Assembly: GCA_038314665.1 (NCBI GenBank) | Contig: GCA_038314665.1_3677.1 | Length of the DNA stretch: 64,000 bases | Source of the DNA: a phage | Reading direction: 5' to 3' (one strand) | In this document: piece by piece, positions 1 to 64,000 of the stretch | Numbering within the stretch: the first letter of the stretch is position 1 | Layout of the letters: each line of letters starts with the position of its first letter | The notes under the pieces: model-generated | What the model saw: the letters and a program-made list of their open reading frames with translations, nothing else | What the model was told of the DNA's origin: nothing | The model's database searches: none | Program-made: the position numbers and the translations under genes

Positions 1-1
1 G

Positions 2-628
2 TTCATCTTTGGGGATGGCACTGAGAACATCATTAAGTGCCAAAGCACAAGATCGTATCAGAAAGGCACACCTCTGAACTCTGTGCTTAATGACCTACTG
101 AAGGATATGAACTTGCCAAAGGGTAGGGTTGTTGGTTTTGGAAACCAGACTTTGCAATACTCTATGGCTTTCTCTGGAAACACTGCAGAGAACCTCCGCA
201 GGTTTGCAAGGCTGACCAACTCAACATTCAGCGTTCAGGATGGGGCTTTGTATTGGACCAAGGTTGGAAAAAGGTTCAAGGACTCTGTGTTTGAAATAAG
301 TGCAGAGTCTGGGATGCACGGATCTCCTACCCCTAAAAACCCAGAACCTGCTAAAAAACGAAAAGCTAAAGCTGCTGCCAAAGGTGGTTCGACATCTAAA
401 AAGAAAAAGAAAAACCCGAGAGAGGATGTTGGCCTTACTGTAACCACATGCCTTAACGGGGCCATTCTTCCAGAATCCACCATTTACCTTAAAAGCAGGC
501 AATACACAGGTTTCTATAAGGTGATCACGGTGCATCATAAAGGTACCATAGAAGGTGGTGATTACACTACAGAGCTTGGCCTTGGGGAAACAGTGGGTGG
601 AGTTGTTGACAAAACTGAGGAGGTATAA
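2..628 (+). CDS. virion tail/baseplate protein, C-terminal fragment (5' end outside window)
   Basis: Frame of ORF 83..628 stays open back to nt 2 with no stop, so the gene starts upstream of the window; Lys-rich linker KKRKAKAAAKGGSTSKKKKK; directly precedes baseplate genes. Confidence 0.5.
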   Translation, partial: FIFGDGTENIIKCQSTRSYQKGTPLNSVLNDLLKDMNLPKGRVVGFGNQTLQYSMAFSGNTAENLRRFARLTNSTFSVQDGALYWTKVGKRFKDSVFEISAESGMHGSPTPKNPEPAKKRKAKAAAKGGSTSKKKKKNPREDVGLTVTTCLNGAILPESTIYLKSRQYTGFYKVITVHHKGTIEGGDYTTELGLGETVGGVVDKTEEV

Positions 629-1305
629 TGGCAATAAACAGGAAAGATGCTGCTGTAAGATCCTTTATAGAAAAAATAATGAGGGACTACCACACCAGCA
701 TCAGGGCCAGAGTTGTCAGCGTAGATTACAGTATCCCCTCTGCAGCCGTGCAGCCAATAGCTGAAACCACGTTTGATGACGGAGATGTGGAGAGATACCC
801 GCTTATCTATGACGTTCCAATTCAGGTGATGTCTGCAAACAGTGGGAAGGCAAGGTTAACACTTCCTATTAAGGCTGGAGATGTTGTAGGGCTGCAGTTT
901 TCAGAGAGAAATGAAAACAATAACGATGATCAACAAACTCACGGCCTGTTTCCTGGGTGGGCAATCACCTCTGTTCATTCAGACTCAAACGCTTTACAGA
1001 TCGATCCTGATAACGTAGAGTTATGGAATGATAGGGTTTATTTTAAACTGACACCTTCTGGCGATTTTGAGCTTCAAACCCCGGGTGGGACATTACGGTG
1101 CGACAGCAGCGGGGAGTTTTCTTTCACTAACGGTGCTGCCAATTTGCGAGCCGCTGTGGATGGAAATATCAGAATGAATGGTGCCACAATAGACCCATCT
1201 GGTAGAATTATAACTGCTGCTGGTGTGGATTTGGATTCATTCTATGCAGAATATAAAGGTCATACCCACTCTTGCCCTGATGGCGAGACAAGTGGACCGC
1301 ACTAA
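628..1305 (+). CDS. baseplate spike/hub-associated protein (gpV/gp5-like), tentative
   Basis: 225-aa ORF, ATG overlaps upstream stop (coupled); sits before wedge-like genes; no enzymatic motif seen. Confidence 0.35.
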   Translation: MAINRKDAAVRSFIEKIMRDYHTSIRARVVSVDYSIPSAAVQPIAETTFDDGDVERYPLIYDVPIQVMSANSGKARLTLPIKAGDVVGLQFSERNENNNDDQQTHGLFPGWAITSVHSDSNALQIDPDNVELWNDRVYFKLTPSGDFELQTPGGTLRCDSSGEFSFTNGAANLRAAVDGNIRMNGATIDPSGRIITAAGVDLDSFYAEYKGHTHSCPDGETSGPH

Positions 1306-1317
1306 TAGAGGGCTTTC

Positions 1318-2034
1318 ATGGCTACGCTTTATAGTGATATATTAATGGACCCACAGACAGGCGATTTGGCGATAGACAAAGGTCTTGAGTTGATAGATTC
1401 AAACCAGGTAAGTCTGCGCCAGCGCTTGTGGATGAGGTTTAATACGTGGAAGGGGAGCTGGTACTTTGACGAGTTGTTTGGCTTCCCTTATATGGACTTT
1501 CTCAGTAAGAAGGTCATGAAGACTGTTCTTGATAACAAGATTATGGAAGTGGCAAGACAAGAGCCGGATGTGCTAAACATCATAAACTTCCAGTCTACCA
1601 TGGATCGAAGATCGAGAACATACCAAGCGTTCTTTGAAGTTGTTACCAAAGAGAACGAGATTGTAAGGCTGGCTTTCGTAGGTCTTGATCAGTTTACCTA
1701 CCCACAGCCTGATTCTGGGACAACCTCTCTCTGTGATGATGAAGGTTGGATTAAGTGGGCTAATAAACTGTACTATCTGATCAACTTCAGATTGCCTAGA
1801 ACCGGAGATGCCACATGGTGGAACCAGTATGCTGGTCCTGAGATGGAAAACCCGATCCCTGTAGGCTCTCTGTTGACTCAGGATAAAGATCTGCTGATGA
1901 CTGAGGCAGAACAAACCATTAACCGCAATACCTGGACGCTTGCTCCAGATGAGCGCGAATACTCTGGTGTTATTGCTACCTCCAATGATGAGGCTATTGC
2001 CAACCAGTCTGGTCGTGCTATTGATGTTAACTAA
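1318..2034 (+). CDS. baseplate wedge protein, gp25/W-like (tentative)
   Basis: N-terminal GDLAIDKGLELIDSNQVSLRQRLWMRFNTWKGSWYFDELFGFPY resembles gp25/GPW-type signature; 238 aa. Confidence 0.4.
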   Translation: MATLYSDILMDPQTGDLAIDKGLELIDSNQVSLRQRLWMRFNTWKGSWYFDELFGFPYMDFLSKKVMKTVLDNKIMEVARQEPDVLNIINFQSTMDRRSRTYQAFFEVVTKENEIVRLAFVGLDQFTYPQPDSGTTSLCDDEGWIKWANKLYYLINFRLPRTGDATWWNQYAGPEMENPIPVGSLLTQDKDLLMTEAEQTINRNTWTLAPDEREYSGVIATSNDEAIANQSGRAIDVN

Positions 2035-2043
2035 GGAGAAATC

Positions 2044-2712
2044 ATGGCTGTAGCTTATCCTACAATACCAATTCCAGATCTTGAAGATGCAGAAACAGTC
2101 CTGAGTGATGACTTCTTGGTTGTCAACCAGACTGATGGGACAAGAAAGGCGAAGATTGATGATGTTGTCAACGATCTCAGTATTACTAAAATAATCTATT
2201 TCACAGAGGGTGGTTATCTTAAGAGCAAGAAGGACTTTGCTTATGATCCAGAGACCAAGCGCTACTACACGTGGAACGGGGATTATCCTAAAATAATCCT
2301 CCCAGACTCCACTGTAGAGGGTGCTGGGGGTGTGTCTGCAAAAGCATGGTCTGTTTTTGGTGAGCTTGCTGCAACTTCTTCTGGCAGGATAGTTGATTAC
2401 GGATCTATCGGTGGTCAGCTTGATATGGATCTTGAAGTTGCAGACACCTTTAAAGTTCGACTAACTTCAAATACCACAATCTCTTTTGAAAATCAAACAG
2501 AAGGTCTTGAAGGGGTGGCGAGAACTATAACCGTATGCATTACTCAGACCGCTGGCGGCAACAAAGTCTATTGGCCTGATAATGTTAAATGGGCCTACGG
2601 AAGAGATCCTATCCTAACATTTACAGCTGGTGCAACAGACATTTTCAAGTTGGAAACCTACGACAACGGGTTAACTTGGTACGGAGCACTGATTATCGCA
2701 GGAGCTATCTAA
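2044..2712 (+). CDS. tail fibre/adhesin-like protein with shared N-terminal anchor module
   Basis: N-terminal ~100 aa (DDFLVVNQTDGTRKAKIDDVV..FTEGGYL..FAY) paralogous to N-terminus of fibre 5347..9153. Confidence 0.45.
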   Translation: MAVAYPTIPIPDLEDAETVLSDDFLVVNQTDGTRKAKIDDVVNDLSITKIIYFTEGGYLKSKKDFAYDPETKRYYTWNGDYPKIILPDSTVEGAGGVSAKAWSVFGELAATSSGRIVDYGSIGGQLDMDLEVADTFKVRLTSNTTISFENQTEGLEGVARTITVCITQTAGGNKVYWPDNVKWAYGRDPILTFTAGATDIFKLETYDNGLTWYGALIIAGAI

Positions 2713-2713
2713 G

Positions 2714-5311
2714 ATGCGTATTCAACACAACATTGATAACGTATTTCAGATGATTGAGGGGCACAGGAAGTGCCTCGATAACAACACAGGTATTACCAAC
2801 ACCCCTACACAAAATAAGTTAGTGAACCCTGATGGTCTTATAGCTGCAGGGTGGGCAGGTAATAAGATAAATAATGATTGGGCAATGCATGAGGCCCAAG
2901 CTGTGTTGATTCTGGGGTACATTGAAGCATACAGGGCATCGAAAAGCGATTTCTACCTGGATAGGGCAAAAGATGCTTGGGAAGCTTACAATAGTCATCT
3001 TCTGGGTGCATATGCAGTAGAAAGTAAAATGCAAAGATTGTCCCACTACCCTCTATCCACAGACGGGGTTCCATCGCATGGTGGGTTTAAAGATGTAGTG
3101 GTGTCTTTTACCAATGGTAGAGGAAAAATCCCAGCTGGATCTCCGACATGGGGGGAATATCTGGACAAGGCATTCCAAGCGTATAACGGCGTGTTAGGAA
3201 GAAACACTGTAGACTCTGATGTTTACGGTGGCACAGATGATAACCCAGATTGGACAACATCCGGATTAAGTTGGTGGGTTGAGTGGTATATAGCATGGGA
3301 TGGTAATCGCTATTGGGCTAACGGTAGCATAGCTGATAGTGGTCATACGTCTGTAGAGTTTGGCACAATCCAATTACAAGACAAGGGTGTTACAGGCAAC
3401 CACAAAGTGACCTATTGTGTAAGATTACCTCAAGAGCAGGGTGGATCGGTGATCCCTGCTGGATCCCCTGTAATTGTGAATCCTATAAACGTGGTTGCAG
3501 ACAATCAAGCCCCAGAGTTGGATGGGGAAGAAATGTGGTGTGACGCTTGTTATCAACTCTACACCTTGACAGGTGAGGAAAAGTATTACACCGCGTTTAA
3601 ACAGTCTTACAACAAGTTGCTTAATTTCAGTGATATAAACGCTTACGACAAACTGTTTAGAAAGACCACGTTGATTAAGGCACCATTTACAGATGGTACT
3701 TGTCTTGTTGCAGGAACAGTTCCTGTCACGAGCAGAGACAGTGACGGGTATATCAATTTTAGAATGAACGCACGCCAGCCTTGCGAAATAATTCAAAAAG
3801 GTACCACCTACAAAATAGGCAGAGATGCTGAAATTGTCATGAATTTCGGAGGAGAGGGGGTTCTGTTCCAGCCACATTTCATCCTTAATGATGGCAACAA
3901 TAACAAAAAACAGTACAGGATAGGTGTCCCTTTTGGAGGTGCAGAGGTAACAGAAATAGTTGCCAAGGTTACCGATTTCGTAGAGGTAGTTGGTAAAGAC
4001 GGTAATCCGTACCTCTTACCTAAAGAGGAAAACATTGCCGTGAGCGGTGGTGCCAGTGTTAGTATGCAGTACGATACTGACATTTACAACCACTCTGACA
4101 ACTTCACCCGTTGTAATATAGCAAGAGGCAAAGTAACTTTCAATTTTGGAAGAGAGATTTCTTTAAACTCAGTAACTTATCGATCAGATGATGAGATGGT
4201 AAGGGTCAAATTTCTTGACAAAGATAGGTGGTTATGGTATGCTGATCTATATGCCACTAATGGACAATGGATAACAGAAACTCTTACTCTAGGAGATTTC
4301 AAACTAGATCCGACACAACCTCATCACACTGAAGAAGAGATTAAACCTTTCTTTGCTAATCCTAAGGGACTCACCTCTGTAGATTTCAGCCTAAGCGACA
4401 GACAGATAGGTAATGGCTTGTTTGATCTATATTGCGTCAACACACTGCCGCAATTCTATATTGCAGATAGGGATGCTTATCTAATCTGGTTTAGCGTATG
4501 GATGGCAAGCAAGACAGAATCAACCGCTAAGGTTGGTGATTGCTATGTCAGAAACTACAAGCAAGGTGCATACAGGCACACTCCTGGTGTGTTCCCTGCC
4601 GGAAAGGTGATAGATAAGGAAAATTACCTCTTGGAGGAAAAGCCAAATTGGCCATATCCAGGTATGCAATACCCAGCAGTCTACTGTATGGGTGCAGAAA
4701 ACATAGATCGCTATAGGTTGTCAAATACAATAGGCTTTCTGTATGACGCTCAAGTCTGGTATAATAACACATTTAAGACAGAGGGTCCAGTCGCCTCACG
4801 TTATGTATGGCAGAGAGGTAATGAAGGATTAACTGGTTGGTGGGAGATGGTAGATAACTCTAAGCTCCAGTCAAGATCTTTTGTTGCTGCGTGCCGCACA
4901 ATCTATGAGCTCAAGAAACATAAAGAACCTGTTGATGAAAGATTATTCCTGTTCTGCCAGAAATGGGCATGGTTCCTCAACAGATTCCAGTCATCTCATT
5001 CAGGAAATCTACCTACAGACTTTAACACCTCTGGGGGATATTCTTATCAAGACAGAGGAGACAGGATGTGGGTGGTAGGTGAATGGCTTGCAGGCTGCTG
5101 CTGGCTAGGTCTGTGCGGGTATTCAGAGACAATACCACAAATAGATATTGTTGTAGAAGCCTGTGTGAAGCTACTGCAAAAGCACCACTTCATTAATGGT
5201 GATAATGTTTTAAACGGCTGCTGGGCAGTTTCTGATCCGGTGGGCTATCACTCTGGCGAAATCCTTCGCGGTCTGGGACTTTATGCTCAATACCGTGGAT
5301 TGTACCTTTAA
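2714..5311 (+). CDS. large virion protein, possible tail-associated enzyme/tailspike
   Basis: 865-aa ORF inside fibre cluster, start overlaps upstream stop; Trp/Tyr-rich, no clear catalytic motif identified. Confidence 0.35.
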   Translation: MRIQHNIDNVFQMIEGHRKCLDNNTGITNTPTQNKLVNPDGLIAAGWAGNKINNDWAMHEAQAVLILGYIEAYRASKSDFYLDRAKDAWEAYNSHLLGAYAVESKMQRLSHYPLSTDGVPSHGGFKDVVVSFTNGRGKIPAGSPTWGEYLDKAFQAYNGVLGRNTVDSDVYGGTDDNPDWTTSGLSWWVEWYIAWDGNRYWANGSIADSGHTSVEFGTIQLQDKGVTGNHKVTYCVRLPQEQGGSVIPAGSPVIVNPINVVADNQAPELDGEEMWCDACYQLYTLTGEEKYYTAFKQSYNKLLNFSDINAYDKLFRKTTLIKAPFTDGTCLVAGTVPVTSRDSDGYINFRMNARQPCEIIQKGTTYKIGRDAEIVMNFGGEGVLFQPHFILNDGNNNKKQYRIGVPFGGAEVTEIVAKVTDFVEVVGKDGNPYLLPKEENIAVSGGASVSMQYDTDIYNHSDNFTRCNIARGKVTFNFGREISLNSVTYRSDDEMVRVKFLDKDRWLWYADLYATNGQWITETLTLGDFKLDPTQPHHTEEEIKPFFANPKGLTSVDFSLSDRQIGNGLFDLYCVNTLPQFYIADRDAYLIWFSVWMASKTESTAKVGDCYVRNYKQGAYRHTPGVFPAGKVIDKENYLLEEKPNWPYPGMQYPAVYCMGAENIDRYRLSNTIGFLYDAQVWYNNTFKTEGPVASRYVWQRGNEGLTGWWEMVDNSKLQSRSFVAACRTIYELKKHKEPVDERLFLFCQKWAWFLNRFQSSHSGNLPTDFNTSGGYSYQDRGDRMWVVGEWLAGCCWLGLCGYSETIPQIDIVVEACVKLLQKHHFINGDNVLNGCWAVSDPVGYHSGEILRGLGLYAQYRGLYL

Positions 5312-5315
5312 CATA

Positions 5316-5335
5316 GGGGGCTGTTTGCCCCCTTT
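5316..5335 (+). terminator. weak hairpin terminator-like element
   Basis: gggggc-tgttt-gccccc stem-loop then short T run, between stop 5311 and RBS of 5347. Confidence 0.3.
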
Positions 5336-5346
5336 CAGGAGAAAGA

Positions 5347-8300
5347 ATGGCTGATATTAAAGTTGTCAGAATTGAATCTCTTCCTGCCACTACCGCAGTG
5401 ACAGAGGATGATTACCTGGTTGTTCAACAACCAGACCTGACCCGTCGTGTAAAAATTGGCGATGTTGTCCATGTGGATGGGACTGTTTCTCATGTAATCT
5501 CCTTTAAGGAAGGTGGTAAGTTAAACGGCCCAATGGATTTTGCCTACTTCGAAGAGGAAGACCTCTACCTGCGTTGGAAAGGCGAATTTCCACACACTGT
5601 TCCTGCACTGTCTTCACCGTACTCCGATGGTGGGATTACTGACGCTGCATGGATGGTATATACTGATCCGTCCTTAAGGGAGGAGCTGGAATCTACCATT
5701 GGCGCATCCATGATTATGACAGCTGAAGGTCAGTCTGTCCAGGATGTAATGGATGTTACAGTTAAGACCGCCAACGATGCTAAAGCACTTGCACAGCGGG
5801 TAGATTTTGGTACCGTGCACACTGTAGGCGATGTTATTCACCTTGTCAATTTTGTTGGCCCTGCAGTTATTGAAGAGGGAAGAACTACTAACTACCCTTC
5901 TGTAGCAGCTGGTGAAAAATTCCTGAACGGTGTGGTATCTCGTCGTGATACTACAACTGTTGATGGTATTTTCCGTGGCGCTACCTCCGGAGCTATGTAC
6001 ACCATTGCAGTAACCAACGGTGTAGCAACAACAAAAAGAATAGCACTTCGTGATGAATTTAAACGCCTAGAGGCAAACAACCCAACAAGAACCATTATTC
6101 GTGCTGGTGATGATGTAAACACAGCCGGGTACTTGCAGCTTGATGCAACAGGTCGTTGGGGCATGTGGAACCAACAGACATCTTCATGGCAACCTCTTGC
6201 TGTAGAGCAAGGTGGTACAGGTGCCAGAGATGCCGCAGGTGCACGTATTAATTTAGGAACTTTTTATAAACAACGTGCAGCCCTTGAGGCAAATTTCAAT
6301 ATCAATAATTTGACGGGTAATCAGGATGGTGTATACTACCAGCCGATGACTGCTAATGCAACTGAGGAAAATGGCTACCCTGCAGGTTCTGGTGCTGGTC
6401 ACTTAATTGTTTGGCAGAACAATGCTAACGGCGGTGCAGGTTGTCGTCAGGAATACTATCCATTCTCTAACGTAGATGTTTGGTATTTGAGAACCTATCA
6501 GGCCAACACAAATCAGTGGACTGCATGGCAGCCTATGGTCAGACCTCGTAACGATGACACCTTCAGATCTCATATCGGCCTTGGTAAAAACAACTCACCA
6601 GCATTCGGGCACCTTTACTTAGCTCAATACTCTGGAGATGTTAAATCGGCCTCAGGTATTGTACACGGTGACAAGTATAATCGAGAAGGTACTCTTGAGC
6701 ATGGATATCGTATCTACTCTGAAGTAAGAAACGATAATAAAGCTTGGTTAACAATACACCTCCATAAGGGAGCTACTGGTGCAGAAACACATAGATACCT
6801 CGGATTCAGAGAGGATGGTGTTTTAGATTGTCCTAAATATATGCAGGTTGGCGATCTAAATGGTCAGCTGGCAAACTGGGGACTGGCAGAGTGGATCCGT
6901 AGTTCAGGCGCTGAAAGAGGTTTCTGGGGTTCCAAGAAAGCAGCCAAAATGGTTATCTGGGACGGAGGCATGGATGAGTCTGGTAACGGCACTCTGGAAT
7001 GGGGTGTTTATAACAACCGGAAGGCCAAGTGGGAACCTTTACCTCAAGCCGCAGGTGGTACTGGAGCTACAACTCTGGCAGAAGCTCAAAACCTGTTTAG
7101 AATACCTATGGCAGCAGGTGTAAAAGATTTCTTAACACTGCCAAGAACAGCAGCCATGGTGGATGGTAAATATTACCCTGTTATTGTAAGAACAGATCCG
7201 TACTATGCACCAGCTGTTGGGACAGATATTACAATAGTTACAAGATCCTCTTCTGGCAACGATCCTATGAACTGCGCAACACTCCAGTGTCATTACAGAA
7301 CTGGTGGTTGGACAGACCGTGGAGACTCTTTTACTGGTGTTATAAACTTCTACCAGAACGAAAGAGCAATACTTGGTTGTGTTGCTCCTACTCGCGGAAA
7401 ACAAGAGTATGTTGCTTTTTATGTAGAGGCCAGAGCTTTCCCAGTAAGCGTATATACAAGCCGAAACGTGCTTGAGGTATTTACCAGGGAAAATGACTGG
7501 CAGGTAGGGAATGTAACTGACAATCAGGACGGTGTTAAGTTTTGTGCTCCGTTAGAGTCAGCAGACTTAAATCTTGCGATAAAGGGTGATAATGTAACTA
7601 ACACCAGATCTCTTGCGGAGTTTAAAGGAACATCAGGTTTTTACACAGGCGGTGGTACTCAGTGGCACTACATCGGCACACCTGAACGCTATGCGGTCAT
7701 GAGTAAAATGACCATGCCTAAAGTTGAGCTGTGGGCAGATGGTATCGACTACCTATGCCCTGGTAGCCAGACCACAAGGAAAGCACTGTTCTCTAATGCT
7801 GGATTCCAGGCAGCATCTGAAGGTACAGAGGACTTAATTAACAACACATTTACTTCCAAATGCGGCAAGGGTGCAGGTCTGAAAGGCCAGTCAGAGTTCA
7901 GGTCTACCCCAGAGGCTGGACAGGTAATTGTCAGAGATGTTGTTGGTTCTGCACATAAATTCTTTAACTTCAACAAAGACGGCACATTCTACCCTCCTGG
8001 AGGTTATGTTTGCCAGACAGGTGCGGATTGGAACAATCAGTTTGGTAACACGAACCCGTCAAAAATAATGGCTGGTAATGTTAACGGACCTGAAGGTTCC
8101 ATGGTTGTAGCAGGGTTGTCGGTCGGTTTTTCTGGAAATTATGCATTCCAGATGGCTGGTCGTCTTGATCAGTTATACACTAGGTCTATTGAGGGTGGCA
8201 ATCACAGAGCGTGGAACAAGGTAATCCAACACCGTGGTCAGGGCCTAGGGACAAACGATCTTAATGACTACAAGGGCGATAGAGAGGGTTTTTATCATCA

Positions 8301-9153
8301 AGAGGCCAACTCTCAAGCCACACCTGAGAGAAACTACCCATGCGGACAGGCAGGTACTCTCCTTGTCTATAGAAACTATGCTAACGTTCCAGAGAGTTGC
8401 GTACAGGAATATACAACATATCTTGGAGAAAAATTCCTGCGTTATGGAACAACGATAGGTGGTGTTTTCACATGGGGCCATTGGCAGCAGCTTGGTGGTA
8501 AGGGTATCACTTTAAAAACTCAAGGGTCCAATCTTGAACCTGAGTTCACAATACACACAGGTGGCGGTACTGATGTTACCAACACTTCAAACATGCCTTC
8601 TAATACAGGCAGGTTGTACTATTGGGGTAATGGCGCGGATAGGAAGAATGTGCTGGAGTTCCAGATAAGTGATGACTCAACAGCCGCCAGCTGGGTATTC
8701 CACTGTGGAGCTAAGACAGATGAGGCTAAATCAAGATATTTTGCTGTCAACGGCACGGTAGAATGTACCACTGTTAGCCAAAGTTCCGATAGAGACCTGA
8801 AGGATAATATAGAGGTCATACCTAACGCTCTGGAAGCAATTAGAAAGATGAAAGGCTATACCTACACCTTGAAAGAGAATGGTATGCCTTATGCAGGCGT
8901 GATTGCTCAAGAGGTTATGGAAGCATTGCCAGAGGCAGTAGGATCTTTCGTGAAAAGGAAGGAAATAGAAGGTCCTACTCAAGACGGTACTCCTCTGATG
9001 ACCGAGGAAAGGTTCTATAACGTTGACTACGCAGCCGTAACAGGCTTGCTTGTCCAGGTTTGCAGGGAGCAGGATGATAAAATAACTGCCCTTGAGGAGC
9101 AGGTTAAAAAATTAACGGAGGTTGTTACTGGGTTGCAAGAGAAACTGAAGTAA
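5347..9153 (+). CDS. long tail fibre protein with C-terminal intramolecular chaperone (peptidase S74-like)
   Basis: 1268 aa; N-terminal anchor module shared with 2044..2712; Gly-rich central region; C-terminus SSDRDLKDNIEVIPNALEAIRKMKGYTYTLKENG..VDYAAVTGLLVQ..coiled coil matches autoproteolytic chaperone signature; RBS AGGAGAAAG. Confidence 0.75.
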   Translation: MADIKVVRIESLPATTAVTEDDYLVVQQPDLTRRVKIGDVVHVDGTVSHVISFKEGGKLNGPMDFAYFEEEDLYLRWKGEFPHTVPALSSPYSDGGITDAAWMVYTDPSLREELESTIGASMIMTAEGQSVQDVMDVTVKTANDAKALAQRVDFGTVHTVGDVIHLVNFVGPAVIEEGRTTNYPSVAAGEKFLNGVVSRRDTTTVDGIFRGATSGAMYTIAVTNGVATTKRIALRDEFKRLEANNPTRTIIRAGDDVNTAGYLQLDATGRWGMWNQQTSSWQPLAVEQGGTGARDAAGARINLGTFYKQRAALEANFNINNLTGNQDGVYYQPMTANATEENGYPAGSGAGHLIVWQNNANGGAGCRQEYYPFSNVDVWYLRTYQANTNQWTAWQPMVRPRNDDTFRSHIGLGKNNSPAFGHLYLAQYSGDVKSASGIVHGDKYNREGTLEHGYRIYSEVRNDNKAWLTIHLHKGATGAETHRYLGFREDGVLDCPKYMQVGDLNGQLANWGLAEWIRSSGAERGFWGSKKAAKMVIWDGGMDESGNGTLEWGVYNNRKAKWEPLPQAAGGTGATTLAEAQNLFRIPMAAGVKDFLTLPRTAAMVDGKYYPVIVRTDPYYAPAVGTDITIVTRSSSGNDPMNCATLQCHYRTGGWTDRGDSFTGVINFYQNERAILGCVAPTRGKQEYVAFYVEARAFPVSVYTSRNVLEVFTRENDWQVGNVTDNQDGVKFCAPLESADLNLAIKGDNVTNTRSLAEFKGTSGFYTGGGTQWHYIGTPERYAVMSKMTMPKVELWADGIDYLCPGSQTTRKALFSNAGFQAASEGTEDLINNTFTSKCGKGAGLKGQSEFRSTPEAGQVIVRDVVGSAHKFFNFNKDGTFYPPGGYVCQTGADWNNQFGNTNPSKIMAGNVNGPEGSMVVAGLSVGFSGNYAFQMAGRLDQLYTRSIEGGNHRAWNKVIQHRGQGLGTNDLNDYKGDREGFYHQEANSQATPERNYPCGQAGTLLVYRNYANVPESCVQEYTTYLGEKFLRYGTTIGGVFTWGHWQQLGGKGITLKTQGSNLEPEFTIHTGGGTDVTNTSNMPSNTGRLYYWGNGADRKNVLEFQISDDSTAASWVFHCGAKTDEAKSRYFAVNGTVECTTVSQSSDRDLKDNIEVIPNALEAIRKMKGYTYTLKENGMPYAGVIAQEVMEALPEAVGSFVKRKEIEGPTQDGTPLMTEERFYNVDYAAVTGLLVQVCREQDDKITALEEQVKKLTEVVTGLQEKLK
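8782..9153 (+). other. intramolecular chaperone / autoproteolysis domain of fibre 5347..9153
   Basis: S-S-D-R-D-L-K-D-N motif begins at codon 1146 (nt 8782), followed by conserved GYTY and C-terminal coiled coil. Confidence 0.55.
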
Positions 9154-9160
9154 CTGTTTT

Positions 9161-9188
9161 GCCCTCGCTTCGGCGGGGGCTTTTTGTT
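9161..9188 (+). terminator. rho-independent terminator
   Basis: 8-bp GC stem gccctcgc / gcgggggc with TTCG tetraloop followed by tttttgtttg, 8 nt after stop of fibre gene. Confidence 0.6.
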
Positions 9189-9252
9189 TGTATTGCGTAT
9201 TAACTCAAAATCTGGTAAAATAACTATCATGATTGTTTAACCTGGAGGCACA

Positions 9253-9843
9253 ATGTTTTTATGGGAAAGGCCTAGATACCTTCCAGATATTAGATTGGAG
9301 CTGCTGGCAGATATTGTTACGTTTAAAAGTCCGTTTACAGGTAAAACGCAAAAAGTAACCTATGCCACACCTAACTGGAAAGGCACTTTGACGGTTTCCA
9401 ATATCAGCGAGTCACAGTTGCTAGAGCTTAAGAGCTTTGTTGATCAGGTGTATAAAGATGGGAACATATTTCTCATTAAAACTTACGGTCACTCAGTAAC
9501 AGCTAATGAGCCAATCGCCCTTGGGCCTACTGGTAACGACGATTTTTTGAAGACGGTTGGGTGGGAGCCAAACAGAGACATAGCTAGAGCTGGGGATAAA
9601 ATATCTGTCAATGATGAATTGAAAGTGGTAACAGCTCCAGTACGCAGCGATGGTGTTGGGTCTGCTGTTATAAGCATATCTCCAAGACTTAGAAAACCTA
9701 TTGCCGCAGGGGATACTATGAAGATAATAACTCAATCCCCAAAGGGTAGGTTTCATATCAGAGATATTTATAAAATTAAGCAAAAAGTCGATGCTATGCA
9801 AAAAGGTGATAATATAGTTATCAACTTCTTTGAGGATTTCTAA
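9253..9843 (+). CDS. tail/baseplate assembly protein (minor tail protein), tentative
   Basis: 196-aa ORF with RBS GGAGG, first gene after terminator, heads operon ending in the 1199-aa fibre. Confidence 0.35.
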   Translation: MFLWERPRYLPDIRLELLADIVTFKSPFTGKTQKVTYATPNWKGTLTVSNISESQLLELKSFVDQVYKDGNIFLIKTYGHSVTANEPIALGPTGNDDFLKTVGWEPNRDIARAGDKISVNDELKVVTAPVRSDGVGSAVISISPRLRKPIAAGDTMKIITQSPKGRFHIRDIYKIKQKVDAMQKGDNIVINFFEDF

Positions 9844-10396
9844 GATGATTAGAGCGCCATTAGATAATTTATTTCTTGAGAAGCTGGAGCTTGATGGTGT
9901 TGAGATCTTAATTGCTGCAAAGCTAGAGCTACCGACAGGGACTGTCAGGGTGTGCTCAGGCACTGGTGTTGTAGTAATTGAGGGTCAACATTTTATAGGG
10001 ATAGGTGGATCAGCAACATTAACTGCTGTGTCTGAGAAAGATGCCACCAACTTCGGATCTGTGGTAGCAACATTGAACGGGTTTGATCCTAAGTATGTTG
10101 GTGATCTACTGAAGACGGAGTATTCTGGTTGTCGTGCCACGTTGTACATTACCGCTATGGAGAATGGTCTGCCTGTTACAACTAATGGTTTGTTTGACGG
10201 CCTTATAACAGATATGGCTATTCAGACAGGTGAGAACAGTGCTTTGTCCATATCCATCTCTTCCATCTTCAACAGTTGGTTAAGAGGTTTTCCTTATCGG
10301 TACACGGAGGAAAGCCACAGCTCAAGAAACGATAATGACAGATTTTTTAAATATGTGGATCAGGTGGCGAGCCGCCCGATCATTTGGGAGGTTTAA
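9830..10396 (+). CDS. tail/baseplate assembly protein, tentative
   Basis: 188-aa ORF overlapping neighbours by a few nt (coupled). Confidence 0.35.
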   Translation: MRISKMIRAPLDNLFLEKLELDGVEILIAAKLELPTGTVRVCSGTGVVVIEGQHFIGIGGSATLTAVSEKDATNFGSVVATLNGFDPKYVGDLLKTEYSGCRATLYITAMENGLPVTTNGLFDGLITDMAIQTGENSALSISISSIFNSWLRGFPYRYTEESHSSRNDNDRFFKYVDQVASRPIIWEV

Positions 10397-10821
10397 TGAG
10401 CACACATCCTCGTTTAGTAGATTGGCAAGAAAGATTGTGGAAAGTGTTTGACGAAGAGGCCACCATACCTTTTGAATGGGGATTCCACGATTGTTGCACC
10501 TTTGCAGCCAAGTGCGTTGATGCCCAGTACGGAACAGATTTTCTTTCTAACTTCGAAGGAACGTATAAAACAGAGTTGGAAAGCAAAAGATGGTGCATGC
10601 TCCGTTTCAAAACCACACACCTGCCTACTATTTTTGATCTCTTTATGACTCGGCTGGATACTCATAAACAGGTTCAGCGTGGAGATATTGTCATTTTCGA
10701 AGGTCTGAACGGGCTCACCGCTGGTGTGTTCTGGAACAACCAGATTTGGGCGAAAGGTGATAAAGGGGTCTTTATGTTCGACATGAAAGATTCTATCGTT
10801 GTTGATGTCTGGAGGTATTAA
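10384..10821 (+). CDS. tail-associated protein with Cys-His motif (possible NlpC/P60-like), tentative
   Basis: 145 aa; FHDCCTFAAKC motif; start overlaps upstream gene, stop overlaps next ATG. Confidence 0.3.
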   Translation: MGGLMSTHPRLVDWQERLWKVFDEEATIPFEWGFHDCCTFAAKCVDAQYGTDFLSNFEGTYKTELESKRWCMLRFKTTHLPTIFDLFMTRLDTHKQVQRGDIVIFEGLNGLTAGVFWNNQIWAKGDKGVFMFDMKDSIVVDVWRY

Positions 10822-13800
10822 TGCCAATTGCAATGATTGATAACATCGTTGCTTCTGCAAGATCTTCAAGTTATGACTGGAACGCATCCAAGGCAGCTCT
10901 GGCTGACAGCCTGAACACTGTTACCACCAGAACTCTGGATAAGATTTTTGAGGGCAACAAATCTTACAGAAGTCAGCAAGATAGACAAAAGCTTCTCAGA
11001 TCTTCTGCTGCACCCTGCTCTGTAGTGTATGGGAAGACACGCACGTCTGGGCTGCTTGCGTTTTTGGAGCAGGACAGAGACAGAACCCTCCATTGTGCCA
11101 TTGTTCTTGCTAATCATCCTCTGGAAGGTATAGAAGACATACTCATCGACGGTAATCCTATTTCCTCGTATGGAGATCTGGTATCGTGGGAGCTACATAA
11201 CGACAGAAAAACATCTGATCCTTTCATGGGTACACACTGCCCATCGTGGTCACCAGATATGATAGGCAGAGGTATCAGTTGGCTGCGTGCCAGCTTCAAG
11301 TTTGACCCCAGTAAGTTTCCTTTTGGGTTGCCAAACGTTACACTGGTCAAGGTTGGTAAAAAATGCTATGACCCCCGCATCAGTAAAGAGGTGTATACCA
11401 ATAACGCGGCCTTGGTGATCCTGGACTATTTAAGAACGTACCTTAAATGTCCTGACGAAACCATCAACTGGGAGTCCTTTAGGGAGGCTGCCAATATATG
11501 CGACGAGGCGGTAAAAAACGCTGACGGAACCAGTGAGCGACGTTACACCATTAACGGTGAGTTTGACATGGATGAGGCCCCAGCAAGTATTATGGCAGAA
11601 ATGCTGAAAGCTTGCGGTGCAGACCTTAGTTATGTTGCTGGTAAGTATGGTTTGCTGGTTGGTGCATACTATGGCCCAGCAACAATGACACTGAGTGAGG
11701 ATTGTGTCTGTGGTGAGGTCAAGATCTATCCGGAAGCCTCCTTTGACAAGAGATCCAACACAATAACTGGCAGATTCACTAGTCCGACCAAAGGGTATTC
11801 TGAAACAGATTTTCCATCAGTGTTTGTCCCAGAGTGGATAGAGAAGGATGGAGAAAGAAAGATAATTGATATAGACTATCGCTTTGTTACCAGTCCTTAT
11901 CAAGCTCAGCGTGTTTCTGCAATCTTCTTAAGACGTGCTAGAGCTGGCAGGATTATTGAAGTCACCTGCAATATGCGAGGTTTTAAATTTAAACCTGGCC
12001 GTTACGTTACAATGGACCTTCCAAGTATTGGTATAGTAGGCCAAGAAATGAGGGTTCTTGAATGGGAGTTCACCAAAAAGGGCGGTGTCAAGGTAAAACT
12101 TCGTCAAGATGCTAAAGAGTGGAATGATGCCACAGGGCAACTTCCGGATTCTGGTGATGTAGATATTCCGATATCTCCATCTGGTGTAGCTCAACCGCAA
12201 AACTTCAGATATTCCGTTCTCCAAGCCGGGGAAGTAACTCACGGTGTTTTGGCTTGGGACAACGTTGGAACTTACGCTCAAAATATTGTGCAGGTAAGAA
12301 AGAACGGAGAGATTGTTTGGACAGCACAGACAGTTGAGCAGTTTGTCCGAGTAGAAGGCTTGACCAAAGGATCATACACAGCAACCGTGGTTGCAACATC
12401 TTATAAAGGTGGTGTATCTCCAGAAGCGTACTGCGAGTTCAACATTCAGGCACCTGAAGCTCCTGTTTCTGTGGAAGTTAAGCAGGGATACTTTGCTATT
12501 ACCCTGATCCCGCACAGCAGAGACTTGGCTAGTGTAAGCACCCAGTACGACTTTTGGACATCTGGGATGACAAGATTGCCAGATACCAGTGATGTAACAG
12601 TTACTTCAAAAGCCACTCGTATGGGTGTTGGTTCAACTTGGACATCTGAAGGTCTGCAGAACGATAAGATTTATTACTGGTATATCAGGACAACAAATGC
12701 TTTTGGTTCATCTGCTTTTGTGGAGTGTGCAGCCCACTGTTACACATCCATAGAAGATCTTATGCCACAGATTGATGCTGAGTTCAAAAAGACAGAGACT
12801 TATAAAGAGCTTACCGCCAATCTTGATAATGCAGTCAAGGAAATGGATAAAAATGTTGGTGCAGTCAATGACCGTGTTACTAGCATTTTTGAAGAGCTTG
12901 GGGATACAATAGAGGGTGTTGTCAGAGAGACGACAGAAAAATTTACAGGGGTTAATGGAGAAATTTCTGCCCTTAACAGTAAGCTGGTAGCAGCTCAGCA
13001 ATCCTTTGACGATAAACTTGCAGCAGAGTCTGGTAGGCTTGGGTCACTAATCGAGACAACAAATAGATCAACCGTTGATCTTGTTAATCGTAAAACTCAA
13101 GCATTGAGTGAGCAAATAACTGCAACTCAAGGTACTCTGCGGGAAGAGTTGAAGAACACTGAGAGCAAACTTAACTCCTCTATTCAAGAAACCAACAAGG
13201 CAACAACCGATCTGCTAAGTAAGACAACGGAAGCTATTAAGCAGGATCTGGTGGCAGCTACAGGGAAGATCACCAAGCTGGAAGATGATGTGCAGAAAGA
13301 GGTTGCCAATCTGCAAGCATCTATTCAAGAAACTAATAGTACAACAGTTGATCTTGTTAATAATACAGCCACAGCGATCCGTCAAGAACTTACCTCTGCA
13401 AAACAAGAAATTGTTGACGAAATGGGTAATATTGATGAGCTCAGGGCTACAGTATCTAATACCTCTAAAGCTGTAACAACACTTGAGGGTAAAATAGATG
13501 CTCAGTGGGGAGCTAAGATTCAGGTTGACAGCCATGGTAATAAATATGTGGCAGGTATCCAGCTGGGCATGGAGGGGTCTGGAGGACAAGTTCAATCATA
13601 CTTCATGGTTAGTGCAAACAACTTTGCGGTATATAACCCCGGAAATGGAACAGCAACCCTTGCTTTCGCAATCAAGAACAACCAAGCGTTCTTGAAAGAC
13701 GCTTTTATAGAGAATGGCACGATCTCCTCTGCCAAGATCGCACAAGAAATTTCGTCAAACAACTACGATGGCAACGGGTACCATAAATACGGTTGGTATA

Positions 13801-14420
13801 TTAACAAGAACGGGCATGCCCAATTTATGGATGTGTGGGTGAAAGGCAACATCAACGCCAGTTCTGGTAACTTCACAGGGGCAGTTAATGCCACTAGTGG
13901 TACCTTCCGTGGAGATGTTTATGCCAATAATGGTAGCTTTAGAGGCACCATAGATGCAACCGGAGGTACATTCCGTGGTCGTGTAGAAGCTTCTGTTATC
14001 CGTGCTAACCAGTTCGAAGGTGCAATTGTTGCACACAGGACTTACGGAGATTGTGCTCCAGTGCATAACTCCCAGCAGAGGGTTTGCCGTTGGAGGTGGA
14101 GATACGTAGATAACGTTTCAGGTCAAGGTAAGAACGTAACATTCTTCTTTAAACTGAACGGTACTCGTGCCAACTCCCAACTAAATGCGTGGATAGCTGG
14201 TCATCAACTCCTTGCTGGCAAGAAGTACGGGAACGACAACGATGGCATGTGTGCAATTGGGATAACAGGTCTAGGTGAACAAACTATAGACATTATTATT
14301 GAAATCTACACCCCGTGGTCAACGTCAAACGTGACAGGTGTCACAATCTCCTGTCCCACTGTGATCGTTAGTCGTTCTAACTCAAGCTTCCAGGGACCTT
14401 GGAACGAGTCTCACGACTAA
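10821..14420 (+). CDS. large tail fibre / host-specificity protein with internal coiled-coil repeats
   Basis: 1199 aa; central repeated units (IQETNKATTDLLSKTTEAIKQDL / IQETNSTTVDLVNNTATAIRQEL); Gly/Asn-rich C-terminal repeats GNFTGAVNATSGTFRGDVYANNGSFRGTIDATGGTFRG. Confidence 0.5.
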   Translation: MPIAMIDNIVASARSSSYDWNASKAALADSLNTVTTRTLDKIFEGNKSYRSQQDRQKLLRSSAAPCSVVYGKTRTSGLLAFLEQDRDRTLHCAIVLANHPLEGIEDILIDGNPISSYGDLVSWELHNDRKTSDPFMGTHCPSWSPDMIGRGISWLRASFKFDPSKFPFGLPNVTLVKVGKKCYDPRISKEVYTNNAALVILDYLRTYLKCPDETINWESFREAANICDEAVKNADGTSERRYTINGEFDMDEAPASIMAEMLKACGADLSYVAGKYGLLVGAYYGPATMTLSEDCVCGEVKIYPEASFDKRSNTITGRFTSPTKGYSETDFPSVFVPEWIEKDGERKIIDIDYRFVTSPYQAQRVSAIFLRRARAGRIIEVTCNMRGFKFKPGRYVTMDLPSIGIVGQEMRVLEWEFTKKGGVKVKLRQDAKEWNDATGQLPDSGDVDIPISPSGVAQPQNFRYSVLQAGEVTHGVLAWDNVGTYAQNIVQVRKNGEIVWTAQTVEQFVRVEGLTKGSYTATVVATSYKGGVSPEAYCEFNIQAPEAPVSVEVKQGYFAITLIPHSRDLASVSTQYDFWTSGMTRLPDTSDVTVTSKATRMGVGSTWTSEGLQNDKIYYWYIRTTNAFGSSAFVECAAHCYTSIEDLMPQIDAEFKKTETYKELTANLDNAVKEMDKNVGAVNDRVTSIFEELGDTIEGVVRETTEKFTGVNGEISALNSKLVAAQQSFDDKLAAESGRLGSLIETTNRSTVDLVNRKTQALSEQITATQGTLREELKNTESKLNSSIQETNKATTDLLSKTTEAIKQDLVAATGKITKLEDDVQKEVANLQASIQETNSTTVDLVNNTATAIRQELTSAKQEIVDEMGNIDELRATVSNTSKAVTTLEGKIDAQWGAKIQVDSHGNKYVAGIQLGMEGSGGQVQSYFMVSANNFAVYNPGNGTATLAFAIKNNQAFLKDAFIENGTISSAKIAQEISSNNYDGNGYHKYGWYINKNGHAQFMDVWVKGNINASSGNFTGAVNATSGTFRGDVYANNGSFRGTIDATGGTFRGRVEASVIRANQFEGAIVAHRTYGDCAPVHNSQQRVCRWRWRYVDNVSGQGKNVTFFFKLNGTRANSQLNAWIAGHQLLAGKKYGNDNDGMCAIGITGLGEQTIDIIIEIYTPWSTSNVTGVTISCPTVIVSRSNSSFQGPWNESHD

Positions 14421-14428
14421 CCTTTAAA

Positions 14429-14455
14429 GCCCCGCTTCGGCGGGGTTTATTTTTA
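14429..14455 (+). terminator. rho-independent terminator
   Basis: gccccgc-TTCG-gcgggg(t) hairpin followed by ttatttttat, 8 nt after stop at 14420. Confidence 0.6.
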
Positions 14456-14525
14456 TGCTCAGATTGACTATTGTTACAAAATTTGGTAAAATACCTTGTA
14501 GAGATTTTCATACCGGAGGAGTGAC

Positions 14526-16016
14526 GTGGCTAAGTATGGATTGACAGAGGCTGGTTTCGTTATACCAACCCTAAATGACCTAATCGTTGAAACTAAGCAA
14601 AGCCTGATCCGTGCTTTTGGCGAAAACTTCAACGTACAGAGTAACTCCGTTGCAGATAAGCTGACCACTATCTTCAACGAGCGAGAGTATCAACTTATTC
14701 TTATGGCAGCATCTGTATACGCATCACAGACGCTGTATGGGGCAGAAGGTATTTACCTAGACGAACTTCTTGGAAGACGGGGTATTTACCGAAGAGGCCG
14801 TTCTAAATCATCAGGTACCTGCCAGTTGACGATCAACACAACTGTTCCGTACAATATGATTTACGATTCCAAAACTTATACGTTGGATAGTGGCAACTTT
14901 GTTCTTAGCAATGATGTGCAAGTAGCAGGGAATCTTATTGCTCACAGAATAAATGCTCCAGACCTAAGGATTGGTAAATACAACTTTCAAATTACCAACC
15001 AGACAGATGGAAGTATCAAAACAAAAAGTCTGGTTTTAACAGATAAGGCTCTGGACTCTTCTGATCTGCCAAGCTTTTACGGAGAGATTAAGCAATTCAT
15101 TGTCGATAATACAACTCTGTTGAACGACGATTTGATTCAGATCGATATGTTGACAGGAACGTTGTGGATAGGGTACAATTCGAATCTTGACCAAGTTGGA
15201 CTTAATAGTAGGGTAGATTTCAGAGTATCCCCGATTGTAGGGGAAAGAACTATCACCCTAGATGTTATCGCTAACGAGGCTGGTGAGCTGTCAAGAGAGG
15301 CAGAAACCGTGACAACAATGTCACCTACTCCCAGTGGATTTATCAAGCTTACCAACCGAGAAAGATTCAATGAGGGAAGGGATGTTGAGAAAGACTCAGA
15401 GTACCGCTTAAGAGCTTCCAGCACAAAACAGTTAACATCTAAGGCTACCCGTCCTGCAATCCTTAGCGCTGTAAGCGAGGTGAAAGGTGTTGAGAAAGTG
15501 AGAGTGTTCTCTAACAATACCGATAAAACTGATGCTAAAGGTATACCTCCTTACAAGTTCCAAGTGGTTGTGTTTGGTGGTGCAACAGAGGACATTTGCC
15601 AAGCACTTTACCAAACTATAGCCTGTACGAACAGGACTTATGGTAATATTTTCTACGATGTAACTACATCTGACGGTCAAACTGAAAGAATTTATTATTC
15701 CAAGGCAAATACCTACCGCCTGGATGTAAGAATTACCTACTCCGGTGCTGCGCTTTCCACAACCGAAAAAGATGCCATTGTAGAGGCTCTTTTGCAGGTT
15801 GTTAACGGACTGGATGTTGCAGATACGTTGTACAATATCCAATTGGTCGGTGCTGCATCTGCTGCTGTGTCGATAGGCAGATTTAATAGACTGGTAATTC
15901 AAGTTAAACCTGTAGGGGCTTCTGATGAAGCTTACACTGCAAACGATATTGTTGCAAACATGACCGAGGTGTTTGACCTCGATGAAAGTAATATAACTTT
16001 CCAACAAACTATTTAA
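14526..16016 (+). CDS. baseplate J-like protein
   Basis: 496 aa; block pattern (YRLRA..KGVEKVRV..FQVVVFGG..ICQALYQTI..YRLDVRITYSG) resembles gpJ/gp47 family; GTG start after GGAGGAG. Confidence 0.5.
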   Translation: MAKYGLTEAGFVIPTLNDLIVETKQSLIRAFGENFNVQSNSVADKLTTIFNEREYQLILMAASVYASQTLYGAEGIYLDELLGRRGIYRRGRSKSSGTCQLTINTTVPYNMIYDSKTYTLDSGNFVLSNDVQVAGNLIAHRINAPDLRIGKYNFQITNQTDGSIKTKSLVLTDKALDSSDLPSFYGEIKQFIVDNTTLLNDDLIQIDMLTGTLWIGYNSNLDQVGLNSRVDFRVSPIVGERTITLDVIANEAGELSREAETVTTMSPTPSGFIKLTNRERFNEGRDVEKDSEYRLRASSTKQLTSKATRPAILSAVSEVKGVEKVRVFSNNTDKTDAKGIPPYKFQVVVFGGATEDICQALYQTIACTNRTYGNIFYDVTTSDGQTERIYYSKANTYRLDVRITYSGAALSTTEKDAIVEALLQVVNGLDVADTLYNIQLVGAASAAVSIGRFNRLVIQVKPVGASDEAYTANDIVANMTEVFDLDESNITFQQTI

Positions 16017-16027
16017 GGCGGCGAGAT

Positions 16028-16714
16028 ATGGCAGAGATTAAGTCGGATGTTAACCACATCCACACTCTGCCAGATTTTGTTCAGGGGGGTCTTGACTACC
16101 TGCCTGGAGATTTTCTGGCTGAGAAGGTTAATTTAGTCACATTCTTAACCGTGTACCTTAAAAGGTTGGAGGATGTTGATAAGATGCTGGTAGGTTTGGC
16201 TGAAGGAAGATTGCTTAACAATGCCAGCGGAAGATACCTTGACGAAGTTGGTAATCAACTCGGTATTCTTAGGAATGGACTTTCAGATGCTGATTTTCGT
16301 GCCACACTAATTATTCAGCAGGCCGCAGCATCAAGGGGCGGGACTCGCGAAGATGTCATCTCCACCTTGCGACAATTGTTCGGAAGAGACAATTTCGATA
16401 CGTGGAAAGGAGACAACTTCAGGTTTGACATAAATATTAGAAAAACTTGCTTTGACATATTGCAGTCTATTGATCAGATCTTAGACATGCTACCACTGCC
16501 TTGTCATTTGCGTCTTACAGAATCGCAAGGGCAAGCTTTTGGTTTTGAAGGTGACTCTACAGCTCTTGGCTTCGGATCAGTGTGGGAAGAAAGCCAATTC
16601 GGAGTTGGTGGGCTGGCTACTTTGCTGTATGTTCCTGACGTAAGACCTGATTGGGACACCACAACCATTTATTGTGAAAGTATTACAGTAAACGCAACTA
16701 GACAGGAGGGTTAA
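16028..16714 (+). CDS. baseplate wedge protein (gpI/gp48-like), tentative
   Basis: 228 aa directly after J-like gene; RGGTREDVISTLRQLFG resembles tail-protein-I C-terminal signature. Confidence 0.4.
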   Translation: MAEIKSDVNHIHTLPDFVQGGLDYLPGDFLAEKVNLVTFLTVYLKRLEDVDKMLVGLAEGRLLNNASGRYLDEVGNQLGILRNGLSDADFRATLIIQQAAASRGGTREDVISTLRQLFGRDNFDTWKGDNFRFDINIRKTCFDILQSIDQILDMLPLPCHLRLTESQGQAFGFEGDSTALGFGSVWEESQFGVGGLATLLYVPDVRPDWDTTTIYCESITVNATRQEG

Positions 16715-18786
16715 TGGCAACAGCTGTTTTTAAACCTTACCGTGATTACTCTACAATGGCTGCACGGTTTCATTACCGCACAGTTCAGGATACTGCCGTT
16801 CCTGGTAGGGATTATGATCATGTTGAGGGCGATATAACTATCCCAGTTGGGGCAACCAGTATTGAGATCCCAGTGGAAATTGTTGACAAATTACCCAACA
16901 GGTTACCAAGAAGCTTCTTTATGGAGTTTTCATCAAAATCCCAAGGGGTGATGATTGGGACACAAAGGGCGAAATGTACAATAGTTTCAGATGAGAATCT
17001 TGACAGGATATCTTGGGATACTGTCGAGGAGAGAATGTTTCACCCAAGATACTGGGTTACAACCACCCAGCAGACTGAAAGTACCTGTATTGTTGCAGAT
17101 GACAACTGTTGTATTAACCGTTTAGTGTCAAGAACATATGGAGGTATGGCTGGGTGCATTTGGGAAACAGTTGACAAGTATGACCATTTCGGTATTGGGT
17201 TTGATGATCACTATGAGATGAGAAACACCAAGCTTTGGTTCAGAATGTCAATAACCAATGCCAGCAACTTCTCCACTCCTGAAAAGATGATTATGACTGT
17301 AGACCTTGTTGATGGTACAATCATCTATGTTCCTTTAGCTCAATATGCTGTCAGCATCTCAGAGGATAAGAATGTTGCAGAGATTCATATTGATTTCGAG
17401 GACTGCGTCGGGATGGATCAGAACAACAACATGATGGGTGTTGATCCTCGACAGGTGAGAAGAATTTTAATACCGCTCATGCCTAAAGACTGGGTAAGTA
17501 ATAGCACAGACCCGAGAACGGAAAATGTAGAGTGTGAGTTGCGCCTAGATCTGCTTCAGCCAGACACGGGCTGGAAAATGATGCAACTTAACAATATTCA
17601 GGTTAAAGAGCACGACGTTGGGATCTGCACCGCATATGACGATATGTGGAACGTATCTCCTTTAAGGGTGTTGAACAATATCAAGCGTCTGGGCTATACC
17701 GGAACCATAAACCATTATGTTGGTATGAGTCATTATTATGACTACACATGGTCAGGAACCCAATGGTCTATAAACAGAACAGGAGCGCTAAACGCTGCAG
17801 CTTATAAATGGCATGATGATTTTATGTACAATGCCAAACGACATAACTTCGACGTTATGCAGTCTGTAAGTTTTGAGCTTTACAGCGATGCCTGCCCGTT
17901 GGAATGGACCCAAAGAGACTGGAATGATAACTACGCTAAAACAGGATATACACCTTGTAGCTACCTCCTGTCTCCAACCATTGAAGAGGGTATGAATTTC
18001 CTTACTGCAGTATTTAAGAATTTTGCATCAGCCGCTATGAGAAACAACCTGCCAGTGATTATGCAGGTTGGTGAACCGTGGTGGTGGTACAATACCGATA
18101 CTCGCAGACCTTGCATTTATGATTACCCTACAAAACAGGCGTTTTATGATGAGACAGGCGAGTATGCCTTAGATATTGGGACTATTGACGATCCTAAAAC
18201 TGGCGGTGTTTACGACAAGTATGTAGCATTTTGTCGTGGTAAGCTTGGCGCTCGTATTGCGGCTATTTCAAAGGCAATAAAGGCACACGCTGCATCAGCT
18301 CAGATGACAGCTCTGCTGTTTTTCCCAACCATTATGGAAACCGAGCTTACGCAAAAGCTGAACCTTGCTGACCAATATAAAAAAGAAGCAGGTACTCTTG
18401 ATTTCTTCTGCACTGAGTGCTACGATTGGGTGATGCAGGGAGGTATTGAAAAGGCAAAAGAGTCTGTAAACATACCTATCGTTAAGTTAGGTTGGCAACC
18501 GTCTGAAATACAATACCTTGCAGGGTTCGTTCCTAGTAAAGAGCTTGCTCCGGTATATGGATACGACCCAACTAGGAATTACCAAGAATTTTTATGGAGA
18601 TGTATTTGCGGAAACATGGCAACTATAGAGTATAGATACCCTGAGGTAAAACAGTATGTGTGGGCATACCCGCAAGTAATGTCTGACAGCATCACTGTTA
18701 CCGCTAGAGATTCTACCGTGCTTCATATGGGGCAGGTTGCTCTGAAAGGGTATGTAGAAGATGTTGTCCCGCCAGACTTCTCATAA
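16714..18786 (+). CDS. virion structural protein (tail-associated), unknown function
   Basis: 690 aa, ATGA overlap with upstream gene, upstream of fibre cassette. Confidence 0.35.
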   Translation: MATAVFKPYRDYSTMAARFHYRTVQDTAVPGRDYDHVEGDITIPVGATSIEIPVEIVDKLPNRLPRSFFMEFSSKSQGVMIGTQRAKCTIVSDENLDRISWDTVEERMFHPRYWVTTTQQTESTCIVADDNCCINRLVSRTYGGMAGCIWETVDKYDHFGIGFDDHYEMRNTKLWFRMSITNASNFSTPEKMIMTVDLVDGTIIYVPLAQYAVSISEDKNVAEIHIDFEDCVGMDQNNNMMGVDPRQVRRILIPLMPKDWVSNSTDPRTENVECELRLDLLQPDTGWKMMQLNNIQVKEHDVGICTAYDDMWNVSPLRVLNNIKRLGYTGTINHYVGMSHYYDYTWSGTQWSINRTGALNAAAYKWHDDFMYNAKRHNFDVMQSVSFELYSDACPLEWTQRDWNDNYAKTGYTPCSYLLSPTIEEGMNFLTAVFKNFASAAMRNNLPVIMQVGEPWWWYNTDTRRPCIYDYPTKQAFYDETGEYALDIGTIDDPKTGGVYDKYVAFCRGKLGARIAAISKAIKAHAASAQMTALLFFPTIMETELTQKLNLADQYKKEAGTLDFFCTECYDWVMQGGIEKAKESVNIPIVKLGWQPSEIQYLAGFVPSKELAPVYGYDPTRNYQEFLWRCICGNMATIEYRYPEVKQYVWAYPQVMSDSITVTARDSTVLHMGQVALKGYVEDVVPPDFS

Positions 18787-18798
18787 TCAGGAGATAAA

Positions 18799-19839
18799 AT
18801 GTCAAAACCTAGTTTTCCATTAGAGATTTGGGCAGAGGAGGATCAGGTTCTGCCTAACACCCACAGACAGAACAGGCTACGCCCGATTGATGATTTGTGG
18901 AGAAAAGGTTGGGATCTTGGTCAAAAGCCCTCATGTGAAGAACTTAACTATATTTTCAATATGCTCGGAACTTGGGCAAAATACATTGCTGACGAGCAGA
19001 TCCCCGCTCAAGAAGGTCGTTATCTGGTACGTGATAATAACTTGAGTGATCTTTTGAACATCCCTGTTGCCCGTAGAAACCTTGGGATTATTACTAAGGA
19101 AGAGGCAGACGCCAGGTATGTAAAAGTTACAGGTGATACAATGACAGGCCCCTTGGGTTTGCAACGTATCAACTTTAAAGCTGCCGAGACAGATAAGGCT
19201 TGGATAGAGACAACTATTGGCCCAGATAAGACAACTCTCGACTTTGGGTTAAGTGATAATACCGGGTCGTTTGATGATGGTGGTACATCTACAGTAGATG
19301 CGTTCCGTTGGAGATTCCAGCCAACTCAGCCGGATATTAATCCAGAGTTCACTTTGATGTACCTTAACGCGATCACGGCTAACCGTGCGATGTTGAAAGT
19401 GGTAGGCAATGTTGAAGTTGTCGATAACATGAGGTGCAATAACCTTACTATCAGCAATACAGCAACATTCACCAACTGTAATGTGGCCAGTCAGTTGACG
19501 GCTGGGTCAGTATATGTTAATGGTGGTGCAAGTTGTGACAGTATGGTTGTAAGAAGCCAGCACTGTGTTGTCGGTAACAGAAATGTGGTGCGCTCTGTGA
19601 ATGGGGTGACGGCTAACGGTAACGGTGATGTAACAATCACTATCCCGCAGACAGGTGTGCAAGACATCAGAATCGGTGCAAGACTTGTTGACGGCGTTTC
19701 TGAATCTCCAATTCGCAACGGCTACGTTGTCACAGGTTGGCATTTCGGTGACAAAAAAGAGATGCGTGGTTCAACCTACTGGGCAGGACCTTTACAAAAA
19801 CTTGTAAATGGTCAATGGATCACTGTTAATTATGCATAG
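18799..19839 (+). CDS. tail fibre protein, paralog 1
   Basis: 346 aa; N-terminus and C-terminus (..KLVNGQWITVNYA) paralogous to 20851..21897; followed by Tfa-like chaperone. Confidence 0.55.
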   Translation: MSKPSFPLEIWAEEDQVLPNTHRQNRLRPIDDLWRKGWDLGQKPSCEELNYIFNMLGTWAKYIADEQIPAQEGRYLVRDNNLSDLLNIPVARRNLGIITKEEADARYVKVTGDTMTGPLGLQRINFKAAETDKAWIETTIGPDKTTLDFGLSDNTGSFDDGGTSTVDAFRWRFQPTQPDINPEFTLMYLNAITANRAMLKVVGNVEVVDNMRCNNLTISNTATFTNCNVASQLTAGSVYVNGGASCDSMVVRSQHCVVGNRNVVRSVNGVTANGNGDVTITIPQTGVQDIRIGARLVDGVSESPIRNGYVVTGWHFGDKKEMRGSTYWAGPLQKLVNGQWITVNYA

Positions 19840-19853
19840 ATCGGAGGACTAGC

Positions 19854-20438
19854 ATGAAAATACTTCAAGAGTTTAAACTTTACCAACCGGGATCTGGCGA
19901 ATACCTCCCCAACAAGGGAACCAAGGAGCTGACCCCTCAAGAGGTTGAGGATTACACTGCATACACTGGGTATTTTTTACGTAATGATGATGGCGATTGG
20001 TATGTGCAGTCACGAACATTACGACAAGAAAATCCTGGTTGTATCTTCCTACTTGTTGACGAGAAGGGAATTCTTAAGACATCTACAGAAGAACCTGATG
20101 CCCTATGGCCTGCTCCAGGTCTTCGTGTGGTTATCGCCAAAAAAGAAGAGGTACCAGAAAACATTATGCTTCACCACGACGCTTTGCGTTTAGTTGGTGA
20201 TGAATTTGTCACAGACAATGAATTCTTTGTTCAACAGGCAGAGGGTGTCATAGAGACAGAACTTGCTTGGGCTACTGCTAGAATTGGTGCCTATCAAGAC
20301 ATGATTGACCTTGAATATGATCTTACTGATGACCAGAAACGTAACATCAGAGATTTGAAAATGTACAGGGTAAAACTTCTTGAAATAGATACATCTAAAG
20401 CCCCTGACATTTTCTTCCCGGAGCGACCTACCCTCTAA
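19854..20438 (+). CDS. tail fibre assembly chaperone (Tfa-like)
   Basis: 194 aa; C-terminus KMYRVKLLEIDTSKAPDIFFPERP matches Tfa signature (W/YR..L..D.S.APDI.WP..P). Confidence 0.5.
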   Translation: MKILQEFKLYQPGSGEYLPNKGTKELTPQEVEDYTAYTGYFLRNDDGDWYVQSRTLRQENPGCIFLLVDEKGILKTSTEEPDALWPAPGLRVVIAKKEEVPENIMLHHDALRLVGDEFVTDNEFFVQQAEGVIETELAWATARIGAYQDMIDLEYDLTDDQKRNIRDLKMYRVKLLEIDTSKAPDIFFPERPTL

Positions 20439-20449
20439 GAGGAGGTGTT

Positions 20450-20764
20450 GTGGAGTTGGATTTGGCGGCATTGTACGGTATCTGCATGGGTACCGTTGTC
20501 CCGATCTGTGTATGGGCTTTCAACCAGTGGCACACCAAATGGAAAGGCATTTCCAAGAGGTTGGATGAACTGGAGAAAGACCTCATCTTAGTGAAAAACA
20601 GTATGGTTACAAAAGATAAACTTGATTCTATTATCGAGACCCGGTTAAGCAAGCTAGAGGCCGATATTAACGACCTTAAGCAGGATGTTAGGACAGATGT
20701 CTCCGGCATCAGAGCTGATGTACAAAAGATTTTGCACATGCTTGTAGAGCATAGTAAAAGGTAA
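20450..20764 (+). CDS. membrane-anchored coiled-coil protein, unknown function
   Basis: GTG start after GAGGAGG; hydrophobic segment LAALYGICMGTVVPICVWAF then heptad-like region. Confidence 0.3.
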   Translation: MELDLAALYGICMGTVVPICVWAFNQWHTKWKGISKRLDELEKDLILVKNSMVTKDKLDSIIETRLSKLEADINDLKQDVRTDVSGIRADVQKILHMLVEHSKR

Positions 20765-20850
20765 ACAAAGGTCAGGACGGAAAGGACTCCGTTCTTGCAT
20801 TTTGTTCACTAAAGTGTTAAAATAGTCCTAAGGAATTTTCTCAGGAGAAC

Positions 20851-21897
20851 GTGATGACTAAACCAGTTATCTCTCTTGATATTTGGGCCAATCAGGATGT
20901 TGTGCTTGAAAATACGGGAGAATTGAATAAGTCCCAACCAAAAAAAGAAGAGAGACTGAAAGGTTGGGATATGACACAAAGAGTGGCATGTGAAGTTGTT
21001 AACTTTGAACTTCACATGCTTTCTGCGTGGTTAAAGCATTTAACAGAAGATGTTGTCCCAGGATGGGATAATAGATTCTTAAGGGTCACTAATAATCTGG
21101 CAGACGTTCCAGACAAAGCTGCTGCACGTCAAGTTCTCAATGTATACTCGCCTGAAGAAATGGATGACCTTTATGTTGACAAGGCTGGAGACACAATGAT
21201 CCAGACTCAAACTTTAGGTCTTCAAAGAATCGAGTTTGCATCCGCGTCAACAGACAATGCGGCGATATACACCACCATAACTTCAGACAAGACGATGATG
21301 GATTTCTGGATTATGGACAACATCGGTGGTGCTGACGGCACAGACCTTGATGATCCCTCTCACCAAATAGACGGTTTCCGTTGGAGATTTCAACCTTCTG
21401 GTGGGCAGCCTGTGTTTTCAGCTATGAAGCTCAATGCTATAACTGCCAACCGTGCAAGACTGGCTATCCAAGGAAATCTTGAATGCAACGACGCAAAAAG
21501 TTCCTCTACAAATGCCAATGCAGCTACTATACCAAGAGCCACTGTTAATGGACAACAATCCTGTGGAAGCGCTCAAATAGGTGGAAGAGTTGATTGTAAC
21601 GATGAAACCGTCAGGGGCCAATATGCAACAGTTGGTGGAAGAAACGTGGTCCGCAGGGTAAATGGTAACAGCGCAGACGGTATTGGTAACCTTACTATCC
21701 CTATGCCCAGCAGAGGGGTTGATGATGTGAGGATAGCAAACCGTTTCAAAACCACCTACAGAGAGTCAAGAGTCTACCCTGGACATGTGATGTGCTCGGG
21801 TAACTACGCTTATAAACACCCTTATCAAGGTGATTACTGGACAGGTGCTATCCAAAAACTTGTAAATGGTCAATGGATCACTATATCTTATGCTTAA
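20851..21897 (+). CDS. tail fibre protein, paralog 2
   Basis: 348 aa; shares N-terminal (P..S/PL.IWA..D.VL.NT..KGWD..Q) and C-terminal (KLVNGQWITISYA) blocks with 18799..19839. Confidence 0.55.
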   Translation: MMTKPVISLDIWANQDVVLENTGELNKSQPKKEERLKGWDMTQRVACEVVNFELHMLSAWLKHLTEDVVPGWDNRFLRVTNNLADVPDKAAARQVLNVYSPEEMDDLYVDKAGDTMIQTQTLGLQRIEFASASTDNAAIYTTITSDKTMMDFWIMDNIGGADGTDLDDPSHQIDGFRWRFQPSGGQPVFSAMKLNAITANRARLAIQGNLECNDAKSSSTNANAATIPRATVNGQQSCGSAQIGGRVDCNDETVRGQYATVGGRNVVRRVNGNSADGIGNLTIPMPSRGVDDVRIANRFKTTYRESRVYPGHVMCSGNYAYKHPYQGDYWTGAIQKLVNGQWITISYA

Positions 21898-21908
21898 AAA
21901 GAGGGTAA

Positions 21909-22175
21909 ATGAAACTAACTCAGTTTTTATGGGGACTGGTTGCGGCATCTGATGACCCTACGAAAGTGTCCCAATCTAAGCTATGGTCAAACATAGGTAT
22001 GGCGGTGATGACTGGGGTGTTTATTCATATGGGGTATAATGATACGCTTCCTGAATGGTATGCGTGGATATATGCGCCTTCGGTAGCTTGCCCCCAGCTT
22101 ATTAGCAAATTCATCTCGCTCCGGTGGGGTTGCCAGCACCCTGACCACGTTAAAAACGAAGAGCAAAAAGCTTAA
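21909..22175 (+). CDS. small hydrophobic protein, unknown function
   Basis: 88-aa ORF with hydrophobic stretches directly after fibre paralog 2. Confidence 0.3.
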   Translation: MKLTQFLWGLVAASDDPTKVSQSKLWSNIGMAVMTGVFIHMGYNDTLPEWYAWIYAPSVACPQLISKFISLRWGCQHPDHVKNEEQKA

Positions 22176-22184
22176 GGAGAAATC

Positions 22185-23930
22185 ATGGCGCAAGACATGA
22201 CAAGCTTTGAGCAGGCGGTAGATCAAGTAATTGTTGATTCTGAACGTTTGCACTTGATTGTCAACGGTAACGCTGTGGATGAAGTTGTCGTAGAGGATGG
22301 GACCACCATCCCTACGGTACGAAAAGCCATGCTTGACACCCTTTATTTTAAAACGCCACCAATCCCTTGGGCGTATGGTGCATCCACAACAGTTTTTAAC
22401 CAGTTGTATGAGTTTAAAGGGGATACAGGCACTCAGTGGTGGTACGCTCCAGCAGCATCAAAATCTAACCCGGTTAGGATGCCAGCAGATCCTTCACAAT
22501 CTCCGAACTGGAGATTATATACCGATTCTGCAGTAATGGCAAAATACTACGCAAAACTTAACAGTCCAAGGTTCGAAGGTGACCCGAGAGCACCTACACC
22601 TCCAATGGACGATAAGTCTGAGTCTATAGCAAACACAGAGTTTGTTGTTGACTATGTTGATAGTATATTTAAAGCCATGGAGGGGATGAAAGTTACTGTA
22701 GGATCTTTGGTGGTAAAAGGTCTTACAGAACTCGCTAACACCATAGTTGGTGGTACCCTTACCTTACATGGACCTGTTAATGGGGCAGATTCTACTGCAC
22801 GCTTTAGGAATCTAATCCTTACGGCAAATACTTCTACACTTACTTTTGCGTGGAGCGATCCTAAGCATGCAGACTGGAGGAGTACAGAGCTGCAACCTCA
22901 TGAAGTGTCCACCCACAGGGTTATAGCCGACACTATAACTTCTGGGAAACCAGTGGCTAATAACAACGATGTACATTTTGATGGTCTTGGTAATAACTTT
23001 TTTGACTACGTGTACATTCGTGGTAATGCCATGAAGGCAGCAACCGAACCGACATTGCAGGTCGATGGGACCACCAGGGTTAAGAACCTTGAGGTGACAG
23101 GTACCGTTACAGGGATAACCTACTCTGTCGATGGCACCATGATCTACCCTAGCTATATCGAAAGCACGGGTGATGCATTGATAAATGGCGATTTGGAGGT
23201 TGGCGGGTCTGTAGTTATTCGAGGAACAGCCTCTATCCAAAATATAGCTCTGAATACTCTAAGAGTCAATGAGCGTGCAACTTTTGAAGGGGAAGGGCTT
23301 ACAGCTAATAAAGGTACAATTACCGAGCTGACAACCACCACTTTAACTGCAACAACTGCAAACTCTGAAAACTGCAACGTTACCAGAAACTTGCAGGTAA
23401 ATGGAGATGTTAGTTTAAACGCAGCAGGGACGGGCACCACCTACCTTCACAATCTTGAAATATCCGGCACAGTGACCGGATGGCTGCCAGACTTCTCTAA
23501 TGTCAATTTTGTCTGTAATGGCATTAACTCCAGTGGTAAGATAACCACCTCTCAAGAAATTGAGGCTGGTAAAACCATCACTGCACCTACTTTCCACGCA
23601 GGGAAGGTAGATTTCGATTTAGAGGAGGTTGACGCGTCCAGTGGGACATGGACACCTAACGGGCAGGCCAGTATGTATGTTGTCCACGCGAAAGGGGATT
23701 TTACAATAGGGCAGTGGCCTGGGACATCAGCGGAAGATAAACCTTATCCATTCACTGCGGTTATCTATGTAATTCAGGATGCTGTAGGTCACAACGTGAC
23801 TTTGCACGATAAGTATGCTATCCTGTCGGCAACACCTGTTATTAACAACAAGGCTAACAGTGTTACCTTGCTGCAATTAACGTATTGTGGTGTTGGTGAT
23901 ATCGTAGATGTAGTAATTGCACAACGTTAA
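22185..23930 (+). CDS. tail fibre/tailspike protein
   Basis: 581 aa; RBS AAGGAGA; Thr/Gly/Asn-rich repetitive beta-rich composition typical of fibres. Confidence 0.5.
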   Translation: MAQDMTSFEQAVDQVIVDSERLHLIVNGNAVDEVVVEDGTTIPTVRKAMLDTLYFKTPPIPWAYGASTTVFNQLYEFKGDTGTQWWYAPAASKSNPVRMPADPSQSPNWRLYTDSAVMAKYYAKLNSPRFEGDPRAPTPPMDDKSESIANTEFVVDYVDSIFKAMEGMKVTVGSLVVKGLTELANTIVGGTLTLHGPVNGADSTARFRNLILTANTSTLTFAWSDPKHADWRSTELQPHEVSTHRVIADTITSGKPVANNNDVHFDGLGNNFFDYVYIRGNAMKAATEPTLQVDGTTRVKNLEVTGTVTGITYSVDGTMIYPSYIESTGDALINGDLEVGGSVVIRGTASIQNIALNTLRVNERATFEGEGLTANKGTITELTTTTLTATTANSENCNVTRNLQVNGDVSLNAAGTGTTYLHNLEISGTVTGWLPDFSNVNFVCNGINSSGKITTSQEIEAGKTITAPTFHAGKVDFDLEEVDASSGTWTPNGQASMYVVHAKGDFTIGQWPGTSAEDKPYPFTAVIYVIQDAVGHNVTLHDKYAILSATPVINNKANSVTLLQLTYCGVGDIVDVVIAQR

Positions 23931-23937
23931 TATATCT

Positions 23938-23965
23938 AACCGCTCCTGACGGGGCGGTTTTCTTA
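23938..23965 (+). terminator. rho-independent terminator
   Basis: ccgctcc-tgac-ggggcgg hairpin followed by ttttcttatc, 8 nt after stop. Confidence 0.55.
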
Positions 23966-23978
23966 TCTGGAGAACACA

Positions 23979-26900
23979 ATGCTTCCAATCCCTTTGCTAA
24001 AACTTGGTCGTCATTTCCTCGATAAGAGGGGTGGAATTAAGGAACTTGCTGTTCTGTCATACCCAATAGACAACAGTGATGGTACAAGCAATACAGTATC
24101 CTATGTAAATAGCTTAGCTATACTTTTTGATGATGGTCAGCTTAATATTACTGGCTATAATAGGTTCGGAGAGTGTCGGACTGGAGATCTTGATACAATA
24201 AACTATCCTAATGAGGCAGCTTGGAACGTAGACCATGTTTGGAGAGCTGACCGTGCATTTGTAATCCGCACATTCGATAATAAATTTTTCTATATTGGTT
24301 GCACAGCTGGTCTTATCGGATCTGAGGCAGCAGGTGGAAACGATGTTTGTGTCAGGGAGTGGACACCTTTGCCGGAACAGATCGTAACAGGGTTGCATTT
24401 GGACACCCATCCTGAGAGACTTGTTGAAGTAATGGGTGGCGTAAACAATACAGTGTGGGTAATTGCCGCACCGGAGGCTGATGGTATGCTTCACCTGTAC
24501 GGCTCTGGCAATAATACTTACGGCTCTCTTCATGTTGACAAAAATCAACACGCTACTCCAGTTAAGATTGGTGAAACATCTGAAAGTCCAGAGACAGGTC
24601 CTTGGAAAAATCCAAGAATTAATTGTGAAGTTCATGACAACTCGGTTATTTTTGGTGGTCCTAACGGATTCTGGATTGCAGGTTACGATTTCTTAAGAAA
24701 TAACAGCAAAAACGCACTAGTTTATCCAGCCGAGCATGTGACTCTTGACCAGTTTAAAGGCATCCCGGTAGGCGAGACATGGAAAGGGTTCATGTGTGGA
24801 CCTAATGGTGCAATTATAGCCACAGAAAGGATGCACAAACCTGATGACCAACAGCTTGTTAATGTGTTTTATGGTCAGGATGTTTGGGGTGACGACACGT
24901 GGAGAAGCCTTAACATCACCTATACCCATGAAGTAATTATGTCTCGCGGGTACGGGACTAGTGGAATTTTCTTCAATAATGGTACAAAACAGTACCGTGG
25001 TTTCTCCAGAAACCTGTGTAACGATATTGGTGCTCAATCTGCTAATAATAATCCTAGGGCCAATTTTATTCATTACAGAGCGCTGGCAACAGCTAAGTTT
25101 GTTGAACAGACAGAGCCAGTAAGCTGGACAGAAAGCGTTTATTTTCAAGGGATCCACAGGGAAGGTTTCTTAGGCACATTTTGTGTGGTAAATGGAAAGC
25201 TTTGGTGGTCAGGAATACCACGTGGTAGTTTTTCAGGATCTAATAACCTCTTTGGCGGCAGACTTAACAGCCAAGGGTTCACAGAGATTCCGGAGAATTG
25301 GTATAAAAATGTCCCGGTAGATAGCTGGGGTATCGAAGACATCTTTGATGTCAATGGTGTAAGCAATGCTAGCAACATTTACATTGGAGATACTGTCAAG
25401 ATGAAATTGAAACCTCAGCCGGAGGGTGCTACGTTCATTATTGACAAGATTGAGTTGGTAAATGCTGCAGGCACTGTTGTTACAGATGCAAACTATCAGT
25501 TTTCCACTAACTGGAACCATGGTGGTGCTAACGAAGTTGTGGTTACCCAGTATAACCGTAACATCAACAGACGTGGTTTGTATTCTATCAAGATCACCTA
25601 CCATGACAAGCATGGCACTGGAAGAACCTATACGACAAGGACTTTGAACTGGAACACTATAGTTCCTGCGTATCCGTCCGACGGCAAGTGGCATACCGTT
25701 GGTAGAAACAAGCAGTTCCATATTAACGATACTGTATACTTTGGGCTGAATGGGACCCAGCCTGCAGTAGAAGGGGATACATCGTATATGGTCAGACTCC
25801 ACAGAATGGATGCTGGATCGGTCACTTATGATGTGACCCAAGAGATCTACGATCAAAGACGCGCCACGTATGACAATATTGTGAAAACACAAGCCTTGTG
25901 GGAGTTCAATCCTAATGGCAAGGGTGGTAAAATGTTGCAGGTTAATGAGCAGAACGGAACGTCGTTGACTGTTCACGAACACCCAGATCCTTGGCCTGAC
26001 CCTGGAAAACCTCACCCTGGAGCTCGTACGCTGAAAGTTGTCAGCCATGATGCAGGATATTTCGGAATACGCTGGGAAGCCACAGTAAGATATGCCGACG
26101 GGACAACAAACAACATAGGGATCACCCTTGGTGGCACTAGTGAAGATAACTCACTGAAAATTGCCTATACCCCTAGAGGCATCTCTATTGATAATATGGA
26201 TGTTGTTCGCAACGGTTACGGCGATGTAAATGTCAAAGTTACTCTTGGTGAACATCTCGGTGGGGAAAGGATCATCATGTATGCCTTTGATCATGATCCT
26301 CGCACCAACGGAACCTATGCAAATCAGGCGTGGAGTTACCTGATAAATGCACCTGAGCCGAATACTAAAGAGTTTTATTACGGTATGAAGCGGGATGTGT
26401 GCAAGAAAACAGGGACACATGATTGGATTGCTATCTGCGTTAAAGATGAACGAACCGCTTGGGACGAGCCTGTTAACCGATGGTTCATAGGGATTCCCAC
26501 CAGAAGTGATAAGTATGTCGCAGAATATATTGTGTGCATGGGCGGCACCAACCTGAACTTGTGTTGGAACGAGGATGCAAATAAATACTCTGATTATGAC
26601 TATATGAGGGATATCTCTTGCAATCAGTGGTTTAGCCAATCAACAGGTTACCCTCCAAGACAGGCGAGAGTAAACCCTGCAATCTTCACAGACACGCAGG
26701 TTTTCTTGACAAAACAGGCCAACGAGGTTCAGACCTTCAAGAATAAATACGATCCTAACAAGTGGTTCTACAACTGTTACGGCGCATTTTTCTGGGGACC
26801 TGGTGAGTTACCTGGTGGAGGATCTTGCTTGAATGAGGCAACTTACGCCAGTGACTACATCATGGGGCAGGTCAAGAAGTATAAGATAATCCCCGGTCCT

Positions 26901-29606
26901 GAGACTTTGGGCAATGCCGTTGACCCTTATATCATCATGACTGCACTGAGATCAAACATGGATGGGACATCCATGTCCATGCAAATTCCGGTAACAAACG
27001 GATACAAACGTGTTGTGATGATCATTAAGTGCGACCTGATAGGTAAACAAGTTCTTGCAGAAAACGGGACATCCACACATCCTTTTGAGATCGCTCTACA
27101 CTATCAGTTTGCTGACTCACCTTTTGCAGGGGATAAGAGAATATCTGATACAGACGCACAGCGTTGTAAGAAAGTATTGTTGGGTGCAGGTTGGTGGTGG
27201 TATGAGTTTGATTTAACAGATAAATTCACCGACACGTCTAAAGTTGTAACAGGACTTCGTCTAGACCTTGGCGAGAACATGCACAAAGCTGTTTGTGATG
27301 GCACCTATGGTGACCCTACAATATACCTAAAATATGTTTCTTTTGAGCATCCGGAAGATGTTGTCTACGGTCCAAAACTGAGATTGTTTGGCAGCTGGAT
27401 TGCAAAAGATAGGGTAGGTATGGGTAAGAAGGTAAGAGGGTTCTTGGTTGATGCAGGAACAGAAGACATGCTGGTTAATGCAGTATGGCCTGAATTACCT
27501 GGGACTCAGTGGGACAACTCAGCCAAATCTGTAAACTGGTTTAACATTCATAGGGCCATGTGGACCACTAACTGCTACTTGTGGAGAGAGCTTAACGATC
27601 AGGCCTTTGGCTTCAGCGATGGTAGAAGGATGGCGATCATTTGCTGGACAACACTGCAAAGATGTTATGACCATAACTATGAGATTGGAGGCAGGGAATG
27701 GAAAAATATCAGGGACAGAATCATAACCAATTTTGCAGACGACAACGGTGGCGGAGCACATAACTTTGGCACAAGCCGACTCATCCATTTGAACGGATCC
27801 TCAGCCTACAAGAAAGAAGGATACTCTGGGTCCATGATTGAGTGGGGTCTGGTAAAAGATGCTCGTGTGTTGATGGGTCAGCAACTTGCTGCTGCAATAG
27901 GGCCGAACGCAGTACAATCTGTTAAACCAGCGTGGTTCGATATCCCATTATGGTCATCTGGAACACCAGGAACTGCTGCAATCAACCCTACCACTGGGGA
28001 TTTGGAAATCTCCTGGGAAGACTTGAAGCAGGTCGGTGGTTGGGACAAAACAGGGTATCAGGTTCAGTGGTGGAGAGCTGACGGATCTTTAGCCGCTGAT
28101 GAGTTTGTTAAGGACAATTTCTACACCATGTCCTCTGCAAAAGCACAGGAATTGTTCGGTCAGGCAACTCCGTCAACGATCACCATGTCTATGTGCTGTA
28201 AAGACAACAGGACTGGAGCTTTGGGGCCAAGGGTTGCTAAGGTTTTCTCAGGTATTAAATGGAATCCCTCTGTTCAAAGTGTTTCATGGAAGCAAATAGG
28301 TGATAACAAGCTGCTAGTTACCCCCGCCTGTCAGTTCAACGCAACTCTTAACGTTGATCCTGCTGCTGCGGCAAACTCAGCTAAAGCTTCTGACTTCTCT
28401 GTGTCTAACACTGCTATGGCAGATGTGAGGAAGATTGACACGCTGAACGCCAGAATTACCTGTAAAAACACTTATGGCACATTCCAGATCATCAACAACT
28501 TCACAGATGCTGATTCTAAGGTAGTGAGGACAGCAAGCCAGACTCTGAGTTTAGGAACTCTGGCCTATGCAGCCCTGATCACTGAACAGTCGGCAACACT
28601 CCAAGGAGGTGGTGTAGGCAAGTCTATTACAACACCTGTGTGGAAGCCAAATGAGTGGGTTGTGTTTGATTTGACTGTGGACTTCTCTAGTGATAATAAC
28701 TGGACATGGGTAAGGGATTGCTTGTCACAACTGATGGGTGGTCCAAGCTCCGTTAGTGATAGCCACGACTCCACTGACCCGAGTGTGTTTCAGGTGGGTA
28801 AAACTCACCCGGAGACTGGAGCAACTTTGCCTGACAGGAAGTATGCTTTGGTTTGCATCTCTAACGGCAAGGCAGATGTCACATTCTCAGGAACACACAC
28901 TTATAACGGTACATATAACTTCTCAAGGAAGTATAGTCTTAAGGCAGGGAACATTATAGATGAGGTTGGTCCGTTATATAACCCTGGTAACGGTATAGGT
29001 ATTGTTGGCGGTTGGTTGCAAATGCAAGAGCCATCCATAACACCTTCTAATGTTCCTGGCATTATCAAAAAGTGGAAGAGTAATAACGAAACTGTTGCAA
29101 CAGTCGATCCTAAGACTGGCAAGGTGACTTTTAAAGCACCCGGTAACGTAGAGATTACCTTCATGGTTATTGACGATGCAGGAACAAAAAGGTCAACAAC
29201 GTCATTTACTGTTAAACAGATGACCCCTCAGTGGTTTATTTGGGAAGGAAATCCTCTTGACGGGGCCTACCCTAGACCTTCAGGAACGTCTAATATGAGG
29301 GTATTTACTGGTCCGGTCATGGACAATCCGACCACAACCACCAACCCTGCATTTTTTGGTGCTTACATACCTGAAATTATTGGCCTACCAAGGAACCAGA
29401 TACAACTGCTTTTAGGAACAGGTGTTGATGGTCTGGCTACTTTTGGGTACAGTGACAACATTGATGCAGCCAGAAGCTCTGGTTGGATTGGATTTAAGTT
29501 CCAGTGGAACCCTGGTGGTAGAACATTAGGCCTCGCAAGTATAGGTGTTATGCTGCCTGGCAACCAGCAATACCATCTCGAAGCTTATACAAACTTCCCT
29601 AGTTAA
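23979..29606 (+). CDS. giant virion-associated protein with Ig-like (Big_2-type) domain
   Basis: 1875 aa; C-terminal segment GIIKKWKSNNETVATVDPKTGKVTFKAPGNVEITFMVIDDAGTKRSTTSFTVKQ resembles bacterial Ig-like group 2 fold; N-terminal repeat-like LFDDGQL..TGYNRFGECRTGD. Confidence 0.5.
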   Translation: MLPIPLLKLGRHFLDKRGGIKELAVLSYPIDNSDGTSNTVSYVNSLAILFDDGQLNITGYNRFGECRTGDLDTINYPNEAAWNVDHVWRADRAFVIRTFDNKFFYIGCTAGLIGSEAAGGNDVCVREWTPLPEQIVTGLHLDTHPERLVEVMGGVNNTVWVIAAPEADGMLHLYGSGNNTYGSLHVDKNQHATPVKIGETSESPETGPWKNPRINCEVHDNSVIFGGPNGFWIAGYDFLRNNSKNALVYPAEHVTLDQFKGIPVGETWKGFMCGPNGAIIATERMHKPDDQQLVNVFYGQDVWGDDTWRSLNITYTHEVIMSRGYGTSGIFFNNGTKQYRGFSRNLCNDIGAQSANNNPRANFIHYRALATAKFVEQTEPVSWTESVYFQGIHREGFLGTFCVVNGKLWWSGIPRGSFSGSNNLFGGRLNSQGFTEIPENWYKNVPVDSWGIEDIFDVNGVSNASNIYIGDTVKMKLKPQPEGATFIIDKIELVNAAGTVVTDANYQFSTNWNHGGANEVVVTQYNRNINRRGLYSIKITYHDKHGTGRTYTTRTLNWNTIVPAYPSDGKWHTVGRNKQFHINDTVYFGLNGTQPAVEGDTSYMVRLHRMDAGSVTYDVTQEIYDQRRATYDNIVKTQALWEFNPNGKGGKMLQVNEQNGTSLTVHEHPDPWPDPGKPHPGARTLKVVSHDAGYFGIRWEATVRYADGTTNNIGITLGGTSEDNSLKIAYTPRGISIDNMDVVRNGYGDVNVKVTLGEHLGGERIIMYAFDHDPRTNGTYANQAWSYLINAPEPNTKEFYYGMKRDVCKKTGTHDWIAICVKDERTAWDEPVNRWFIGIPTRSDKYVAEYIVCMGGTNLNLCWNEDANKYSDYDYMRDISCNQWFSQSTGYPPRQARVNPAIFTDTQVFLTKQANEVQTFKNKYDPNKWFYNCYGAFFWGPGELPGGGSCLNEATYASDYIMGQVKKYKIIPGPETLGNAVDPYIIMTALRSNMDGTSMSMQIPVTNGYKRVVMIIKCDLIGKQVLAENGTSTHPFEIALHYQFADSPFAGDKRISDTDAQRCKKVLLGAGWWWYEFDLTDKFTDTSKVVTGLRLDLGENMHKAVCDGTYGDPTIYLKYVSFEHPEDVVYGPKLRLFGSWIAKDRVGMGKKVRGFLVDAGTEDMLVNAVWPELPGTQWDNSAKSVNWFNIHRAMWTTNCYLWRELNDQAFGFSDGRRMAIICWTTLQRCYDHNYEIGGREWKNIRDRIITNFADDNGGGAHNFGTSRLIHLNGSSAYKKEGYSGSMIEWGLVKDARVLMGQQLAAAIGPNAVQSVKPAWFDIPLWSSGTPGTAAINPTTGDLEISWEDLKQVGGWDKTGYQVQWWRADGSLAADEFVKDNFYTMSSAKAQELFGQATPSTITMSMCCKDNRTGALGPRVAKVFSGIKWNPSVQSVSWKQIGDNKLLVTPACQFNATLNVDPAAAANSAKASDFSVSNTAMADVRKIDTLNARITCKNTYGTFQIINNFTDADSKVVRTASQTLSLGTLAYAALITEQSATLQGGGVGKSITTPVWKPNEWVVFDLTVDFSSDNNWTWVRDCLSQLMGGPSSVSDSHDSTDPSVFQVGKTHPETGATLPDRKYALVCISNGKADVTFSGTHTYNGTYNFSRKYSLKAGNIIDEVGPLYNPGNGIGIVGGWLQMQEPSITPSNVPGIIKKWKSNNETVATVDPKTGKVTFKAPGNVEITFMVIDDAGTKRSTTSFTVKQMTPQWFIWEGNPLDGAYPRPSGTSNMRVFTGPVMDNPTTTTNPAFFGAYIPEIIGLPRNQIQLLLGTGVDGLATFGYSDNIDAARSSGWIGFKFQWNPGGRTLGLASIGVMLPGNQQYHLEAYTNFPS

Positions 29607-29619
29607 CAGGAGGCAAATA

Positions 29620-29649
29620 AAAAAGGGGCCGTTTGGCCCCTTTCTTTTT
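29620..29649. terminator. bidirectional rho-independent terminator between convergent genes
   Basis: aaaaa-ggggcc-gttt-ggcccc-tttcttttt between + stop 29606 and - stop 29654; A-tract upstream and T-tract downstream. Confidence 0.6.
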
Positions 29650-29653
29650 ATAA

Positions 29654-29854
29654 TTAGTAATATTCCCAACACGACCCATCTTCAGACGGCTGGACACGCC
29701 TACCTTCATGATCGACATAGGTGTAACCACAGCCTTCACAGATAACAGGTGCCGCGTAACCTTCCTTCCACTGGTCTTCTGTGATCAGTCCTTTCAGATC
29801 TCCGCAGTCACGACCAAACAACTCTTCAGAACAATCTTTGCAAAAATCAGCCAT
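29654..29854 (-). CDS. small zinc-ribbon protein, unknown function
   Basis: 66 aa with CxxC..C..CxxC cysteine pairs. Confidence 0.4.
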   Translation of the reverse strand: MADFCKDCSEELFGRDCGDLKGLITEDQWKEGYAAPVICEGCGYTYVDHEGRRVQPSEDGSCWEYY

Positions 29855-29857
29855 TTC

Positions 29858-30304
29858 TCAGTCCTCGCATTTAACAAATTTTTCTACAGATCCACCAAGC
29901 ACAGCTTGCTGTTTTATGGCACTTTCTTCATCATAGTGGATAGACTTATGTTCCGTACCTCCAAACTTACCTGTGTGGAAGGTGTGCACCCAAATCTCTT
30001 TAGGAAGGGATTTATTCTCTTCCTCCACCAACTCCCACATACCCCACAAGTGATCTGTGATATCTTTGATGAAATATCCCTCTCCTAGGTTTGTATTCAC
30101 ACTATAGGCCGATTCGTGATTTCCGCAAATATAACGGAAGGCAGTGTACTCTTTTCCTGGTGTGAAGTGGGTATCCATTAGTATAGCTGTTAAAGAATAA
30201 GGGTCTCGAAAGCCCAAGAACTTTAGTTTAACAATTTCGACATTTACATCTGCAAGATTGTCCATGACGATCTCCTCTGTTTGGTTGGTGAGATAATCAT
30301 ACAT
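29858..30304 (-). CDS. hypothetical protein with phosphoesterase-like His motifs
   Basis: 148 aa; H46-F-T, isolated GNHE and VHTFHTG motifs; family not assignable by eye. Confidence 0.35.
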   Translation of the reverse strand: MYDYLTNQTEEIVMDNLADVNVEIVKLKFLGFRDPYSLTAILMDTHFTPGKEYTAFRYICGNHESAYSVNTNLGEGYFIKDITDHLWGMWELVEEENKSLPKEIWVHTFHTGKFGGTEHKSIHYDEESAIKQQAVLGGSVEKFVKCED

Positions 30305-30429
30305 AGATCTGATGTTAGGGTCAAGCTTAATTTTAAACTATTTTGGAGAGGTATTTTGTTCAGGAGGGTAATCACATAGGATAGGGCAATTTATGAAGGC
30401 ACAGGCCTCTTTTGAGGCCTTAAAATCGA

Positions 30430-30813
30430 TTATGACACTTTGACGTAGCGCTCCGACAGAGCTGGAAAGCCAAAAGCAGTACCTATACTACCGTATGCTA
30501 CCCACCATTGAAGTTCATCGTGACACCATTTTCCGATCAGGAAGGTGCTGGGGTAGCGGGTCAGTATTTTGGCATAAGCTTTAGGGTCTGCATCCTCTGG
30601 GATAATGATGCTTGGAACATCTTTGTTATGACCGCAGCAGCAGTTTAGAGTTTTCAGTCCTGCCGCCCATAGACTTATGATAGGCTTAGCCATGCACTTA
30701 TCAAGGCACACACGTTTTTTGCCGTCTCGAAGTTTTTTAGGCACATCAACGATAACATTTGGATGCTTGGCACCTTTCACTTTCCAATTATAGGATTTAC
30801 ACTTGCACATCAT
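30430..30813 (-). CDS. Cys-rich hypothetical protein
   Basis: 127 aa starting MMCKCK, contains CCCGHN cluster. Confidence 0.4.
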   Translation of the reverse strand: MMCKCKSYNWKVKGAKHPNVIVDVPKKLRDGKKRVCLDKCMAKPIISLWAAGLKTLNCCCGHNKDVPSIIIPEDADPKAYAKILTRYPSTFLIGKWCHDELQWWVAYGSIGTAFGFPALSERYVKVS

Positions 30814-31019
30814 TTAATCAGTCTCCATCTAGAAAGCAATACTTTACTTAAAATCTTTGTCACCTATTACGATTGCACGAATCCACTCATTGTGATGTTT
30901 AATGGCGGTAAGGTGCAACATAATGCAGCGATTGTCATTACTAAACACGGTACGGTAAGCTTTAGCAGCACCATGATATAACTTCCACATCAGGTAATGA
31001 TATCTTCGCCTCATAGCTC

Positions 31020-31490
31020 TTACTCCGGTTCAGGATCTGGGTAATCTTCAATAATAAAGGGCCATCCGTTCCGCTTAGCCTCCGACTTATACTCAATCTC
31101 CTTCATTGCAAACTCTAACTGATTCTTAGCCGGAATACATGCCGGAGAATCATCAATCCAGATATCTGGGTAGATATCAAACTGCGCCAGATAGGCTGCC
31201 TTCTGAATACCCCCAGTATAAAACACTCCAACATCAAGCTCCTTGCGCCAATATTCAATGTCCACGTTGTCTTGAGTGATGAACCGAGAAGTCACAAGAT
31301 AGACTGTCCACCCTTCCTTCTTCAGGTCCTTAATCAGACGGGAGAAGATGAAAGGGCTCGCATTAAACGTTCCATCAAAGTCAATGGCAATGATATGTGT
31401 GCCGTGGCGAGTCTCATATGGATTGCTCGTGGTAAGATTGCTATAGTTAAAAGGTACTTCTTCCCCGCAGTAGCTATAGTCCATATTCAC
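31020..31490 (-). CDS. HAD-superfamily phosphatase (possible nucleotidase)
   Basis: 156 aa; motif I IAIDFDGT, motif II LVTSR, downstream IWIDDSP acidic motif. Confidence 0.5.
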   Translation of the reverse strand: MNMDYSYCGEEVPFNYSNLTTSNPYETRHGTHIIAIDFDGTFNASPFIFSRLIKDLKKEGWTVYLVTSRFITQDNVDIEYWRKELDVGVFYTGGIQKAAYLAQFDIYPDIWIDDSPACIPAKNQLEFAMKEIEYKSEAKRNGWPFIIEDYPDPEPE

Positions 31491-31762
31491 ACCTTCTCGT
31501 TGATAAATTTACGGGCGGTTTGGTGAGTTGTTTCTGCTGTCTTCAGAATGATATTGATTTTGTTGTCAAGATCATTCATCTCAGCAGTTAATTCAGGAAT
31601 CTCTCCAGCATGCATGGTGAAATCATACATGGACATGCCTAGAATCTCATTGATGCGGCGGTTGCATTCTGCAGCACGCTGGTTCATTTTCCAAGCTAAC
31701 ACCAAAGCCTCCTGCGTAGCCTCTAGTGCAAAATCTAATACGTCGGCTTCTTCTTTCGTCAT
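31487..31762 (-). CDS. hypothetical protein
   Basis: 91-aa ORF, overlaps neighbour by 4 nt. Confidence 0.35.
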   Translation of the reverse strand: MTKEEADVLDFALEATQEALVLAWKMNQRAAECNRRINEILGMSMYDFTMHAGEIPELTAEMNDLDNKINIILKTAETTHQTARKFINEKV

Positions 31763-31820
31763 CTCAGTCTCTCCTGTTGTATTGTTGGTAGGTGTATGAA
31801 TACCTTATAACTAACCTTTT

Positions 31821-32387
31821 TTATTCAAACTGCAATAGTAAGTCCACTACCGCGCTAGGTCTGTCGACAAATTCCCCAGGTCCACATGCCCACAGAGGGT
31901 ATCCGTCCACATACCGCCAAATCCAACCTGCAGTGTGTAGCTCAAGCAGGGCAGTACCGTCCTTACTGTCAACCACCCTTTCCCACAGTGTTGGGCAGCG
32001 AAGCTTGAGAATCGGATCACCCCCCTTATACCCATCCATGTAGATACCCATTGCAAAATTCAGCATCATCTTTTTGTGCACTGATCTCTTATTGAGAGTG
32101 CTCATCACTTCCTCTTTGTGAATATTTGTAAGCTTCTCCCTGGCTACCCGCAGATCGTTGCAACCATTGTTCAGCAGATCTTCCAGACACTTGATCCGGA
32201 GGTCGTGAATGTCTTTGTCGTGTACCGTTGGCACAGGGTCGTAGCGGTATAGCACTGTTGATACAAGGTTGCTCGGGTGTGGGTCTGACAGCAACCCATA
32301 ACCCCAATACTCTTCTGTATCTGAAAGGACAAGACATCCAATGTCTCTGTCAAGCTTTCCTGTGTTGTAAGCCACATTGACCGCCAT
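31821..32387 (-). CDS. hypothetical protein
   Basis: 188-aa ORF in co-oriented array. Confidence 0.4.
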   Translation of the reverse strand: MAVNVAYNTGKLDRDIGCLVLSDTEEYWGYGLLSDPHPSNLVSTVLYRYDPVPTVHDKDIHDLRIKCLEDLLNNGCNDLRVAREKLTNIHKEEVMSTLNKRSVHKKMMLNFAMGIYMDGYKGGDPILKLRCPTLWERVVDSKDGTALLELHTAGWIWRYVDGYPLWACGPGEFVDRPSAVVDLLLQFE

Positions 32388-32389
32388 GA

Positions 32390-32635
32390 CTATAGTTCCA
32401 CTAGCAAAGTGCTTTCAAAGTGCCGTTCATGCAGACCGCTGTAAGGGACCACTTCCACAACACCATCACGGACATACGGGGCCATCATAGTGGTATACTC
32501 TCCAAACGGGTTGGTATTGTCACTAACCACAACCACCTTCTGCCCTTCCTTGGCAGAGTGCCAAATAGATCTACACTTCATCAGGTGTTCGAGAGCTCCA
32601 GGTAAAATTTTGTTACGTTCTTTACGGGTCTTCAT
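32390..32635 (-). CDS. hypothetical protein
   Basis: 81-aa ORF, tight spacing to neighbours. Confidence 0.35.
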   Translation of the reverse strand: MKTRKERNKILPGALEHLMKCRSIWHSAKEGQKVVVVSDNTNPFGEYTTMMAPYVRDGVVEVVPYSGLHERHFESTLLVEL

Positions 32636-33081
32636 AACAGATATAGCTCCTTATGAAAGTGGTCTTTTAATTTCTCACTGAGAAACTTCTTGATACCTTC
32701 CTCTAAAGTGTTTTCGATGTAGTCCAGCTTAACTGCTTCGATGGACATATCATAGATTGCCAGCTCTAAGCTGTCAAGTCCCATCATAGCATGAACCATA
32801 AGATTTTCATCTTCAGATACATTCAGGGGACTTCCTATAACATCTGGAGGCAGAATAGTTTCCCAATTATTCTGGGTGGTAGTTCTCCCGCCATCTACTT
32901 TACGGCGCAGTTCGAATGTGTTCTTAGTGTAGAACACTTCATAAGAAACGATACGACTGTCACTCTCATAATAAACGAAGTTCAGGTAGGAGCCTAGCCG
33001 CAGTCGGCAAACTTCCACCCCAAACCATTGTTTCTTATAAGAATTCAGGCTAATGCTGTCGCATTCACGTTTGCTCAACAC
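32632..33081 (-). CDS. hypothetical protein
   Basis: 149-aa ORF overlapping downstream gene by 4 nt. Confidence 0.4.
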   Translation of the reverse strand: MLSKRECDSISLNSYKKQWFGVEVCRLRLGSYLNFVYYESDSRIVSYEVFYTKNTFELRRKVDGGRTTTQNNWETILPPDVIGSPLNVSEDENLMVHAMMGLDSLELAIYDMSIEAVKLDYIENTLEEGIKKFLSEKLKDHFHKELYLL

Positions 33082-33097
33082 GGCTATCTCCTTTTTG

Positions 33098-33331
33098 TTA
33101 ATCTTCGTAAATCAGGATTTCTGCTTTAGGTTTTCGTGCTTTCAGGTCCAGCTCTATCCAGTGCACCATAGCTGTTTCAAGAAAAACAGCTTGGATGCAT
33201 CCGTCCTCAGCGTGCCCCACCAACATAACAAGATCTTCACATTCGTCATCTGCATCACGAACATACAGAATCTCTCCAGATTCAAAGTCTTTCACAACCT
33301 GATTGCTGGATAATTTACGAATTTTTGCCAT
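33098..33331 (-). CDS. small protein, member 4 of tandem paralog array
   Basis: 77 aa; shares G-x-hydrophobic-V core and acidic pattern with the three upstream paralogs. Confidence 0.4.
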   Translation of the reverse strand: MAKIRKLSSNQVVKDFESGEILYVRDADDECEDLVMLVGHAEDGCIQAVFLETAMVHWIELDLKARKPKAEILIYED

Positions 33332-33332
33332 A

Positions 33333-33596
33333 TCAGAAACCCTCTAAAAAGCTCTTGTAGAAAACAATCTCAGTATCCACACCAGTCACGATCTTGTCGT
33401 TCCTGATTTCGTCGGTAAGATAGGTGTCAAAACGCAGAACCTGTGTGGTGTTGTCACACATCCACTCAGCTGTGACCATTGCGAAAATCTTAGCATCTTC
33501 ATTGTCTGGTGTGAATGTTACCACCTCACCGCACTTAAACTTTTCGATAGGTTGAGTGTTGGCTTTCGGTTCTGCGATAGTGATTTTTGTGGTCAT
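33333..33596 (-). CDS. small protein, member 3 of tandem paralog array
   Basis: 87 aa (MTTKITIAEPKANTQPIEKFKCGEVVTF..); start codon overlaps stop of upstream paralog. Confidence 0.45.
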   Translation of the reverse strand: MTTKITIAEPKANTQPIEKFKCGEVVTFTPDNEDAKIFAMVTAEWMCDNTTQVLRFDTYLTDEIRNDKIVTGVDTEIVFYKSFLEGF

Positions 33597-33859
33597 TATT
33601 CTCCTCCTTCTTTTGAATAGCTTGTCTCTCCAAGGATGGTAATTTTGGTGTCAAGCTCTGTAACTTTCATGTTTGGCGGCAGATCGTACAACTCATTATT
33701 TTCTAAATCGAAACCCCACACACAATGTTCTCCTGTTTTGACAATCATAACTATGTTTTGAATGCCGTCTCCGTCGCAACTTACCACGGTCCCACACGGA
33801 AAACTGTCTGCACGCTTTTTGTTCTTCACCTTAGAATTGAATACAATGCTAGTAGCCAT
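33596..33859 (-). CDS. small protein, member 2 of tandem paralog array
   Basis: 87 aa (MATSIVFNSKVKNKKRADSFPCGTVVSC..); ATGA overlap with neighbours. Confidence 0.45.
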   Translation of the reverse strand: MATSIVFNSKVKNKKRADSFPCGTVVSCDGDGIQNIVMIVKTGEHCVWGFDLENNELYDLPPNMKVTELDTKITILGETSYSKEGGE

Positions 33860-34122
33860 TATTGTTCCTCCACCATAACTTCGCCAAGAATTTCTATGCA
33901 GGCATCCATTTCTGTAACAACCGAACTGTGAGGTAGTTCTACAAACACCTTTCTGAACAGGTCAAATACCCCAACATATATGTTTGCAGGATGTGATTTT
34001 ACAACAAGTGCTGTATTCACATCCCCAAGTTCATCAACAAACATCACCACAGTGCCTGGAGCTACTGAGGACAGATACTTCTTAGTTTTACGGTTTGATG
34101 CAAATTTTAACTCTGTTGCCAT
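33859..34122 (-). CDS. small protein, member 1 of tandem paralog array
   Basis: 87 aa (MATELKFASNRKTKKYLSSVAPGTVVMF..); same length as members 2 and 3. Confidence 0.45.
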   Translation of the reverse strand: MATELKFASNRKTKKYLSSVAPGTVVMFVDELGDVNTALVVKSHPANIYVGVFDLFRKVFVELPHSSVVTEMDACIEILGEVMVEEQ

Positions 34123-34137
34123 AAATAACCTCCTCTC

Positions 34138-35619
34138 TTACTTAGCGTACTCGATTAATTCCACAGTTTTCCCAAAGCTCGGGATATAATTTTTATTATA
34201 CCCATCAGTGAGGACCCATAGAGTATCGTACTTTTTCCACTTGTTGTCAATAGCCTTTTGTTCAAAGTTATGCTCAAAGTATAGGTCGGTCAGGACGATG
34301 ACATCTTTTGCATTCGGTATGTTGGCATCCAGATACTCGAACACGCAAGCAGCTGTTGTTCCCCATGTTGAGTGGACCTCATAGTTGATTATCTCGTCTA
34401 TGTTGCCACGAGTGTATACTTTAACCTCTCCAACCTCAGTTGACCAACAGAACATTGTAACCTTAAACTCTTTATACAGATTGCACAATCCGGTGATTTC
34501 ATTGAACATTTTCTTTAAAGTTCTTTGAGAGATCGAGCCAGAAACGTCTAAAGCCACCACAATATCTATAGTGTTTTCCGGATTACGACCAGGAACAATA
34601 ACGTGCTGGTTCTTGTTTATAGCCCCAACTTTTCGCATTGTGCTGGTCAAAGACCCAGATCGGCGACCAGGTTTTCTGTAGGTCAGTTCGGCCTTTCTTT
34701 TAGACAACATGCGTTGCTTAATGATGTCTATATAATTGATTACGGGCTTACCTCTGTTCTTGACAAACTCGCGCACCGCCTCAGGGCAACGACCTCCGGA
34801 AGCTTGCATTGCTGCCTCCAGCATGTCACCAGAGTCCTGCATGGCCTGATCTTTATCAGATTGGCTGATTACAGGTTGTGGCTGATCATACCCCATAGCC
34901 TTTCCAAGATTATCACTGGTGCCACCATTCCCACTCATGTGATCATCGGTTTGTCGCTTATCGCCTTGAGAGTTCTCACCTTTACCGCTCTTACTTTTAC
35001 CGTTATTCTGATCTCTTTGCTTATCAAGAACTGCATAGACGTTCTCAGCAATCCATCCATGAAACTTCATGTCGCAGTAGCAGCTGGCTAAGAAGCCAAA
35101 AGGCTTACCTTTCACGAACGTAGTGCTTTTCCCCTTCGGGAAGAAAACACAAGGAGGTTTGCTAAAGTCAACCACAAGGCCTGTGTTGATAACGTGATCA
35201 CAAGCAATATTGAACAGTTCCGGCTCAAAGCTTTTACCACGGACCAGGTGATCACAGATAATATGCCCCACCTCATGTGACAAAAGAAAGGCCACCTCTT
35301 TCACAGATTTGGGGGAATAGAAAACCTCAGCCATCTCAAACTGCTCGTCAGTTAGAGAAGCCTTAAGAATAGCCCTGCGTTCGTCAGCCAACCCCACAAT
35401 GAACTCAGGACTGTAATAGATGCGTTTATGGTCGGTTGCCATGGTGGAGCACCATGTGTGGTTTTCTACGAACTGCAACCCTGACAGTAGTGTGCCATAA
35501 AAAGGCAGCTTTTCAAGAAGATACATACGTGCAGCTTGCAACATTCTCAGGGCATCATCTTTCTGTGAGGTAATGATTTCTGAACTTCTGCTATCCATTA
35601 AAACTCCAGAAGGGGCCAT
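34138..35619 (-). CDS. vWA-domain protein with N-terminal HExxH metallopeptidase-like domain
   Basis: 493 aa; HExxH in LLSHEVGHIICDH; C-terminal MIDAS-like DxSxS in VVALDVSGSIS; architecture of the kind that pairs with MoxR-type AAA+ ATPases. Confidence 0.6.
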   Translation of the reverse strand: MAPSGVLMDSRSSEIITSQKDDALRMLQAARMYLLEKLPFYGTLLSGLQFVENHTWCSTMATDHKRIYYSPEFIVGLADERRAILKASLTDEQFEMAEVFYSPKSVKEVAFLLSHEVGHIICDHLVRGKSFEPELFNIACDHVINTGLVVDFSKPPCVFFPKGKSTTFVKGKPFGFLASCYCDMKFHGWIAENVYAVLDKQRDQNNGKSKSGKGENSQGDKRQTDDHMSGNGGTSDNLGKAMGYDQPQPVISQSDKDQAMQDSGDMLEAAMQASGGRCPEAVREFVKNRGKPVINYIDIIKQRMLSKRKAELTYRKPGRRSGSLTSTMRKVGAINKNQHVIVPGRNPENTIDIVVALDVSGSISQRTLKKMFNEITGLCNLYKEFKVTMFCWSTEVGEVKVYTRGNIDEIINYEVHSTWGTTAACVFEYLDANIPNAKDVIVLTDLYFEHNFEQKAIDNKWKKYDTLWVLTDGYNKNYIPSFGKTVELIEYAK

Positions 35620-35631
35620 TGGCCCCTGTCA

Positions 35632-36675
35632 TTATTTAACGTGTTTGAAAATACCTGCCAACTCGGTCATTGTCATGCGAGTGGTCTTCATAAGGTCTGT
35701 CATAGCTTTCTCCATAATTGGAGATACTACCATAAAGTTTCCTTTAGTGAAACCTTTATTCCAGTCGGTCACCAACAGGGGTTTAAGTCCAGCTCCAAGA
35801 CGTTCACCAGTTAAAGCACAGCATTTGCGAATATACGAACTCTTAAATTGGCTGAACGACAGATCAACTTTCATACCTGCATCGTAGAACGTTTGACAAT
35901 AGAAAGTGTAAGCCTTAGCAATCTCAACATCATCAGGCAGTGCAGGAACCTCTTCTGCAATCCCCTCTTCGACCTCCTGAGGCTCTTTTTCCTCTTCAGA
36001 GTTCTGTTCTTCAACTTCTTCTGTCACAGTCTCGTTTACGATGTCTGAAATGTGTTTGTTGGCTGCACGATCAGCCATGAAATTTTTAAAGTCCTGCATT
36101 GGTGACATATCTTCTTCCTCTTCGTCAAAGAGTGCCAGTTTATCCTCTTCCGTTCCATATTGCAAGATGAAATCTTCAAAAGTATAATCACCTTTCAATT
36201 TCTCCATACGCTCTTCGCTCAGGTGGAGCATCATCTGCTGGACAATTTTTCGATCAGTTTCGTCTTTAATCAAGACTGCAGTCTTTTTATCTACCAGACA
36301 GTCCTTTAGAGAGTTGCATCTCAATCCCACCACACAACAGTTATCAACCGCATAAGGACCTTCATCATCTATCCGCTCCAGAGATGGGTAGAAAGGATTT
36401 CCCAGCCCGTTTTCATCTGTGTGCATGTCAAAAGGTATAAGGGTATAGTCGCATACTCCATCTCCTAAAAGTTTTTTACCAAATAGGAGGTATTCTTCCC
36501 ATGACAGGTCGAACTCTATATCTCGTTTCCGTGCATTATTCTGTTTGCGTCTATATTTTTTGAGCAGGCGCTCTAACTCTTCTGGTGTATAATATTTTTC
36601 AAGATTCATGAGTTGTCTCTCGTGCTCTGTAAGTGAAGAAATCGTATCAATTGTCTCAACAGATGTCAACATCAA
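35632..36675 (-). CDS. acidic hypothetical protein
   Basis: 347 aa with Glu/Asp-rich central region; first gene of the minus-strand array (TTG then ATG at 36670-36672). Confidence 0.45.
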   Translation of the reverse strand: MMLTSVETIDTISSLTEHERQLMNLEKYYTPEELERLLKKYRRKQNNARKRDIEFDLSWEEYLLFGKKLLGDGVCDYTLIPFDMHTDENGLGNPFYPSLERIDDEGPYAVDNCCVVGLRCNSLKDCLVDKKTAVLIKDETDRKIVQQMMLHLSEERMEKLKGDYTFEDFILQYGTEEDKLALFDEEEEDMSPMQDFKNFMADRAANKHISDIVNETVTEEVEEQNSEEEKEPQEVEEGIAEEVPALPDDVEIAKAYTFYCQTFYDAGMKVDLSFSQFKSSYIRKCCALTGERLGAGLKPLLVTDWNKGFTKGNFMVVSPIMEKAMTDLMKTTRMTMTELAGIFKHVK

Positions 36676-36682
36676 AAATGTG

Positions 36683-36711
36683 TTGACTTTACTCTAACTC
36701 CATAATATAGT
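36683..36711 (+). promoter_or_regulatory. sigma70-like promoter for the replication-module operon
   Basis: TTGACT - 17 nt - TATAGT, 41 nt upstream of ATG 36752; lies in the divergent intergenic region. Confidence 0.45.
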
Positions 36712-36751
36712 GCACCCATTCGAAAGAAAACTAACATAGGAGCACTTACTT

Positions 36752-37651
36752 ATGGCAAATCTTAACAGTTTTAGTACGCGGTGGAAACAGGACATAACAA
36801 CCAATCTTTCAGCTGGGGACATCCTTTCTGCAATTTACGAGGCTTTAGATGATAAAGCTACTTCAAAAGCGGTTTGTACCAACCCACTAATTCCTGTAGT
36901 GATGAAGGTTATTGAGCGTAGATTGGTATCTGGGTCTGATAAGTGGACATATTTAGATAATGAAGGACACACCTATTCCAATGGGTATGTCGATATAAAA
37001 GTAGAATACGCGGTATCATACCGCCGAAGCGGTTCTGTGACTTTCAACTTTTCTGGAGGTTTCAGATCTCTGGCAACTTCACCTTTTGTTTCCTCAGAAG
37101 AGAAGTATGAGCTGCCATTTCTTTGGATGATGGCTAACGCGACAGGAAAAACCCCCGTTAGCATCCGAGTAAAATACAATTACAACGGATCTAGTAAGAT
37201 CTATGCCGAAAGTGTCTCAGCAAGTTTTTATTTTGTGATGGGGGATGGAATCCTCAAACATATAAAGATGTGCGATATGCATGATGTTATAAATGAAGTG
37301 ACTGATAAGAATGTTCTAGTGAAAGACCTCAACAATTTTTATACACCCGGAGACTATTACGTCAACCGTCCACTGTGCATCTTTAATGCCGCACACCCTC
37401 TAGGTGAGTATTTGATCGCCAATAGCGATATTGCCAATAACCGCTTCGAGGTAGCAAGAGTTCAGAATGAGGTATTGACATCTTGCAAGAGCGGTGATAA
37501 GTTTACCGAAGAAGAGATGGGTGTTTTAGAAATGATGGGATATAAGTGTAGCCTTTGGGTAGATGAGGTGTTTAATGATTGCATCTATGGACAGGATATT
37601 CACCCACTAAAGAAGTATACTGATTCCAGTTTAATTTACGCGGAGATTTGA
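36752..37651 (+). CDS. hypothetical protein
   Basis: 299-aa ORF with RBS TAGGAG, first gene of + strand module. Confidence 0.5.
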   Translation: MANLNSFSTRWKQDITTNLSAGDILSAIYEALDDKATSKAVCTNPLIPVVMKVIERRLVSGSDKWTYLDNEGHTYSNGYVDIKVEYAVSYRRSGSVTFNFSGGFRSLATSPFVSSEEKYELPFLWMMANATGKTPVSIRVKYNYNGSSKIYAESVSASFYFVMGDGILKHIKMCDMHDVINEVTDKNVLVKDLNNFYTPGDYYVNRPLCIFNAAHPLGEYLIANSDIANNRFEVARVQNEVLTSCKSGDKFTEEEMGVLEMMGYKCSLWVDEVFNDCIYGQDIHPLKKYTDSSLIYAEI

Positions 37652-37926
37652 CTATGATGAAGTCATGTGGTAGTGTATATTATGTTGGTGAGAATGTTCA
37701 GGCAGATAGTGTGTGGAAATCCATTAAGTCCACCACCGATGATGCCTTTCTGAGCGGGTTATGTTTTCCCAATCCGGGAGACATCCTCCCTCATCCTGGA
37801 GATTTTGTTGTCAACAAGATGGACGGTTATACCGTGTGCCTGATGGTTGAAAAAATCTTTTTAGACACTAGACACAATCACCGTCTTGTGTTAAAATTTC
37901 AAGAATGTAAAATGACAATTTCCTAA
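37648..37926 (+). CDS. hypothetical protein
   Basis: 92-aa ORF, 4-nt overlap with upstream gene. Confidence 0.4.
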   Translation: MTMMKSCGSVYYVGENVQADSVWKSIKSTTDDAFLSGLCFPNPGDILPHPGDFVVNKMDGYTVCLMVEKIFLDTRHNHRLVLKFQECKMTIS

Positions 37927-37939
37927 GGAGACCTTACCG

Positions 37940-38296
37940 ATGTCTAAAGTTACTTATCGTGCAGCTATTTACTGCAATGAACACCCAATCAATAATGATG
38001 GTCACTGCCTTTTCAAAGAAAATCAGTTGGGATGTATTGTCCTCCCTGATGAAGGGGAAGGTTATCTGATTGCATTAACAGGGTTTGAGCCTGAAGCTTT
38101 GGAAGCCAATCTGGACTACCTGGTAGAAGAGGGTGCTGCAGACCTGGTTGCCAATGGCTTCCCCGTAAGCCTTGACGAAGTGGAGCGCTTCATGGGCAAT
38201 TACCGTGTAGTGCGTGAGTTTACTATCGAGGTGGAAACTCCAGAGTGGGGCAGCCATGAAACTAATGCCGAAGAAAAAGAAGAGGGGGTAGAATAA
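37940..38296 (+). CDS. hypothetical protein
   Basis: 118-aa ORF, RBS AAGGAGA. Confidence 0.45.
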   Translation: MSKVTYRAAIYCNEHPINNDGHCLFKENQLGCIVLPDEGEGYLIALTGFEPEALEANLDYLVEEGAADLVANGFPVSLDEVERFMGNYRVVREFTIEVETPEWGSHETNAEEKEEGVE

Positions 38297-38553
38297 TGAA
38301 AGTGCAGATCTTGACTAATGCCGAGAAGATGTTTATCGAAGATACACCTTTTGAAGCTGGTGAGCTACAGTTCGTTTATTTTGTTGACTTAGATAAGGTG
38401 TTCCCTGCACTGAATCTGGGTCTGGATGAAGTTCCTCATAAGGTTTTGTGCCAAGTTGTTCGTGCATTAGCGGCAGATGGAGAGTTCCACACCCTTCAAG
38501 ATGTCCAGACCTACGGGTACCTTGAACTACAACGAGAAGAAGAGGTGGACTGA
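38296..38553 (+). CDS. hypothetical protein
   Basis: 85-aa ORF, ATGA overlap. Confidence 0.4.
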   Translation: MKVQILTNAEKMFIEDTPFEAGELQFVYFVDLDKVFPALNLGLDEVPHKVLCQVVRALAADGEFHTLQDVQTYGYLELQREEEVD

Positions 38554-38555
38554 TA

Positions 38556-38936
38556 ATGGCTCAGTGGAAGACAACAGTTGACCTTCATGATCAGTGGTTA
38601 GGACGCATCACTGAAGACGGGAAGCTAGTGGAGTGGGACAATAAGCATGTTAGCGAGTTGGCAAGTATTGTGGCTGGTAAGCTACGCTCCAAGTTCCCTG
38701 AACAACTGGATCCTGATAGTTCAAAGTTCGATCCTGAGTTGGAGGATGTTGTATACTACTTCGACACCGTTGATGACTACGATGCGTGGTTTGCAGCACG
38801 GGAGCTTTACCCACAAGGCTCTGCTATGCGCCAGATGGAAGAAGATTATCCTCCGTGCGAGCAATTTAATAGCGCAATGACTTGCCTCTACGATTGGGCA
38901 GATAAGAACCTTGTCTGGATTCGGACTGCATTTTAG
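38556..38936 (+). CDS. hypothetical protein
   Basis: 126-aa ORF. Confidence 0.45.
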   Translation: MAQWKTTVDLHDQWLGRITEDGKLVEWDNKHVSELASIVAGKLRSKFPEQLDPDSSKFDPELEDVVYYFDTVDDYDAWFAARELYPQGSAMRQMEEDYPPCEQFNSAMTCLYDWADKNLVWIRTAF

Positions 38937-38980
38937 TGGGCAGGAATGGCGGCAAGGATGCTGCTTAAGGAGTAGTAGAG

Positions 38981-39250
38981 ATGTTATACCAGCAATATGA
39001 ACTTCGTGCAGAAAAAGAGTTAAATTTTGACAAAGATATTCACAGATATTATTATGGGAAAGTTAGAGGGCAAGCAAGAAAGTGTACTCCAACACTCTTT
39101 TATGCCAGCAGACGACTAGCGCCAGAAGAGGCAACAGCAGAAAGGGTTGCGTACAACTGGAGAGTCACGTATGATATTGACAGATCCGATGTGATATCTG
39201 TTTTGGAAAACTTTGAAAACACTTACACACAAGTAGAGGACTTTTACTAA
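38981..39250 (+). CDS. hypothetical protein
   Basis: 89-aa ORF, RBS AGGAG, stop overlaps next ATG. Confidence 0.4.
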   Translation: MLYQQYELRAEKELNFDKDIHRYYYGKVRGQARKCTPTLFYASRRLAPEEATAERVAYNWRVTYDIDRSDVISVLENFENTYTQVEDFY

Positions 39251-40434
39251 TGTCAAGAAACGTATTTGAAAGTGGTCAAATCACTGTCCGTGAGTTGCCA
39301 GCTATCATTCAGTTTGCCCAGCGTCATAACCGATCTGTCCTGATTTTAGGACCAATGGGCGTGGGAAAGAGCCAAGTGATGAAGCAGATCGCCGATAATA
39401 TGTTCGGTGAGCGAGATGATAACTTGGTTGACGTGCGACTGTCAGATAAAGATCCTGCCGACTTATCTGGGCTACCTATCCCTGTAGAAGCGGATGGAAC
39501 TACACGTACAGTATTTGCAATTCCAGAATTTTGGCCTGCGGATCCTGACTGGAGCGGAATTATCTTTCTGGATGAGCTCACTCATGCAGATAACTACCTG
39601 CAAAAGGTTGCAATGCAAATTATGCTCGACCACAAGTGCGGTACCTATGCATTCCCTAAGGGTTCTGTTTTTGTGGCTGCTGGTAACCGTTCTACAGATG
39701 GTGCGGTTCTTTCGGCGCTCGAAGCCCCTCTGGCTAACCGTTTTATCATTGTAGAAGTTACAAGCAATGCAGAGGTGTTTATTGAGGACTACGCATTCCT
39801 TAATGGGGTGCACTCCTCTGTAATTGGATATCTGAAAAGAGTTCCATCAGCTATCGATAATTATGAGGCCATGGCTGAGATTAATTGTCCATCTTTTGCC
39901 ACACCACGATCTTGGGTTGCTGCATCTGATATCTTGCACGATTTTGACAGCGGTATTATTTCTGACGCTATGGCCCGTGTTCTTCTGCAAGGTGCTATCG
40001 GTCACACTGCAGCGGTAGAGATCTGGACTTACCACACCAAGAAACGCAACTTACCGGAAATCGGTCGGATTATGGCAGGAGGTTGCAAAGAATACGTAGG
40101 TCCTAAACAGCCGGACATCTTGTGGATTCTTGGATCTGAAGGTTGTATCGCTATTCGTAATATGATGGAAAATGCAAGTATCTCCGACGAAGATCTTGTT
40201 AGCTGTGTGGCAAACTTCCTCGATTTCCTTTGGGAAAACTTCAAGGACGAGAACCGAGATTTTGTATTCTCAGTCTTTATGGCGATGATGAAACCTAATG
40301 CCTTAGGAAATGCCTTGCTTATCGGTAAAGGTCGTGACAAGATCGTTGCTCAGCTGATCAAAGCATACCCAAACCTGATGAAGATTGTAAAGGAGTTTGG
40401 TGAAGAGTTTAGCGCCATTTTGGCTAAAGCTTAA
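39250..40434 (+). CDS. AAA+ ATPase, MoxR-like
   Basis: 394 aa; Walker A ILGPMGVGKSQ, Walker B IIFLDELTHA, AAA_5-like spacing. Confidence 0.65.
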   Translation: MSRNVFESGQITVRELPAIIQFAQRHNRSVLILGPMGVGKSQVMKQIADNMFGERDDNLVDVRLSDKDPADLSGLPIPVEADGTTRTVFAIPEFWPADPDWSGIIFLDELTHADNYLQKVAMQIMLDHKCGTYAFPKGSVFVAAGNRSTDGAVLSALEAPLANRFIIVEVTSNAEVFIEDYAFLNGVHSSVIGYLKRVPSAIDNYEAMAEINCPSFATPRSWVAASDILHDFDSGIISDAMARVLLQGAIGHTAAVEIWTYHTKKRNLPEIGRIMAGGCKEYVGPKQPDILWILGSEGCIAIRNMMENASISDEDLVSCVANFLDFLWENFKDENRDFVFSVFMAMMKPNALGNALLIGKGRDKIVAQLIKAYPNLMKIVKEFGEEFSAILAKA

Positions 40435-40443
40435 GGAGGTTGT

Positions 40444-40824
40444 ATGGCTAAAGTAGGTAAGCGGGGAAACTACCTGGTGGTATTAACTGAGGAGCCGGAG
40501 AAGGAGTACGAATGCAGCTCCACTTGCGTGATCGATATCCGAGAAAAAGATGTAGATGAAATCTGGTTTAAAATATTGGACGCTTGCGATAGCAGTGATT
40601 ATTTCTTCATCTATGTCAACGATAAGGCTGGGTTCTTCCATGACGACGGAGAGTTACCGTATGAAATTTATGAACTTGTAGAGGCTTGCCATCGTGGAGA
40701 TGCGGAGTTATTTGGCTTACGGCTGAAAAGCGGTAAATTCTTCTATCAAGATGAGTGCATGAATCTTCATAACTTTGTAGAGGGAACTTGCAACGATGGA
40801 GAAATTTTGGCACACTACGATTAA
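40444..40824 (+). CDS. hypothetical protein
   Basis: 126-aa ORF with RBS AAGGAGG. Confidence 0.4.
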   Translation: MAKVGKRGNYLVVLTEEPEKEYECSSTCVIDIREKDVDEIWFKILDACDSSDYFFIYVNDKAGFFHDDGELPYEIYELVEACHRGDAELFGLRLKSGKFFYQDECMNLHNFVEGTCNDGEILAHYD

Positions 40825-40836
40825 TTTCTAAGACCA

Positions 40837-40860
40837 CCCCGCTTCGGCGGGGATTTTCTA
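40837..40860 (+). terminator. rho-independent terminator
   Basis: ccccgc-TTCG-gcgggg hairpin followed by attttctattt, 12 nt after stop 40824. Confidence 0.55.
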
Positions 40861-40872
40861 TTTGGAGTTATT

Positions 40873-41373
40873 GTGAAAATTAAGATCTTTGCTATTATTT
40901 TGAGCGCATTTTTATCGCTGCCTGTTGTTGCAGCACCAAAACAAAAAGTATACCATACTTGCAAGCCATCAGATACTAAGGAAAACATTCTAGCATGCAA
41001 TATCTACAGGGAAGCTAGAGGTGATGGCACGATGGGTATGCTGGCATCTGGGTTTGCCACCCTAAACAGGAAATCTCACCCCAAATACCCAGACACTATA
41101 AGAAAGATTGTCTACCAACCTAACCAGTTTTCGTGGACAAACCACGGCAAAACTTTTAAGGTGACAGAAAAAGATTCATGGGATCACGCTAAAAGTCTTG
41201 CAAAGATGCTTCTAAAGGTCTATAATAACAACCATGTTGCATACATGGCTATGGATATAACAGGTGGAGCAACACACTACCATACAACCAAAGTACGACC
41301 GAAATGGGCAAAAAAGATGCAGAGGACAGCTCAATTCGGGAGCCATATCTACTACAAGGAGTGCAATAAATGA
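40873..41373 (+). CDS. secreted cell-wall hydrolase, SleB-like
   Basis: GTG start; N-terminal signal peptide MKIKIFAIILSAFLSLPVVAAP; CNIYREARGDG..IVYQPNQFSW resembles SleB/hydrolase_2 signature. Confidence 0.5.
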   Translation: MKIKIFAIILSAFLSLPVVAAPKQKVYHTCKPSDTKENILACNIYREARGDGTMGMLASGFATLNRKSHPKYPDTIRKIVYQPNQFSWTNHGKTFKVTEKDSWDHAKSLAKMLLKVYNNNHVAYMAMDITGGATHYHTTKVRPKWAKKMQRTAQFGSHIYYKECNK

Positions 41374-43352
41374 TCGTAAACAGTAATGAAACTAAAGCGG
41401 TACTAACCGGGAATATGGAGGTCACCAGGGGCTCAATTTCTCTGAACAAAGAGACTTTTGGGCTAATTATTAAAGGGATTTACGAAGATAAGGTGCTGGC
41501 AAGCTGCCGTGAACCAATCTTCAATGCCGTGGACTCCCATGTTGAGTCTGGACGGGGGGATGTACCGATCATTATTCACTCTCCTACAGACCTTGAACCA
41601 TACTTCTTTGTACAGGACGTTGGATTGGGTATGTCAGAAGAGATGGTCCGCAACACTTTTATGAACCTCGGGGAGTCAACCAAGCGCAACAGCAACGCTC
41701 TGGTAGGTAATAAAGGTGTTGGTTCAAAGGCTCCGTTCAGCATGGTGGACACTTTCGATGTGATCAGTGTGCATAATGGTGTTGAAAGCACATATCTATT
41801 GTTCTTGGATCAGGGTATCCCAAACGTTACCAAGATCCGCGAGCGGAAGACTGAAGAGCACAACGGGGTAAAAGTTCAGTTCCATGTTAAGAAAGAGCAT
41901 GTACTGAAATATCGCACTGCTATTGCATCGTGCTTACGCTATGCGAAGTTTCCGTTCACCGTCACCGATCCCATGACCAGTAAGATGTTAGAAGGTGACA
42001 AGGTTGAGGCACAGTATCATTACGAGAAGGATGGTTGGAAGATGACCATTCTGAAGGGCTATACCAGCTCAGACGAGAGCCGTGTTGTGATGGGTCACCA
42101 ACCTTACCGCTCTAAGTTCCTGGAGACATTGACCGATTACCCTGCAATCTGCGTGGAAATTCCTATCGGAGATTGCAATATTAACCCAGGACGTGAATGG
42201 ACTATAGAGGGCCATGACGACGGTGGATTCCAGGATCGCCTGGAGGCCTTTGTCAAAGAAGGTATACGTCTTCGTGGGGCAGAAGTTGTTGCAGAACTGG
42301 AGACGGCAAAAACCTCCGCAGAAGCACGTGAAATGATGAAGAATAGTGGAGTGTTCGGACACATCTTCGGCAAAAACTTTATGTGGAACCGTTGGGAAGA
42401 AACAGGGCTTGGCGACTTAGGCGATTGTGAAATTTTCGCTGGCGGCTTAAATAAAGGCCGCATAGGTTATGCTCGTTACGGAAAGTCGGAGTTCTTACGA
42501 GGTGTATACCTTGTATTTAACGACGGAGACGGCAAATATAACCGAAATAAGTGTAACTACTTAAGCGAGATCACCGGACGCAACGTTTTCTATTGCCGGG
42601 ACACGGATCTGGTGAAAGAGTTTAAAGAGGTGGCACACCATCCGTTCTTTGCAGATACGGTCAAATTGTTATCTGAGCTTCCACGCCGACCTGCGAAGAA
42701 AGGTGAAACCAAAACTCATTATGAGCCAGGTTATTGGGTTAAAAAACTTGAGAAGGATGGTTACTTCCGTCGTGAACGTATTACTAAGGCAGAGTTCAAG
42801 AAGATTAAGCACTGCATTCCTTATGAGGGTGATATCCAACGTGGAAGTTGTTGGCTGGGGCAGCTGAGTAACATCTACCAGCAAGATTATGACCGCGTGC
42901 GTGCGGCACTCCAGATTCCTGAAGGGGAAGATCTGTACCTGGTATCGGAATCCCGTCTGCTTTGGACTGATCCTGATTGCCAGTATGTTACAGAGAAGAA
43001 TGTGGAACATTTGTTGAAAGAGGACGCTTGGAAATTCTTACTGACTCGCGCAGCAAATGAAACTTCATATGACAGCCTGTATAAACAATTAGGGAAAATT
43101 ATCCCCATGCAAGATTTTGGAAATTATCGGCCACATTTCCACAAGTGGGAAGGCAACACCGCGTGGAAGCACAGTGAGCTAAATCATCGTGCCAAAATCT
43201 TAATCGCCAACCGAGTCAAGTGCGGGAAGGCCTATATTGCAAGATTGGAAAAGAAATATCCACTTTTGGAGCATGTAGGCTTGAAATATTGGGACACTCC
43301 TGCTATGATTGAATACCGTGAGCTGATTGATACAAAGAATAACACCAAATAA
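41370..43352 (+). CDS. GHKL-superfamily ATPase (Bergerat fold) protein
   Basis: 660 aa; N-box EPIFNAVD, G1 box DVGLGM, G2 box GNKGVGSKA in canonical order. Confidence 0.5.
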   Translation: MIVNSNETKAVLTGNMEVTRGSISLNKETFGLIIKGIYEDKVLASCREPIFNAVDSHVESGRGDVPIIIHSPTDLEPYFFVQDVGLGMSEEMVRNTFMNLGESTKRNSNALVGNKGVGSKAPFSMVDTFDVISVHNGVESTYLLFLDQGIPNVTKIRERKTEEHNGVKVQFHVKKEHVLKYRTAIASCLRYAKFPFTVTDPMTSKMLEGDKVEAQYHYEKDGWKMTILKGYTSSDESRVVMGHQPYRSKFLETLTDYPAICVEIPIGDCNINPGREWTIEGHDDGGFQDRLEAFVKEGIRLRGAEVVAELETAKTSAEAREMMKNSGVFGHIFGKNFMWNRWEETGLGDLGDCEIFAGGLNKGRIGYARYGKSEFLRGVYLVFNDGDGKYNRNKCNYLSEITGRNVFYCRDTDLVKEFKEVAHHPFFADTVKLLSELPRRPAKKGETKTHYEPGYWVKKLEKDGYFRRERITKAEFKKIKHCIPYEGDIQRGSCWLGQLSNIYQQDYDRVRAALQIPEGEDLYLVSESRLLWTDPDCQYVTEKNVEHLLKEDAWKFLLTRAANETSYDSLYKQLGKIIPMQDFGNYRPHFHKWEGNTAWKHSELNHRAKILIANRVKCGKAYIARLEKKYPLLEHVGLKYWDTPAMIEYRELIDTKNNTK

Positions 43353-44568
43353 GGAGACAGTTATGATTTTCATCTACGAACACTTCAAAACTCGTAAAGA
43401 AGCACGCGACCGCCGTGCAGAGCTTGAGAAGAAGGGTTTCACATGTGCCATTGAGAAAGGCGACACAACCTGGACACTGGCAGTTGGTGCCCCAGAGTTG
43501 TTCGATCCTGACCGTGACAGCGTCTGCTACACCCGTGAGGATTTTGAAACCCGCGAAGAGGCCCGTTTATTTCGATACGGTCTGGAAGATAACGGTAAGT
43601 ACGCCATGATCTTAGATTTAGGCGAAGGTTCCGTTAAACGTTGGGGCGTGGTATACCCACTGTGTGTTGTTCACGGTGTAGGGTTCACTGGGGTAGCAAT
43701 CAAGTCAGAAGAACCTTTAGTAGAAGTAAAAGATCCGGTGTTGGAGGTGGTGAGCAGTGTGTCTCAGCAACAGACTCGAAGCATCGAGCCTTTGGTAGTT
43801 ATTTGCGGAGAACTCCTCCAGATCACCTGCAACGAAGGTATTTTTGAAATTCGCCGCAGTGAAAGTGAGGAAGTTTACCAGAAAGTCTTCGACCATATCT
43901 CTGTTCAGGAATATGATGAGGCAATTGGTGAAATCCTTGTCTGGCTGGAACGCAAGAACGAGTTCACTACACTTGCAGACAACCTGATCATGAAAGATGG
44001 TAAGCTCTACTACTACGGCGTAGAGATGCGATCCACCATTGCAAAGAAAATTGAGAAAGACTACGCAGACGGAACATTGGATGACCGCTATGTGAAATTC
44101 CTCGTTCGCCTGCTACGCAATCCATCTGCAAAATCTGTAAACATGCTTTACGATTTTATGCAGGCCAACGATATCCAGATTGCAGAAGATGGTCGAATCA
44201 TTTGCTATAAGGGGGTTCAGTTTAACGGAAGCAAGTGGGTGGATTGGCACAGCGGTAAAGTTCCACAATACCAGGGTGCTTTTGTATCCATGCCTCGTAA
44301 CTTTGTAGAAGATGATCCGGAAGCTGCGTGTTCTTATGGCCTGCACTGCGCCAGCAAAGAGTATGCAAAGAGCTACGGCACTGTAATGACTGTTATGGTT
44401 GACCCTGCAGATGTGGTTAGTGTGCCATACCAACACAATAGCGCTAAGTGCCGTGCATGCCGCTATGAGATTGTGGTAGCTCCGGAAGCACGCAAAGATG
44501 GAGACCCTATCGAATACGTAGTTGACCGCGACGGTAACACTATCGACATTCTTTACGAGGAGGCGTAA
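43327..44568 (+). CDS. hypothetical protein
   Basis: 413-aa ORF, start region overlaps end of GHKL gene, stop overlaps helicase ATG. Confidence 0.45.
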   Translation: MIQRITPNKETVMIFIYEHFKTRKEARDRRAELEKKGFTCAIEKGDTTWTLAVGAPELFDPDRDSVCYTREDFETREEARLFRYGLEDNGKYAMILDLGEGSVKRWGVVYPLCVVHGVGFTGVAIKSEEPLVEVKDPVLEVVSSVSQQQTRSIEPLVVICGELLQITCNEGIFEIRRSESEEVYQKVFDHISVQEYDEAIGEILVWLERKNEFTTLADNLIMKDGKLYYYGVEMRSTIAKKIEKDYADGTLDDRYVKFLVRLLRNPSAKSVNMLYDFMQANDIQIAEDGRIICYKGVQFNGSKWVDWHSGKVPQYQGAFVSMPRNFVEDDPEAACSYGLHCASKEYAKSYGTVMTVMVDPADVVSVPYQHNSAKCRACRYEIVVAPEARKDGDPIEYVVDRDGNTIDILYEEA

Positions 44569-45938
44569 TGGAAAAAGGGCAGTATGATGTAGGCACAGAT
44601 GCTGCCCTCGTTGCAATCATGAGCGGTGAGAATGTCTTCGTCTCAGGACCTGCAGGTTGTGGGAAGACGTACCTCATCAACATGATCCAGTCAATGTATG
44701 GAGACTCTTGCATAACGGTTGCCCCGACAGGGGTAGCCGCTTTAAACGTTAATGGAGCAACAGCACACCGAACCTTCGATCTTGCAGCAGGTGTGAGCAT
44801 GGAGTCAGACTGGACCGCAATAAGGGCAAAAACAGCAAAGCCTTTGAAAAGCAAGGCATTTACCATCCTAATTATCGATGAAATCTCTATGATCCGTGCT
44901 GATAAGTTTATAGAGATGGATAGGAAACTCCGCTTCCTTCGAAAAAATGACAAACCTTTCGGAGGCATACAGGTCATATTGTTTGGCGATTTTTACCAGG
45001 CACCTCCTGTTGTCTCTTCTATGGAGAAGGAAGCCTACTTCAACTTCTACCATACGGACCTGTGTTGCTATACCGAATCTTGGAAAGAGCTTGACCTCCA
45101 CAACATAGCCCTAGTAGATCAGTTCCGACAGGAGTCTATTCGATTTGCCACAATGCTCAACTGTGTTCGTGAGGGTCGTCGCATAAAAGAAGTTGTAGCA
45201 GAACTTAATGCTCGCTGTTACAAAGGAGGTGTACCAACAGACGCTCTCACAATTTGCGCCACCAACAAACAAGCGGAGGAAGTGAACAGAAGGTTCTATG
45301 ATGCCATCAACGCCCCAGAGAAGGTATACACTGGTGAAATGAAAGGTAAGTTTCCCTCCACCCTGCCAGTTGAGCAGGAGATGAAGTTGAAAATTGGCAT
45401 GAAGGTTATGATAACCGCCAACGATGTTGACCCGACGCACAAAGTACCTTATTATGTTAACGGAACACGTGCCACGATTGTTAAATTTAAGAACAAGGCG
45501 GTGGTGGTGGAGCTTGAAGATGGAACACAGGTTGACATAGAGCAAAGGTTGTGGGAGAATAACGAGTATAAGCCATCTCAAAGATACAACATTGCAGAAA
45601 GGAAGATGGAGAAGTTTATAGAGAGGGTAGTGATTGGATCATACAGGCAACTTCCTCTGAAATCTGGATACGCCGTAACATCTCATAAAAGTCAAGGACT
45701 TACGCTAGATTGTTACAACCTGGACCTTGGAAAGAACGGAGCTTTCTCTCCTGGGATGACGTATGTTGCTTTGAGTCGAGTTAAGACAATACAAGGAATA
45801 AACTTGTTGCGTCCACTAAGAGAAGTTGACATTATTGTTGACCCGCGAGTCGTAGAGTTTTACAATACAACATTCCCTGACTTAGACAAAATTGTCAGGA
45901 AAGATTTTGAAACCAGAGCAGAAGAGGGGGACGTATGA
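44568..45938 (+). CDS. PIF1/Dda-like superfamily 1 DNA helicase
   Basis: Walker A GPAGCGKT, Walker B LIIDEISM, GDFYQAPPV motif typical of PIF1/RecD-like helicases. Confidence 0.65.
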   Translation: MEKGQYDVGTDAALVAIMSGENVFVSGPAGCGKTYLINMIQSMYGDSCITVAPTGVAALNVNGATAHRTFDLAAGVSMESDWTAIRAKTAKPLKSKAFTILIIDEISMIRADKFIEMDRKLRFLRKNDKPFGGIQVILFGDFYQAPPVVSSMEKEAYFNFYHTDLCCYTESWKELDLHNIALVDQFRQESIRFATMLNCVREGRRIKEVVAELNARCYKGGVPTDALTICATNKQAEEVNRRFYDAINAPEKVYTGEMKGKFPSTLPVEQEMKLKIGMKVMITANDVDPTHKVPYYVNGTRATIVKFKNKAVVVELEDGTQVDIEQRLWENNEYKPSQRYNIAERKMEKFIERVVIGSYRQLPLKSGYAVTSHKSQGLTLDCYNLDLGKNGAFSPGMTYVALSRVKTIQGINLLRPLREVDIIVDPRVVEFYNTTFPDLDKIVRKDFETRAEEGDV

Positions 45939-46276
45939 GTTTGTGGAGAAATATAGTTAACTACGTGTGTGGCAATCCAACTCCTGAAGAGAAGGATGTT
46001 GTGATTCACGATTTTACTAAAAGATCTCGTGAAAAAGACCTGCTGCTAACAAAGGTGGTTGATAAAGATCCTGCAGTCGGGGACTGGGCAGGTTTTGCGT
46101 TTACATCGGACAAATACACCTTTAACAAAGGTGACTATCTTGTTGTAGATTTTAACGAAGACATTGAGGGTGCTGAACCTTACTATCAGACCCTTATTAT
46201 TGCAGGGTGCGTTGATCTCTCTGCAGGAATGCACAGTTTGATTCTTTTTGAGCTTGACTCTGAAGACCTTCAGTAG
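45935..46276 (+). CDS. hypothetical protein
   Basis: 113-aa ORF, 4-nt overlap with helicase. Confidence 0.4.
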   Translation: MSLWRNIVNYVCGNPTPEEKDVVIHDFTKRSREKDLLLTKVVDKDPAVGDWAGFAFTSDKYTFNKGDYLVVDFNEDIEGAEPYYQTLIIAGCVDLSAGMHSLILFELDSEDLQ

Positions 46277-46335
46277 TAAGATGTTAGTCTAAAGGGGAGG
46301 CACTCCTCCCCACAAAACTAAGGAAGCACTAAACG

Positions 46336-46638
46336 ATGAAACGTTATAAACCATACACTTTTGAAATCGATTTCGAACTTGACGATATGTTTACTGTGGA
46401 AGCTCAAGCAGTTGTCCAGTTGCCAGACTCGGCGTGCCGTGACTCTGATGTTGACTATTACGGATTTAGACAAATTACCGATGTGCGTGTTTACCACAAC
46501 GGTAAAGAGGTGGACTTCCACCAACTACCAAACGATATGCGCCACTCAATTTACAAACGTGCAGCCCGTGAACTAGAGTCCTATCTGGATGCAGCGACGA
46601 CAGCAGCTGCATTTGCTGAAGAAGTTGGAGGTTTCTGA
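46336..46638 (+). CDS. hypothetical protein
   Basis: 100-aa ORF, RBS AAGGAAG. Confidence 0.4.
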   Translation: MKRYKPYTFEIDFELDDMFTVEAQAVVQLPDSACRDSDVDYYGFRQITDVRVYHNGKEVDFHQLPNDMRHSIYKRAARELESYLDAATTAAAFAEEVGGF

Positions 46639-47033
46639 TGATTACAAGTGTGAAGATTATCCAATACCACTTAACCAAATTGGGAGATGCTGAAAAAGAG
46701 CTTGCAGAAGTTCTGAATAGTGGATATACTTTGCTATCATGCGCCTGCTCAGATACCTACGCTGTGTGGACACTTACCCGGAAGGAAGAGCCTGCATGGG
46801 TCTTGGTGCCAAACCCTAAGATTATTAGTGAGGTGGATGACTACCCTCAGGACGGCGTGCCGGAAGACTGGGTAGTATGGGAAGGTGGTGAAAACCCTGC
46901 ACCAGGTAAGTGGGTAAAATATAAACTACGTAGTGGTGCACAGTACGCTGACTACTCTGATAACCTAGACTGGAGTCATTCTTCACTAGGATCGTCTGCA
47001 AGTTCATATGATATCGTTGCTTTTCAGGAATAA
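46638..47033 (+). CDS. hypothetical protein
   Basis: 131-aa ORF, ATGA overlap. Confidence 0.4.
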   Translation: MITSVKIIQYHLTKLGDAEKELAEVLNSGYTLLSCACSDTYAVWTLTRKEEPAWVLVPNPKIISEVDDYPQDGVPEDWVVWEGGENPAPGKWVKYKLRSGAQYADYSDNLDWSHSSLGSSASSYDIVAFQE

Positions 47034-47044
47034 GGAGAAGGTGG

Positions 47045-47527
47045 ATGTCAGATTTTATGTGGAAAGTTGGTTATTCCTCCCCTGAAATGTGTAAGGCCTG
47101 TTTTGTGAAAATAGGTCGCGAAGATATCGACAAAGTGATCCTTAAGTTTCGTGATGTGGCTGTGATCGGCAACCGAGTGCTTAAGCACTTAAAGAATCTG
47201 AAGCTCACCAAAAAGAAATTCTTCGGACTTTTCGAAGAGAAAGTTGATGCTTGGACCCATTGCATTCAGGAAGCTAAATCTCACTACAGTGCTATCGTTA
47301 CCCCAGAACGGGTAGCCAAGATGGAAGGACTCATCAACAGCACAGAGTTTGAGTGTCTGAAAGCTGCACTCGATAGTTATCCGAAATGCCTCAAGCACTT
47401 GGACAAGTATGTAGAAAAGGATGGGGAAATGTATCTCACCCTGGACGCATACTATGAGATGCAAGAAATTTTAAATTTAGATTTGACATTGGTATCCACC
47501 GAGTATACAATAGGTATCCGGGTTTAA
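47045..47527 (+). CDS. hypothetical protein
   Basis: 160-aa ORF, RBS AGGAGAAGG. Confidence 0.45.
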   Translation: MSDFMWKVGYSSPEMCKACFVKIGREDIDKVILKFRDVAVIGNRVLKHLKNLKLTKKKFFGLFEEKVDAWTHCIQEAKSHYSAIVTPERVAKMEGLINSTEFECLKAALDSYPKCLKHLDKYVEKDGEMYLTLDAYYEMQEILNLDLTLVSTEYTIGIRV

Positions 47528-47533
47528 CACTAG

Positions 47534-47562
47534 GCCCTGCCCGAAAGGGTGGGGCTTTTTGC
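47534..47562 (+). terminator. rho-independent terminator (copy 1 of duplicated hairpin)
   Basis: gccctgccc-GAAA-gggtggggc followed by ttttt; same 22-nt hairpin recurs at 58543. Confidence 0.55.
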
Positions 47563-47578
47563 ATTAGGAGACAGCAAA

Positions 47579-48343
47579 TTGAAATTTATCTACAAAGAAC
47601 ACTACCACAAAGGTGTTGTGTGGAGTCTATTTGACGGGTCTGGTGGTGCAGTCATTGACTGGGCAAAAGCTGGGTACCTGTGCCTGTGCTTTAATGCAGA
47701 AGGTGCTGATCACGGCAGTTATGCAGAGGTGATAACCGATCATCCCAACATTCACTATGTGGATTATTGGATTGACCCATGGTTCCCTCAGGAAACTTTT
47801 TGCATGTACCCAGCTCCAGACTTTATTCTTGCATTTCCTCCGTGCACGCATTTAGCGGTATCAGGTGCTGCACATTTTAAGAAAAAGCTGGCTAAGGACC
47901 CTATGATCCAAATTAATGCTGTAAAGGATGCTCGGGTTGCGGAAGAGCTGGGAGAGATTTACGATTGCCCGTGGCATGTAGAGAATCCTGTAGGTGTTAT
48001 GTCCACACTGTGGCGCAAACCTGATTACCGTTTTCATCCTTCTGACTATGGCGGGTATTTACCGGAGGATGATGTAAACCCTTGGTTTCCTGAATTTATA
48101 GCTCCACGCGATGCCTATCCAAAAATAACTTGCGGCTGGATAGGTAATGGATTTATAATCCCGGTCACAAAACCTGTCCCGCAAATAGTTGACGCGGTTA
48201 GCGGGTATTCCATGCAACACGCTAAGCTAGGTGGAAAAAGTGCAAGGACGAAGATGATTCGAAGCCTCACGCCCCGTGGCTGGGCAAAAGCCGTATTCTT
48301 AGCAAACGAGCCTGTGGTAAGGAGCAGAATTAATGGGAAGTAA
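47579..48343 (+). CDS. DNA (cytosine-5)-methyltransferase-like protein, tentative
   Basis: TTG start 8 nt after AGGAG; motif I-like SLFDGSGG, motif IV-like FPPCTHLAVSG, ENP resembling ENV motif. Confidence 0.4.
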   Translation: MKFIYKEHYHKGVVWSLFDGSGGAVIDWAKAGYLCLCFNAEGADHGSYAEVITDHPNIHYVDYWIDPWFPQETFCMYPAPDFILAFPPCTHLAVSGAAHFKKKLAKDPMIQINAVKDARVAEELGEIYDCPWHVENPVGVMSTLWRKPDYRFHPSDYGGYLPEDDVNPWFPEFIAPRDAYPKITCGWIGNGFIIPVTKPVPQIVDAVSGYSMQHAKLGGKSARTKMIRSLTPRGWAKAVFLANEPVVRSRINGK

Positions 48344-50411
48344 ATTTATGGCATCTGCATATAACCGTTTCGGTGAGCCAAACCCGAAAGCAACTAAGTA
48401 TAAAAGTGGGGGAAGTGTGAAACGAGACTATCGTGATGAAAAAGAGGTTGAAACTGTAGAGACTGTTTTAGAAAATACTAAAATCGTCCCTGTCCCACAA
48501 CAAAATATCGGTCTGATGGCTGCACAATATTTTGGTGTGCGATCAGCATTGTCCCAAGAAGACGGTGTGACAGTTACTGCAACATATTTCCCATATTACG
48601 ACCGCTACGGGAATCTGTCCGGTTTCAAAAAGCGTGACTGGACGATCCCCAAAGAGCAACGTGGGCACTTTACGACGGTTGGGATCGTAAAGGCTAACTC
48701 CCAAATGTTTGGGCAAAAGCTGTGTGCATCTTCTAACAACCGTAAGCAGATTAACGTTTGTGAGGGGGAAGGCGATGTTATTGCAGCATGGCAGGCTGCA
48801 TATCAGATACAAGTAAAAGGGATTCTCACCAACGCTAAAGCCCCGGCAAAGGTGAAACAGTGGGCTAAAGAGGTCCAGGACGGGATCGATGCAGTTATCA
48901 ACGGGGGTGATCTGGCAGGAAAACCCTGCCTGCCTTTTGTTGGAATTAACTGTGGATGTGCAAACGCAGTAGATACTTTTGCAAACAATGAGAAATTTAT
49001 CCGTAGCTACGGAACAGTGGTCCTTGCAATGGACAACGATGCAGCTAACGAGGTAGAGAAGCAAAAACACGTTATCAAAGGTGTTGAAGCCACACATAAT
49101 ATCGCGGCATTTTTGATGGCTGATAACGTTTACCACGTGGAATACCCAAGTGAGGTAAACGACCCTGACGGTGTAAAAGATATCCGTGACATGCTGAAGG
49201 CTAAAAAGCTGGAAGATATTGTCAACATGTTCCGTCACCCAGTCAAATATGTGCCTGATGCTGTATCTGATTTAGAAGACTTCTCCATTGAATCTCTTCG
49301 TAAGAAGACTTCTAATGGCGTAGATATCAGCGCGGAGTTCCCTAAATTGCAGAAGATGCTGAAAGGACTTCACAAAGGCACCTTGATGATGCTGACAGGC
49401 CCATCTGGTGGTGGTAAAACAACTGTAGCCAAGAAACTAGAGCACTGTATTGCAAAATACTTGATGGATCCGACATGCCCTAAAGCCGATGATTATGAAG
49501 AGGATGATCGCCTGTGTCTGATTCACCTTGAAGAGGACCCTGAGGAAGCAATTAACTCTCTATACGCCAACCAGTTGGGGTTTGATGTTAAAGAGTTTGT
49601 TGAAGACCCTAGTCAGTTCCTGACTGATCAGGAGCATGCTGAGATTCACCAATCTTGGGCCAAGGCGGGAAAAATCAAAGTGTTCAAGCATTTTGGGTCT
49701 ATTCCTGTAGATGAGTTGATCACTAAGCTTAAACAAATGGTGTGTCTGTATCACTGCCGTTATATTGTGCTGGATCACCTGTCCATGGTAATTTCAGGGC
49801 TTAATGTTAAGGATGAGCGAAAAGAGCTGGACATGGCTATGACCCAACTAGCCGCGTTCTGTAAGCAGTTTAATGTGTTTATCTTGGTGATCGCTCACCT
49901 GAAACGCACAGAGATTGTGCCTCCAAAGGACAAGGATGGGAATCCGTTACCTTTCTGGTATCCTGTACGAAAAGAGAACCTTCGGGGTAGTGCCGGATTG
50001 GAGCAACTTAGCTGGGTAGTTGTTGGGGTGGAGGCAGAAGAGATGGTGGATCGTTCCCGTGGACGTGTCCGACTGGTAGGTCTTAAAAACCGCCCAGCAA
50101 AAACGTTAGGCATTGCGGATACCTTAGTTATGGATCCTCACACAGGTAAGTTCCATGATGCCAGCAACTGGTACTGGGACAAAGAAATGCAGATGTTCAC
50201 AGACGGAGAAGGTGGGGAGGTTGTTTGGAGACCTCAAGCTATGTTTGAGGATCAAGAGCACGCAGTTGTAGAAACACCTGTAGGTAGGGTTGTGGCTGAT
50301 AAGGTTGTAACTCCTACTGTTAACCATGTTGACACACAAGAAGACCTTCCGTATGATGATCCGTCCTCTGACCCTGTTCCCGGTTTTGAAGACGATGAAA
50401 CACCTTTTTAA
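48333..50411 (+). CDS. bifunctional primase-helicase (T7 gp4-like)
   Basis: 692 aa; Toprim-like CEGEGD and MDNDAANE; DnaB-type Walker A GPSGGGKTT; Walker B-like hydrophobic stretch. Confidence 0.7.
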   Translation: MGSKFMASAYNRFGEPNPKATKYKSGGSVKRDYRDEKEVETVETVLENTKIVPVPQQNIGLMAAQYFGVRSALSQEDGVTVTATYFPYYDRYGNLSGFKKRDWTIPKEQRGHFTTVGIVKANSQMFGQKLCASSNNRKQINVCEGEGDVIAAWQAAYQIQVKGILTNAKAPAKVKQWAKEVQDGIDAVINGGDLAGKPCLPFVGINCGCANAVDTFANNEKFIRSYGTVVLAMDNDAANEVEKQKHVIKGVEATHNIAAFLMADNVYHVEYPSEVNDPDGVKDIRDMLKAKKLEDIVNMFRHPVKYVPDAVSDLEDFSIESLRKKTSNGVDISAEFPKLQKMLKGLHKGTLMMLTGPSGGGKTTVAKKLEHCIAKYLMDPTCPKADDYEEDDRLCLIHLEEDPEEAINSLYANQLGFDVKEFVEDPSQFLTDQEHAEIHQSWAKAGKIKVFKHFGSIPVDELITKLKQMVCLYHCRYIVLDHLSMVISGLNVKDERKELDMAMTQLAAFCKQFNVFILVIAHLKRTEIVPPKDKDGNPLPFWYPVRKENLRGSAGLEQLSWVVVGVEAEEMVDRSRGRVRLVGLKNRPAKTLGIADTLVMDPHTGKFHDASNWYWDKEMQMFTDGEGGEVVWRPQAMFEDQEHAVVETPVGRVVADKVVTPTVNHVDTQEDLPYDDPSSDPVPGFEDDETPF

Positions 50412-50469
50412 TGTTTAACCAAGAGTGGGAGGGGTAGTACAACCGCCTCCCCTTTAAGGAGAACTGTAT

Positions 50470-52893
50470 ATGAGTATGTGGTCTTTCGACCTGGAGGCCT
50501 CTGGTTTACTAGAAGACCTAGATCTTTATTATCACTGCGGCTTGTTTAAAGAGCTGAATAAGAACCGTTTTATGCTGTTCCTTCCTCTAAATGACCGCAC
50601 ACACTACTCTGAAGAGGATATAGAGAAGGCTAAGAACTTTATTCTGGCAAAGAAAACTCTTTATAAAGATTTTGAAGTTCGCATAGCAGATTTTTCAGAG
50701 TTGGAAGGTTGGCTTACAGGCAATTCTGACTGGTCACCCACAGCTTTGAACTGCCACAACTGCTACAGCTACGACTTTATGCTGATGGAGAGATTGTCCG
50801 GTATTCATTTTGATATGTTCCGTGATCCTAAGTGTATGGGGACTATCAACGACCACCAGGTTAATCTGTTTGATACATTGGCTATGAGCCGAATTTTGTG
50901 GCCTGACCGACCTTTGCCAAAAGGTTGTCCAGACTCAGTATTTAACCCGGTTACTAAGAAAATGCAGCCTGTTGGACCTCACGGTCTTATGGCATGGGGC
51001 TACGCCCTTGGTAACCAGAAAGTTCAAATTGATGACTGGCGCGATCTCCCGTTGTGGAAGTATGTGGATCGTGTATTCGAGGACGTTATCATCCAGGAGC
51101 TACTCTGGAAAGAGCTGGTAGCGGAATCAAAAGGTGTATTCTACGGCAAATCTGACATGCAGAACTTTATGTACGATCCAGCCAAAGAGAAGCCGAAAGG
51201 GTTCAAGAAGATCACCTGGAAGAACGCATTACGTCGAGGCATGCTGCAGCACTTCCTGATGGAGCTGCAGGCCCGTCAGGGTGTATACTTCGACATAGAT
51301 GGAGCTATTGCTTTACGTGACCGTTGCGATGCGTGGATGAAAGAAATAGCTGATCGTGTTGAACCACAACTGCCTTTAAAAGAGCTGTCAATGTCTCAGC
51401 GGCCCAAATTCCCTGAAAAGCCGTTTAACCAAGACGGGACAATCTCTAATAATGGTTGGAAATGGTTAAAAGATAAGCTTGGCTATCCTGTAGACATGAG
51501 CGCTTTAGAGTTCAAAGCCCCGCCTAAGAGAGCATTTACCTCTACAGGGGATGTCAGCAAGATGGGGATAAAATGGTGTGAAGAGATGGGCTGCAAAGAC
51601 CCCGATAAGATGGCTGATTTCTTGAGAGGCTATATTAAGGGCACTTCCACACCACACCCTTTGCCTAAAGAGCTGATGGATCAGGCAATAAGTGATCTAC
51701 AGCAGAAGCGAATGCCGGACTGCAAGATACCTATGAAAATCAGCAATCAGGACGACATTAAGCGGTATCTGATCAGCGCTGGCTGGCTCCCGACAATGTG
51801 GAGAACTAAGGATGTAACTAAAGACAGCAAGAAGAAAGCTCTACCTGATGCAGATGTTGATGCACGAGTATATGCTTATATGGACGAGCTTTTAGAGTCA
51901 GAGTATTGTGACCTAATTATCAACTTCTGGAACAAAACTGATGCTAAGTTCCAGACAACCGTGCACAAGTTCCGAAGCTTTCCTAACTCCGAAAGGATTA
52001 AAAAGGAAGTGTTCGGGAAAATACGTAGAAAAGCCAGGGCACTTATTACTTCTCCGCAACTGAAAGATACGTTTGGACACCTGTGCCCGAATCTTGAAAA
52101 ATTGAACGGAGAGATGGCTAAAGATATCGTCTTGTGGTTATCATTGCGAAACCGCAGATCGGTCCTTGACCCAATCAAGGAGGATAAGGTTGATACTGGT
52201 CTTCTTAATCACCCACGTTTGAAGATTGACCATAAGCTTCCTGCTAAAAGTTCTGGGCTAACAAACACTTCCAGACAGAAACACAGTATTTGTGCAAACA
52301 TGCCTAAACCATCTCCTAAAGTGGTTATGGGTAAAGAGATGCGTAGTCTATGGGGTGTTCCTCCTGGATACTTTCAGATCGGTATTGACGGGTCCAACTT
52401 AGAGCAGCTTATCGGGGCTTGGGGTGCCTTTGAGTTCGACAACGGCCTGTATTATGATGTTGTAAGTAACGGAGACGCACACCAAAACAATGCTGAGGCA
52501 TATACAAAAGTAGCAGGCAGAGAGGTGTCCCGTAACGACGGTAAACCTATCACGTATGGTGTTATGTACGGGGCACAAAAAGATAAAGTTGCAGATATGC
52601 TGGACATCTCTCCAGAGTTGGGGCAAAGGGTAATAGATGCACTTTGGGATGCCAACCCCGGTCTTAAGGGGCGCAAAGAGGATCTGGAGAAATTCTGGGA
52701 AGCAACAGGTAAGAAGTTTATCTACTCTTTTGATGGTCATGCTATCTGGACCCGATCTAAACACTCTTTACTTAATGCATACCAACAAAATGGTGGTGCA
52801 TCGCTGTGTGACTTAGTCGGGATACTCATGCACCACCAAATGGTGAAGCGTGGGTGGTACGATGAAGGTGTCCGTCGTATTATTTATTACCAT
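50470..52893 (+). CDS. family A (T7-type) DNA polymerase, exon 1
   Basis: Exo I FDLEASG; motif A IDGSNLEQL; motif B RNDGKPITYGVMYGAQ; ORF ends ..IIYYH then K-stop where motif C HDE is expected. Confidence 0.7.
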
Positions 52894-53169
52894 AAATAAC
52901 ATTGTGGCTTCATAGAGTAATCTATGTCGAATAACCTCTTTAACTGCGGGAAGCCTAAACCTTATGGCAAGGTAATCCGCAACGAAGCGCTCAAAAGAGC
53001 GAACGCTCAGAGGCCATTCCGAAAGGAAGTAGACCAGCAAGTGCGGTCGAAATGGGAGGATTCCTGTGGTTGCTTATCATAGGAATATGAGATGGTCCGA
53101 TCCTACGTGAAAACGTATGGCTATGCACGTAATGGTGCGGGGTAGCTTAACGACCTACCTGAACTATTG
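52894..53169 (+). ncRNA. putative self-splicing group I intron in DNA polymerase gene
   Basis: 276 nt separating YYH from DEY; preceded by U (52893), ends in G (53169); P-like TGCGGGAA (52944-52951), Q-like AATCCGCA (52974-52981), R-like CTCAGAGGCCA and S-like AAGTAGACC elements; GTGG at 52904 can pair with exon CCAT. Confidence 0.5.
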
Positions 53170-53523
53170 GATGAGTACCAACTTCAAGTGCCTGACACAC
53201 CGAAGTATAAGACTGTGTACACCTTCGACACAATTGAAGAACTGGAAGCATTTAAGGCAGAGCAGGAGGCCAAACTTCATGTGTTCGACGGTCATAAGTA
53301 CAAAAAGGCACGCAAGGATGAGGACGGAAACGAAGTGGTTGACAGAGACGGAAACACGGTGTACGATCCTATTCTGAACGATGACGGAAAGCTTGAACTT
53401 ATCTGGAGCCCTGTGGGTGAAATGGTGGTGCATTGCTTCTGGCAAGCTTCTAAAATGATGGGAGTCCCGTTCCAGATCACAGGTGAATACTTGTGTGGTC
53501 GTAACTGGGGTGATTGTCACTAA
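53170..53523 (+). CDS. family A DNA polymerase, exon 2 (motif C to C-terminus)
   Basis: Begins DEYQLQV, completing H-D-E motif C when joined to exon 1; C-terminus ..GRNWGDCH resembles the T7 polymerase end as recalled from memory. Confidence 0.6.
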   Translation, partial: DEYQLQVPDTPKYKTVYTFDTIEELEAFKAEQEAKLHVFDGHKYKKARKDEDGNEVVDRDGNTVYDPILNDDGKLELIWSPVGEMVVHCFWQASKMMGVPFQITGEYLCGRNWGDCH

Positions 53524-53572
53524 TGTAAACCATCAGCACAGGGAGGTGCTGTTGAGCAAAGAGGAGACTTTT

Positions 53573-53857
53573 ATGGTAGTAGAGCCAACAAAAACATTTA
53601 CATCCATGACCATTCCTGTTATTATGCAGGTGGAGTGTGTTCAGGTATCTCAAGTGTGGCCCGGCACCAAAATCCCAACAGGGCCTGATTTCTTTCAGGT
53701 TGGGAAAGTGTACAATGTCTGGAAGGCACCAGATTGTTACCCTTTCATTAAAGATGACCGTGGGATGCTGTGGTACCTTGGAAATGACTTGACACTGCAC
53801 CTTGGGAATACTATTATTGCAGTATTCAGACTTAACAAGAAGGAGACCGATCAATGA
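53573..53857 (+). CDS. small early protein, paralog family member
   Basis: ATG after GAGGAGAC; FFQVGKVYNV..IKDDRGMLWY pattern shared with 53854, 54078. Confidence 0.4.
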   Translation: MVVEPTKTFTSMTIPVIMQVECVQVSQVWPGTKIPTGPDFFQVGKVYNVWKAPDCYPFIKDDRGMLWYLGNDLTLHLGNTIIAVFRLNKKETDQ

Positions 53858-54081
53858 CGACTTTGGTTAAAGCTACCTTTGTAGAAGAAAAGATGACAGA
53901 CCTGTCATTCTTTAAAGAAGGAAAGACCTACGAGGTTTATTACGATAAAGCTCGTGCAAACAAAATGATTAAAGACGAGGAAGGGGTTGCCTGGTATATC
54001 TCTCACCTGGCAAACGGTGAGTATCATATCTACGGAACCACTTTGCTTGCCAAGTTTGTAGTTGTTGAAGAGGACCTATGA
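53854..54081 (+). CDS. small early protein, paralog family member
   Basis: 75 aa; FFKEGKTYEVYY..IKDEEGVAWY. Confidence 0.4.
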   Translation: MTTLVKATFVEEKMTDLSFFKEGKTYEVYYDKARANKMIKDEEGVAWYISHLANGEYHIYGTTLLAKFVVVEEDL

Positions 54082-54272
54082 AAGTAAAGTATCTTGCTGA
54101 AGGTATGAATAGGTATTTTACCCTTGGTGAAGAATATTGGCCCTTTACAAACAACGGCGATGTCTACGTGAAAGATAATTTCGGCACGCCGTGGTTTCTG
54201 CACTCTAATGGGCTGGGATACTCCATTTACTGCGGTGCAGTGAACAACACAACTCTTGCAGAGTTCGTTTAG
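54078..54272 (+). CDS. small early protein, paralog family member
   Basis: 64 aa; YFTLGEEYWPF..VKDNFGTPWF; RBS GAAGAGGA. Confidence 0.4.
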   Translation: MKVKYLAEGMNRYFTLGEEYWPFTNNGDVYVKDNFGTPWFLHSNGLGYSIYCGAVNNTTLAEFV

Positions 54273-54282
54273 AGGAGGTAGG

Positions 54283-54654
54283 ATGTTAGTAAAAGGTACC
54301 CACACAGTTAAACAACGTATTGAAGTTGAGATTGATGATTGTGAGCTGAAGCATATTTTACGGTCATGCTCCAACGTTTTGCTCCTTAGTATTCTTCAGG
54401 AGCGAGCGGAGAACGAGTTCTTAAATGCATTGGCAGGCCGTCCCGGTGACTTCTGTGTGCGTAAGCGTGGTGACAACAAGTCGTGGTTGTGGGAGATCGA
54501 TGCCGACTGGGATTACCACAAAAATGAGGGTATAGATGAGCCTATTCGTGAACTGACTGAAAACGAAGTTCAGATGTACGAAGATGTTTGCCAGTGGGCA
54601 AAAAGTCAACAAACCTACCTTGATCCTTGGTGGATGATTGAAAATAGTCGTTGA
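54283..54654 (+). CDS. hypothetical early protein
   Basis: ATG 54283 preceded by GAGGAGG; track ORF start 54256 lacks RBS. Confidence 0.4.
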   Translation: MLVKGTHTVKQRIEVEIDDCELKHILRSCSNVLLLSILQERAENEFLNALAGRPGDFCVRKRGDNKSWLWEIDADWDYHKNEGIDEPIRELTENEVQMYEDVCQWAKSQQTYLDPWWMIENSR

Positions 54655-54679
54655 CAAGAAGTAAAGTTAGATGTAAGAT
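54651..54679 (+). promoter_or_regulatory. sigma70-like promoter
   Basis: TTGACA - 17 nt - TAAGAT upstream of gene 54731. Confidence 0.45.
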
Positions 54680-54730
54680 ACTCCCCACAAACAGAGTATT
54701 GATTGTTAAATAATTAAGGAGACCTCCAAG

Positions 54731-54985
54731 ATGAAAATCATGTTGAAACCAGAATGCGTTGCAAACGACCGAGCTTTTAAAGATTGCACACTTGGCACTA
54801 TTTATGAAGCAGAGTTTTGTGAGAACCCTTTGGTAAAAGCCCTTTTGGAAGAAGGGGCCCCTTTATCACAAGAAGAGATTGATGAGCTGGAAAACTCAGT
54901 ACAGTGCCTTACCTTTAAAGATGATGAAGGAGACTCTGTCTGGTGCACTGTTAATGAAGTAGTTTTTGTAAAACCTGAACATTAA
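54731..54985 (+). CDS. small early protein, paralog of 55049..55321
   Basis: 84 aa; KPE..DRAFKDCTLG..FKDDEGDSVWCT. Confidence 0.45.
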   Translation: MKIMLKPECVANDRAFKDCTLGTIYEAEFCENPLVKALLEEGAPLSQEEIDELENSVQCLTFKDDEGDSVWCTVNEVVFVKPEH

Positions 54986-54988
54986 TAC

Positions 54989-55017
54989 TTGACAACAGTG
55001 ATGGGGCCTAATATAAT
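54989..55017 (+). promoter_or_regulatory. sigma70-like promoter
   Basis: TTGACA - 17 nt - TATAAT consensus hexamers. Confidence 0.55.
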
Positions 55018-55048
55018 GGCCCTATCAAAACGAAAGGGGACCACAGCA

Positions 55049-55321
55049 ATGACCAAACAATATCAACGAATTAAAGCCAAGGTTAAGCCAGACTATCTGG
55101 AGAAAGACTCTGCTTTTCGGGACTGCACAGCTGACAAAGTTTACACAGGGGCCGTCCTGTTGAACGATGAACTTGAAGTAGATATTCTGGGTAAAGAGGC
55201 AACTATTAAGGACGACCAAGGCGATTATGTTTGCTGCACCACACGTGAGCTAGAAATCTTAGAATACTTCGGTGAAATCTTCACCTCTCTTGATGATTAC
55301 TTAGATGATGAGGAAGCGTGA
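55049..55321 (+). CDS. small early protein, paralog of 54731..54985
   Basis: ATG 55049 after AAGGGGA and downstream of promoter 54989; KPD..DSAFRDCTAD..IKDDQGDYVCCT. Confidence 0.45.
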   Translation: MTKQYQRIKAKVKPDYLEKDSAFRDCTADKVYTGAVLLNDELEVDILGKEATIKDDQGDYVCCTTRELEILEYFGEIFTSLDDYLDDEEA

Positions 55322-55710
55322 TGAAAAATATTTGGGATATTGATATCTTTAAAGCCTCTAAGCTTGATGGTGCTGATGGAGTGATTATGGTGTCTGATGG
55401 CAAGGCAACACTAACTTCCGGAGATATCATCTATGCATTGGACGAGCTGGCACTTCTGAAATCTACTGGTAACACTTTGGAGGAGCGTCTTCAAGGATTC
55501 GCTTTCAAAGAAGGTACAAATACAGCCATGATGTGCACCACACGGACAGTTCAGGTGGGTAACGGTGTCTATATGATTATTGCTGTGTGTCCTAAATTCA
55601 GCAACGTCAACAAAGATGATGCTGACGCGGTCAACGATGTGGTTGTTCTCTTCGTGGGCGACGCTATGGCAGATCTGATGAATGCAGGAGAAGCAGCAAA
55701 TGAAGACTGA
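55318..55710 (+). CDS. hypothetical early protein
   Basis: 130-aa ORF, ATGA overlap. Confidence 0.4.
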   Translation: MMKNIWDIDIFKASKLDGADGVIMVSDGKATLTSGDIIYALDELALLKSTGNTLEERLQGFAFKEGTNTAMMCTTRTVQVGNGVYMIIAVCPKFSNVNKDDADAVNDVVVLFVGDAMADLMNAGEAANED

Positions 55711-56002
55711 AAACATCACCCCAGCAGGGTTCTTAAAAGTATACCGTGAACTGCTATATACTACAGAGGACAGTGTTCTAGAGTATCCAGAATATCTTTT
55801 GCTGTATAAGTATCTACAAGAAGCTGGTGAAAATCTGCCAGTTAGTGCAGAAGGCGGTCCGAACTGGGTATACAGCGCATGGAGAAAGGTTGACATTCTC
55901 CCAGACCCAGGTAAAGATATGGTAGTTTGGCAGCTTATCAACAACATCGGGATTCCAATCTTTGATGAAGCTGTTAAAATCTATTTTGAACTTGACGATT
56001 AA
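55700..56002 (+). CDS. hypothetical early protein
   Basis: ATG 55700 with AGGAGAAG RBS; overlaps upstream stop. Confidence 0.35.
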   Translation: MKTENITPAGFLKVYRELLYTTEDSVLEYPEYLLLYKYLQEAGENLPVSAEGGPNWVYSAWRKVDILPDPGKDMVVWQLINNIGIPIFDEAVKIYFELDD

Positions 56003-56019
56003 TATCAGGAGACCTTAAG

Positions 56020-56265
56020 ATGACTGAAGCAGTTGCTCGCGCAGGACAGAAAGTACGTTGTGTTGAAGTAGGTTTTGGTGGCAAAGGATGTCAAAACTTG
56101 ACTCAAGGTAAGGAATACGCTGTTATTTCTGGTGGTGGCGACGAAAGTATTGTGTTCGAGGGCCACATCCTGGATGCTGAGAACTTTGAAATCTTTGACG
56201 ACGATGGGGATCCGATCACCTGCCTGCTGGACGGGAATTGGGGAACTTTTGAAGTGATTGGCTAA
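56020..56265 (+). CDS. small early protein, paralog family member
   Basis: 81 aa; LTQGKEYAV..FDDDGDPITC; RBS AGGAGAC. Confidence 0.4.
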   Translation: MTEAVARAGQKVRCVEVGFGGKGCQNLTQGKEYAVISGGGDESIVFEGHILDAENFEIFDDDGDPITCLLDGNWGTFEVIG

Positions 56266-56275
56266 CAAATACATA

Positions 56276-56304
56276 TTGTAATTTACAGAAGGGGATGCTA
56301 AAAT
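56276..56304 (+). promoter_or_regulatory. sigma70-like promoter (weaker)
   Basis: TTGTAA - 17 nt - TAAAAT upstream of 56349. Confidence 0.35.
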
Positions 56305-56348
56305 AGTGTCTCCTTCTATGTTGTTCAAATAAAATCGGAGATTCCATA

Positions 56349-56714
56349 ATGGAACAAATGAACGATCAAGAGTCGGTTGCGATGAACGAGCAAGAACAAC
56401 CTCAAGAATTTTTCTTAGGGTTAAGTAAAGATCAAGTGTCTCTTTTGCTAGTGCTTTCTTCTTTCATGGGAAGACTTCAGGAGCTCACACAACAACCGGA
56501 GGCTGAACAATTATTTCAGGCTCTGCGTGAAGAAGAAAAATATCGTCGTTTGGACTATGCCTTAGGTTGGGTAGCTCAACAACGAGATATGTTGATGGCC
56601 CTCTCTGGGACCACAAGTTTTGCAATGGGCCTGTTGGCTCAAGTTCAGGACAAATTAATTCAAGCAGGGTTTGCACACACGGCAAACACTAACGAAGAAC
56701 AAGGAGACAAATAA
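56349..56714 (+). CDS. hypothetical early protein
   Basis: 121-aa acidic ORF. Confidence 0.4.
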   Translation: MEQMNDQESVAMNEQEQPQEFFLGLSKDQVSLLLVLSSFMGRLQELTQQPEAEQLFQALREEEKYRRLDYALGWVAQQRDMLMALSGTTSFAMGLLAQVQDKLIQAGFAHTANTNEEQGDK

Positions 56715-57940
56715 TGAGCGTTATTCAACAATTCGCTAACCCGATGAATCCGCGTGAAACTGTTTTACTGGCTCACGGTATGATCAAGCGTGTCAGCATC
56801 AAGCCTATCAAAGGTGCTGATCCTACAACAGGTATTAAAACCACCGTGTGGCAAGGTAAGAAAATTGAATCCAGCCACACCATCTCTTTACTGATTTCTG
56901 AACTGGATTCCTCTGATAACCTGCTTCAAGGCGGTGAAGAAGTCTGGATCAGCATGGGTGATAAGCTACTTAAACCCGGTCATCAAGACTCTGTCTCTGT
57001 TAAGATTGATGACAAGTGGGAAACCGTAACGCCAGGATGGATCGTAAATATTCCTTTGAAGGCAAACGAGCATAACGGTAAGACCTATTACAAAGGCTCA
57101 CTGGCTAAGATGGTCAAGCTGGGTGCAGGAGAGGCTCCAGCAGCGACTCAGCAGCAAAAACAGCAACAAGGTGCACAATCACAAGGTCAGAAGCAGAAAC
57201 CTCAGCAGAATGCCAATCAGGACGTTTTACGCATCTATGGCGATGTGACTCAGATTGTTGGCAACGTGGTTACTGTTAATGACCACAAGATCGGCGAAGG
57301 TGCTATGGTTGTCACGGATGAGCAGCTTAAAGACCTGGTGGTAGGTGGTCGTGTTGCAGCCATTGTTGACAAAGACACCGGAAACATTATCAGTGGTTTC
57401 AAGGCCTATCCCCCTAAGGCAGAGAACGGCACTCAAGGCTCTGGTGGCAAGCGTAAATCCTCTTACGACCCTATCGGTGTGGAAACGGGGCATAGCATCA
57501 ATGCGTTGCAGATCATCCTGGATCGCGGGTTTAAGGTAGACGACCCACTAGGTGTGGCTAAAGCACTGCACGTAGTCACCATTGAGCTTAAGAAAGAGTA
57601 TGCTCAAGCCACCAACCGAACTGAAGATGAAGTAGGTGCCAGTGTCGGTAATGCGGTGTTGAACGCTTGTCGCCGTATTGACAAGAAAACGAAAGTTGAT
57701 GATTTTGCAGCGGCAATTACTGCAGAAGCAAAAGATGTGTTGACTAATCTGGCTGAGCCGTTGTACGATTGGATCAAGAACGGTGCTGGGTCAACTGACC
57801 ATCAAGAACCTCAGGCTGCCAAACAGGAAGCAGCTCCACAGCAAAACACTGTAGACGCTCCTCCTGTAAATGATGGGGAAGATGACCCGATGGATCAGAA
57901 TCCAGCACAGTACGCCTTTGATGACTCGATCCCTTTCTGA
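56714..57940 (+). CDS. single-stranded DNA-binding protein-like
   Basis: 408 aa; Gln/Gly-rich linker; acidic C-terminal tail ending ..AQYAFDDSIPF, matching the DDDIPF-type tip of bacterial SSB. Confidence 0.5.
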   Translation: MSVIQQFANPMNPRETVLLAHGMIKRVSIKPIKGADPTTGIKTTVWQGKKIESSHTISLLISELDSSDNLLQGGEEVWISMGDKLLKPGHQDSVSVKIDDKWETVTPGWIVNIPLKANEHNGKTYYKGSLAKMVKLGAGEAPAATQQQKQQQGAQSQGQKQKPQQNANQDVLRIYGDVTQIVGNVVTVNDHKIGEGAMVVTDEQLKDLVVGGRVAAIVDKDTGNIISGFKAYPPKAENGTQGSGGKRKSSYDPIGVETGHSINALQIILDRGFKVDDPLGVAKALHVVTIELKKEYAQATNRTEDEVGASVGNAVLNACRRIDKKTKVDDFAAAITAEAKDVLTNLAEPLYDWIKNGAGSTDHQEPQAAKQEAAPQQNTVDAPPVNDGEDDPMDQNPAQYAFDDSIPF

Positions 57941-57948
57941 GGTCAGTT

Positions 57949-58527
57949 ATGAAATGCAAACGTTGTGGGGAGGACAAGGAGGCCTCCGACTTCTACACCA
58001 GCAACAAATCAACGTGCAAAGAGTGCTGTAAGAAGGCCAGCAGGGAGGCTGACCAATTTGCTAAAGACTCTTCAGAAAAAGGTGTAATACGTGTGTTGTA
58101 CAAAACTCAAAAGTGCAACAGCAAGCAAAGAGGTCACCCTCCTCCGACTTACACCAAAAAAGAGTTTAAAGAGTGGCTATACCTAAACGGTTACAAAGAG
58201 TTGTATGACCAATGGGTAGCCAGCGGATACGACAAAAGGAAAAAGCCTTCTTGTGACAGGATAGACGATTTCAAAGGATACTCTTTTGATAATATCCGTT
58301 TAACAACTTGGGGAGAAAATAAAGACAAGCAGACAGAGGATATTCTGTTACATAGAAGCACCAGCGGTAGACGGTGCAAAAATGTAAGGAGATTGGACAT
58401 GAATGGCAACGTTCTTAAAGAATGGGTATCCCACAACTCTTGCAGCAGAGAAACCGGAATATATGTTGGTTACTACATTCATGAAAAAATTCCAGCCCCC
58501 GATGGATACCTCTATGAATACTTTTAG
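57949..58527 (+). CDS. Cys-rich zinc-finger protein, possible nuclease
   Basis: 192 aa; N-terminal CKRC..CKECC zinc-finger-like cysteines; no definitive HNH or GIY-YIG motif seen. Confidence 0.3.
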   Translation: MKCKRCGEDKEASDFYTSNKSTCKECCKKASREADQFAKDSSEKGVIRVLYKTQKCNSKQRGHPPPTYTKKEFKEWLYLNGYKELYDQWVASGYDKRKKPSCDRIDDFKGYSFDNIRLTTWGENKDKQTEDILLHRSTSGRRCKNVRRLDMNGNVLKEWVSHNSCSRETGIYVGYYIHEKIPAPDGYLYEYF

Positions 58528-58542
58528 CACCTAACCAACATA

Positions 58543-58570
58543 GCCCTGCCCGAAAGGGTGGGGCATTTTT
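58543..58570 (+). terminator. rho-independent terminator (copy 2 of duplicated hairpin)
   Basis: gccctgccc-GAAA-gggtggggc followed by attttt; identical hairpin to 47534..47555. Confidence 0.55.
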
Positions 58571-58589
58571 GTATAAGGAGATCTGAAAA

Positions 58590-59006
58590 ATGACATTAGA
58601 AGATATCATTGTTAAACCTGAGAACTATGACCAATACAACCTGTCAACTCAATCTGTAGACCTCGGATGCGCCACAGTCAGTGCATGGCTGGTTAACGGA
58701 AAAGAGCTTGACGAGTGCCTGGAAGCACACATGTCGGTGAATAAATTTCTTGATGAAAATACCCACTGGCTAGAGGGTGCAGGCGTATATGCTTCATGGT
58801 TGGAGAGTATGGGATTCGACTACCAATCTGAAGAAGGGTGGTGGAGCTATTTAGCTATCTGCCCAGAGACGCTGCAATGCTTCATGAAATATTCTGAAGA
58901 TTTGGAGTACCGGGCGGTGGTTGATAGTGCTATTGCCCGTTATAGCCGTAAACCTTTTTCCCACGACATTAAAACTGTGGAAGAATTTGTTGAAGTTTTC
59001 TGTTGA
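58590..59006 (+). CDS. hypothetical early protein
   Basis: 138-aa ORF, RBS AAGGAG. Confidence 0.45.
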   Translation: MTLEDIIVKPENYDQYNLSTQSVDLGCATVSAWLVNGKELDECLEAHMSVNKFLDENTHWLEGAGVYASWLESMGFDYQSEEGWWSYLAICPETLQCFMKYSEDLEYRAVVDSAIARYSRKPFSHDIKTVEEFVEVFC

Positions 59007-59102
59007 CACAGGTTGAAAGGTGTGCAATTATAACTTCATATAACGGGAGGACGCGATGAACGAAGAAAACTGGGATGTATAACTAACAGGAGGCCACTGC
59101 CC

Positions 59103-59300
59103 ATGATTTATCGAATCCGTGTAAGAGAAGATGCACCAGGTTGTTACTTTGACTGGCGTGGGTGGTGGTTTCTCCACCCAATGGATGGACTCACAGATAG
59201 AATGCTGGATGCTGCCCTTTATACAGATACCGATATAGAATATAATCTCTATCTGAAGGACGGTATAGATAACGGCCTGTTTGAAGCAATTCCTGTGTAA
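59103..59300 (+). CDS. hypothetical early protein
   Basis: 65-aa ORF, RBS AGGAGG. Confidence 0.35.
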   Translation: MIYRIRVREDAPGCYFDWRGWWFLHPMDGLTDRMLDAALYTDTDIEYNLYLKDGIDNGLFEAIPV

Positions 59301-59368
59301 GAGACTGTGATAGCTATGTTTTATGATCTTCCTGTAGCACCACCACCTGTTGAACCCGGAGAACTAAG

Positions 59369-59794
59369 ATGATCTATGAAATGCCAAAACTGATTCGCGA
59401 CGATGCCCAAAACGCTCACACCATTATTATGGGCAAACGCATGGATATTATTTGTCATAAAGATTTCTGGGAAGGAAGTTACTTCACAGAGTATTTTGGT
59501 AAACTGGACAATGGTCTGCTGATCCAGTTCTACACCGATGCGGAAAACAACATTCACTGGGAGTTCGAAACTGAAGATATTCATAAACTTTTCACCTTCC
59601 TAGGTATTAAGGTTGAGGCCAAGTTTGAAGAAGGTGAGTGCGACGATTGTGGATTCTACGAGGTAACAGATTTCTACCTCCCGAGTGGTGAGAACCTTTA
59701 CTATGAAAGCCACTTCGGCAACTCAAATATGCCACAAGGTTGGGATGAGTTTTTTGAAATTGCGGAAGAGGAGCTGGCATACCGTGATTATTGA
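59369..59794 (+). CDS. hypothetical early protein
   Basis: 141-aa ORF. Confidence 0.4.
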   Translation: MIYEMPKLIRDDAQNAHTIIMGKRMDIICHKDFWEGSYFTEYFGKLDNGLLIQFYTDAENNIHWEFETEDIHKLFTFLGIKVEAKFEEGECDDCGFYEVTDFYLPSGENLYYESHFGNSNMPQGWDEFFEIAEEELAYRDY

Positions 59795-60242
59795 TACTGT
59801 AGAGGGAGATTTAATCTCCCTTTTTAAGAGCGGTGCTGGTCACCTGATCCACGGTTGTAACTGCTTCCACACAATGGGCAAGGGGATAGCAAAACAGATT
59901 GCCCGTGAGTTCCCTCAAGCATTGGCAGCTGACAAAGAGACCAGACATGGTTGCCTAAGTAAACTGGGTGCGTTCTCCCGATGGGAGCACTTATCTCCGG
60001 TAGGTATTGTCTACGGAATCAATCTATATACTCAGTTCTACCCAGGACCTAATGCTGAGTATTTCTCAATCCTGAAAGGCTTTGAGCTAGTCAATGAAGT
60101 ATTCAGTGGATCTACTTTACCATTCTACATCCCTAAGATCGGGTGCGGCATAGGTGGTTTGAAGTGGGAGCACGTAGAGGACGTTATTAACCTTGCCACT
60201 TTTGATATGGATATTATCGTGGTGGAGTACAAAAAGTGTTGA
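59784..60242 (+). CDS. macro-domain protein (ADP-ribose binding/hydrolase-like)
   Basis: GTG 59784 after GAGGAG, overlapping upstream stop; HGCNCFHTMGKGIAKQIAREFP and IPKIGCGIGGL match macro-domain glycine-rich signatures; the longer track ORF from 59685 is probably not the real start. Confidence 0.55.
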   Translation: MIIDTVEGDLISLFKSGAGHLIHGCNCFHTMGKGIAKQIAREFPQALAADKETRHGCLSKLGAFSRWEHLSPVGIVYGINLYTQFYPGPNAEYFSILKGFELVNEVFSGSTLPFYIPKIGCGIGGLKWEHVEDVINLATFDMDIIVVEYKKC

Positions 60243-60267
60243 CAGCTGGTTTTTGAGATGGTATAGT
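60239..60267 (+). promoter_or_regulatory. sigma70-like promoter
   Basis: TTGACA - 17 nt - TATAGT. Confidence 0.5.
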
Positions 60268-60295
60268 CACTACAACGATTGAGAGAGGGAGCACT

Positions 60296-60466
60296 ATGGA
60301 GACTAAAATCTTAATTCTGGCTGTGATAGATACAACCGAAGGGGCTGTGTTCGAATCTGCAGGAGGGTATTTCTACCTACCCTACGGAAAAAGAACTGCT
60401 GAACCAAGTAAAGATTCAATCATCAAAGTGTTCCCGTGTGCTTTCTGGCTGGAGATTTTGGTATAA
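60296..60466 (+). CDS. small ORF (56 aa), hypothetical
   Basis: ATG after GAGGGAG, downstream of promoter 60239; below ORF-track length cut-off. Confidence 0.3.
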   Translation: METKILILAVIDTTEGAVFESAGGYFYLPYGKRTAEPSKDSIIKVFPCAFWLEILV

Positions 60467-60492
60467 GATTGCAGAGGATTTGGGAGAGAATT

Positions 60493-60687
60493 ATGAGAAA
60501 CAAGAGAGAGCTTTACTCTGGCGAGTGGATAAACGATCAACAGGTTGGAGAGGTAACCTGCTTCCGGTGTTTTACTCGGTACAATCTTAAAACTGCACCA
60601 AAAAGTGTTCCAAAGACTGATGGTTATTACATAAAAGAACCTCATTGCCCAAAATGTAAATGCCGATTGTACTGGAGCAATCTGTAA
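60493..60687 (+). CDS. small zinc-ribbon protein
   Basis: ATG 60493 after GGGAGAG; CFRC..CPKCKC motif. Confidence 0.35.
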   Translation: MRNKRELYSGEWINDQQVGEVTCFRCFTRYNLKTAPKSVPKTDGYYIKEPHCPKCKCRLYWSNL

Positions 60688-60691
60688 GAGG

Positions 60692-60719
60692 TTGACATCT
60701 GAAAACTGTAGTGTATAAT
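60692..60719 (+). promoter_or_regulatory. sigma70-like promoter
   Basis: TTGACA - 16 nt - TATAAT with TG just upstream of the -10. Confidence 0.55.
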
Positions 60720-60750
60720 GTACGCATAAACTAACAGAGAGCGATGTATT

Positions 60751-60942
60751 ATGGTAATTTTTAACCGGGATGGTATCATAGTTAGACAGCACCCGTTCCT
60801 TGAATACTATCAAATTGAGCAATGGTGCTACGGTGATTGCAGTCACTCCTATGGGCAAAGTTGGGGATATCGTACAGTTTTTGAATCAACAGACCTTGAC
60901 AAAGTAAGACAGAAAGTTTTAGAACTTATTAACAACAAGTGA
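60751..60942 (+). CDS. hypothetical early protein
   Basis: 63-aa ORF downstream of promoter 60692. Confidence 0.4.
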   Translation: MVIFNRDGIIVRQHPFLEYYQIEQWCYGDCSHSYGQSWGYRTVFESTDLDKVRQKVLELINNK

Positions 60943-60951
60943 GTATGATAT

Positions 60952-61284
60952 ATGGTAACATTAGAAAGACGTAAAGCTATCGCCGCCACACTGGCAGACA
61001 TCTTTTGGGATTGCAACTTAAAAGATACCCGAAATTGTGGCGCATCTGTAGATGTATTATTCCCACGGCCCACCATTGTTGCAATGGGAAACCTGTTAAA
61101 CGTAGTGTACGGAGCATGGGACAAAGAAGGTGGATTCTATATCTGGCAACCTGACTACGGATCCTGGAAAGAGGTAAGGGGTGCGGATGACTTTGGGCCT
61201 ACAGCTGCTAAGATGGATGGCTGGGAAATTTATGTTGGAAACGACATGAAGCTGAAAGGCGAGATTGTTTACTGGTTACCTTAA
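60952..61284 (+). CDS. hypothetical early protein
   Basis: 110-aa ORF. Confidence 0.4.
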   Translation: MVTLERRKAIAATLADIFWDCNLKDTRNCGASVDVLFPRPTIVAMGNLLNVVYGAWDKEGGFYIWQPDYGSWKEVRGADDFGPTAAKMDGWEIYVGNDMKLKGEIVYWLP

Positions 61285-61305
61285 GAAAGTTCAGGAGATA
61301 AAGTT

Positions 61306-61551
61306 ATGAACAAAGGGTGGACATTTGTAGACGGCGTTAAAAACATGCCTCTAGGAAAGTATATCGTAGCCATGGCTGATGAGGATGGCAATGTAGATTT
61401 CGGAGCTTGCGAGGTTGTTCTTGCAGGATCTGGTAACTATGTGAGTAAAACCGGGATAATTAACGGTCAGTTCTACTTTGATCACAACCCTGTTGTAGCG
61501 TATATGGCTATGCCAGAGTTCAAGTTCCCAAAGGAGGGTGTCGATGTTTAA
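61306..61551 (+). CDS. hypothetical early protein
   Basis: 81-aa ORF, RBS AGGAGA. Confidence 0.4.
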   Translation: MNKGWTFVDGVKNMPLGKYIVAMADEDGNVDFGACEVVLAGSGNYVSKTGIINGQFYFDHNPVVAYMAMPEFKFPKEGVDV

Positions 61552-61738
61552 GCTTAAATCTGCATGGAACATTGCTGTGGGGGATGAGATCCGCATTCCT
61601 GGTGGGAAGACCGTTATGAAGATATCTCGTGTTGAATACGAAGGTGACCGTGTATTCCACATCTTTGCAGAAGATGGTCGAGAAATTTATATACAGGCAG
61701 GCTCACACATCTATATTCGTAAAGGGGATGACAAATGA
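61538..61738 (+). CDS. hypothetical early protein
   Basis: 66-aa ORF overlapping neighbours. Confidence 0.35.
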   Translation: MSMFKLKSAWNIAVGDEIRIPGGKTVMKISRVEYEGDRVFHIFAEDGREIYIQAGSHIYIRKGDDK

Positions 61739-62064
61739 CAGAGATCATCATTTCAACTGCAGGGTATGTATTCCTGACAATCATTGCGCTGATCATCTTG
61801 GTGGTGGTGTATGGATTTGTTATCCTGCCTATTCTTGAGACATTTAGTTTATGTCGGTGTTGGAGAAAGGCTTACGGACCACAGCCGTGGAGAGACTGGC
61901 CCCACCTGTTACGCATAGCGTTCTCTTATGCCTATGATCACGCCAGCAGTGCATGCATAACCGGGTATCACGCCCACAACTGGAGCTGGGAAGGGTTGAG
62001 GAAATGGAATGTTACAAAGACCATACCTCTGCGCATGTACAAACCTAAAAACAAAGACAGCTGA
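61735..62064 (+). CDS. small membrane protein
   Basis: 109 aa; hydrophobic helix AGYVFLTIIALIILVVVYGFVILPIL. Confidence 0.4.
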   Translation: MTEIIISTAGYVFLTIIALIILVVVYGFVILPILETFSLCRCWRKAYGPQPWRDWPHLLRIAFSYAYDHASSACITGYHAHNWSWEGLRKWNVTKTIPLRMYKPKNKDS

Positions 62065-62094
62065 TACTTGAAAATTCCTGGCATATCAAGTGTA

Positions 62095-62123
62095 AGGAGG
62101 ATTTCTAAAATGGATTTCCTCCT
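62095..62123. repeat. perfect inverted repeat / hairpin
   Basis: aggagga - 15 nt - tcctcct. Confidence 0.4.
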
Positions 62124-62377
62124 TTTGATATTTCACCGGGCTGGATATTTTAAAATCCTTAGAAAATCAGAAAATGGATCGAAAACTAAAATGGATTTTT
62201 TCAGAGTGGGCGCGACAAGCTGAATCACCCATCCTATCGTTTGCACCATATTCCAGACCACCATTACAGATTTCCTGCACATACTCACATCCTTCTACTA
62301 TAACTCCCTCCACTTACCCTTGACCTTCTATGGTAACAATCTAACCACTATCTTGAAGTTGCGGTGCAGCTTTCCAG

Positions 62378-62466
62378 GTACTCGATCTGTTTTTCATTTC
62401 AAAGATTGAATTTTCTGAAAATTTTTCTCGATAAATTTCTCAGTACTCGATCTGTTTTTCGTTTTC
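62378..62466. repeat. direct repeats in AT-rich non-coding region
   Basis: gtactcgatctgtttttc at 62378-62395 and 62443-62460, with a second repeated unit (g)attttctg(a/g)aaat between and after them. Confidence 0.5.
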
Positions 62467-62667
62467 TGAATCGGATTTTCTGGAAATCGTTCCGGCTCTC
62501 GACCTGAAATTTTTGGGGACGAAATCGATTTTTCGTTTTCAGAAATGGATTTTTAAAATTTCTATATGGGAATATTTTAGTGGATACTGTTTTATAGGAA
62601 ATTGTTACGGATGGTAATTAGCATGCTAATTAAATTTATTAAATGCGAGGAGTTCTCATTTAGAATT

Positions 62668-62686
62668 TTGAATGATAATCATTCTC
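62668..62686. promoter_or_regulatory. Fur-box-like operator, copy 1
   Basis: TTGAATGATAATCATTCTC matches the 19-bp Fur consensus GATAATGATAATCATTATC at 15 of 19 positions (hand count). Confidence 0.45.
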
Positions 62687-62803
62687 GTTTGCAGAATAAC
62701 GGGCAGGCCCGGTGATTGTCTCCCGGCCCCCACTGCCCCGGCTTGCTATTATAGTAACACACAGGACAAAGAAAGCAAGAAGTTTTTGCATAAATTTTTA
62801 GAC

Positions 62804-62822
62804 GATAATGATAATCGTTCTC
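62804..62822. promoter_or_regulatory. Fur-box-like operator, copy 2
   Basis: GATAATGATAATCGTTCTC matches the Fur consensus at 17 of 19 positions (hand count). Confidence 0.5.
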
Positions 62823-63080
62823 ATTTCATGCAGCGCCCATCCCCGGTGGTTGTCTCCCCCGTCACCGGTGCCTGCCGTCCTTTCGATAGGTATATTGTGC
62901 CACCTGGCGGGGCCGCTGTCAACACTTTTCAAAAAATTTTTCTAACCTGATGCGCTAACCGCTGCAACCTGGCGGGGCCAGCCTGGCAGTACCTAACTGA
63001 CCAGGTAGGAGAGATGAAGGCTTGTAAACCTGGTGGGCCTATGCTATAGGATAGGTAACAATTGAAGAGGAGGTACAAAA

Positions 63081-63257
63081 ATGAAAGGTAATATAATCCC
63101 CCTGGAAAATGTAGCTATTAATGACGCTGAGGCTATCGCCCTGGTTGAAAAGGCTATGGCGGGAGCGTTGGAACATAAAGAAGAGTACGAAAAAATGATG
63201 GTTAACCTGGCAGGGGCGGCGGCTGGAGAATTCTGCCCAAAAAATAATTTTACATAA
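63081..63257 (+). CDS. small ORF (58 aa), hypothetical
   Basis: ATG 9 nt after GAAGAGGAGG; first ORF after the non-coding repeat region. Confidence 0.35.
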   Translation: MKGNIIPLENVAINDAEAIALVEKAMAGALEHKEEYEKMMVNLAGAAAGEFCPKNNFT

Positions 63258-63260
63258 TGG

Positions 63261-63289
63261 TTGACAGCTCGGATAGTTCTTGTTATTCT
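63261..63289 (+). promoter_or_regulatory. weak sigma70-like promoter
   Basis: TTGACA - 17 nt - TATTCT. Confidence 0.3.
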
Positions 63290-63341
63290 TATCCTCGCAA
63301 GGTGAACAACACCACACTAATTAACAAAGAGGATAAAAATT

Positions 63342-63539
63342 ATGAACGCATACGGAATCAAAGTACGTCGCAACACTCGCCAGGTGGTCACCGACCAAGT
63401 GATTTGCCGGGTGGATGTAACCATCAACAACGGGCAAGGCCTTTATAAATTTCGTCGCGGTCATAGCTATACCCTGCAACAGCTTAACCGTTGCGCCCTG
63501 ACAAAAGGTCAGATCAACCACTGGTTTAATAAAAAATAA
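63342..63539 (+). CDS. hypothetical protein
   Basis: 65-aa ORF with RBS AGAGGA. Confidence 0.4.
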   Translation: MNAYGIKVRRNTRQVVTDQVICRVDVTINNGQGLYKFRRGHSYTLQQLNRCALTKGQINHWFNKK

Positions 63540-63542
63540 ATA

Positions 63543-63571
63543 TTGACATATAGTCTGACACAAAATATACT
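63543..63571 (+). promoter_or_regulatory. sigma70-like promoter
   Basis: TTGACA - 17 nt - TATACT right after stop of 63342..63539. Confidence 0.5.
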
Positions 63572-63603
63572 GAAATCACAAAAGACACTAAGAGGATAAA
63601 ATC

Positions 63604-64000
63604 ATGAAAACCACAACCTTTAATTTTGATAATGCCGACTTCTCTTTTTCTGATGTCAAGAACTGCCGCCGTGATCGTGGATTTTACAAGGCTTATAATC
63701 TGGTGGGCCTGGACGATGACAATAATTTGCACGAAGTAGCTGAGATCCGGTATTATGCCGCCTCCAGCGGTAACACTCATTATTGCGTCTTTTGGATGCA
63801 CGACAGCAAGAACAACAAGTACGGTTATACTGGTGGCAAGGCGAGCGGTCACGGTTATGATAAAGCTAACGCAGCACTTGAAAGCGCGTTAAATGCTATG
63901 GGGATCACTGCCAACGGCTGGATCTATGAAGATGAGTTTTTGTCAGCACTTGCTGCCCACCTGGGGTATAAAAAGCACATTGTGACATGCGCCCACGAAT
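63604..64000 (+). CDS. hypothetical protein, N-terminal fragment (3' end outside window)
   Basis: ATG 63604 after AAGAGGA; frame open to window end (about 132 codons, no stop). Confidence 0.45.
   Translation, partial: MKTTTFNFDNADFSFSDVKNCRRDRGFYKAYNLVGLDDDNNLHEVAEIRYYAASSGNTHYCVFWMHDSKNNKYGYTGGKASGHGYDKANAALESALNAMGITANGWIYEDEFLSALAAHLGYKKHIVTCAHE

Follow-up and report, generated by a model that had tools for sequence, protein, structure and literature searches.

The window analyzed here is a 64,000-nucleotide stretch of DNA (contig GCA_038314665.1_3677.1 of GenBank assembly GCA_038314665.1) from an rV5-like Vequintavirus, a coliphage. It carries a gene for a 408-aa protein (Table 1), which the initial annotation had described as SSB-like. 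The reading frame and its ..FDDSIPF end were confirmed, the translation finishing in PAQYAFDDSIPF before a TGA stop codon. The phrog_4477 profile covers residues 1-408 (E=3.4e-172), and the protein is 95-99.5% identical across 116 rV5-like phage records. In most of the rV5-like phage records examined, the gene is labelled "hypothetical protein"; GenBank OK272482.1 (phage JLBYU08) labels it "putative single-stranded DNA-binding protein." For the gene of E. coli O157 typing phage 4, BFVD lists two products, of 168 aa and 100 aa (A0A0F6THK0 and A0A0F6THU5, 96-99% identical), which suggests a frameshift or a split gene call in that record. Sixteen GenBank "Campylobacter phage" records (MG065635-MG065677), which give Campylobacter jejuni as the host, match E. 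coli rV5-like phages at 94-99% identity here and look like cases of mislabelling or contamination.

Table 1. Features of the SSB-like gene and its 3' flank, with positions in the window
Feature	Position	Strand	Evidence and remarks
Shine-Dalgarno AAGGAG of SSB-like gene	56701..56706	+	7 nt before ATG; read from sequence
SSB-like gene (whole)	56714..57940	+	408 aa; ATG start, TGA stop; ortholog of Bas52_0087 (QXV84166.1); phrog_4477
N-terminal all-beta domain, aa 1-141	56714..57136	+	AF2 pLDDT 81-91; predicted OB fold, presumed ssDNA-binding module
Gln-rich disordered linker 1, aa 142-170	57137..57223	+	pLDDT <50 for 142-168; 45% Gln, 7% Gly
Middle five-stranded barrel, aa 171-235	57224..57418	+	AF2 pLDDT 81-88; b1-b2-b3-short helix-b4-b5; barrel at 171-232 in the model
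Gly/Ser-rich disordered linker 2, aa 236-250	57419..57463	+	pLDDT <50; composition
Four-helix bundle, aa 251-358	57464..57787	+	Helices 253-270, 278-299, 304-321, 328-355; AF2 pLDDT about 90
Codon of D252	57467..57469	+	D in window protein and Bas52_0087; wild-type, DRT10-sensitive state
Codon of Y351	57764..57766	+	Y in window protein and Bas52_0087; wild-type, DRT10-sensitive state
Disordered acidic tail, aa 359-400	57788..57913	+	pLDDT <50 for 360-408
Tip AFDDSIPF, SSB-Ct-type docking motif	57914..57937	+	E. coli SSB counterpart: DFDDDIPF
HNH/EndoVII-type homing endonuclease gene, 192 aa	57949-58527	+	phrog_1035 E=6e-33; no Pfam match; 8 nt after SSB-like stop
Hairpin terminator of SSB-like gene	58543..58564	+	Terminator scan; GCCCTGCCCGAAAGGGTGGGGC plus T-run; displaced about 600 bp downstream by endonuclease cassette

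According to the ORF coordinates, the ATG overlaps by 1 nt the TAA of an upstream 121-aa ORF (56349-56714, + strand), which is acidic and Gln-rich, belongs to phrog_7310 (function unassigned), and shows translational coupling with the SSB-like gene. Immediately 5' of this ORF are a hairpin resembling a terminator (56287-56317) and a site resembling a promoter (56276-56304). We considered the 121-aa ORF ("putative SSB" in OK272482.1) as a conserved partner and discarded it, as the ORFs upstream of the gene in Stephanstirmvirinae and metagenomic loci bear no relation to it.

Bas52_0087, from Escherichia phage RudolfGeigy, is identical to the window protein at 403 of 408 residues (98.8%), with D252 and Y351 both kept. 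The two genes have in common their position after the primase-helicase and polymerase, their predicted architecture, and a C-terminal tip of the same type. The differences, from window to Bas52, are A284T, A369T, G388E, A401S, and S405D; the tip reads AFDDSIPF in the window protein versus SFDDDIPF in Bas52_0087. Unlike the Bas52 locus, the window has a homing endonuclease gene between the stop codon and the terminator.

We modeled the protein with AF2 from a 28-sequence alignment (mean pLDDT, 74). The AF2 models, the family alignments, and a tail census assign to the window protein an N-terminal beta domain, a four-helix bundle, and a disordered acidic tail ended by [ILV]PF. The initial annotation had proposed structure prediction as a check for OB folds, and the outcome agreed with its SSB-like label: the N-domain has a predicted OB fold of the type found in bacterial SSB, and the top fold matches of the protein are bacterial-type SSBs, ahead of gp2.5-type and RecO matches. 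The middle barrel is the "second OB fold" of a recent preprint (bioRxiv 10.64898/2026.04.29.721553). A Gln/Gly-rich linker running up to the tip had also been described; the Gln-rich segment is real, but it is internal, joining the N-domain to the middle domain, and the residues that lead to the tip (359-408) are instead rich in D, Q, P, and A, with a net charge of -10. The most conserved module is the four-helix bundle, where D252, G255, G259, H260, N263, G308, G312, L316, and C319 are invariant or near-invariant in the family alignments. By the up-down topology of the model, D252, at the start of helix 1, and Y351, near the end of helix 4, probably lie at the same end of the bundle.

An exhaustive profile search, with clusters at 50% identity and E<=1e-3, gave 245 clusters that match the family. 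A long form of about 345-420 aa contains the middle barrel, and a commoner short form of about 260-310 aa joins the N-domain straight to the helical bundle without it; the barrel is optional, being present in 31 of 97 aligned members. Mean column identity in this 97-member alignment is 19%, and no position is invariant apart from G312, P407, and F408. All 97 of these diverse members fall in phrog_4477, and neither they nor the window protein have a Pfam match. When the N-domain, middle-domain, and helical-domain profiles were compared by hhalign with the E. coli SSB OB domain, the probability was <1%. In a profile search of the PDB, the family's only SSB matches were with bacterial SSBs (7f2n, 1eqq), in their 26 C-terminal residues. 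At the sequence level, Pfam, the PDB profile search, and hhalign gave no sign that the folded domains are homologous to E. coli SSB. A few members of the SSB-like family match the SSB-annotated PHROGs 18154, 7364, and 378, but these matches cover only the last 40 residues. As far as profile comparisons reach, similarity to SSBs is confined to the tail.

Like bacterial SSB, the protein ends in a disordered linker and an acidic tip of the D-D-D-I-P-F type, the window allele being D-D-S-I-P-F. The likeness of this tip to the bacterial SSB tail, already pointed out from the window sequence, is not a chance match, since in all six frames of the window the SSB-like protein is the sole ORF with a [DE]x0-2[ILVM]PF* terminus, P407 and F408 are invariant in 97 members, and E. 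coli tail matches recur in the family. One family member has exactly the 13 C-terminal residues of E. coli SSB (NEPPMDFDDDIPF), five more agree with them at 12 of 13 positions, and many members reproduce the extended enterobacterial motif PPMDFDDDIPF. The SSB-like tail was also the only match in the window in a tblastn search with E. coli SSB, a query whose last 26 residues were corroborated by the 1eqq alignment. Among 150 representatives at 50% identity, 105 end in [ILVM]PF and 17 more in an acidic run plus PF, PW, or DF; the rest are mostly fragments. Tip variants in the family include DDLPF, EDVPF, DESIPF, ...PW, and ...DF. The Ser at position -4 (S405, codon 57926-57928), which gives DDSIPF for DDDIPF, is a recurrent polymorphism within the family. 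In bacteria, the SSB-Ct pockets of DnaG, ExoI, RecO, chi, and PriA all have a basic rim that accommodates the acidic residues, and all contact the carboxylate of the C-terminal Phe ionically (PMC5872125).

Some family members carry an extension of 14-16 residues after the ...DIPF tip, with the pattern [AS]PxGLxYxxHxIxxL; such a capped tail ends DFCDDIPFAPVGLQYGKSRIHAL. The extension is conserved at the protein level in at least 9 divergent family lineages (carriers: homologs P0001, P0006, P0021, P0044, P0048, P0051, P0060, P0096, P0151, and P0170; loci L009, L012, L013, and L019). The capped form P0001 constitutes the largest 90%-identity cluster among close relatives (533 member sequences), although it has no free terminal Phe, and in the AF2 model of this allele the extension is disordered (pLDDT about 30). 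The same extension occurs on canonical bacterial-type SSBs (fragments P0204-P0238; 45 of 51 matches) from Salmonella, E. coli, Proteus, Providencia, and Klebsiella genomes, for example, ...VNIGGTMQMLGG...PPMDFDDDIPFAPIGLPYPRHAIYVI. In one family member, 23 of the last 26 residues are common with a Salmonella SSB. A tblastn search of phage records with a 30-aa tip-plus-extension peptide gave no match, and we found no literature on the post-tip extension. As the extension is borne by family members and canonical SSBs alike, and as one member has 23 of 26 terminal residues in common with a Salmonella SSB, the tail, capped or not, looks like a module that unrelated SSB scaffolds have exchanged.

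The sequence 3' of the gene varies between relatives. About 50 of 116 close relatives, the window included, have an endonuclease gene right after the SSB-like stop codon. In the endonuclease-free phages RudolfGeigy, FFH2, and JLBYU08, the same hairpin as in the window lies directly 3' of the stop codon. ECML-10 and EmilHeitz carry at this site a 207-aa variant of the endonuclease (88% identical), and L009 carries a 204-aa one. Eight close relatives were sampled, and in these the tip allele tracked the insertion: FDDDIPF without endonuclease, FDDSIPF with the 192-aa endonuclease, and DFCDDIPF plus APVGLQYGKSRIHAL with the 207-aa endonuclease, whose start codon sits inside the extension. DDSIPF was found in 3/3 members of the close clade with the 192-aa endonuclease versus 0/3 without. 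We considered the Ser tip and the post-tip extension as by-products of endonuclease insertion and rejected this idea: in a second clade, about 75% identical, DDSIPF occurs without endonuclease and with another Ser codon (L017), and the extension in L019 is followed by a terminator and tail genes. The linkage between tip allele and endonuclease is therefore not causal. The BASEL phages hold several of these alleles, Bas48 and Bas52 being endonuclease-free (Bas52 tip, SFDDDIPF), Bas50 and Bas51 having a window-like endonuclease junction, and Bas49 being capped. The RudolfGeigy record (MZ501102.1) annotates the terminase large subunit as a CDS joined from 3 pieces and both the DNA polymerase and the anaerobic NTP reductase as CDSs joined from 2 pieces each, along with several homing endonucleases, and this genome appears rich in mobile introns and endonucleases.

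In RudolfGeigy, the SSB-like gene lies about 3 kb downstream of the primase/helicase and DNA polymerase genes. Four other loci have their genes in a similar order, with the Toprim/DnaB primase-helicase and the polymerase followed by a few small ORFs and then the SSB-like gene, namely, one Stephanstirmvirinae phage and L006, L007, and L008; L006 and L008 are metagenomic contigs with PF00476 polymerases, and the polymerase-sized ORF of L007 was not confidently typed. The RudolfGeigy annotation includes helicases, polymerase, ligase, and exonucleases. Since no SSB is annotated among its 231 features and none of its 52 hypothetical proteins of at least 109 aa matches an SSB/OB Pfam family, this phage, which has its own replisome, offers no SSB candidate besides the SSB-like protein.

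The folded part of the protein differs from that of bacterial homotetrameric SSB (E. coli, PF00436), to which it has no sequence-profile similarity. The protein is about twice as long as E. coli SSB, which lacks both its additional, optional barrel and its conserved four-helix bundle; in the model, the bundle suggests an assembly mode other than the OB-OB homotetramer. T7 gp2.5 has an acidic tail with a C-terminal aromatic residue. Like SSBs of the gp2.5 type (DUF2815/Enc34-like), the window protein is a putative phage-encoded SSB with an adjacent gp4-type primase-helicase and family-A polymerase, and the family tails observed here are acidic and aromatic-ended. Foldseek gave weak matches to the gp2.5-type fold (4klk, E=0.1; 4jg2, E=0.27; BFVD DUF2815, E=0.016), and there was no Pfam or sequence match; the helical bundle is not in gp2.5, and the closest folds are bacterial-type. 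HK620 SSB, a canonical-type tetramer of 21 kDa, recruits the phage annealase Sak4 on ssDNA through its last six residues, NDYPPF (PMC5928155). It resembles the window protein as a phage SSB whose terminal six residues are similar to DDDIPF and serve partner recruitment on ssDNA, but it is of the canonical type, and its demonstrated partner is Sak4, whereas no Sak4-type gene is annotated near the SSB-like gene.

A recent preprint describes Bas52_0087 as an "SSB-like" protein that triggers DRT10 (UG17), a reverse-transcriptase defence (bioRxiv 10.64898/2026.04.29.721553, 30 April 2026). According to this preprint, the escape mutants D252V and Y351C of Bas52_0087 evade DRT10, Bas52_0087 supplied in trans enhances restriction and is non-toxic when expressed alone, and overexpression of SbcB (ExoI) weakens the defence, for which the authors suggest competition with SbcB. 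In our AF2 model, both published escape positions map to the four-helix bundle. Searches by gene name and accession found no other papers on the SSB-like gene. Vequintavirinae or Bas48-51 come up in papers on retron Eco2, Retron-Eco7, retron-Kva2, and KpAvs2, but as far as their texts show, none of these deals with the gene. The SSB-like finding is thus real and, at the level of prediction and genetics, already known from the 2026 preprint and one GenBank annotation; the endonuclease insertion, the tip alleles, and the observations on the tail module and its cap are the new part of our analysis.

We propose, with a probability of about 0.7, that the protein is the phage's own replicative, non-canonical SSB, built on a scaffold outside Pfam, in which the OB fold would bind ssDNA, the bundle would assemble the protein, and the tail would present an SSB-Ct-type peptide. 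Judging from fold and context, the N-terminal OB fold, together with the optional middle barrel, would bind ssDNA at the phage replication fork, and the four-helix bundle, to which the escape substitutions map, may mediate self-association. The long disordered acidic tail would present ...DD[DS]IPF, the motif that bacterial SSB docks into basic-rimmed pockets of partners such as ExoI/SbcB, PriA, RecO, Pol III chi, and DnaG; we infer each of these contacts for the phage tip. Phage ssDNA coated with the protein may then attract host SSB clients or compete for them, possibly along with proteins of the phage replisome, and the disturbed ssDNA metabolism would be what DRT10 senses. Recruitment of, or competition for, the host SSB interactome had been put forward in the initial annotation; since SSB-Ct pockets share the basic rim and the Phe-carboxylate contact (PMC5872125), the tip could act in this way, which is consistent with the published SbcB genetics.

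The tip of such a phage SSB might instead serve mainly the phage machinery (the family-A polymerase, the primase-helicase, or a recombination partner), as in T7 gp2.5 and HK620 SSB, its likeness to the host tip reflecting shared ancestry of the tail module. This is possible, and it is compatible with the replicative SSB that we propose. The adjacent replisome is T7-like (Toprim/DnaB primase-helicase plus PolA), the NDYPPF end of HK620 SSB is needed to recruit Sak4 (PMC5928155), interactions of phage SSB tails with phage proteins were addressed by Kong and Richardson in 1998 (cited in PMC5928155), and the family tips vary as listed above. Yet the exact PPMDFDDDIPF of many members goes beyond "acidic plus Phe," and a genetic link to host ExoI has been reported (bioRxiv 10.64898/2026.04.29.721553).

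The exact mimicry of the tip and the modulation by SbcB dosage of a defence that senses the protein (bioRxiv 10.64898/2026.04.29.721553) would also suit a decoy that is no working SSB, whose host-type tip sequesters or inhibits host SSB-client nucleases and helicases for counter-defence or takeover and whose beta domains have another role; an ORF of the RecBCD-inhibitor family PF25708, similar to T7 gp5.9 and immediately upstream of the short-form homolog in L007, points the same way. We consider a decoy unlikely, however: five lineages keep the gene behind those for primase-helicase and polymerase, a phage that encodes the rest of its replisome has no other SSB candidate, the top fold matches are true SSBs, and capped alleles are common although a decoy would depend on a free tip. 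The combination of an OB fold with a helical domain might also describe a RecO-like recombination mediator or a helicase-loading adaptor, rather than a general ssDNA-coating protein. This we regard as very unlikely, given that RecO and PriA bind the SSB tip rather than carry one (PMC5872125), whereas the window protein carries it; Pfam searches with the protein and 97 members found no zinc finger or RecO sequence signal, and SSB fold matches rank above RecO matches. Both of these readings are less likely than a replicative non-canonical SSB.

With the protein read as a phage SSB, phage SSBs emerge as common triggers of bacterial immunity (retron Eco8, now DRT10), and the protein shows that the host's universal SSB docking peptide can be carried by a phage scaffold of a very different kind. 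Should the tip indeed bind ExoI and further SSB clients, this would explain how an ExoI-tuned defence senses infection and would define a peptide-pocket contact. In annotations, the name putative SSB can be given to the family, which comprises at least 245 sequence clusters.

More speculatively, and on balance we doubt it, the SSB tail may be a portable module that passes between the PF00436 SSBs of mobile elements and the Pfam-less phage family, either as free ...DDDIPF or capped, with the cap acting as a natural switch. By removing the terminal Phe carboxylate, the cap would turn off or re-target the contacts of the tip, be they with host SSB clients, with defence sensors such as DRT10, or with both. 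If so, Bas48-52 would be a ready-made allelic series (free DDDIPF, DDSIPF, and capped).

Several small ORFs neighbor the SSB-like gene or its homologs. About 1.7 kb downstream of the gene, a 185-aa ORF (59685-60242, + strand) has a Macro domain match (PF01661, E=2.5e-6), and a Macro_2 match is also found near the homolog in L007. T7 gp5.9 is a RecBCD inhibitor, and the gp5.9-family ORF of L007 (54 aa, 7837-8001) abuts the start of the short-form homolog. Upstream of the gene in the window, a 106-aa ORF (55682-56002, + strand) matches DUF7238 (PF23885, E=3.9e-7), and the same family occurs upstream of the L019 homolog.

Follow-up and report, generated by a model that had tools for sequence, protein, structure and literature searches.

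The closest described counterpart of the gene analysed here is tk.4 of phage T4. According to a November 2025 preprint (bioRxiv 10.1101/2025.11.20.689424), tk.4 alone among the T4 genes was depleted when transposon mutants were screened on DarTG2, and its clean knockout makes T4 specifically sensitive to DarTG2; the preprint named the gene adfM, with AdfM standing for anti-DarT factor macrodomain. The macrodomain gp104 of PhiKZ was independently named AdfM in April 2026 (Cell Rep 2026, PMC13309987). According to that paper, PhiKZ AdfM clears DNA in vitro of the ADP-ribose that DarT2 has attached, AdfM deletion mutants show multi-log sensitisation, and a role in growth under DarTG2 is described for AdfM of PhiKZ and PhiPA3. 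Besides, the bacterial macrodomain SCO6735 removes ADP-ribose from DNA thymidine and rescues E. coli from DarT; its Q85A and N27S variants are inactive, a lysine-independent, water-mediated mechanism has been proposed for it, and it hydrolyses protein-linked ADP-ribose (ADPr) too (PMC9411070). In three other Vequintavirinae, Bas60-62, the NADAR eraser AdfN acts on DNA adducts against the guanine-modifying DarTG1; this phage subfamily is thus already known to carry anti-DarT erasers.

The window, which is the whole stretch of 64,000 nucleotides of phage DNA that was analysed, contains a stand-alone gene homologous to T4 tk.4 (Table 1). The 3 kb around this gene share 98.3% identity with Escherichia phage JES2013 and match 120 phage records, mostly at 90-99% identity, of which the typed ones are Vequintavirus/Vequintavirinae (rV5-like); judged by this similarity, the window phage is a Vequintavirus, that is, an rV5-like E. 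coli phage. Among the relatives the gene is labelled variously as "macro domain protein", "phosphatase", "O-acetyl-ADP-ribose deacetylase" and "hypothetical protein". In translation, the ORF at 59784-60242 runs for 152 codons with no internal stop, while the opposite strand of the same segment has stops throughout. It holds both motifs that a preliminary description, made from the letters of the window, had quoted from a protein of about 150 aa: residues 23-44 read HGCNCFHTMGKGIAKQIAREFP, and residues 116-126 read IPKIGCGIGGL.

The frame is open further 5', to position 59685 (185 aa) in the program-made ORF list, and the ATG at 59745 is the start annotated for the gene in one relative. These longer starts (GTG at 59685 and ATG at 59745) were ruled out and the GTG at 59784 was preferred, because residue 1 encoded there aligns with the MII/MIV start of all family members, including T4 Tk.4. 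The annotation of JES2013 gives the same 459-nt CDS, and in the start region JES2013 and VB-EcoM-WM are identical to the window, bar one upstream base. The stop of the upstream ORF (59369-59794) lies inside the gene, giving an overlap of 11 nt.

Table 1. Coordinates of the macrodomain gene, its main sequence elements and nearby candidate expression signals in the window
Feature	Position	Strand	Description and basis
Stand-alone macrodomain gene, T4 tk.4/adfM homologue	59784-60242	+	152 aa, GTG/TGA
Shine-Dalgarno-like element GAGGAG	59768-59773	+	10 nt 5' of the GTG, within the end of the upstream ORF; from sequence; kept in JES2013 and VB-EcoM-WM
Asn26 codon (AAC), conserved active-site Asn	59859-59861	+	Invariant in 88/88; alignment; mutational importance of equivalents in PMC9411070 and PMC13309987
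MGKGIA, residues 31-36, first ADP-ribose/phosphate-binding loop	59874-59891	+	Alignment to Mtb DarG and TARG1
Gln84 codon (CAG) in NLYTQ, at the catalytic-Lys position	60033-60035	+	Invariant in 88/88; alignments
IGCGIGG, residues 119-125, second glycine-rich, diphosphate-binding loop	60138-60158	+	Alignment to TARG1 and SCO6735
Candidate sigma-70-like promoter, TTGACA-17-AATTAT with extended TG	59003-59031	+	5' of the three-gene run 59103-60242; consensus scan
Candidate sigma-70-type promoter, TTGACA-17-TATAGT	60239-60267	+	Overlaps the macro stop codon; consensus scan
Candidate sigma-70-type promoter	60692-60719	+	12/12 consensus; consensus scan
GC-rich terminator-like hairpin	58543-58564	+	5' of the candidate promoter at 59003; from sequence

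To place the protein in a family, it was compared with profile collections and solved structures. It matched the Pfam Macro family (PF01661) with 28.3 bits against a gathering score of 22 (E 1.9e-6). The best stretch of this match covers just 32 profile positions at the N-terminal end; independent confirmation of the fold therefore came from an AF2 model, Foldseek and structural ranking. Over its full length, the protein matches PHROG 335, which is labelled "phosphatase" (E 2.2e-59), and the AF2 model, computed with 88 homologues as input, reached a mean pLDDT of 96.4 and a pTM of 0.91. When the family profile was compared with solved structures, the best match was M. tuberculosis DarG (1.1e-16), followed by BT1257 and SCO6735 (about 7e-16), TARG1 (about 4e-15), T. 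aquaticus DarG (6e-15) and Poa1p (1.7e-13), and the coronavirus, PARP and Af1521 macro domains came at E 0.01 or worse. Foldseek gave TARG1, Poa1p and DarG as the top ranks for the AF2 model, with TARG1 the best (TM 0.78-0.85), and the structural similarity of Poa1p to the window macrodomain equals that of DarG.

In both structure and profile, the protein is thus nearer to TARG1, DarG, Poa1p and SCO6735 than to MacroD, viral, PARG or macroH2A domains, and by the profile ranking, the AF2 model and Foldseek it is an ALC1-like (TARG1/DarG/Poa1p/SCO6735) macrodomain and not one of MacroD type. Neither its structure nor its sequence is closest to MacroD1/2, YmdB or Af1521, and the structural ranking led us to reject the MacroD/YmdB-type deacetylase reading found in the annotation of some relatives. 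The macro-domain call of the preliminary description proved correct, resting now on the Pfam match above the gathering score, PHROG 335 and the confident model; the ADP-ribose-binding loops and the conserved Asn are present, and the comparison with DarG and MacroD places the fold in the class of DarG. The identity of a DarG antitoxin was rejected as well. NCBIfam DarG (NF048014, E 1.1e-12) and PADLOC DarG (1.7e-13) match the macro part only; for NF048014 the match spans profile positions 3-141 of 338 and scores 47.9 bits, far below the equivalog cutoff of 250, and there is neither a C-terminal domain nor a darT neighbour among the ten flanking ORFs scanned.

Residue conservation was then read from a family alignment of 88 sequences, and the active-site assignment was made from sequence and profile alignments to solved structures rather than from model coordinates. 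It turned out that G24, N26, G34, A36, N80, Q84, P117 and G120 are invariant (88/88), and H23, M31, Y82, T83, G88, I119, G122 and G125 nearly so. For the glycines of the two loops, G32 is kept in 80 of the 88 members, G122 in 87 and G125 in 86. Asn26 aligns with N22 of TaqDarG, N23 of PhiKZ AdfM and N27 of SCO6735. The MGKGIA loop aligns with MGKGIA of Mtb DarG and MGAGIA of TARG1, and IGCGIGG with IGCGLDR of TARG1 and IGCGLAG of SCO6735. H23 and T30 are the counterparts of H23 and S30 in Poa1p.

The position of the catalytic Lys (K80 in TaqDarG, K84 in TARG1, K78 in PhiKZ AdfM) is taken by Gln84 of the NLYTQ motif in the window protein, and all 88 members have Gln there. Besides, the catalytic Asp125 of TARG1 corresponds to Gly124. 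A Gln in place of the Lys is common to the window protein, T4 Tk.4, SCO6735 and BT1257. In particular, SCO6735 has H24-V25-C26-N27 and Q85 at the positions of H23-G24-C25-N26 and Q84, while the extended Lys-rich loop (K89, K94) and Val25 of SCO6735 are absent, there being a gap of 5-6 residues after QFYPG and the invariant Gly24 instead. Since Gln is a functional alternative in SCO6735, the missing Lys is not evidence of inactivity, and by these alignments the protein is a predicted Gln-type catalytic variant of the macrodomain.

The relationship to T4 is the closest of those with an assigned function. T4 Tk.4, which was the T4 match of the phage tblastn search, aligns with the window protein over its full length (39% identity, 150 of 152 residues, E 1e-40), so the latter is a stand-alone phage macrodomain homologous end to end with Tk.4. 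The two share the motifs HGCNCFHTMG, NLYTQFxPGPN and IGxGIG, and N26, Q84, G34 and G120 are found in the window protein, in T4 Tk.4 and in 88 of 88 members. To PhiKZ gp104 the identity is 21% by BLASTP, and this relationship was made via profile comparison (hhalign probability 97.5%). Judged from these residues, the name AdfM appears to cover two chemically different macrodomain types, of which the window protein is of the T4 type. No discussion of the Gln/Lys difference between T4-type and PhiKZ AdfM was found in the accessible text of the two reports (10.1101/2025.11.20.689424 and PMC13309987).

From the fold, the family, the residue pattern and the Tk.4 homology observed above, we infer which substrate the window protein acts on, that DarT2 is its target and how catalysis proceeds. 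At a probability of roughly 0.7, the gene product is a catalytically competent macrodomain that serves as an orphan antitoxin-like DNA ADP-ribosylglycohydrolase and would counter DarT2. In this course of events, infection would activate the DarTG2 toxin-antitoxin system of the host, and the freed DarT2 would add ADP-ribose to thymidines of single-stranded phage DNA and thereby block replication. The phage macrodomain, supplied from the replication-gene arm, would bind the ADP-ribose by its two glycine-rich loops and hydrolyse the thymidine-ribose bond, restoring a replicable template and acting as an "orphan antitoxin". The chemistry would be independent of lysine, as proposed for SCO6735: Asn26 would hold Gln84 and Gln84 would position the distal ribose, a predicted route unlike the Lys-dependent one of DarG and PhiKZ AdfM.

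This reading is bounded by an identity of only 39% to the genetically tested homologue, T4 Tk.4. Biochemistry for the removal of DarT2-type ADPr comes from PhiKZ AdfM (Lys type) and SCO6735 (Gln type), and the evidence for T4 Tk.4 is genetic and from a preprint. The preliminary suggestion that the protein could reverse host immunity based on ADP-ribosylation agrees with the Tk.4 genetics and the PhiKZ AdfM biochemistry and is supported in this main line.

The surroundings of the gene were searched for a possible partner. No Pfam match was obtained for the 10 ORFs flanking the gene (6 upstream and 4 downstream), for which relatives annotate only hypothetical proteins, and so no darT was found beside it. 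The lack of a DarT-binding C-terminal domain, together with the lack of Pfam matches in the flanking ORFs, fits an orphan eraser. Among 20 window ORFs scanned against Pfam, there is no ADP-ribosyltransferase and no NADAR (AdfN-like) gene, the single match being an unrelated cell-wall hydrolase, and the annotation of relatives contains no ADP-ribosyltransferase either. Scans for tRNAs and tandem repeats near the gene gave nothing relevant.

The gene lies within a long co-directional block, in which helicase, primase and DNA polymerase are followed by many small unannotated genes. A consensus scan found 17 promoter-like sites against 10.8 +/- 3.4 expected; the near-consensus sites and the terminator-like hairpin of Table 1 suggest that host RNA polymerase may transcribe the small-gene block as several short units. 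Gene position and promoter-like sites are consistent with early or middle expression, and the label "early" given to the protein in the preliminary description is plausible.

Several other features were observed in this block. The DNA polymerase gene is interrupted by a group I intron at 52894-53169 (+), with exons at 50470-52893 and 53170-53523. Rfam RF00028 matches at 52884-53119 (E 4e-14), its 64.7 bits lying above the gathering score of 50, and relative to the intron-less polymerase gene of JES2013 there is an insertion of 276 nt between the His and Asp codons of YYH/DEY, a site which we take to resemble polymerase motif C. Joined in frame, the two exons encode 925 aa, just as many as the polymerase of JES2013 has. 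No homing-endonuclease ORF lies within the intron, and in one relative an HNH endonuclease is annotated directly after the polymerase. Further downstream, a 408-aa ORF at 56714-57940 (+) with no Pfam match has a long Gln/Ala/Pro-rich linker and the C-terminus AQYAFDDSIPF, presumably closely like the C-terminal tip of E. coli SSB (DDDIPF) that recruits host replication and repair proteins; its product could be a phage SSB-like or SSB-tail-mimicking protein. It is followed by a Cys-rich ORF of 192 aa at 57949-58527 (+; CKRCGEDKE...CKECCKK), which has no Pfam match at E <= 0.01 and is annotated in relatives as endonuclease VII or putative homing endonuclease, the CDS there starting earlier and overlapping the end of the 408-aa gene.

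Other activities of the macrodomain were also weighed. The protein could be a de-ADP-ribosylase of proteins, or of proteins and DNA, which reverses mono-ADP-ribosylation of phage or host proteins by ADP-ribosyltransferases of host defence or of the phage, in the manner of TARG1 or SCO6735. TARG1 is its best Foldseek match, SCO6735 with its Gln-type site hydrolyses protein-linked ADPr (PMC9411070), and macro domains are very common among large lytic phages. However, the TARG1 dyad is wholly missing (Lys84 to Gln84, Asp125 to Gly124), the scanned window ORFs and the annotation of relatives hold no ADP-ribosyltransferase, and no family member has a known protein target, which makes a protein substrate unlikely. 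The database labels "phosphatase" and "O-acetyl-ADP-ribose deacetylase" imply instead a hydrolase of small ADP-ribose metabolites, i.e. a Poa1p-like ADP-ribose-1''-phosphate phosphatase or an O-acetyl-ADP-ribose deacetylase, that clears NAD-derived by-products, for example of RNA repair, in place of repairing DNA. The Lys is lost, the similarity to Poa1p is as high as that to DarG and the H23/T30 counterparts are kept, and therefore sequence alone cannot fix the substrate; still, we regard such a metabolite hydrolase as improbable. As Iyer et al. 2022 predicted for phage macro domains in general, the protein might hydrolyse immune signals derived from ADP-ribose, for example Thoeris gcADPR or His-ADPR, or soak them up as a sponge. 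This is very doubtful, because the protein has no specific similarity to signal-binding macro domains and its nearest relatives are all hydrolases of macromolecules or Appr1p. Moreover, NADAR, the other half of the prediction, later proved to work on DNA adducts, and T4 Tk.4 has been mapped to DarTG2 (bioRxiv 10.1101/2025.11.20.689424). All three alternatives lack specific support, among them the degradation of ADP-ribose-derived signals that had been offered in the preliminary description.

The eraser of DarT2-made adducts remains the preferred reading for the window gene, and the distribution of its family bears on how wide the role of such proteins may be. By tblastn, the family was found in 2,780 of 50,697 phage records, the majority of them from large lytic phages, including Tevenvirinae, Felixounavirus, Kuttervirus-like phages, and Pseudomonas and Vibrio myoviruses. 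In a scan of bacterial genomes, 359 homologue loci were confirmed. The best 80 of them (L006-L085) are stand-alone, carry the N[A/G/L]YTQ motif and share about 40% identity with the phage protein, and their macro motif mostly starts near residue 21, as in the protein of about 150 aa. They come from Desulfobacter, the Roseobacter group (Ruegeria), Shewanella, Bacteroidota, Verrucomicrobiota and others. Stand-alone Gln-type macrodomains are common in marine and sediment bacteria.

The neighbours of these 80 best loci were compared by clustering after spurious antisense ORFs had been removed. At these loci we found no neighbour conserved across lineages, only lineage-local synteny in the Roseobacter group, and no recurring DarT-like neighbour family, which resembles the orphan status of SCO6735. 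Since these bacterial homologues, which are as similar to the window protein as T4 Tk.4 is, are stand-alone and show neither a nearby DarT nor a conserved neighbour, the role of the family need not be restricted to DarTG2, and its ancestral role may have been broader than anti-DarT; this lowers the confidence in the anti-DarT2 reading. A wider proposal can be put forward tentatively: Tk.4-type macrodomains, present in about 5% of sequenced phage genomes and as orphan genes in hundreds of bacteria, would be mechanistically distinct, lysine-independent (Gln/Asn, SCO6735-like) erasers whose substrates may extend to protein-linked or other nucleic-acid ADP-ribosylation, so that they would be a broad-spectrum counter to ADP-ribosylating defences and not specific for DarTG2. 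We hold this possible, though at well below even odds.

Several near relatives, whose contigs are either of phage size (about 135 kb) or shorter, carry disrupted alleles of the macrodomain gene. In P0017, the upstream ORF is fused to the macro gene and the N-terminal macro half is missing; the N-terminal part of the upstream 141-aa protein is joined to the macro C-terminal half at a common QFY, which suggests that the fusion may have arisen by microhomology-mediated deletion. P0020 has an internal in-frame deletion, and P0038 and P0053 have a frameshifted gene. These alleles could be real loss-of-function variants or assembly artefacts; if not artefacts, they would fit a dispensable, conditionally useful counter-defence gene.

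The macro-domain annotation in GenBank relatives is already known, as is a T4 homologue with an assigned function. The one modestly new point is the Gln-type site, which sets the T4/Vequintavirus type of AdfM apart from the PhiKZ/DarG type and suggests two chemically different macrodomain answers to the same defence, both circulating in phages. Our literature searches found no study that tested a Vequintavirus macrodomain directly or challenged Vequintavirinae with DarTG2. If confirmed, the AdfM counter-defence would be extended from T-even phages and chimalliviruses to rV5-like Vequintaviruses. Vequintaviruses are often obtained as phages of pathogenic E. coli, O157:H7 among them, and their use in biocontrol and therapy is under consideration. 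A DarTG2 antidote here, along with the NADAR antidote to DarTG1 in some relatives, would, if confirmed, help to predict host range on strains bearing DarTG.

In comparison with known systems, the window protein differs from DarG2 of DarTG2 (T. aquaticus and M. tuberculosis; PDB 5M31, 5M3E and 5M3I) in having no C-terminal DarT-binding domain, no adjacent darT, and Gln in place of Lys80. SCO6735 of S. coelicolor (PDB 5E3B) and BT1257 of Bacteroides (PDB 2FG1/2AFC) share about 25-27% identity with it. Unlike these two, it has no longer, Lys-rich mobile loop after the Gln, and unlike SCO6735 it has Gly24 where that protein has Val25 and a DarG/TARG1-like first loop, MGKGIA, in place of WGKGF. With human TARG1/OARD1 and yeast Poa1p it shares the fold subclass and the conserved His23, and Thr30 corresponds to Ser30 of Poa1p, whereas the Lys84/Asp125 dyad of TARG1 is absent; TARG1 and Poa1p are eukaryotic cellular enzymes with protein-Glu-ADPr or Appr1p as substrates. 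PhiKZ AdfM is likewise a stand-alone, DarG-like phage macrodomain of the broad PHROG 335 with the active-site Asn and both Gly-rich loops. It keeps the DarG-type Lys (K78), unlike Gln84 here, and is imported into the phage nucleus, a structure that Vequintaviruses are not known to build. T4 Tk.4 belongs to Tevenvirinae instead of Vequintavirinae, differs in 61% of the residues, has Ser where the window protein has Lys33, and is encoded beside vs and tk, whereas the window gene lies downstream of DNA polymerase; within the Tk.4 type, the genetic evidence for an anti-DarTG2 function is for T4 tk.4 only. Both are stand-alone proteins of about 150 aa in PHROG 335 with identical signature motifs, among them NLYTQ with its Gln and HGCNC with its Asn, and in both cases the gene sits between small non-structural genes in the genome of a large lytic myovirus of E. 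coli.

Follow-up and report, generated by a model that had tools for sequence, protein, structure and literature searches.

What does a repeat-rich stretch without a convincing gene do at the end of a long operon in a large phage genome? We analyzed a 64,000-nt stretch of phage DNA (GCA_038314665.1_3677.1; the window), in which an earlier note had singled out the AT-rich interval 62095–62580 as a possible replication origin, packaging site, or multi-operator region. The source phage is a Vequintavirus, an rV5-like myophage, and the locus is 100% identical to phage LL12 (genome ~136 kb) over 62065–62660. The stop codon of the last gene of the upstream operon ends at 62064, and the actual non-coding stretch runs from 62065 to 63080, or ~1 kb. 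The region separates the long operon from an ~11-kb block of small, sigma-70-driven early genes near one genome end. In our view, the AT-rich interval forms the left half of a cis-acting, non-coding control region of ~1 kb, which most plausibly serves as a replication origin or as a checkpoint for DNA entry or transcription. We tentatively read the core of this region as a candidate cis-acting replication origin shielded by terminators, to which we assign a probability of roughly 35%. The features of the region are as follows.

62085–62129, + strand: hairpin 1, at the end of the upstream operon (predicted fold and covariation).
62107–62205, + strand: motif block 1, with AAAATGGAT at 62107, 62171, and 62188, GATATTT at 62127 and 62144, and AAATCAGA at 62164.
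62206–62370, + strand: variable spacer of conserved length, rich in C and poor in G, predicted to lack structure as RNA.
62368–62553, + strand: three direct-repeat units of 47–57 nt, starting at 62368, 62433, and 62507.
62509–62553, + strand: hairpin 2, a 16-bp stem (62509–62524 / 62531–62546) with four G.U pairs, followed by GGAUUUUU.
62513–62617, no strand: corresponds to bas54_0101 of phage Bas54, scored there as an essential hypothetical protein, with insertions at 0 of 11 TA sites.
62545–62644, no strand: AT-rich segment (77% A+T), candidate DNA-unwinding element.
62615–62632, no strand: perfect 18-bp palindrome TAATTAGCATGCTAATTA, found by self-reverse BLAST just right of the flagged range.
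62666–62726, + strand: promoter-like TTGAAT-18 nt-CAGAAT overlapping operator TGATAATCATTCTCG (62673–62687), outside the flagged range.
62804–62822, no strand: second palindromic Fur-box-like operator, outside the flagged range.

The repeats that the earlier note had listed, namely an inverted repeat, an 18-bp duplicate, and short repeated motifs, are all present where it had placed them. The inverted repeat pairs AGGAGGA (62095–62101) with TCCTCCT (62117–62123) across a 15-nt loop and extends to 8 bp (62094–62124). The 18-mer GTACTCGATCTGTTTTTC has exactly two copies, at 62378 and 62443, each near the start of a direct-repeat unit (A and B, respectively), and no further copy with up to three mismatches was found in the 64 kb (0.06 expected). 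The units are spaced by 65 and 74 nt and share 72–75% identity (self-BLAST E = 1.7e-5). The former label “iteron-like” does not suit units of this size and spacing, which are not regular repeats of 17–22 bp. The + strand of 62368–62553 is T-rich (42% T) and contains eight TTTTC motifs versus 3.3 expected, a count matched by 3 of 500 shuffles. All three window copies of AAAATGGAT lie on the + strand within 90 bp; their number is ordinary (1.1 expected), and their clustering is unusual. A copy of AAATGGATT is found at 62543. The short motifs are irregularly spaced, and TRF reported no tandem array. Searching the rest of the LL12 genome returned one more copy of AAAATGGAT, on the opposite strand, while GTACTCGATCTG and AAATGGATT were absent elsewhere. 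Because of these copy searches, we consider the repeats specific to the locus; the possibility that they are common across the genome did not hold. A pattern scan of IMG/VR for AAAATGGAT-N(4-30)-AAAATGGAT gave chance matches only, none of them related to the locus.

Several database records annotate small protein genes here (rV5 ORF199, LL12 gp189, bas54_0100, and bas54_0101). A perfect Shine-Dalgarno sequence (AAGGAGG) stands 8 nt upstream of the ATG at 62110, and bas54_0101 was scored as essential. However, the records conflict on the strand and position of these ORFs, and every candidate has stops, frameshifts, or lost starts in 3–9 of 15–17 relatives. The ORF that begins at 62110 varies from 7 to 84 amino acids with frameshifted tails, and its Shine-Dalgarno-like arm is one side of the covarying hairpin 1. 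The minus-strand ORF annotated in LL12 is ruled out by 1–2-nt indels and by stops, the latter in 9 of 15 relatives. Of 17 relatives, 5 (Bas50 among them) interrupt the bas54_0101 ORF with in-frame stops, and one more has lost its start codon; bas54_0100 is broken in three. We regard one or more protein genes at this locus as very improbable, and the earlier claim of ~0.5 kb without a convincing ORF is borne out on both strands. ARAGORN found no tRNA or tmRNA at the locus, and Rfam 15 gave no family match (best E = 0.59, at 22 bits against a gathering score of 126). Pfam and PHROG gave no informative assignment for the flanking proteins, the sole exception being a homologue of T7 gene 1.1 located 2.5 kb downstream. 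The element had no match in 5,426 E. coli genomes or in other replicons, where one “plasmid” match is itself an rV5-like genome, and an IMG/VR search with the upstream protein returned two close relatives only.

The repeat blocks are 88–96% identical among relatives, as compared to 82–83% in the flanking genes. The core of block 1 (62148–62205) has a mean pairwise identity of 94.6% and 81% invariant columns, versus 82.6% identity for the upstream gene. Between Vequintavirus and Certrevirus, TTTGATATT, GATATTT, and AAATCAGA are invariant, and CR8 and KPP-1 each have four copies of GATATTT at the corresponding position. The CTCGATC box with its T-run is also invariant between genera. The spacing of the boxes is 65 + 74 in the window, 78 + 63 in CR8 and CB7, and 74 + 67 in KPP-1, with a total span that is always 139–141 bp. 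The same order of elements is seen in Certrevirus CR8 and CB7 and in Mydovirus KPP-1, and more loosely in Stephanstirmvirinae KP13-16; in these phages of other genera, the neighboring protein is only ~39% identical. By these alignments, what appears to be a control region has been kept throughout a subfamily of large E. coli-type phages, in at least four genera.

Bas54 (MaxBurger), a sister phage that matches the window at 98.3% identity over 62371–62660, has been probed by transposon insertion (HIDEN-SEQ; preprint 10.1101/2025.11.20.689424, Extended Data Table 8). Insertions were recovered at 1 of 3 TA sites in bas54_0100 (62361–62507) and 5 of 15 in bas54_0102 (62672–62945), and at 86–100% of sites in the flanking genes bas54_0099 and bas54_0103 to bas54_0109; mean insertion counts from bas54_0099 to bas54_0103 are 220, 5, 0, 13, and 152 (10.1101/2025.11.20.689424). 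Given the stops in the bas54_0101 ORF of relatives, the requirement at 62513–62617 would be non-coding, and bas54_0101 is more likely an essential DNA or RNA segment than a protein gene. A promoterless-marker artefact is ruled out, as the selection marker is driven by the transposon’s own promoter, BBa_J23110. Since the marker is transcribed from this promoter, silent chromatin is an unlikely artefact as well. The transposon also reads outward without a terminator, so the lethal effect could come from transcription driven across the region and not from the disruption of a site. The 2–2.5-kb non-coding region that holds the terminal repeat is likewise free of insertions.

A repeat-rich non-coding region of ~0.5 kb has the general look of a pac site or a physical genome terminus, and its size is akin to the 459–514-bp terminal repeats of relatives. 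However, in LL12, PhageTerm mapped a 459-bp, non-permuted terminal repeat to 104,966–105,424 (PMC6658697), which corresponds to window position ~74.55–75.0 kb, ~12 kb downstream and beyond the window. That repeat lies in a different non-coding region, and 62065–63080 has no significant similarity to the LL12 terminal-repeat region (103.9–106.5 kb). In KPP-1, the terminal repeat is likewise ~9 kb (~8.5–9.4 kb) from the homologous region. This published mapping of LL12 (PMC6658697) puts the termini elsewhere and refutes the packaging or terminus option of the earlier note, to which we give next to no chance.

Part of the region has signals that would act in RNA. Hairpin 1 has an inner stem formed by AAGGAGGA (62094–62101) and TCCTCCTT (62117–62124) and an outer stem formed by ATCAA and TTGAT (62085–62089 and 62125–62129). 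Its loop holds the first AAAATGGAT, and a U-rich tail, UUGAUAUUU, follows the stem. Across 11 distinct sequences, 97.6% of cells in the inner helix are paired, and four of its eight pairs have changed on both sides. Slid helices, by comparison, are 53–69% paired, and the observed values were reached by 0–2 of 500 shuffles. G.U pairs occur in three sequences, and such pairs can form in the + strand RNA only. The spacer that follows block 1 varies widely in sequence (mean identity 71.5%, minimum 48.5%) and keeps a length of 164–167 nt and a C/G ratio of 1.9–2.7 in all 16 sequences (C 33%, G 14% in the window). Its + strand RNA has a minimum free energy of −12.6 kcal/mol over 150 nt and a centroid energy of +0.8. 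A Rho-utilisation (rut) site is at least ~80 nt of C-rich, G-poor, unstructured RNA, and the spacer resembles such a site and is a candidate for one.

Hairpin 2 was the single site picked by a terminator scan. Its fold of −18 kcal/mol (z = −3.79) was not equaled by any of 200 shuffles, and the minus strand forms a short stem only. In relatives, two one-sided changes preserve pairing and one disrupts it, too few for a covariation test. From its predicted fold, hairpin 2 looks like an intrinsic terminator on the + strand. Whole-block RNA folding was unconvincing elsewhere (z from −0.05 to −2.2), and units A and B, as well as the Certrevirus units, folded no better than shuffles. We also considered a CsrA-sponge RNA and rejected it, as GGA counts did not differ significantly from dinucleotide shuffles (6 versus 4.1 in block 1 and 9 versus 6.3 in block 2). 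The covariation of hairpin 1, in which G.U pairs occur, and the many G.U pairs of hairpin 2 indicate that part of the region acts at the RNA level, in transcription, which counts against the origin reading.

The arrangement is like tandem intrinsic and Rho-dependent terminators, with a hairpin and U-rich tail directly after the last gene, a ~165-nt C-rich unstructured stretch, and another strong hairpin that is followed by a U5 run. Hairpin 1 is only partly typical of an intrinsic terminator, however, as its covarying stem is combined with a 15-nt loop that carries an invariant motif and a weak, interrupted U-tract. Furthermore, termination alone leaves the invariant motif blocks, the fixed spacing, and the intolerance of insertions unexplained. 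It is possible, though doubtful, that the whole region serves transcription alone, as an insulator between two temporal gene classes. Tandem terminators and upstream AT-rich curved DNA would then be joined by protein sites that work for the operator-controlled promoters of the right half and for possible small RNAs there, and the region would be essential because mis-timed transcription is lethal. The compensatory changes in hairpin 1 and the stability of hairpin 2 are consistent with this, and the spacer retains composition and length, not sequence, as a Rho loading site would. Five genera share the TTGAAT-18-CAGAAT arrangement, with an operator between the two hexamers, and strong sigma-70 promoters lie downstream at 63261 and 63543. 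In Bas54, insertions drop stepwise past each predicted terminator and recover past the first early-gene promoter. However, the genes on either side tolerate insertions, although the outward-reading promoter perturbs transcription there too, and downstream there is no known essential product, bas54_0103 to bas54_0109 being dispensable. No left-half promoter is shared between genera, the repeat units lack a convincing RNA fold, and the constant 139–141-bp span of the CTCGATC boxes has no role in such a scheme.

By nearest-neighbor stability, 62545–62644 is the least stable 100-bp duplex of the 64-kb window, and the longer, overlapping intervals 62536–62685 and 62395–62644 rank first at 150 and 250 bp, respectively; against the rest of the LL12 genome, the segment ranks second at 100–150 bp. 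This least stable duplex overlaps the insertion-free segment of Bas54. The palindrome TAATTAGCATGCTAATTA is not strictly conserved, its center or one arm being altered in about half of the relatives. Predicted curvature of 62369–62489 is in the top ~0.7%, 11th among the curved segments of the window, a weak indication that comes from our own wedge-model code. The region stands at the end of a long transcription unit with DNA polymerase and primase-helicase genes, and replication genes are also assigned to this operon in the rV5 and LL12 genome papers. The phage replisome combines a T7-like primase-helicase with Pol A, and GC-skew analysis of rV5 located no origin (PMC3606486).

Several hallmarks of classical origins are missing. 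No DnaA box (TTWTNCACA) was found in the locus, and none of the flanking proteins is recognizable as an initiator. The oriC-type 13-mers are no commoner across the window than chance predicts (35 matches, 31 expected), and the three that cluster at 62384–62539 do so because of the repeats. By eye, we noticed one 7/9 near-match to a DnaA box at 62579–62587. As for the origin option of the earlier note, a non-coding region that is conserved above its neighbors and across genera, contains the least stable duplex, and is insertion-intolerant in Bas54 speaks for it; repeats that are not classical 17–22-bp iterons and the missing DnaA boxes speak against it. The origin option remains a candidate and is now more credible.

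If the core is an origin, transcripts of the upstream operon would be stopped in stages, at hairpin 1 (62085–62129), over the Rho-loading-like spacer (62206–62370), and at hairpin 2 (62509–62553). The CTCGATC boxes of the three units, at their fixed span of ~140 bp, and the GATATTT and AAAATGGAT motifs would be putative protein binding sites. The bound proteins may build a nucleoprotein complex that opens the adjoining 62545–62644, the most easily melted DNA of the window, where the T7-type primase-helicase and Pol A could load. The operator-controlled promoter directly to the right (62666–62697) could supply or gate activating transcription. The terminal-repeat non-coding region, also insertion-free, could hold the origin instead.

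The primary origin of T7 consists of promoters and an AT-rich segment, and T4 ori(uvsY) and ori(34) of a promoter and a DNA-unwinding element. Like these transcription-coupled origins, the locus is intergenic near early genes, has an AT-rich segment that should melt easily beside promoter and terminator signals, and belongs to a phage with a T7-like primase-helicase and Pol A replisome. Unlike them, its signals are for host RNA polymerase, and it carries long direct repeats and palindromic operators. The T7 and T4 origins are also individually dispensable, whereas this region was not disruptable in Bas54. Lambda and plasmid iteron origins have 17–22-bp repeats. The locus shares with them direct repeats on one strand by an AT-rich segment, predicted bent DNA, and, judging from the lack of insertions in Bas54, perhaps a need in cis, but its repeats have a period of 65–74 bp in two or three copies, and it is without an adjacent initiator gene or DnaA boxes.

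The right half of the region has a different relationship. Only two sites in the window match the 19-bp Fur consensus GATAATGATAATCATTATC at 14/19 or better, at 62668 (15/19) and 62804 (17/19); none is inside 62095–62580. The multi-operator option of the earlier note fits chiefly the adjoining right half, with its operators at 62668 and 62804, rather than the flagged left half. Within 62666–62726, a conserved GC-rich, hairpin-forming segment follows the promoter and operator. CB7, KP13-16, and KPP-1 carry TTGAATGATAATCATTCTC with hardly any change, and in CR8 it differs at a single nucleotide. The operator array is similar in sequence to direct repeat C and palindromes E–I of phage T5 (9468–9640), which adjoin the 7.9% nick. 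A search of 2.3 Gb with the array also returned BF23, where the match is to the left terminal repeat (E = 1e-8), and numerous further T5-like phages, with matches at ~9.1–9.7 kb. This part of T5, the untranslated “Repeat Region 3” of the left terminal repeat, is thought to contain the injection stop signal (iss). To our knowledge, the T5 injection-stop region is not known as an origin, and the shared array counts against the origin reading.

Both regions are large and untranslated, rich in repeats and palindromes, and located at the inner edge of a block of small first-expressed genes, at 8–9% of the genome from a fixed end; a cis-acting role is presumed for both. In sequence, the likeness to the T5 iss consists of the Fur-box-like operators of the direct-repeat-C and palindrome type, in the right half only. 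The CTCGATC units and the GATATTT and AAAATGGAT motifs have no detectable T5 counterpart, the paired DnaA boxes of T5 (inverted repeats C/D) are missing here, and the T5 iss lies inside a long terminal repeat, whereas the window region does not.

The region might accordingly be compared with a T5-type first-step-transfer boundary, at which DNA entering from the early-gene end pauses, early proteins are made first, and the remaining genome then enters, with the repeats as a cis-acting stop/restart site; we judge this unlikely. Its position fits, at 11.4–12.5 kb (~9%) from the terminal repeat in LL12 and ~8.5–9.4 kb in KPP-1, with the small genes in between transcribed towards the genome end; the T5 stop is at 7.9%. 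As in T5, untranslated repeats are better conserved than neighboring ORFs, and the operator sequence shared with T5 and BF23 and the cis-essential behavior in Bas54 agree with such a boundary. Vequintaviruses are highly sensitive to DNA intercalators, as are T5-like phages, but T1-like phages are sensitive too (PMC13250531). No two-step injection has been reported in rV5-like phages, both genome ends carry small outward-pointing genes, and the terminal repeat is 459 bp here, not 10 kb. The shared motif may only mirror use of the same host protein, Fur; fur is not among the host genes that LL12 requires in a Keio screen.

The corresponding proposal for the family, that Vequintavirinae and phi92-like relatives deliver their genome in two steps and that the 1-kb region is an injection-stop/restart site marked by Fur or a phage factor, is speculative, and we think it improbable. 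If true, the common ground with the T5 iss would be the array of Fur-box-like operators, and a conserved host protein or a common phage factor would mark the boundary. The CTCGATC units and the AT-rich segment would then be the subfamily-specific part of the same device.

Until now, the terminal repeat was the only cis-acting site defined in rV5-like phages. The present analysis delimits a compact candidate for a second one, at ~62370–62950 with a core at 62513–62617, which is non-coding, found in at least four genera, and not disruptable in Bas54. The “essential gene” bas54_0101 is reread as a DNA or RNA element. The region is also tied to the T5 injection-stop region, whose working has been a question for more than 50 years, by a sequence match with statistical support, and because sequence is shared, both problems can be approached by the same experiments. 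As rV5-like phages are widely used in therapy cocktails, the region would be best left untouched when these phages are engineered.

We searched phage records with 61700-63100 and recovered 122 matches at 84-100% identity, nearly all of them Escherichia Vequintavirus (rV5-like myophages). Phage LL12 (MH491969; LL12 coordinate = 179,977 - window coordinate) is 100% identical to 62065-62660 on its minus strand (117,317-117,912), as are two records labelled "Campylobacter phage." Sixteen records so named (GenBank MG0656xx) share 94-100% identity with E. coli Vequintaviruses at this locus, which suggests mislabelled or contaminating phages, and a 137.6-kb E. coli "plasmid" record (PLSDB CP057073.1) is an rV5-like phage genome. 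Upstream, a 192-aa ORF at 57949-58527, annotated in phage WalterGehring as a putative homing endonuclease, is seemingly missing at the equivalent LL12 position, an apparent absence that suggests a mobile insertion.

The earlier note described about 0.5 kb without a convincing ORF. The DNA is indeed non-coding, but its true span is 62065-63080. ORF annotations across records disagree on strand and position. We aligned 16-18 homologous regions (84-100% identity). An ORF from ATG 62110, after a perfect Shine-Dalgarno sequence, varies from 7 to 84 codons with frameshifted tails among relatives, and 9 of 15 relatives have stops in the minus-strand ORF annotated for LL12. Of two ORFs called in BASEL phages, 62361-62507 (bas54_0100) is broken in three relatives and 62513-62617 (bas54_0101) in five to six, Bas50 among them. 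Small proteins at this locus are effectively excluded.

Table. Mean pairwise identity along the locus (window positions)
Flanking genes: 82-83%
62148-62205: 94.6%
62206-62370, spacer: 71.5%
62371-62580, repeat units: 88-96%
Right-half modules: 96-97%

All of the repeat features listed previously were present on re-inspection of the sequence. The duplicated 18-mer GTACTCGATCTGTTTTTC (62378 and 62443) has no other copy even with 3 mismatches allowed, and it stands at the head of direct-repeat units, of which there are three (62368, 62433, and 62507). The 64 kb contain three copies of AAAATGGAT, all on one strand and inside 90 bp. For genome-wide counts, the window was joined with the remainder of the LL12 genome; AAAATGGAT has one additional copy outside the window, on the opposite strand, and AAATGGATT, GTACTCGATCTG, and TCGATAAATT have none beyond this locus. 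Based on these counts, the repeats are real, non-random, and confined to the locus rather than common across the genome. TCGATAAATT, which we take to be the high-affinity H-NS motif, is present once genome-wide, at 62428-62437. At 62615-62632 there is a perfect 18-bp palindrome, TAATTAGCATGCTAATTA, of which relatives keep only part.

The 7-bp inverted repeat grows to 8 bp (62094-62101/62117-62124) plus an outer 5-bp stem. This inner helix of hairpin 1 is 97.6% paired among 11 distinct sequences, versus 53-69% in slid controls. Both partners are altered in four pairs, and phage YP-6 by itself contributes four compensatory pairs. G·U pairs in three sequences fit a hairpin that acts as + strand RNA only, and the loop retains AATGGATT or AATGTATT in every sequence. 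We are confident that the first element of the region is an RNA hairpin at the operon end. Sixteen pairs, four of them G·U, make up hairpin 2 (62509-62546, followed by a U5 run); its fold has a z of -3.8, and it was the sole terminator-like site picked up by a terminator scan. Whole-block folds, as well as folds of the Certrevirus units equivalent to the repeat units, were no better than shuffles; therefore, structure accounts for both hairpins and not for the repeat units. The repeat units are predicted to be strongly curved, though not uniquely so. The spacer, whose length (164-167 nt) and C-over-G bias (1.9-2.7) are constant in all aligned sequences and whose + strand RNA is predicted to be practically unstructured, looks like a Rho loading site on account of these features.

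The Certrevirus phages CR8 and CB7 and the Stephanstirmvirinae phage KP13-16 encode homologues, ~39% identical, of the protein two genes downstream, and each has a ~1-kb non-coding region at the equivalent place. The element order is common to the window, CR8, CB7, and the Mydovirus KPP-1. In these three relatives, a T-rich block with four GATATTT copies is followed by a spacer, three direct repeats that each start (G)GTCTCGATC and continue into a T-run, two to four palindromic operators (AATGAGAATNATTCTCATT), a conserved TTGAAT...GAATA..GGCA..GGTG.TTGTCTCC, GC-rich repeats, and a sigma-70 promoter ahead of the first small gene. Their direct repeats are spaced 78+63 or 74+67 bp versus 65+74 in the window, with a constant total of 139-141 bp. 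In KP13-16, the operators are retained, as are long T-rich direct repeats that include GGATTTTAAAATCC. When the CR8 left half was used as a query, the database matches were to Seunavirus, Mydovirus, and Septuagintavirus phages, with no T5-like phage among them. GC-rich hairpin-forming segments 3' of the operators (62700-62760 and 62835-62900) are conserved across subfamilies, with counterparts in CR8 (L140 1225-1440), KP13-16 (L142 2365-2600), and KPP-1 (L145 124,950-125,130). One example is CCGGTG(A/T)TTGTCTCC, and a longer block, CTACCGGCGAT..CACCTTCC..GTTAGCCCCGCCTTTTCGCCGTGGGGTGGCG, is common to CR8, KPP-1, and KP13-16. These segments have no Rfam match and may be undescribed small RNAs.

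The two "Fur-box modules" (62666-62830) are palindromic operators (62673-62687, 62809-62823) that follow the consensus TGA(G/T)AAT-N-(A/G)TTCTCA and are conserved in Certrevirus (four copies), Mydovirus, and one Stephanstirmvirinae phage. The first occupies the spacer of a conserved promoter-like TTGAAT-18-CAGAAT. Matches to the E. coli Fur consensus are 15/19 (62668) and 17/19 (62804), with no other such sites in the window. That the operators persist across genera with only ~39%-identical proteins suggests binding by a host protein that is itself conserved, such as Fur; the host genes that LL12 required did not include fur. A hub that controls transcription only is our second-ranked reading, which we regard as somewhat doubtful; the two hairpins, the spacer with its rut-like character, and the promoter under operator control support it.

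Downstream, three copies of (A/C)ACCTGG(C/T)GGG(G)CC lie 61-65 bp apart at 62898-63037, one overlapping a minus-strand promoter-like TTGACA-17-CACAAT (62922-62894). A comparable plus-strand element forms the promoter of the first early gene in CR8. Near-consensus sigma-70 promoters, TTGACA-17-TATTCT (63261-63289) and TTGACA-17-TATACT (63543-63571), each lie 5' of successive small genes, as is typical of a host-polymerase-driven early block reaching the terminal repeat. LL12 gp181, ~2.5 kb past the window end (L001 7979-8173), is a 65-aa early protein matching Pfam PF08200, "Bacteriophage 1.1 protein" (E = 9.5e-11). T7 gene 1.1 adjoins the T7 primary origin.

In the T5 record AY587007, copies 1-4 of direct repeat C and palindromes E-I are annotated at 9468-9640, adjoining the 7.9% nick and within an untranslated region presumed to contain the injection stop signal. 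These elements read AAATGAGAATCATTATCATTTGCA, nearly equal to the CR8 and window operators. Searched against a 2.3-Gb phage collection, the CR8 operator segment (L140 1100-1218) matches the left terminal repeat of BF23 (E = 1e-8), many other T5-like phages at ~9.1-9.7 kb, and phi92-, phAPEC8-, and PVP-SE1-like phages. The T5 injection-stop region is built of Fur-box-like operators as in the right half of our region, whereas the left half has no T5 counterpart. Our literature search found no paper tying Fur boxes to this T5 region. The operator array shared with T5, together with position, gene polarity, and cis-essentiality, supports a T5-like first-step-transfer boundary, which we rank third and consider unlikely.

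The packaging site offered in the earlier note is effectively excluded. LL12 has a non-permuted 459-bp terminal redundancy (104,966-105,424, by PhageTerm) in non-coding DNA between convergent transcripts (PMC6658697). In window coordinates this redundancy lies at ~74.55-75.0 kb, some 12 kb past the flagged stretch, and direct comparison found no sequence likeness between the terminal-repeat region and this locus. The relative KPP-1 has a 514-bp terminal repeat at the equivalent place.

Transposon data exist for the sister phage Bas54, which we identified as phage MaxBurger (MZ501093) and which aligns to 62371-62660 at 98.3% identity.

Table. Himar1 insertions in Bas54 from the HIDEN-SEQ preprint (10.1101/2025.11.20.689424), at window positions
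bas54_0099, upstream gene, 61735-62065: 18 of 21 TA sites hit, mean read count 220, non-essential
bas54_0100, 62361-62507: 1 of 3 TA sites hit, mean read count 5, not classified
bas54_0101, 62513-62617: 0 of 11 TA sites hit, mean read count 0, Essential
bas54_0102, 62672-62945: 5 of 15 TA sites hit, mean read count 13, strong fitness defect
bas54_0103-0109, downstream genes, from 63081: 86-100% of TA sites hit; 0103 intermediate (mean read count 152), 0104-0109 non-essential

The preprint authors singled out as insertion-free only the 2-kb terminal-repeat region (10.1101/2025.11.20.689424). The selection marker has its own promoter, so a silent marker is an improbable artefact; the transposon has no terminator, so lethality from forced outward transcription is possible. 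Because several relatives, Bas50 included, have a disrupted bas54_0101 ORF, the requirement there is best read as non-coding. Nearest-neighbour free energies place the window's weakest duplex at 62545-62644 for a 100-bp length, overlapping the insertion-free segment, and at 62395-62644 for 250 bp. Elsewhere in the genome, a single 100-150-bp segment, at LL12 ~65.0 kb, is less stable still. Another non-coding region, 660 bp at LL12 64.6-65.3 kb (L138 ~22,000-22,300), contains the genome-wide minimum of duplex stability, and more Fur-like boxes lie directly beside the KPP-1 terminal repeat (L145 116,848-117,300); both could be further cis-acting sites.

Skew analysis in the rV5 paper gave no origin (PMC3606486). 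We rank first, at a probability of roughly 35%, a replication origin shielded from transcription, because the essential core falls on the most easily melted DNA, beside direct repeats of fixed span, and because the region ends a long transcription unit that also carries replication genes (PMC3606486). The stretch 62065-63080 is securely a non-coding, cis-acting region that is subfamily-wide and distinct from the terminus.

Follow-up and report, generated by a model that had tools for sequence, protein, structure and literature searches.

Putative Fur-operator arrays beside a predicted small RNA in a non-coding region of virulent myoviruses

The duplicated module and its Fur-box matches

Directly right of three iteron-like repeats and ahead of the genes from 63081, the window (the whole 64-kb stretch analysed, from a virulent E. 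coli phage) contains two Fur-box matches, two GC-rich segments and two predicted minus-strand promoters, arranged as tandem copies of one module (Table 1). Aligned with each other, the modules are identical in 60 of 91 columns (score 28 versus -6 ± 4.3 for shuffles); the duplication pointed out in a preliminary description of this DNA is real, though diverged. The GC content of the two segments is 0.73 and 0.69, that of the flanking repeat region 0.36. Equivalent repeat arrays are found in other genera at the location of the iteron-like repeats. The neighbouring genes are all of unknown function, so no role can be inferred from them, and no tRNAs were found in the window.

The reading frame crossing both modules is annotated as a gene in rV5 (ORF 198) and RudolfGeigy. 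Only 7 codons of it remain in L122 and 27 in AlexBoehm, a natural one-module variant with a clean 134-bp deletion, and its C-terminus varies among relatives (91 to 109 aa, with C-terminal indels) while the DNA is conserved throughout. The repeat blocks, spaced by 136 and 134 bp, lie in different frames because neither distance is a multiple of 3; conserved DNA blocks fall in differing frames in CR8 and Hena1, and no Shine-Dalgarno sequence precedes the ATG at 62672. The truncations, differing repeat frames and variable C-terminus rule out ORF 198 as a gene, and the region appears non-coding, as had been proposed. A small minus-strand peptide (RRQSPG...) was also rejected: L008, L155 and L014 either lack its start codon or have it in another frame, and anhysbys and L008 differ in frame through a 1-nt indel.

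Against the 19-bp consensus GATAATGATAATCATTATC, Fur box 2 (GATAATGATAATCGTTCTC) matches at 17 of 19 positions and Fur box 1 (TTGAATGATAATCATTCTC) at 15 of 19, in agreement with the preliminary description in both number and place; a second register of box 1, displaced by 6 bp to 62674, matches at 14 of 19. These box sites are the sole 19-mers with at least 14 matches in the 64-kb window. In dinucleotide shuffles of the window, sites of at least 15/19 averaged 0.235 per shuffle, and 17/19, a level at which 0.03 matches are expected per window, was never reached in 200 shuffles; for the AT-rich 1.1-kb region, the probability of two sites of at least 15/19 is 0.0005. Both boxes have overlapping +6-bp registers (62674 and 62809), the same spacing as that of Fur sites, which cluster in overlapping 6-bp registers (PMC2189734).

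A weight matrix was derived solely from 13 positionally homologous phage boxes. Box 1 scores 28.3 with this matrix and its +6 register 16.0, while the next unrelated position in the window scores 11.6; in the complete genome of the close relative rV5 (137,947 bp) the two homologous boxes are the only strong matches and rank top (28.3 and 27.0), with the next unrelated position at 15.1. Applied to 135 kb of E. coli K-12 sequence, the matrix placed all of its top seven matches at known Fur promoters: fecI (21.8), ryhB (21.8) and fepB/entC (21.3), followed by ryhB, fepD/entS, fepB/entC and fhuA (15.0). Matrix scoring, put forward earlier as a check, has thereby come out in favour of both sites. 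The phage boxes prefer the symmetric form TGAGAAT-N-ATTCTCA over TGATAAT-N-ATTATCA. Judged by sequence, both sites are genuine Fur-operator matches and putative operators of host Fur.

Table 1 Features of the duplicated module and its surroundings (window coordinates).
Feature	Position	Strand	Description
Iteron-like repeats	62368..62553		three, 65-74 bp; directly left of the Fur box/RNA cluster, in the path of leftward read-through
Weak candidate rightward promoter a, box 1	62638-62666	+	ATTAAA (62638-62643) - 17 nt - TAGAAT (62661-62666); start site inside box
Weak candidate rightward promoter b, box 1	62668-62697	+	TTGAAT (62668-62673) - 18 nt - CAGAAT (62692-62697); box in spacer
Fur box 1 (putative operator)	62668..62686		perfect 7-1-7 palindrome GAATGAT-A-ATCATTC; overlapping register 62674-62692
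ORF annotated as hypothetical protein (rV5 ORF 198)	62672..62950	+	not a gene
Predicted small-RNA element, copy 1	62694..62749	-	core GGGAGACAAUCACC; terminal stem AUAGC/GUUAU; end ...GUUAUUC 7 nt before Fur box 1
Predicted copy 1 promoter	62751..62778	-	TTGCTT (62778-62773) - 16 nt - TACTAT (62756-62751); weaker, 8/12; read from sequence
Weak candidate rightward promoter, box 2	62786..62815	+	TTGCAT - 18 nt - GATAAT, -10 inside box; 8/12, below scan threshold
Fur box 2 (putative operator)	62804..62822		17/19; matrix score 27.0
Predicted small-RNA element, copy 2	62832..62887	-	core GGGAGACAACCACC; 3′ arm diverged; model match stops 9 nt before Fur box 2
Predicted copy 2 promoter	62894..62922	-	TTGACA - 17 nt - CACAAT, TG before -10; 10/12 in promoter scan

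A predicted minus-strand RNA and its promoters

The GC-rich segments look like two copies of a minus-strand RNA of ~50 nt, each with its own predicted sigma70 promoter. The core of this element is GGAGACAAWCACC, and the corresponding covariance model (R1) matches copy 1 with 50.9 bits (E 1.6e-12) and copy 2 (62832-62872) with 18.4 bits (E 0.007). The 5′ half of copy 2 is similar to L156 and L152, and its predicted start (~62887) is set by the promoter position. The 5′ strand of the copy 1 terminal stem shares bases with the -10 element of the copy 1 promoter, and the true 5′ end of this copy may lie at ~62744-62741. The conserved GAAT forms the 3′ end of the RNA on the complementary strand; the two bases preceding it vary freely, also in relatives that have no box.

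Within the terminal stem, pair 3-49 is AU (7), GC (7) or GU (3) and never unpaired, and pair 4-48 is GU (9) or GC (8). The covariation score of this stem exceeds those of all 500 shuffles and of every slid control. Pairing over the first five pairs is 94% for the minus strand versus 78% for the plus strand, and G.U pairs fit the minus strand only. An inner stem has no such support (57-59% paired). Counting against the RNA, which is a prediction, folding energies are ordinary, being no better than those of shuffles (mean z -0.5 for the plus strand and -0.8 for the minus strand), and RNAalifold did not find a consensus fold. Of the GC-rich, hairpin-prone segments described earlier, the GC-richness stands and a stable hairpin does not, the short terminal stem alone being backed, by covariation.

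The RNA is placed on the minus strand because the promoters are conserved in function, the covarying stem is strand-specific, R1 matches fall on this strand and multi-copy relatives exist where boxes are missing. Such box-less, multi-copy relatives were found in freshwater metagenome contigs, and five copies of R1, each preceded by a consensus promoter and away from iterons, lie within 6 kb of L147. A third R1 copy is found in rV5, on the gene strand. Among 100,044 bacterial species genomes the element occurred once, on a phage fragment within a MAG. Searches against Rfam 15 gave no match at E ≤10 in the window between 58000 and 64000 and none at E ≤5 in seven related loci; R1 is an RNA family, as defined by the sequence model, that matches no Rfam family and is found on phage sequences only. 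Matches of the RNA core to possible trans targets in the window were at chance level (9 versus 4.6 expected).

Upstream of the copy 2 promoter is an A/T-rich, UP-like block (62923-62945), and an equivalent of this promoter is kept in all Vequintavirus sequences examined. An alternative -10 element for copy 1 (TATAAT, 62753-62748) would give a 19-nt spacer, and here too an A/T-rich block lies upstream (62779-62803). Positional homologues of the copy 1 promoter in other genera read TTGCAA-17-TATATT, TTGATC-16-TATTAT, TTGACC-17-GATAAT and TTGCTT-16-TATTCT: the hexamers of the minus-strand promoters differ among genera yet still look functional. Of 47 modules, 27 have a minus-strand sigma70 promoter of 9/12 or better where one is expected, the background being 4%.

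Conservation and possible roles of the boxes

Boxes at the same place, in arrays of one to six, are present in phages of E. coli, Klebsiella, Cronobacter, Pectobacterium, Erwinia, Salmonella, Serratia, Enterobacter and Aeromonas. The box-bearing groups are Vequintavirus, Certrevirus, Henunavirus, Seunavirus, Mydovirus, Phapecoctavirus, one Serratia phage and one Aeromonas phage; Hena1 and L008 represent lineages with a single box. A strict pattern search of IMG/VR returned 12 loci, all true. Between genera whose flanks can no longer be aligned, the box and adjoining RNA end are still 83-88% identical, and the boxes are conserved and apparently under selection. The module was also considered as a captured host promoter; no similarity was found in 5,426 E. 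coli genomes. Two annotated loci were rejected as counterparts: the pseudo-ToxI locus of phiTE is located elsewhere in that genome, and the ‘non-coding’ box of rV5 is a separate region (104013-106618). Literature searches on these phages turned up no account of Fur boxes or of small RNAs, and no transcript data.

The Fur boxes begin 7-9 nt past each RNA 3′ end, and the first box follows ...AUUC at a distance of 7 nt in nearly all lineages that carry boxes. In every lineage with the proximal box abutting the RNA 3′ end, no intrinsic terminator was found within 160 nt downstream of the RNA; among box-bearing lineages, L157 alone has a terminator match, 69-87 nt beyond the RNA end, and its boxes are weaker and displaced. 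A Rho-independent terminator annotated in phiTE at the homologous spot was rejected because neither strand has a U-run following the GC-rich segment. A hairpin and U-run do occur at the equivalent place in some box-less relatives, and replacement of a terminator by boxes is a trend rather than a rule, because a clear terminator is present in only ~3 of 9 such relatives; others have another promoter there. Across lineages no conserved promoter overlapping or flanking the boxes was found on either strand.

This geometry bears on the earlier suggestion of Fur-repressed promoters driving small RNAs or the downstream genes. Small RNAs do seem to be involved, but the boxes are not at the promoters of the GC-rich segments: the RNA is predicted on the minus strand, its promoters are box-free and on the far side of the RNA (reading from 62922 to 62894 and from 62778 to 62751), and each box lies past a 3′ end. 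The genes from 63081 have their own promoters.

Our best guess, held tentatively, is that Fe-Fur acts as an iron-gated barrier to leftward transcription. The RNA would be transcribed leftward from the copy 2 and copy 1 promoters. When iron is plentiful, Fe2+-Fur dimers would occupy the boxes and, with a further register 6 bp away, the Fur footprint would extend to the last bases of the RNA gene, so that bound Fur would present a protein barrier to RNA polymerase arriving from these promoters. Such a barrier would set whether and where the RNA is completed. It would also set whether transcription reads through: past box 2 into copy 1 for polymerase coming from copy 2, and past box 1 into the repeat-rich stretch 62068-62660 and, antisense, into upstream genes for polymerase coming from copy 1. 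When iron is scarce, Fur would depart and the barrier would open. Fur binding, the elongation block and its downstream consequences are what we infer from box likeness, conservation, RNA strand and promoters as read in the sequence. The lack of a terminator after the RNA and of a conserved box-overlapping promoter both count in favour of a barrier, which also fits better than a fixed promoter geometry because the proximal box has decayed in L144 and L148, with distal boxes still strong, and the single box of L152 lies 57 nt away. On the other side, Fur normally acts by promoter occlusion, roadblocks are usually leaky against strong promoters, and we know of no roadblock case for Fur. Weak rightward promoters overlapping both boxes here (8/12; 9/12 in rV5) also count against it. 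The wider proposition, that virulent Vequintavirinae and Stephanstirmvirinae use Fur-operator arrays as an iron-gated barrier at the end of a promoter-proximal ~50-nt RNA, controlling an RNA programme or entry into the iteron region, is on the doubtful side; if true, a Fur elongation roadblock and this class of phage RNA would both be new.

The main rival, a corrected form of the model in the preliminary description that we consider unlikely, holds that the boxes overlap weak rightward sigma70 promoters repressed by Fur through occlusion. Under iron limitation these would fire, giving antisense RNA, collision with the leftward promoter and perhaps, in Vequintavirus, read-on to the genes from 63081. 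Occlusion is the usual mode of Fur, as at ryhB, whose box is flanked by TTGGAC and TATTAT; candidate promoters exist at both boxes (Table 1), those of box 1 scoring 8/12 here and the first of them 9/12 in rV5 (as ATGAAA), and five genera retain the TTGA next to the proximal box. By their nature Fur boxes resemble -10 elements, and the arrays could therefore hold cryptic promoters; an antisense promoter would also account for boxes abutting the RNA 3′ end. However, in only 1 of 47 modules does the proximal box overlap a plus-strand promoter scoring 9/12 or more, the background level (2%), and no promoter position is common to the genera. The supposed -10 element CAGAAT is better read as the conserved RNA 3′ end: its essential A at position 2 is gone in phiTE, L014, KpS11, L145, L155 and L076, while GAAT is kept even in lineages lacking a box. 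Decay of the proximal box with persistence of the distal ones, and the strong promoters of the downstream genes themselves, also speak against rightward promoters.

It is improbable that the boxes form a unit with the repeats to their left as part of a replication origin or similar element, with Fur as a host architectural or boundary protein and the tandem leftward promoters providing activating or priming transcripts. At the primary origin of T7, two promoters ahead of an AT-rich stretch supply such transcripts, and the layout here would suit this, with iterons followed by an AT-rich array of boxes and then by one or two tandem promoters that give G-rich leftward transcripts. The phage has a T7-type DNA polymerase and a primase-helicase, and rV5 is without a mapped replication origin (PMC3606486). 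Against an origin, R1 also occurs away from iterons (the L147 copies and the third rV5 copy), its covarying terminal stem is more in keeping with a discrete RNA than with a primer, none of the adjacent genes encodes a replication protein, and a block under plentiful iron would be poor logic for an origin.

Equally little probability attaches to the palindromes being bound by a phage protein or another host protein, with convergent likeness to Fur boxes. The sites are known from sequence alone, the phage boxes favour the TGAGAAT-N-ATTCTCA variant and many small neighbouring proteins are uncharacterised. However, the phage matrix specifically recovers host Fur sites, the G variant is found in real Fur sites (e.g. 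AATGAGAATGATT at ryhB), and no Fur homologue is encoded by these phages. A conserved host factor fits better because the motif is constant in phages of hosts from Aeromonas to Escherichia, though their proteins and flanks have diverged.

Least probable of all is a decoy titrating host Fur, as suggested in the preliminary description. The boxes would sequester Fur as the genome replicates, releasing host iron uptake and iron sparing from repression, to the benefit of iron-dependent phage ribonucleotide reductases. Up to six strong boxes per genome, NrdA/B and NrdD/G encoded by rV5 and the titration of Fur by multicopy boxes, the basis of the FURTA assay, would suit it. It is disfavoured because a decoy would work at any location, whereas the boxes are invariably found in the same one, abutting the RNA 3′ end; several lineages (Hena1, L008) keep one box only, and titration would come late in infection.

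That phage gene expression is tied to host iron status, as proposed at the outset, is a reasonable reading of conserved Fur-operator matches, and a layout kept in so many related phages suggests that host iron status is read. Strictly virulent phages of at least nine host genera keep strong putative Fur sites at one fixed non-coding position; if Fur binds them, the infection programme would be coupled to the iron status of the host. Since laboratory broth is very different in iron from gut or inflamed tissue, such coupling would bear on phage efficacy in vivo; rV5-like, phi92-like and PVP-SE1-like phages are widely used in therapy and biocontrol cocktails. With a conserved phage RNA without Rfam match and AlexBoehm as a natural one-module variant, the question is directly testable.

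Relation to known Fur-controlled and phage systems

To our knowledge, the only Fur boxes known so far on phage DNA precede bacterial-type cargo genes of temperate phages. The stx1 promoter, on a temperate phage, carries a Fur box, and the sitABCD operon on lambdoid temperate phages carries Fur boxes (PMC6969025). In both cases the boxes are ordinary promoter operators of bacterial-type cargo genes, whereas the arrays described here lie in a non-coding early region of strictly virulent myoviruses, beside a predicted phage RNA, an arrangement for which no published description was found.

HK022 put RNA is a cis-acting, promoter-proximal antitermination RNA of ~70 nt in total with two stem-loops. 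It resembles R1 in being short and structured, in being encoded immediately behind strong phage promoters and in having several copies in a genome; R1 differs in having one short terminal stem and a conserved core, shares no sequence relationship with it, and put RNA was considered as a lead only. In Pseudomonas, PrrF1 and PrrF2 are tandem small RNAs with a Fur box at each promoter and intrinsic terminators. The likeness is one of layout only, with two tandem diverged RNA copies, each with a Fur box; the phage RNA has no Rfam match. An operator downstream of a promoter that stops polymerase, as proposed here, is the arrangement in the roadblock repression documented for CodY and CcpA (cited in PMC4324032); for intragenic boxes of the Fur-family protein Zur, the test in that paper was inconclusive.

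The closest resemblance in operator sequence is to the Fur promoters of E. coli (ryhB, fhuA, fecI, fepB/entC), which have the same operator sequence as the phage boxes. The fhuA box has 16 nt (ATAATCATTCTCGTTT) in common with phage box 1, and the ryhB sequence TGCGAATGAGAATGATT differs in one base from the phage box and flank in minus orientation (TGCAAATGAGAATGATT). In both ryhB and the phage modules a small RNA, predicted in the latter, adjoins the box. RyhB has no sequence or Rfam similarity to the phage RNA, which is without a terminator hairpin, and the ryhB box separates the -35 and -10 elements of the RNA's own promoter, whereas the phage box lies past the RNA 3′ end and the predicted RNA promoter is separate and box-free.

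The Fur-box pair and its modules

Identity to rV5-like coliphages (Vequintavirus: PDX, RudolfGeigy, rV5) is 96% in this region, which matches 122 phage records. The modules, each a Fur box followed by a GC-rich segment, lie within a gap of ~1 kb with low coding capacity (62068-63080), flanked by small plus-strand early genes. Sixteen GenBank records titled 'Campylobacter phage' (D1, C7 and A142 among them) share ~96% identity with the rV5-like phages of E. coli here, which suggests that the sixteen are mislabelled or contaminating phages.

Both matches to the Fur consensus are genuine (Table), and no other 19-mer in the 64-kb window reaches 14/19. Shuffled windows contained 0.235 sites at ≥15/19 per window, and 17/19 was reached in 0/200. 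A weight matrix was built from 13 distinct phage boxes, picked solely by positional homology, and used to scan 135 kb of E. coli K-12 with the ent, fep, fhu, fec, feo and ryhB loci. Each of its top seven matches is in a promoter known to be regulated by Fur: fecI, ryhB (×2), fepB/entC (×2), fepD/entS and fhuA. The boxes in the window score 28.3 and 27.0 (next position 11.6); the homologous pair of rV5 has the same scores and, with the next site at 15.1, stands alone in that complete genome. No copy of the module was found in E. coli DNA, and no Fur homologue in phages of this group.

The box and the start of the GC-rich segment retain 83-88% identity in phages with flanks that can no longer be aligned. 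At the homologous position there are four boxes in a row in Certrevirus (phiTE, CR8, F5M1E), 3-6 in Phapecoctavirus, two in Mydovirus and a Serratia phage, one in Henunavirus and Seunavirus, and one or two in an Aeromonas phage.

The modules are a real but diverged duplication (66% identity overall, with an alignment score far exceeding shuffles; a 20-nt block is 90% and a 17-nt block 94% identical; spacings 136 and 134 bp). Of the segments after the boxes, called GC-rich and hairpin-prone in the preliminary description, the first property holds (G+C fraction 0.73 and 0.69; neighbouring repeats 0.36) but predicted folding is no better than for shuffled sequence. The frame 62672-62950 (+), for which rV5 and others list a hypothetical protein, was rejected as a gene: the two repeat copies fall in different frames, a point change shortens it to 7 codons in one relative (L122), phage AlexBoehm lacks exactly one module (134 bp, crossover within TTGTCTCC) and retains 27 codons, and in other relatives indels change the C-terminus while the DNA is conserved. 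The modules are thus non-coding, as first supposed.

The AlexBoehm deletion (L127 1531-1640, corresponding to window 62716-62849) arose naturally by recombination between the two RNA cores, leaving one hybrid module. Its hairpin is far more stable (-33 kcal/mol, z -4.8), because the copy-2 5′ arm is complementary to the copy-1 3′ arm. An annotated 285-bp 'Rho-independent terminator' in the rV5 record has the same extent as ORF 196 (rV5 116195-116479; L001 4253-4537) and is probably an annotation slip.

A predicted RNA on the minus strand

Every lineage has the same minus-strand order: an A/T-rich block, a sigma70 promoter, ~7 nt, and a 48-56-nt sequence, AU(A/G)GCG ... GGAGACAA(A/U)CACC ... 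CUGCC(C/U)G(C/U)(U/C)AUUC. This promoter-proximal element, present in several copies, has a core (GGAGACAAWCACC); its 5′ half varies and its 3′ half is constant. Promoter hexamers vary by genus while remaining good (TTGCAA-17-TATATT, TTGATC-16-TATTAT, TTGACC-17-GATAAT, TTGACA-17-CACAAT), and a promoter of ≥9/12 occupies this place in 27/47 modules vs 4% of random windows. The two ends of the element form a stem with covarying pairs (pair 3: AU 7, GC 7, GU 3, unpaired 0; pair 4: GU 9, GC 8), with independent switches within Certrevirus, Henunavirus and the Seunavirus/Mydovirus group. For this terminal stem the covariation score exceeds 500/500 shuffles and all slid controls; the stem is paired in 94% on the minus strand vs 78% on the plus strand, since many pairs are G.U.

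A metagenome scan with an anchor devoid of any box sequence recovered the element from several contigs where no Fur box accompanies it. Five copies lie in one of these, a 6-kb contig from freshwater (L147), each ~20 nt past a perfect or near-perfect consensus promoter, and a hairpin plus U-run follows 2/5 of them. In four of these promoters the spacer contains a common motif, TTAAAGTTGG (read as CCAACTTTAA on the opposite strand), which also makes up nearby hairpins and may be a phage-specific regulatory site. A third, box-less copy is present in rV5 outside the region equivalent to the window. The element is a feature of enterobacterial myoviruses and, without a box, of freshwater metagenome contigs, and bacterial genomes practically lack it: in 100,044 species genomes of bacteria and archaea the anchor occurred once, on a phage fragment. 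Rfam contained no match. Small minus-strand ORFs over the element are inconsistent between lineages, so it is best read as a predicted non-coding RNA. The weak -10 element of copy 1 is overlapped by the 5′ strand of that copy's terminal stem; polymerase starting at the copy-2 promoter and reading through may therefore be the main source of copy 1.

Neighbouring repeats and units

Arrays lie at the same place in other genera (GGGTCTCGATCG ×6 in Certrevirus, GGTACTCGATCGG in Seunavirus) as the iteron-like repeats of the window; they may be an origin or sites bound by some protein. In the window and in phiTE (L003 2140-2168), sigma70-like promoters have the AACCTGGCGGGGCC-like motif as their GC-rich spacer. 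Genera other than Vequintavirus have a second conserved unit on the minus strand (L005; also L003, L004, L006, L008, L128, L129) that adjoins the small RNA, in the place of the window's second module, with its own strong promoter and a predicted RNA of ~95 nt (...GCCACCCCACGGCGAAAAGGCGGGGCUAACG...) that has no Rfam match. Other genera also carry a small minus-strand gene beside the RNA cluster, absent from the window; the motif LGWQGGTVHQVA (phrog_19316/33408) is common to phiTE and anhysbys, and the KpS11 protein is DUF7170.

Table Features of the window and of related loci
Feature	Location	Strand	Remarks
Box 1, TTGAATGATAATCATTCTC	62668-62686		15/19; second register +6 bp, 14/19
Box 2, GATAATGATAATCGTTCTC	62804-62822		17/19
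Copy 1, match to covariance model R1	62694-62749	-	50.9 bits, E 1.6e-12
Copy 2, match to R1	62832-62872	-	18.4 bits, E 0.007; whole element 62832-62887
Iteron-like repeats	62368-62553		three, 65-74 bp, core TACTCGATCTGTTTTTCGTTTTC
AAAATGGATTT	62102, 62183, 62463, 62537		four copies
Palindrome TAATTAGCATGCTAATTA	62615-62632		perfect, 18 bp; between iterons and box 1; kept in Vequintavirus
AACCTGGCGGGGCC-like motif	62901-62917, 62966-62982, 63027-63043, 63204-63220		four copies
CCTGGTGG	63029-63036		7/8 bases of Chi
Third RNA element, rV5	108181-108226		box-less
RNA elements, L147	583-633, 1210-1258, 2035-2085, 3394-3447, 4564-4612
Promoters with shared spacer, L147	536-564, 1163-1191, 3351-3379, 4511-4539
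Second unit, L005	~1640-1760	-	RNA ~95 nt
Small gene, L003	1776-2207	-
Small gene, L004	1810-2076	-
Small gene, L128	1821-2006	-

Box position and possible function

The first box starts 7 nt past ...AUUC, or 9 nt past it in copy 2; in the +6 register the box extends to the last bases of the RNA. The preliminary description placed the boxes at Fur-repressed promoters, which the comparison of lineages does not support: a plus-strand promoter of ≥9/12 overlaps the proximal box in 1/47 modules, the background level, and no promoter position near the boxes is common to genera on either strand. The proposed -10, CAGAAT, is the conserved RNA end, where GAAT is invariant and the preceding two bases vary (CA, CG, CT, GA, GT, AT), box-less lineages included. 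Plus-strand candidates in the window reach 8/12 (ATTAAA-17-TAGAAT, 9/12 in rV5; TTGAAT-18-CAGAAT; TTGCAT-18-GATAAT). No intrinsic terminator was found ≤160 nt past the RNA in any lineage with a proximal Fur box abutting the RNA 3′ end.

The best reading, put forward tentatively from sequence comparison, is that box-bound Fe-Fur would block leftward polymerase coming from the RNA promoters, and so decide RNA completion and whether transcription goes on. At low iron the barrier would open; polymerase from copy 2 would pass over box 2 and enter copy 1, and polymerase coming from copy 1 would cross box 1 into the iteron-like repeats and, antisense, into upstream genes. The fixed abutment of box on RNA end, the missing terminators, the variable box number with occasional displacement, and the absence of any conserved promoter overlapping the boxes all fit such a barrier, which nevertheless runs counter to the usual Fur mode of action. 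Classical occlusion retains that mode: weak rightward promoters in the AT-rich boxes would yield antisense to the small RNA once Fur leaves. This is the main alternative, somewhat less probable than the barrier. Less likely than both are an origin-related architectural role and binding by another protein, each improbable, and titration of Fur, more improbable still.

Apparently unreported in the literature searched are the RNA family itself, conserved placement of a Fur operator in strictly virulent phages, and such an operator at the 3′ end of a phage RNA gene, not at its promoter. CodY and CcpA are documented cases of roadblock repression; none is known for Fur. The operator sequence itself is ordinary; the E. 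coli fhuA box has 16 consecutive bases in common with box 1.
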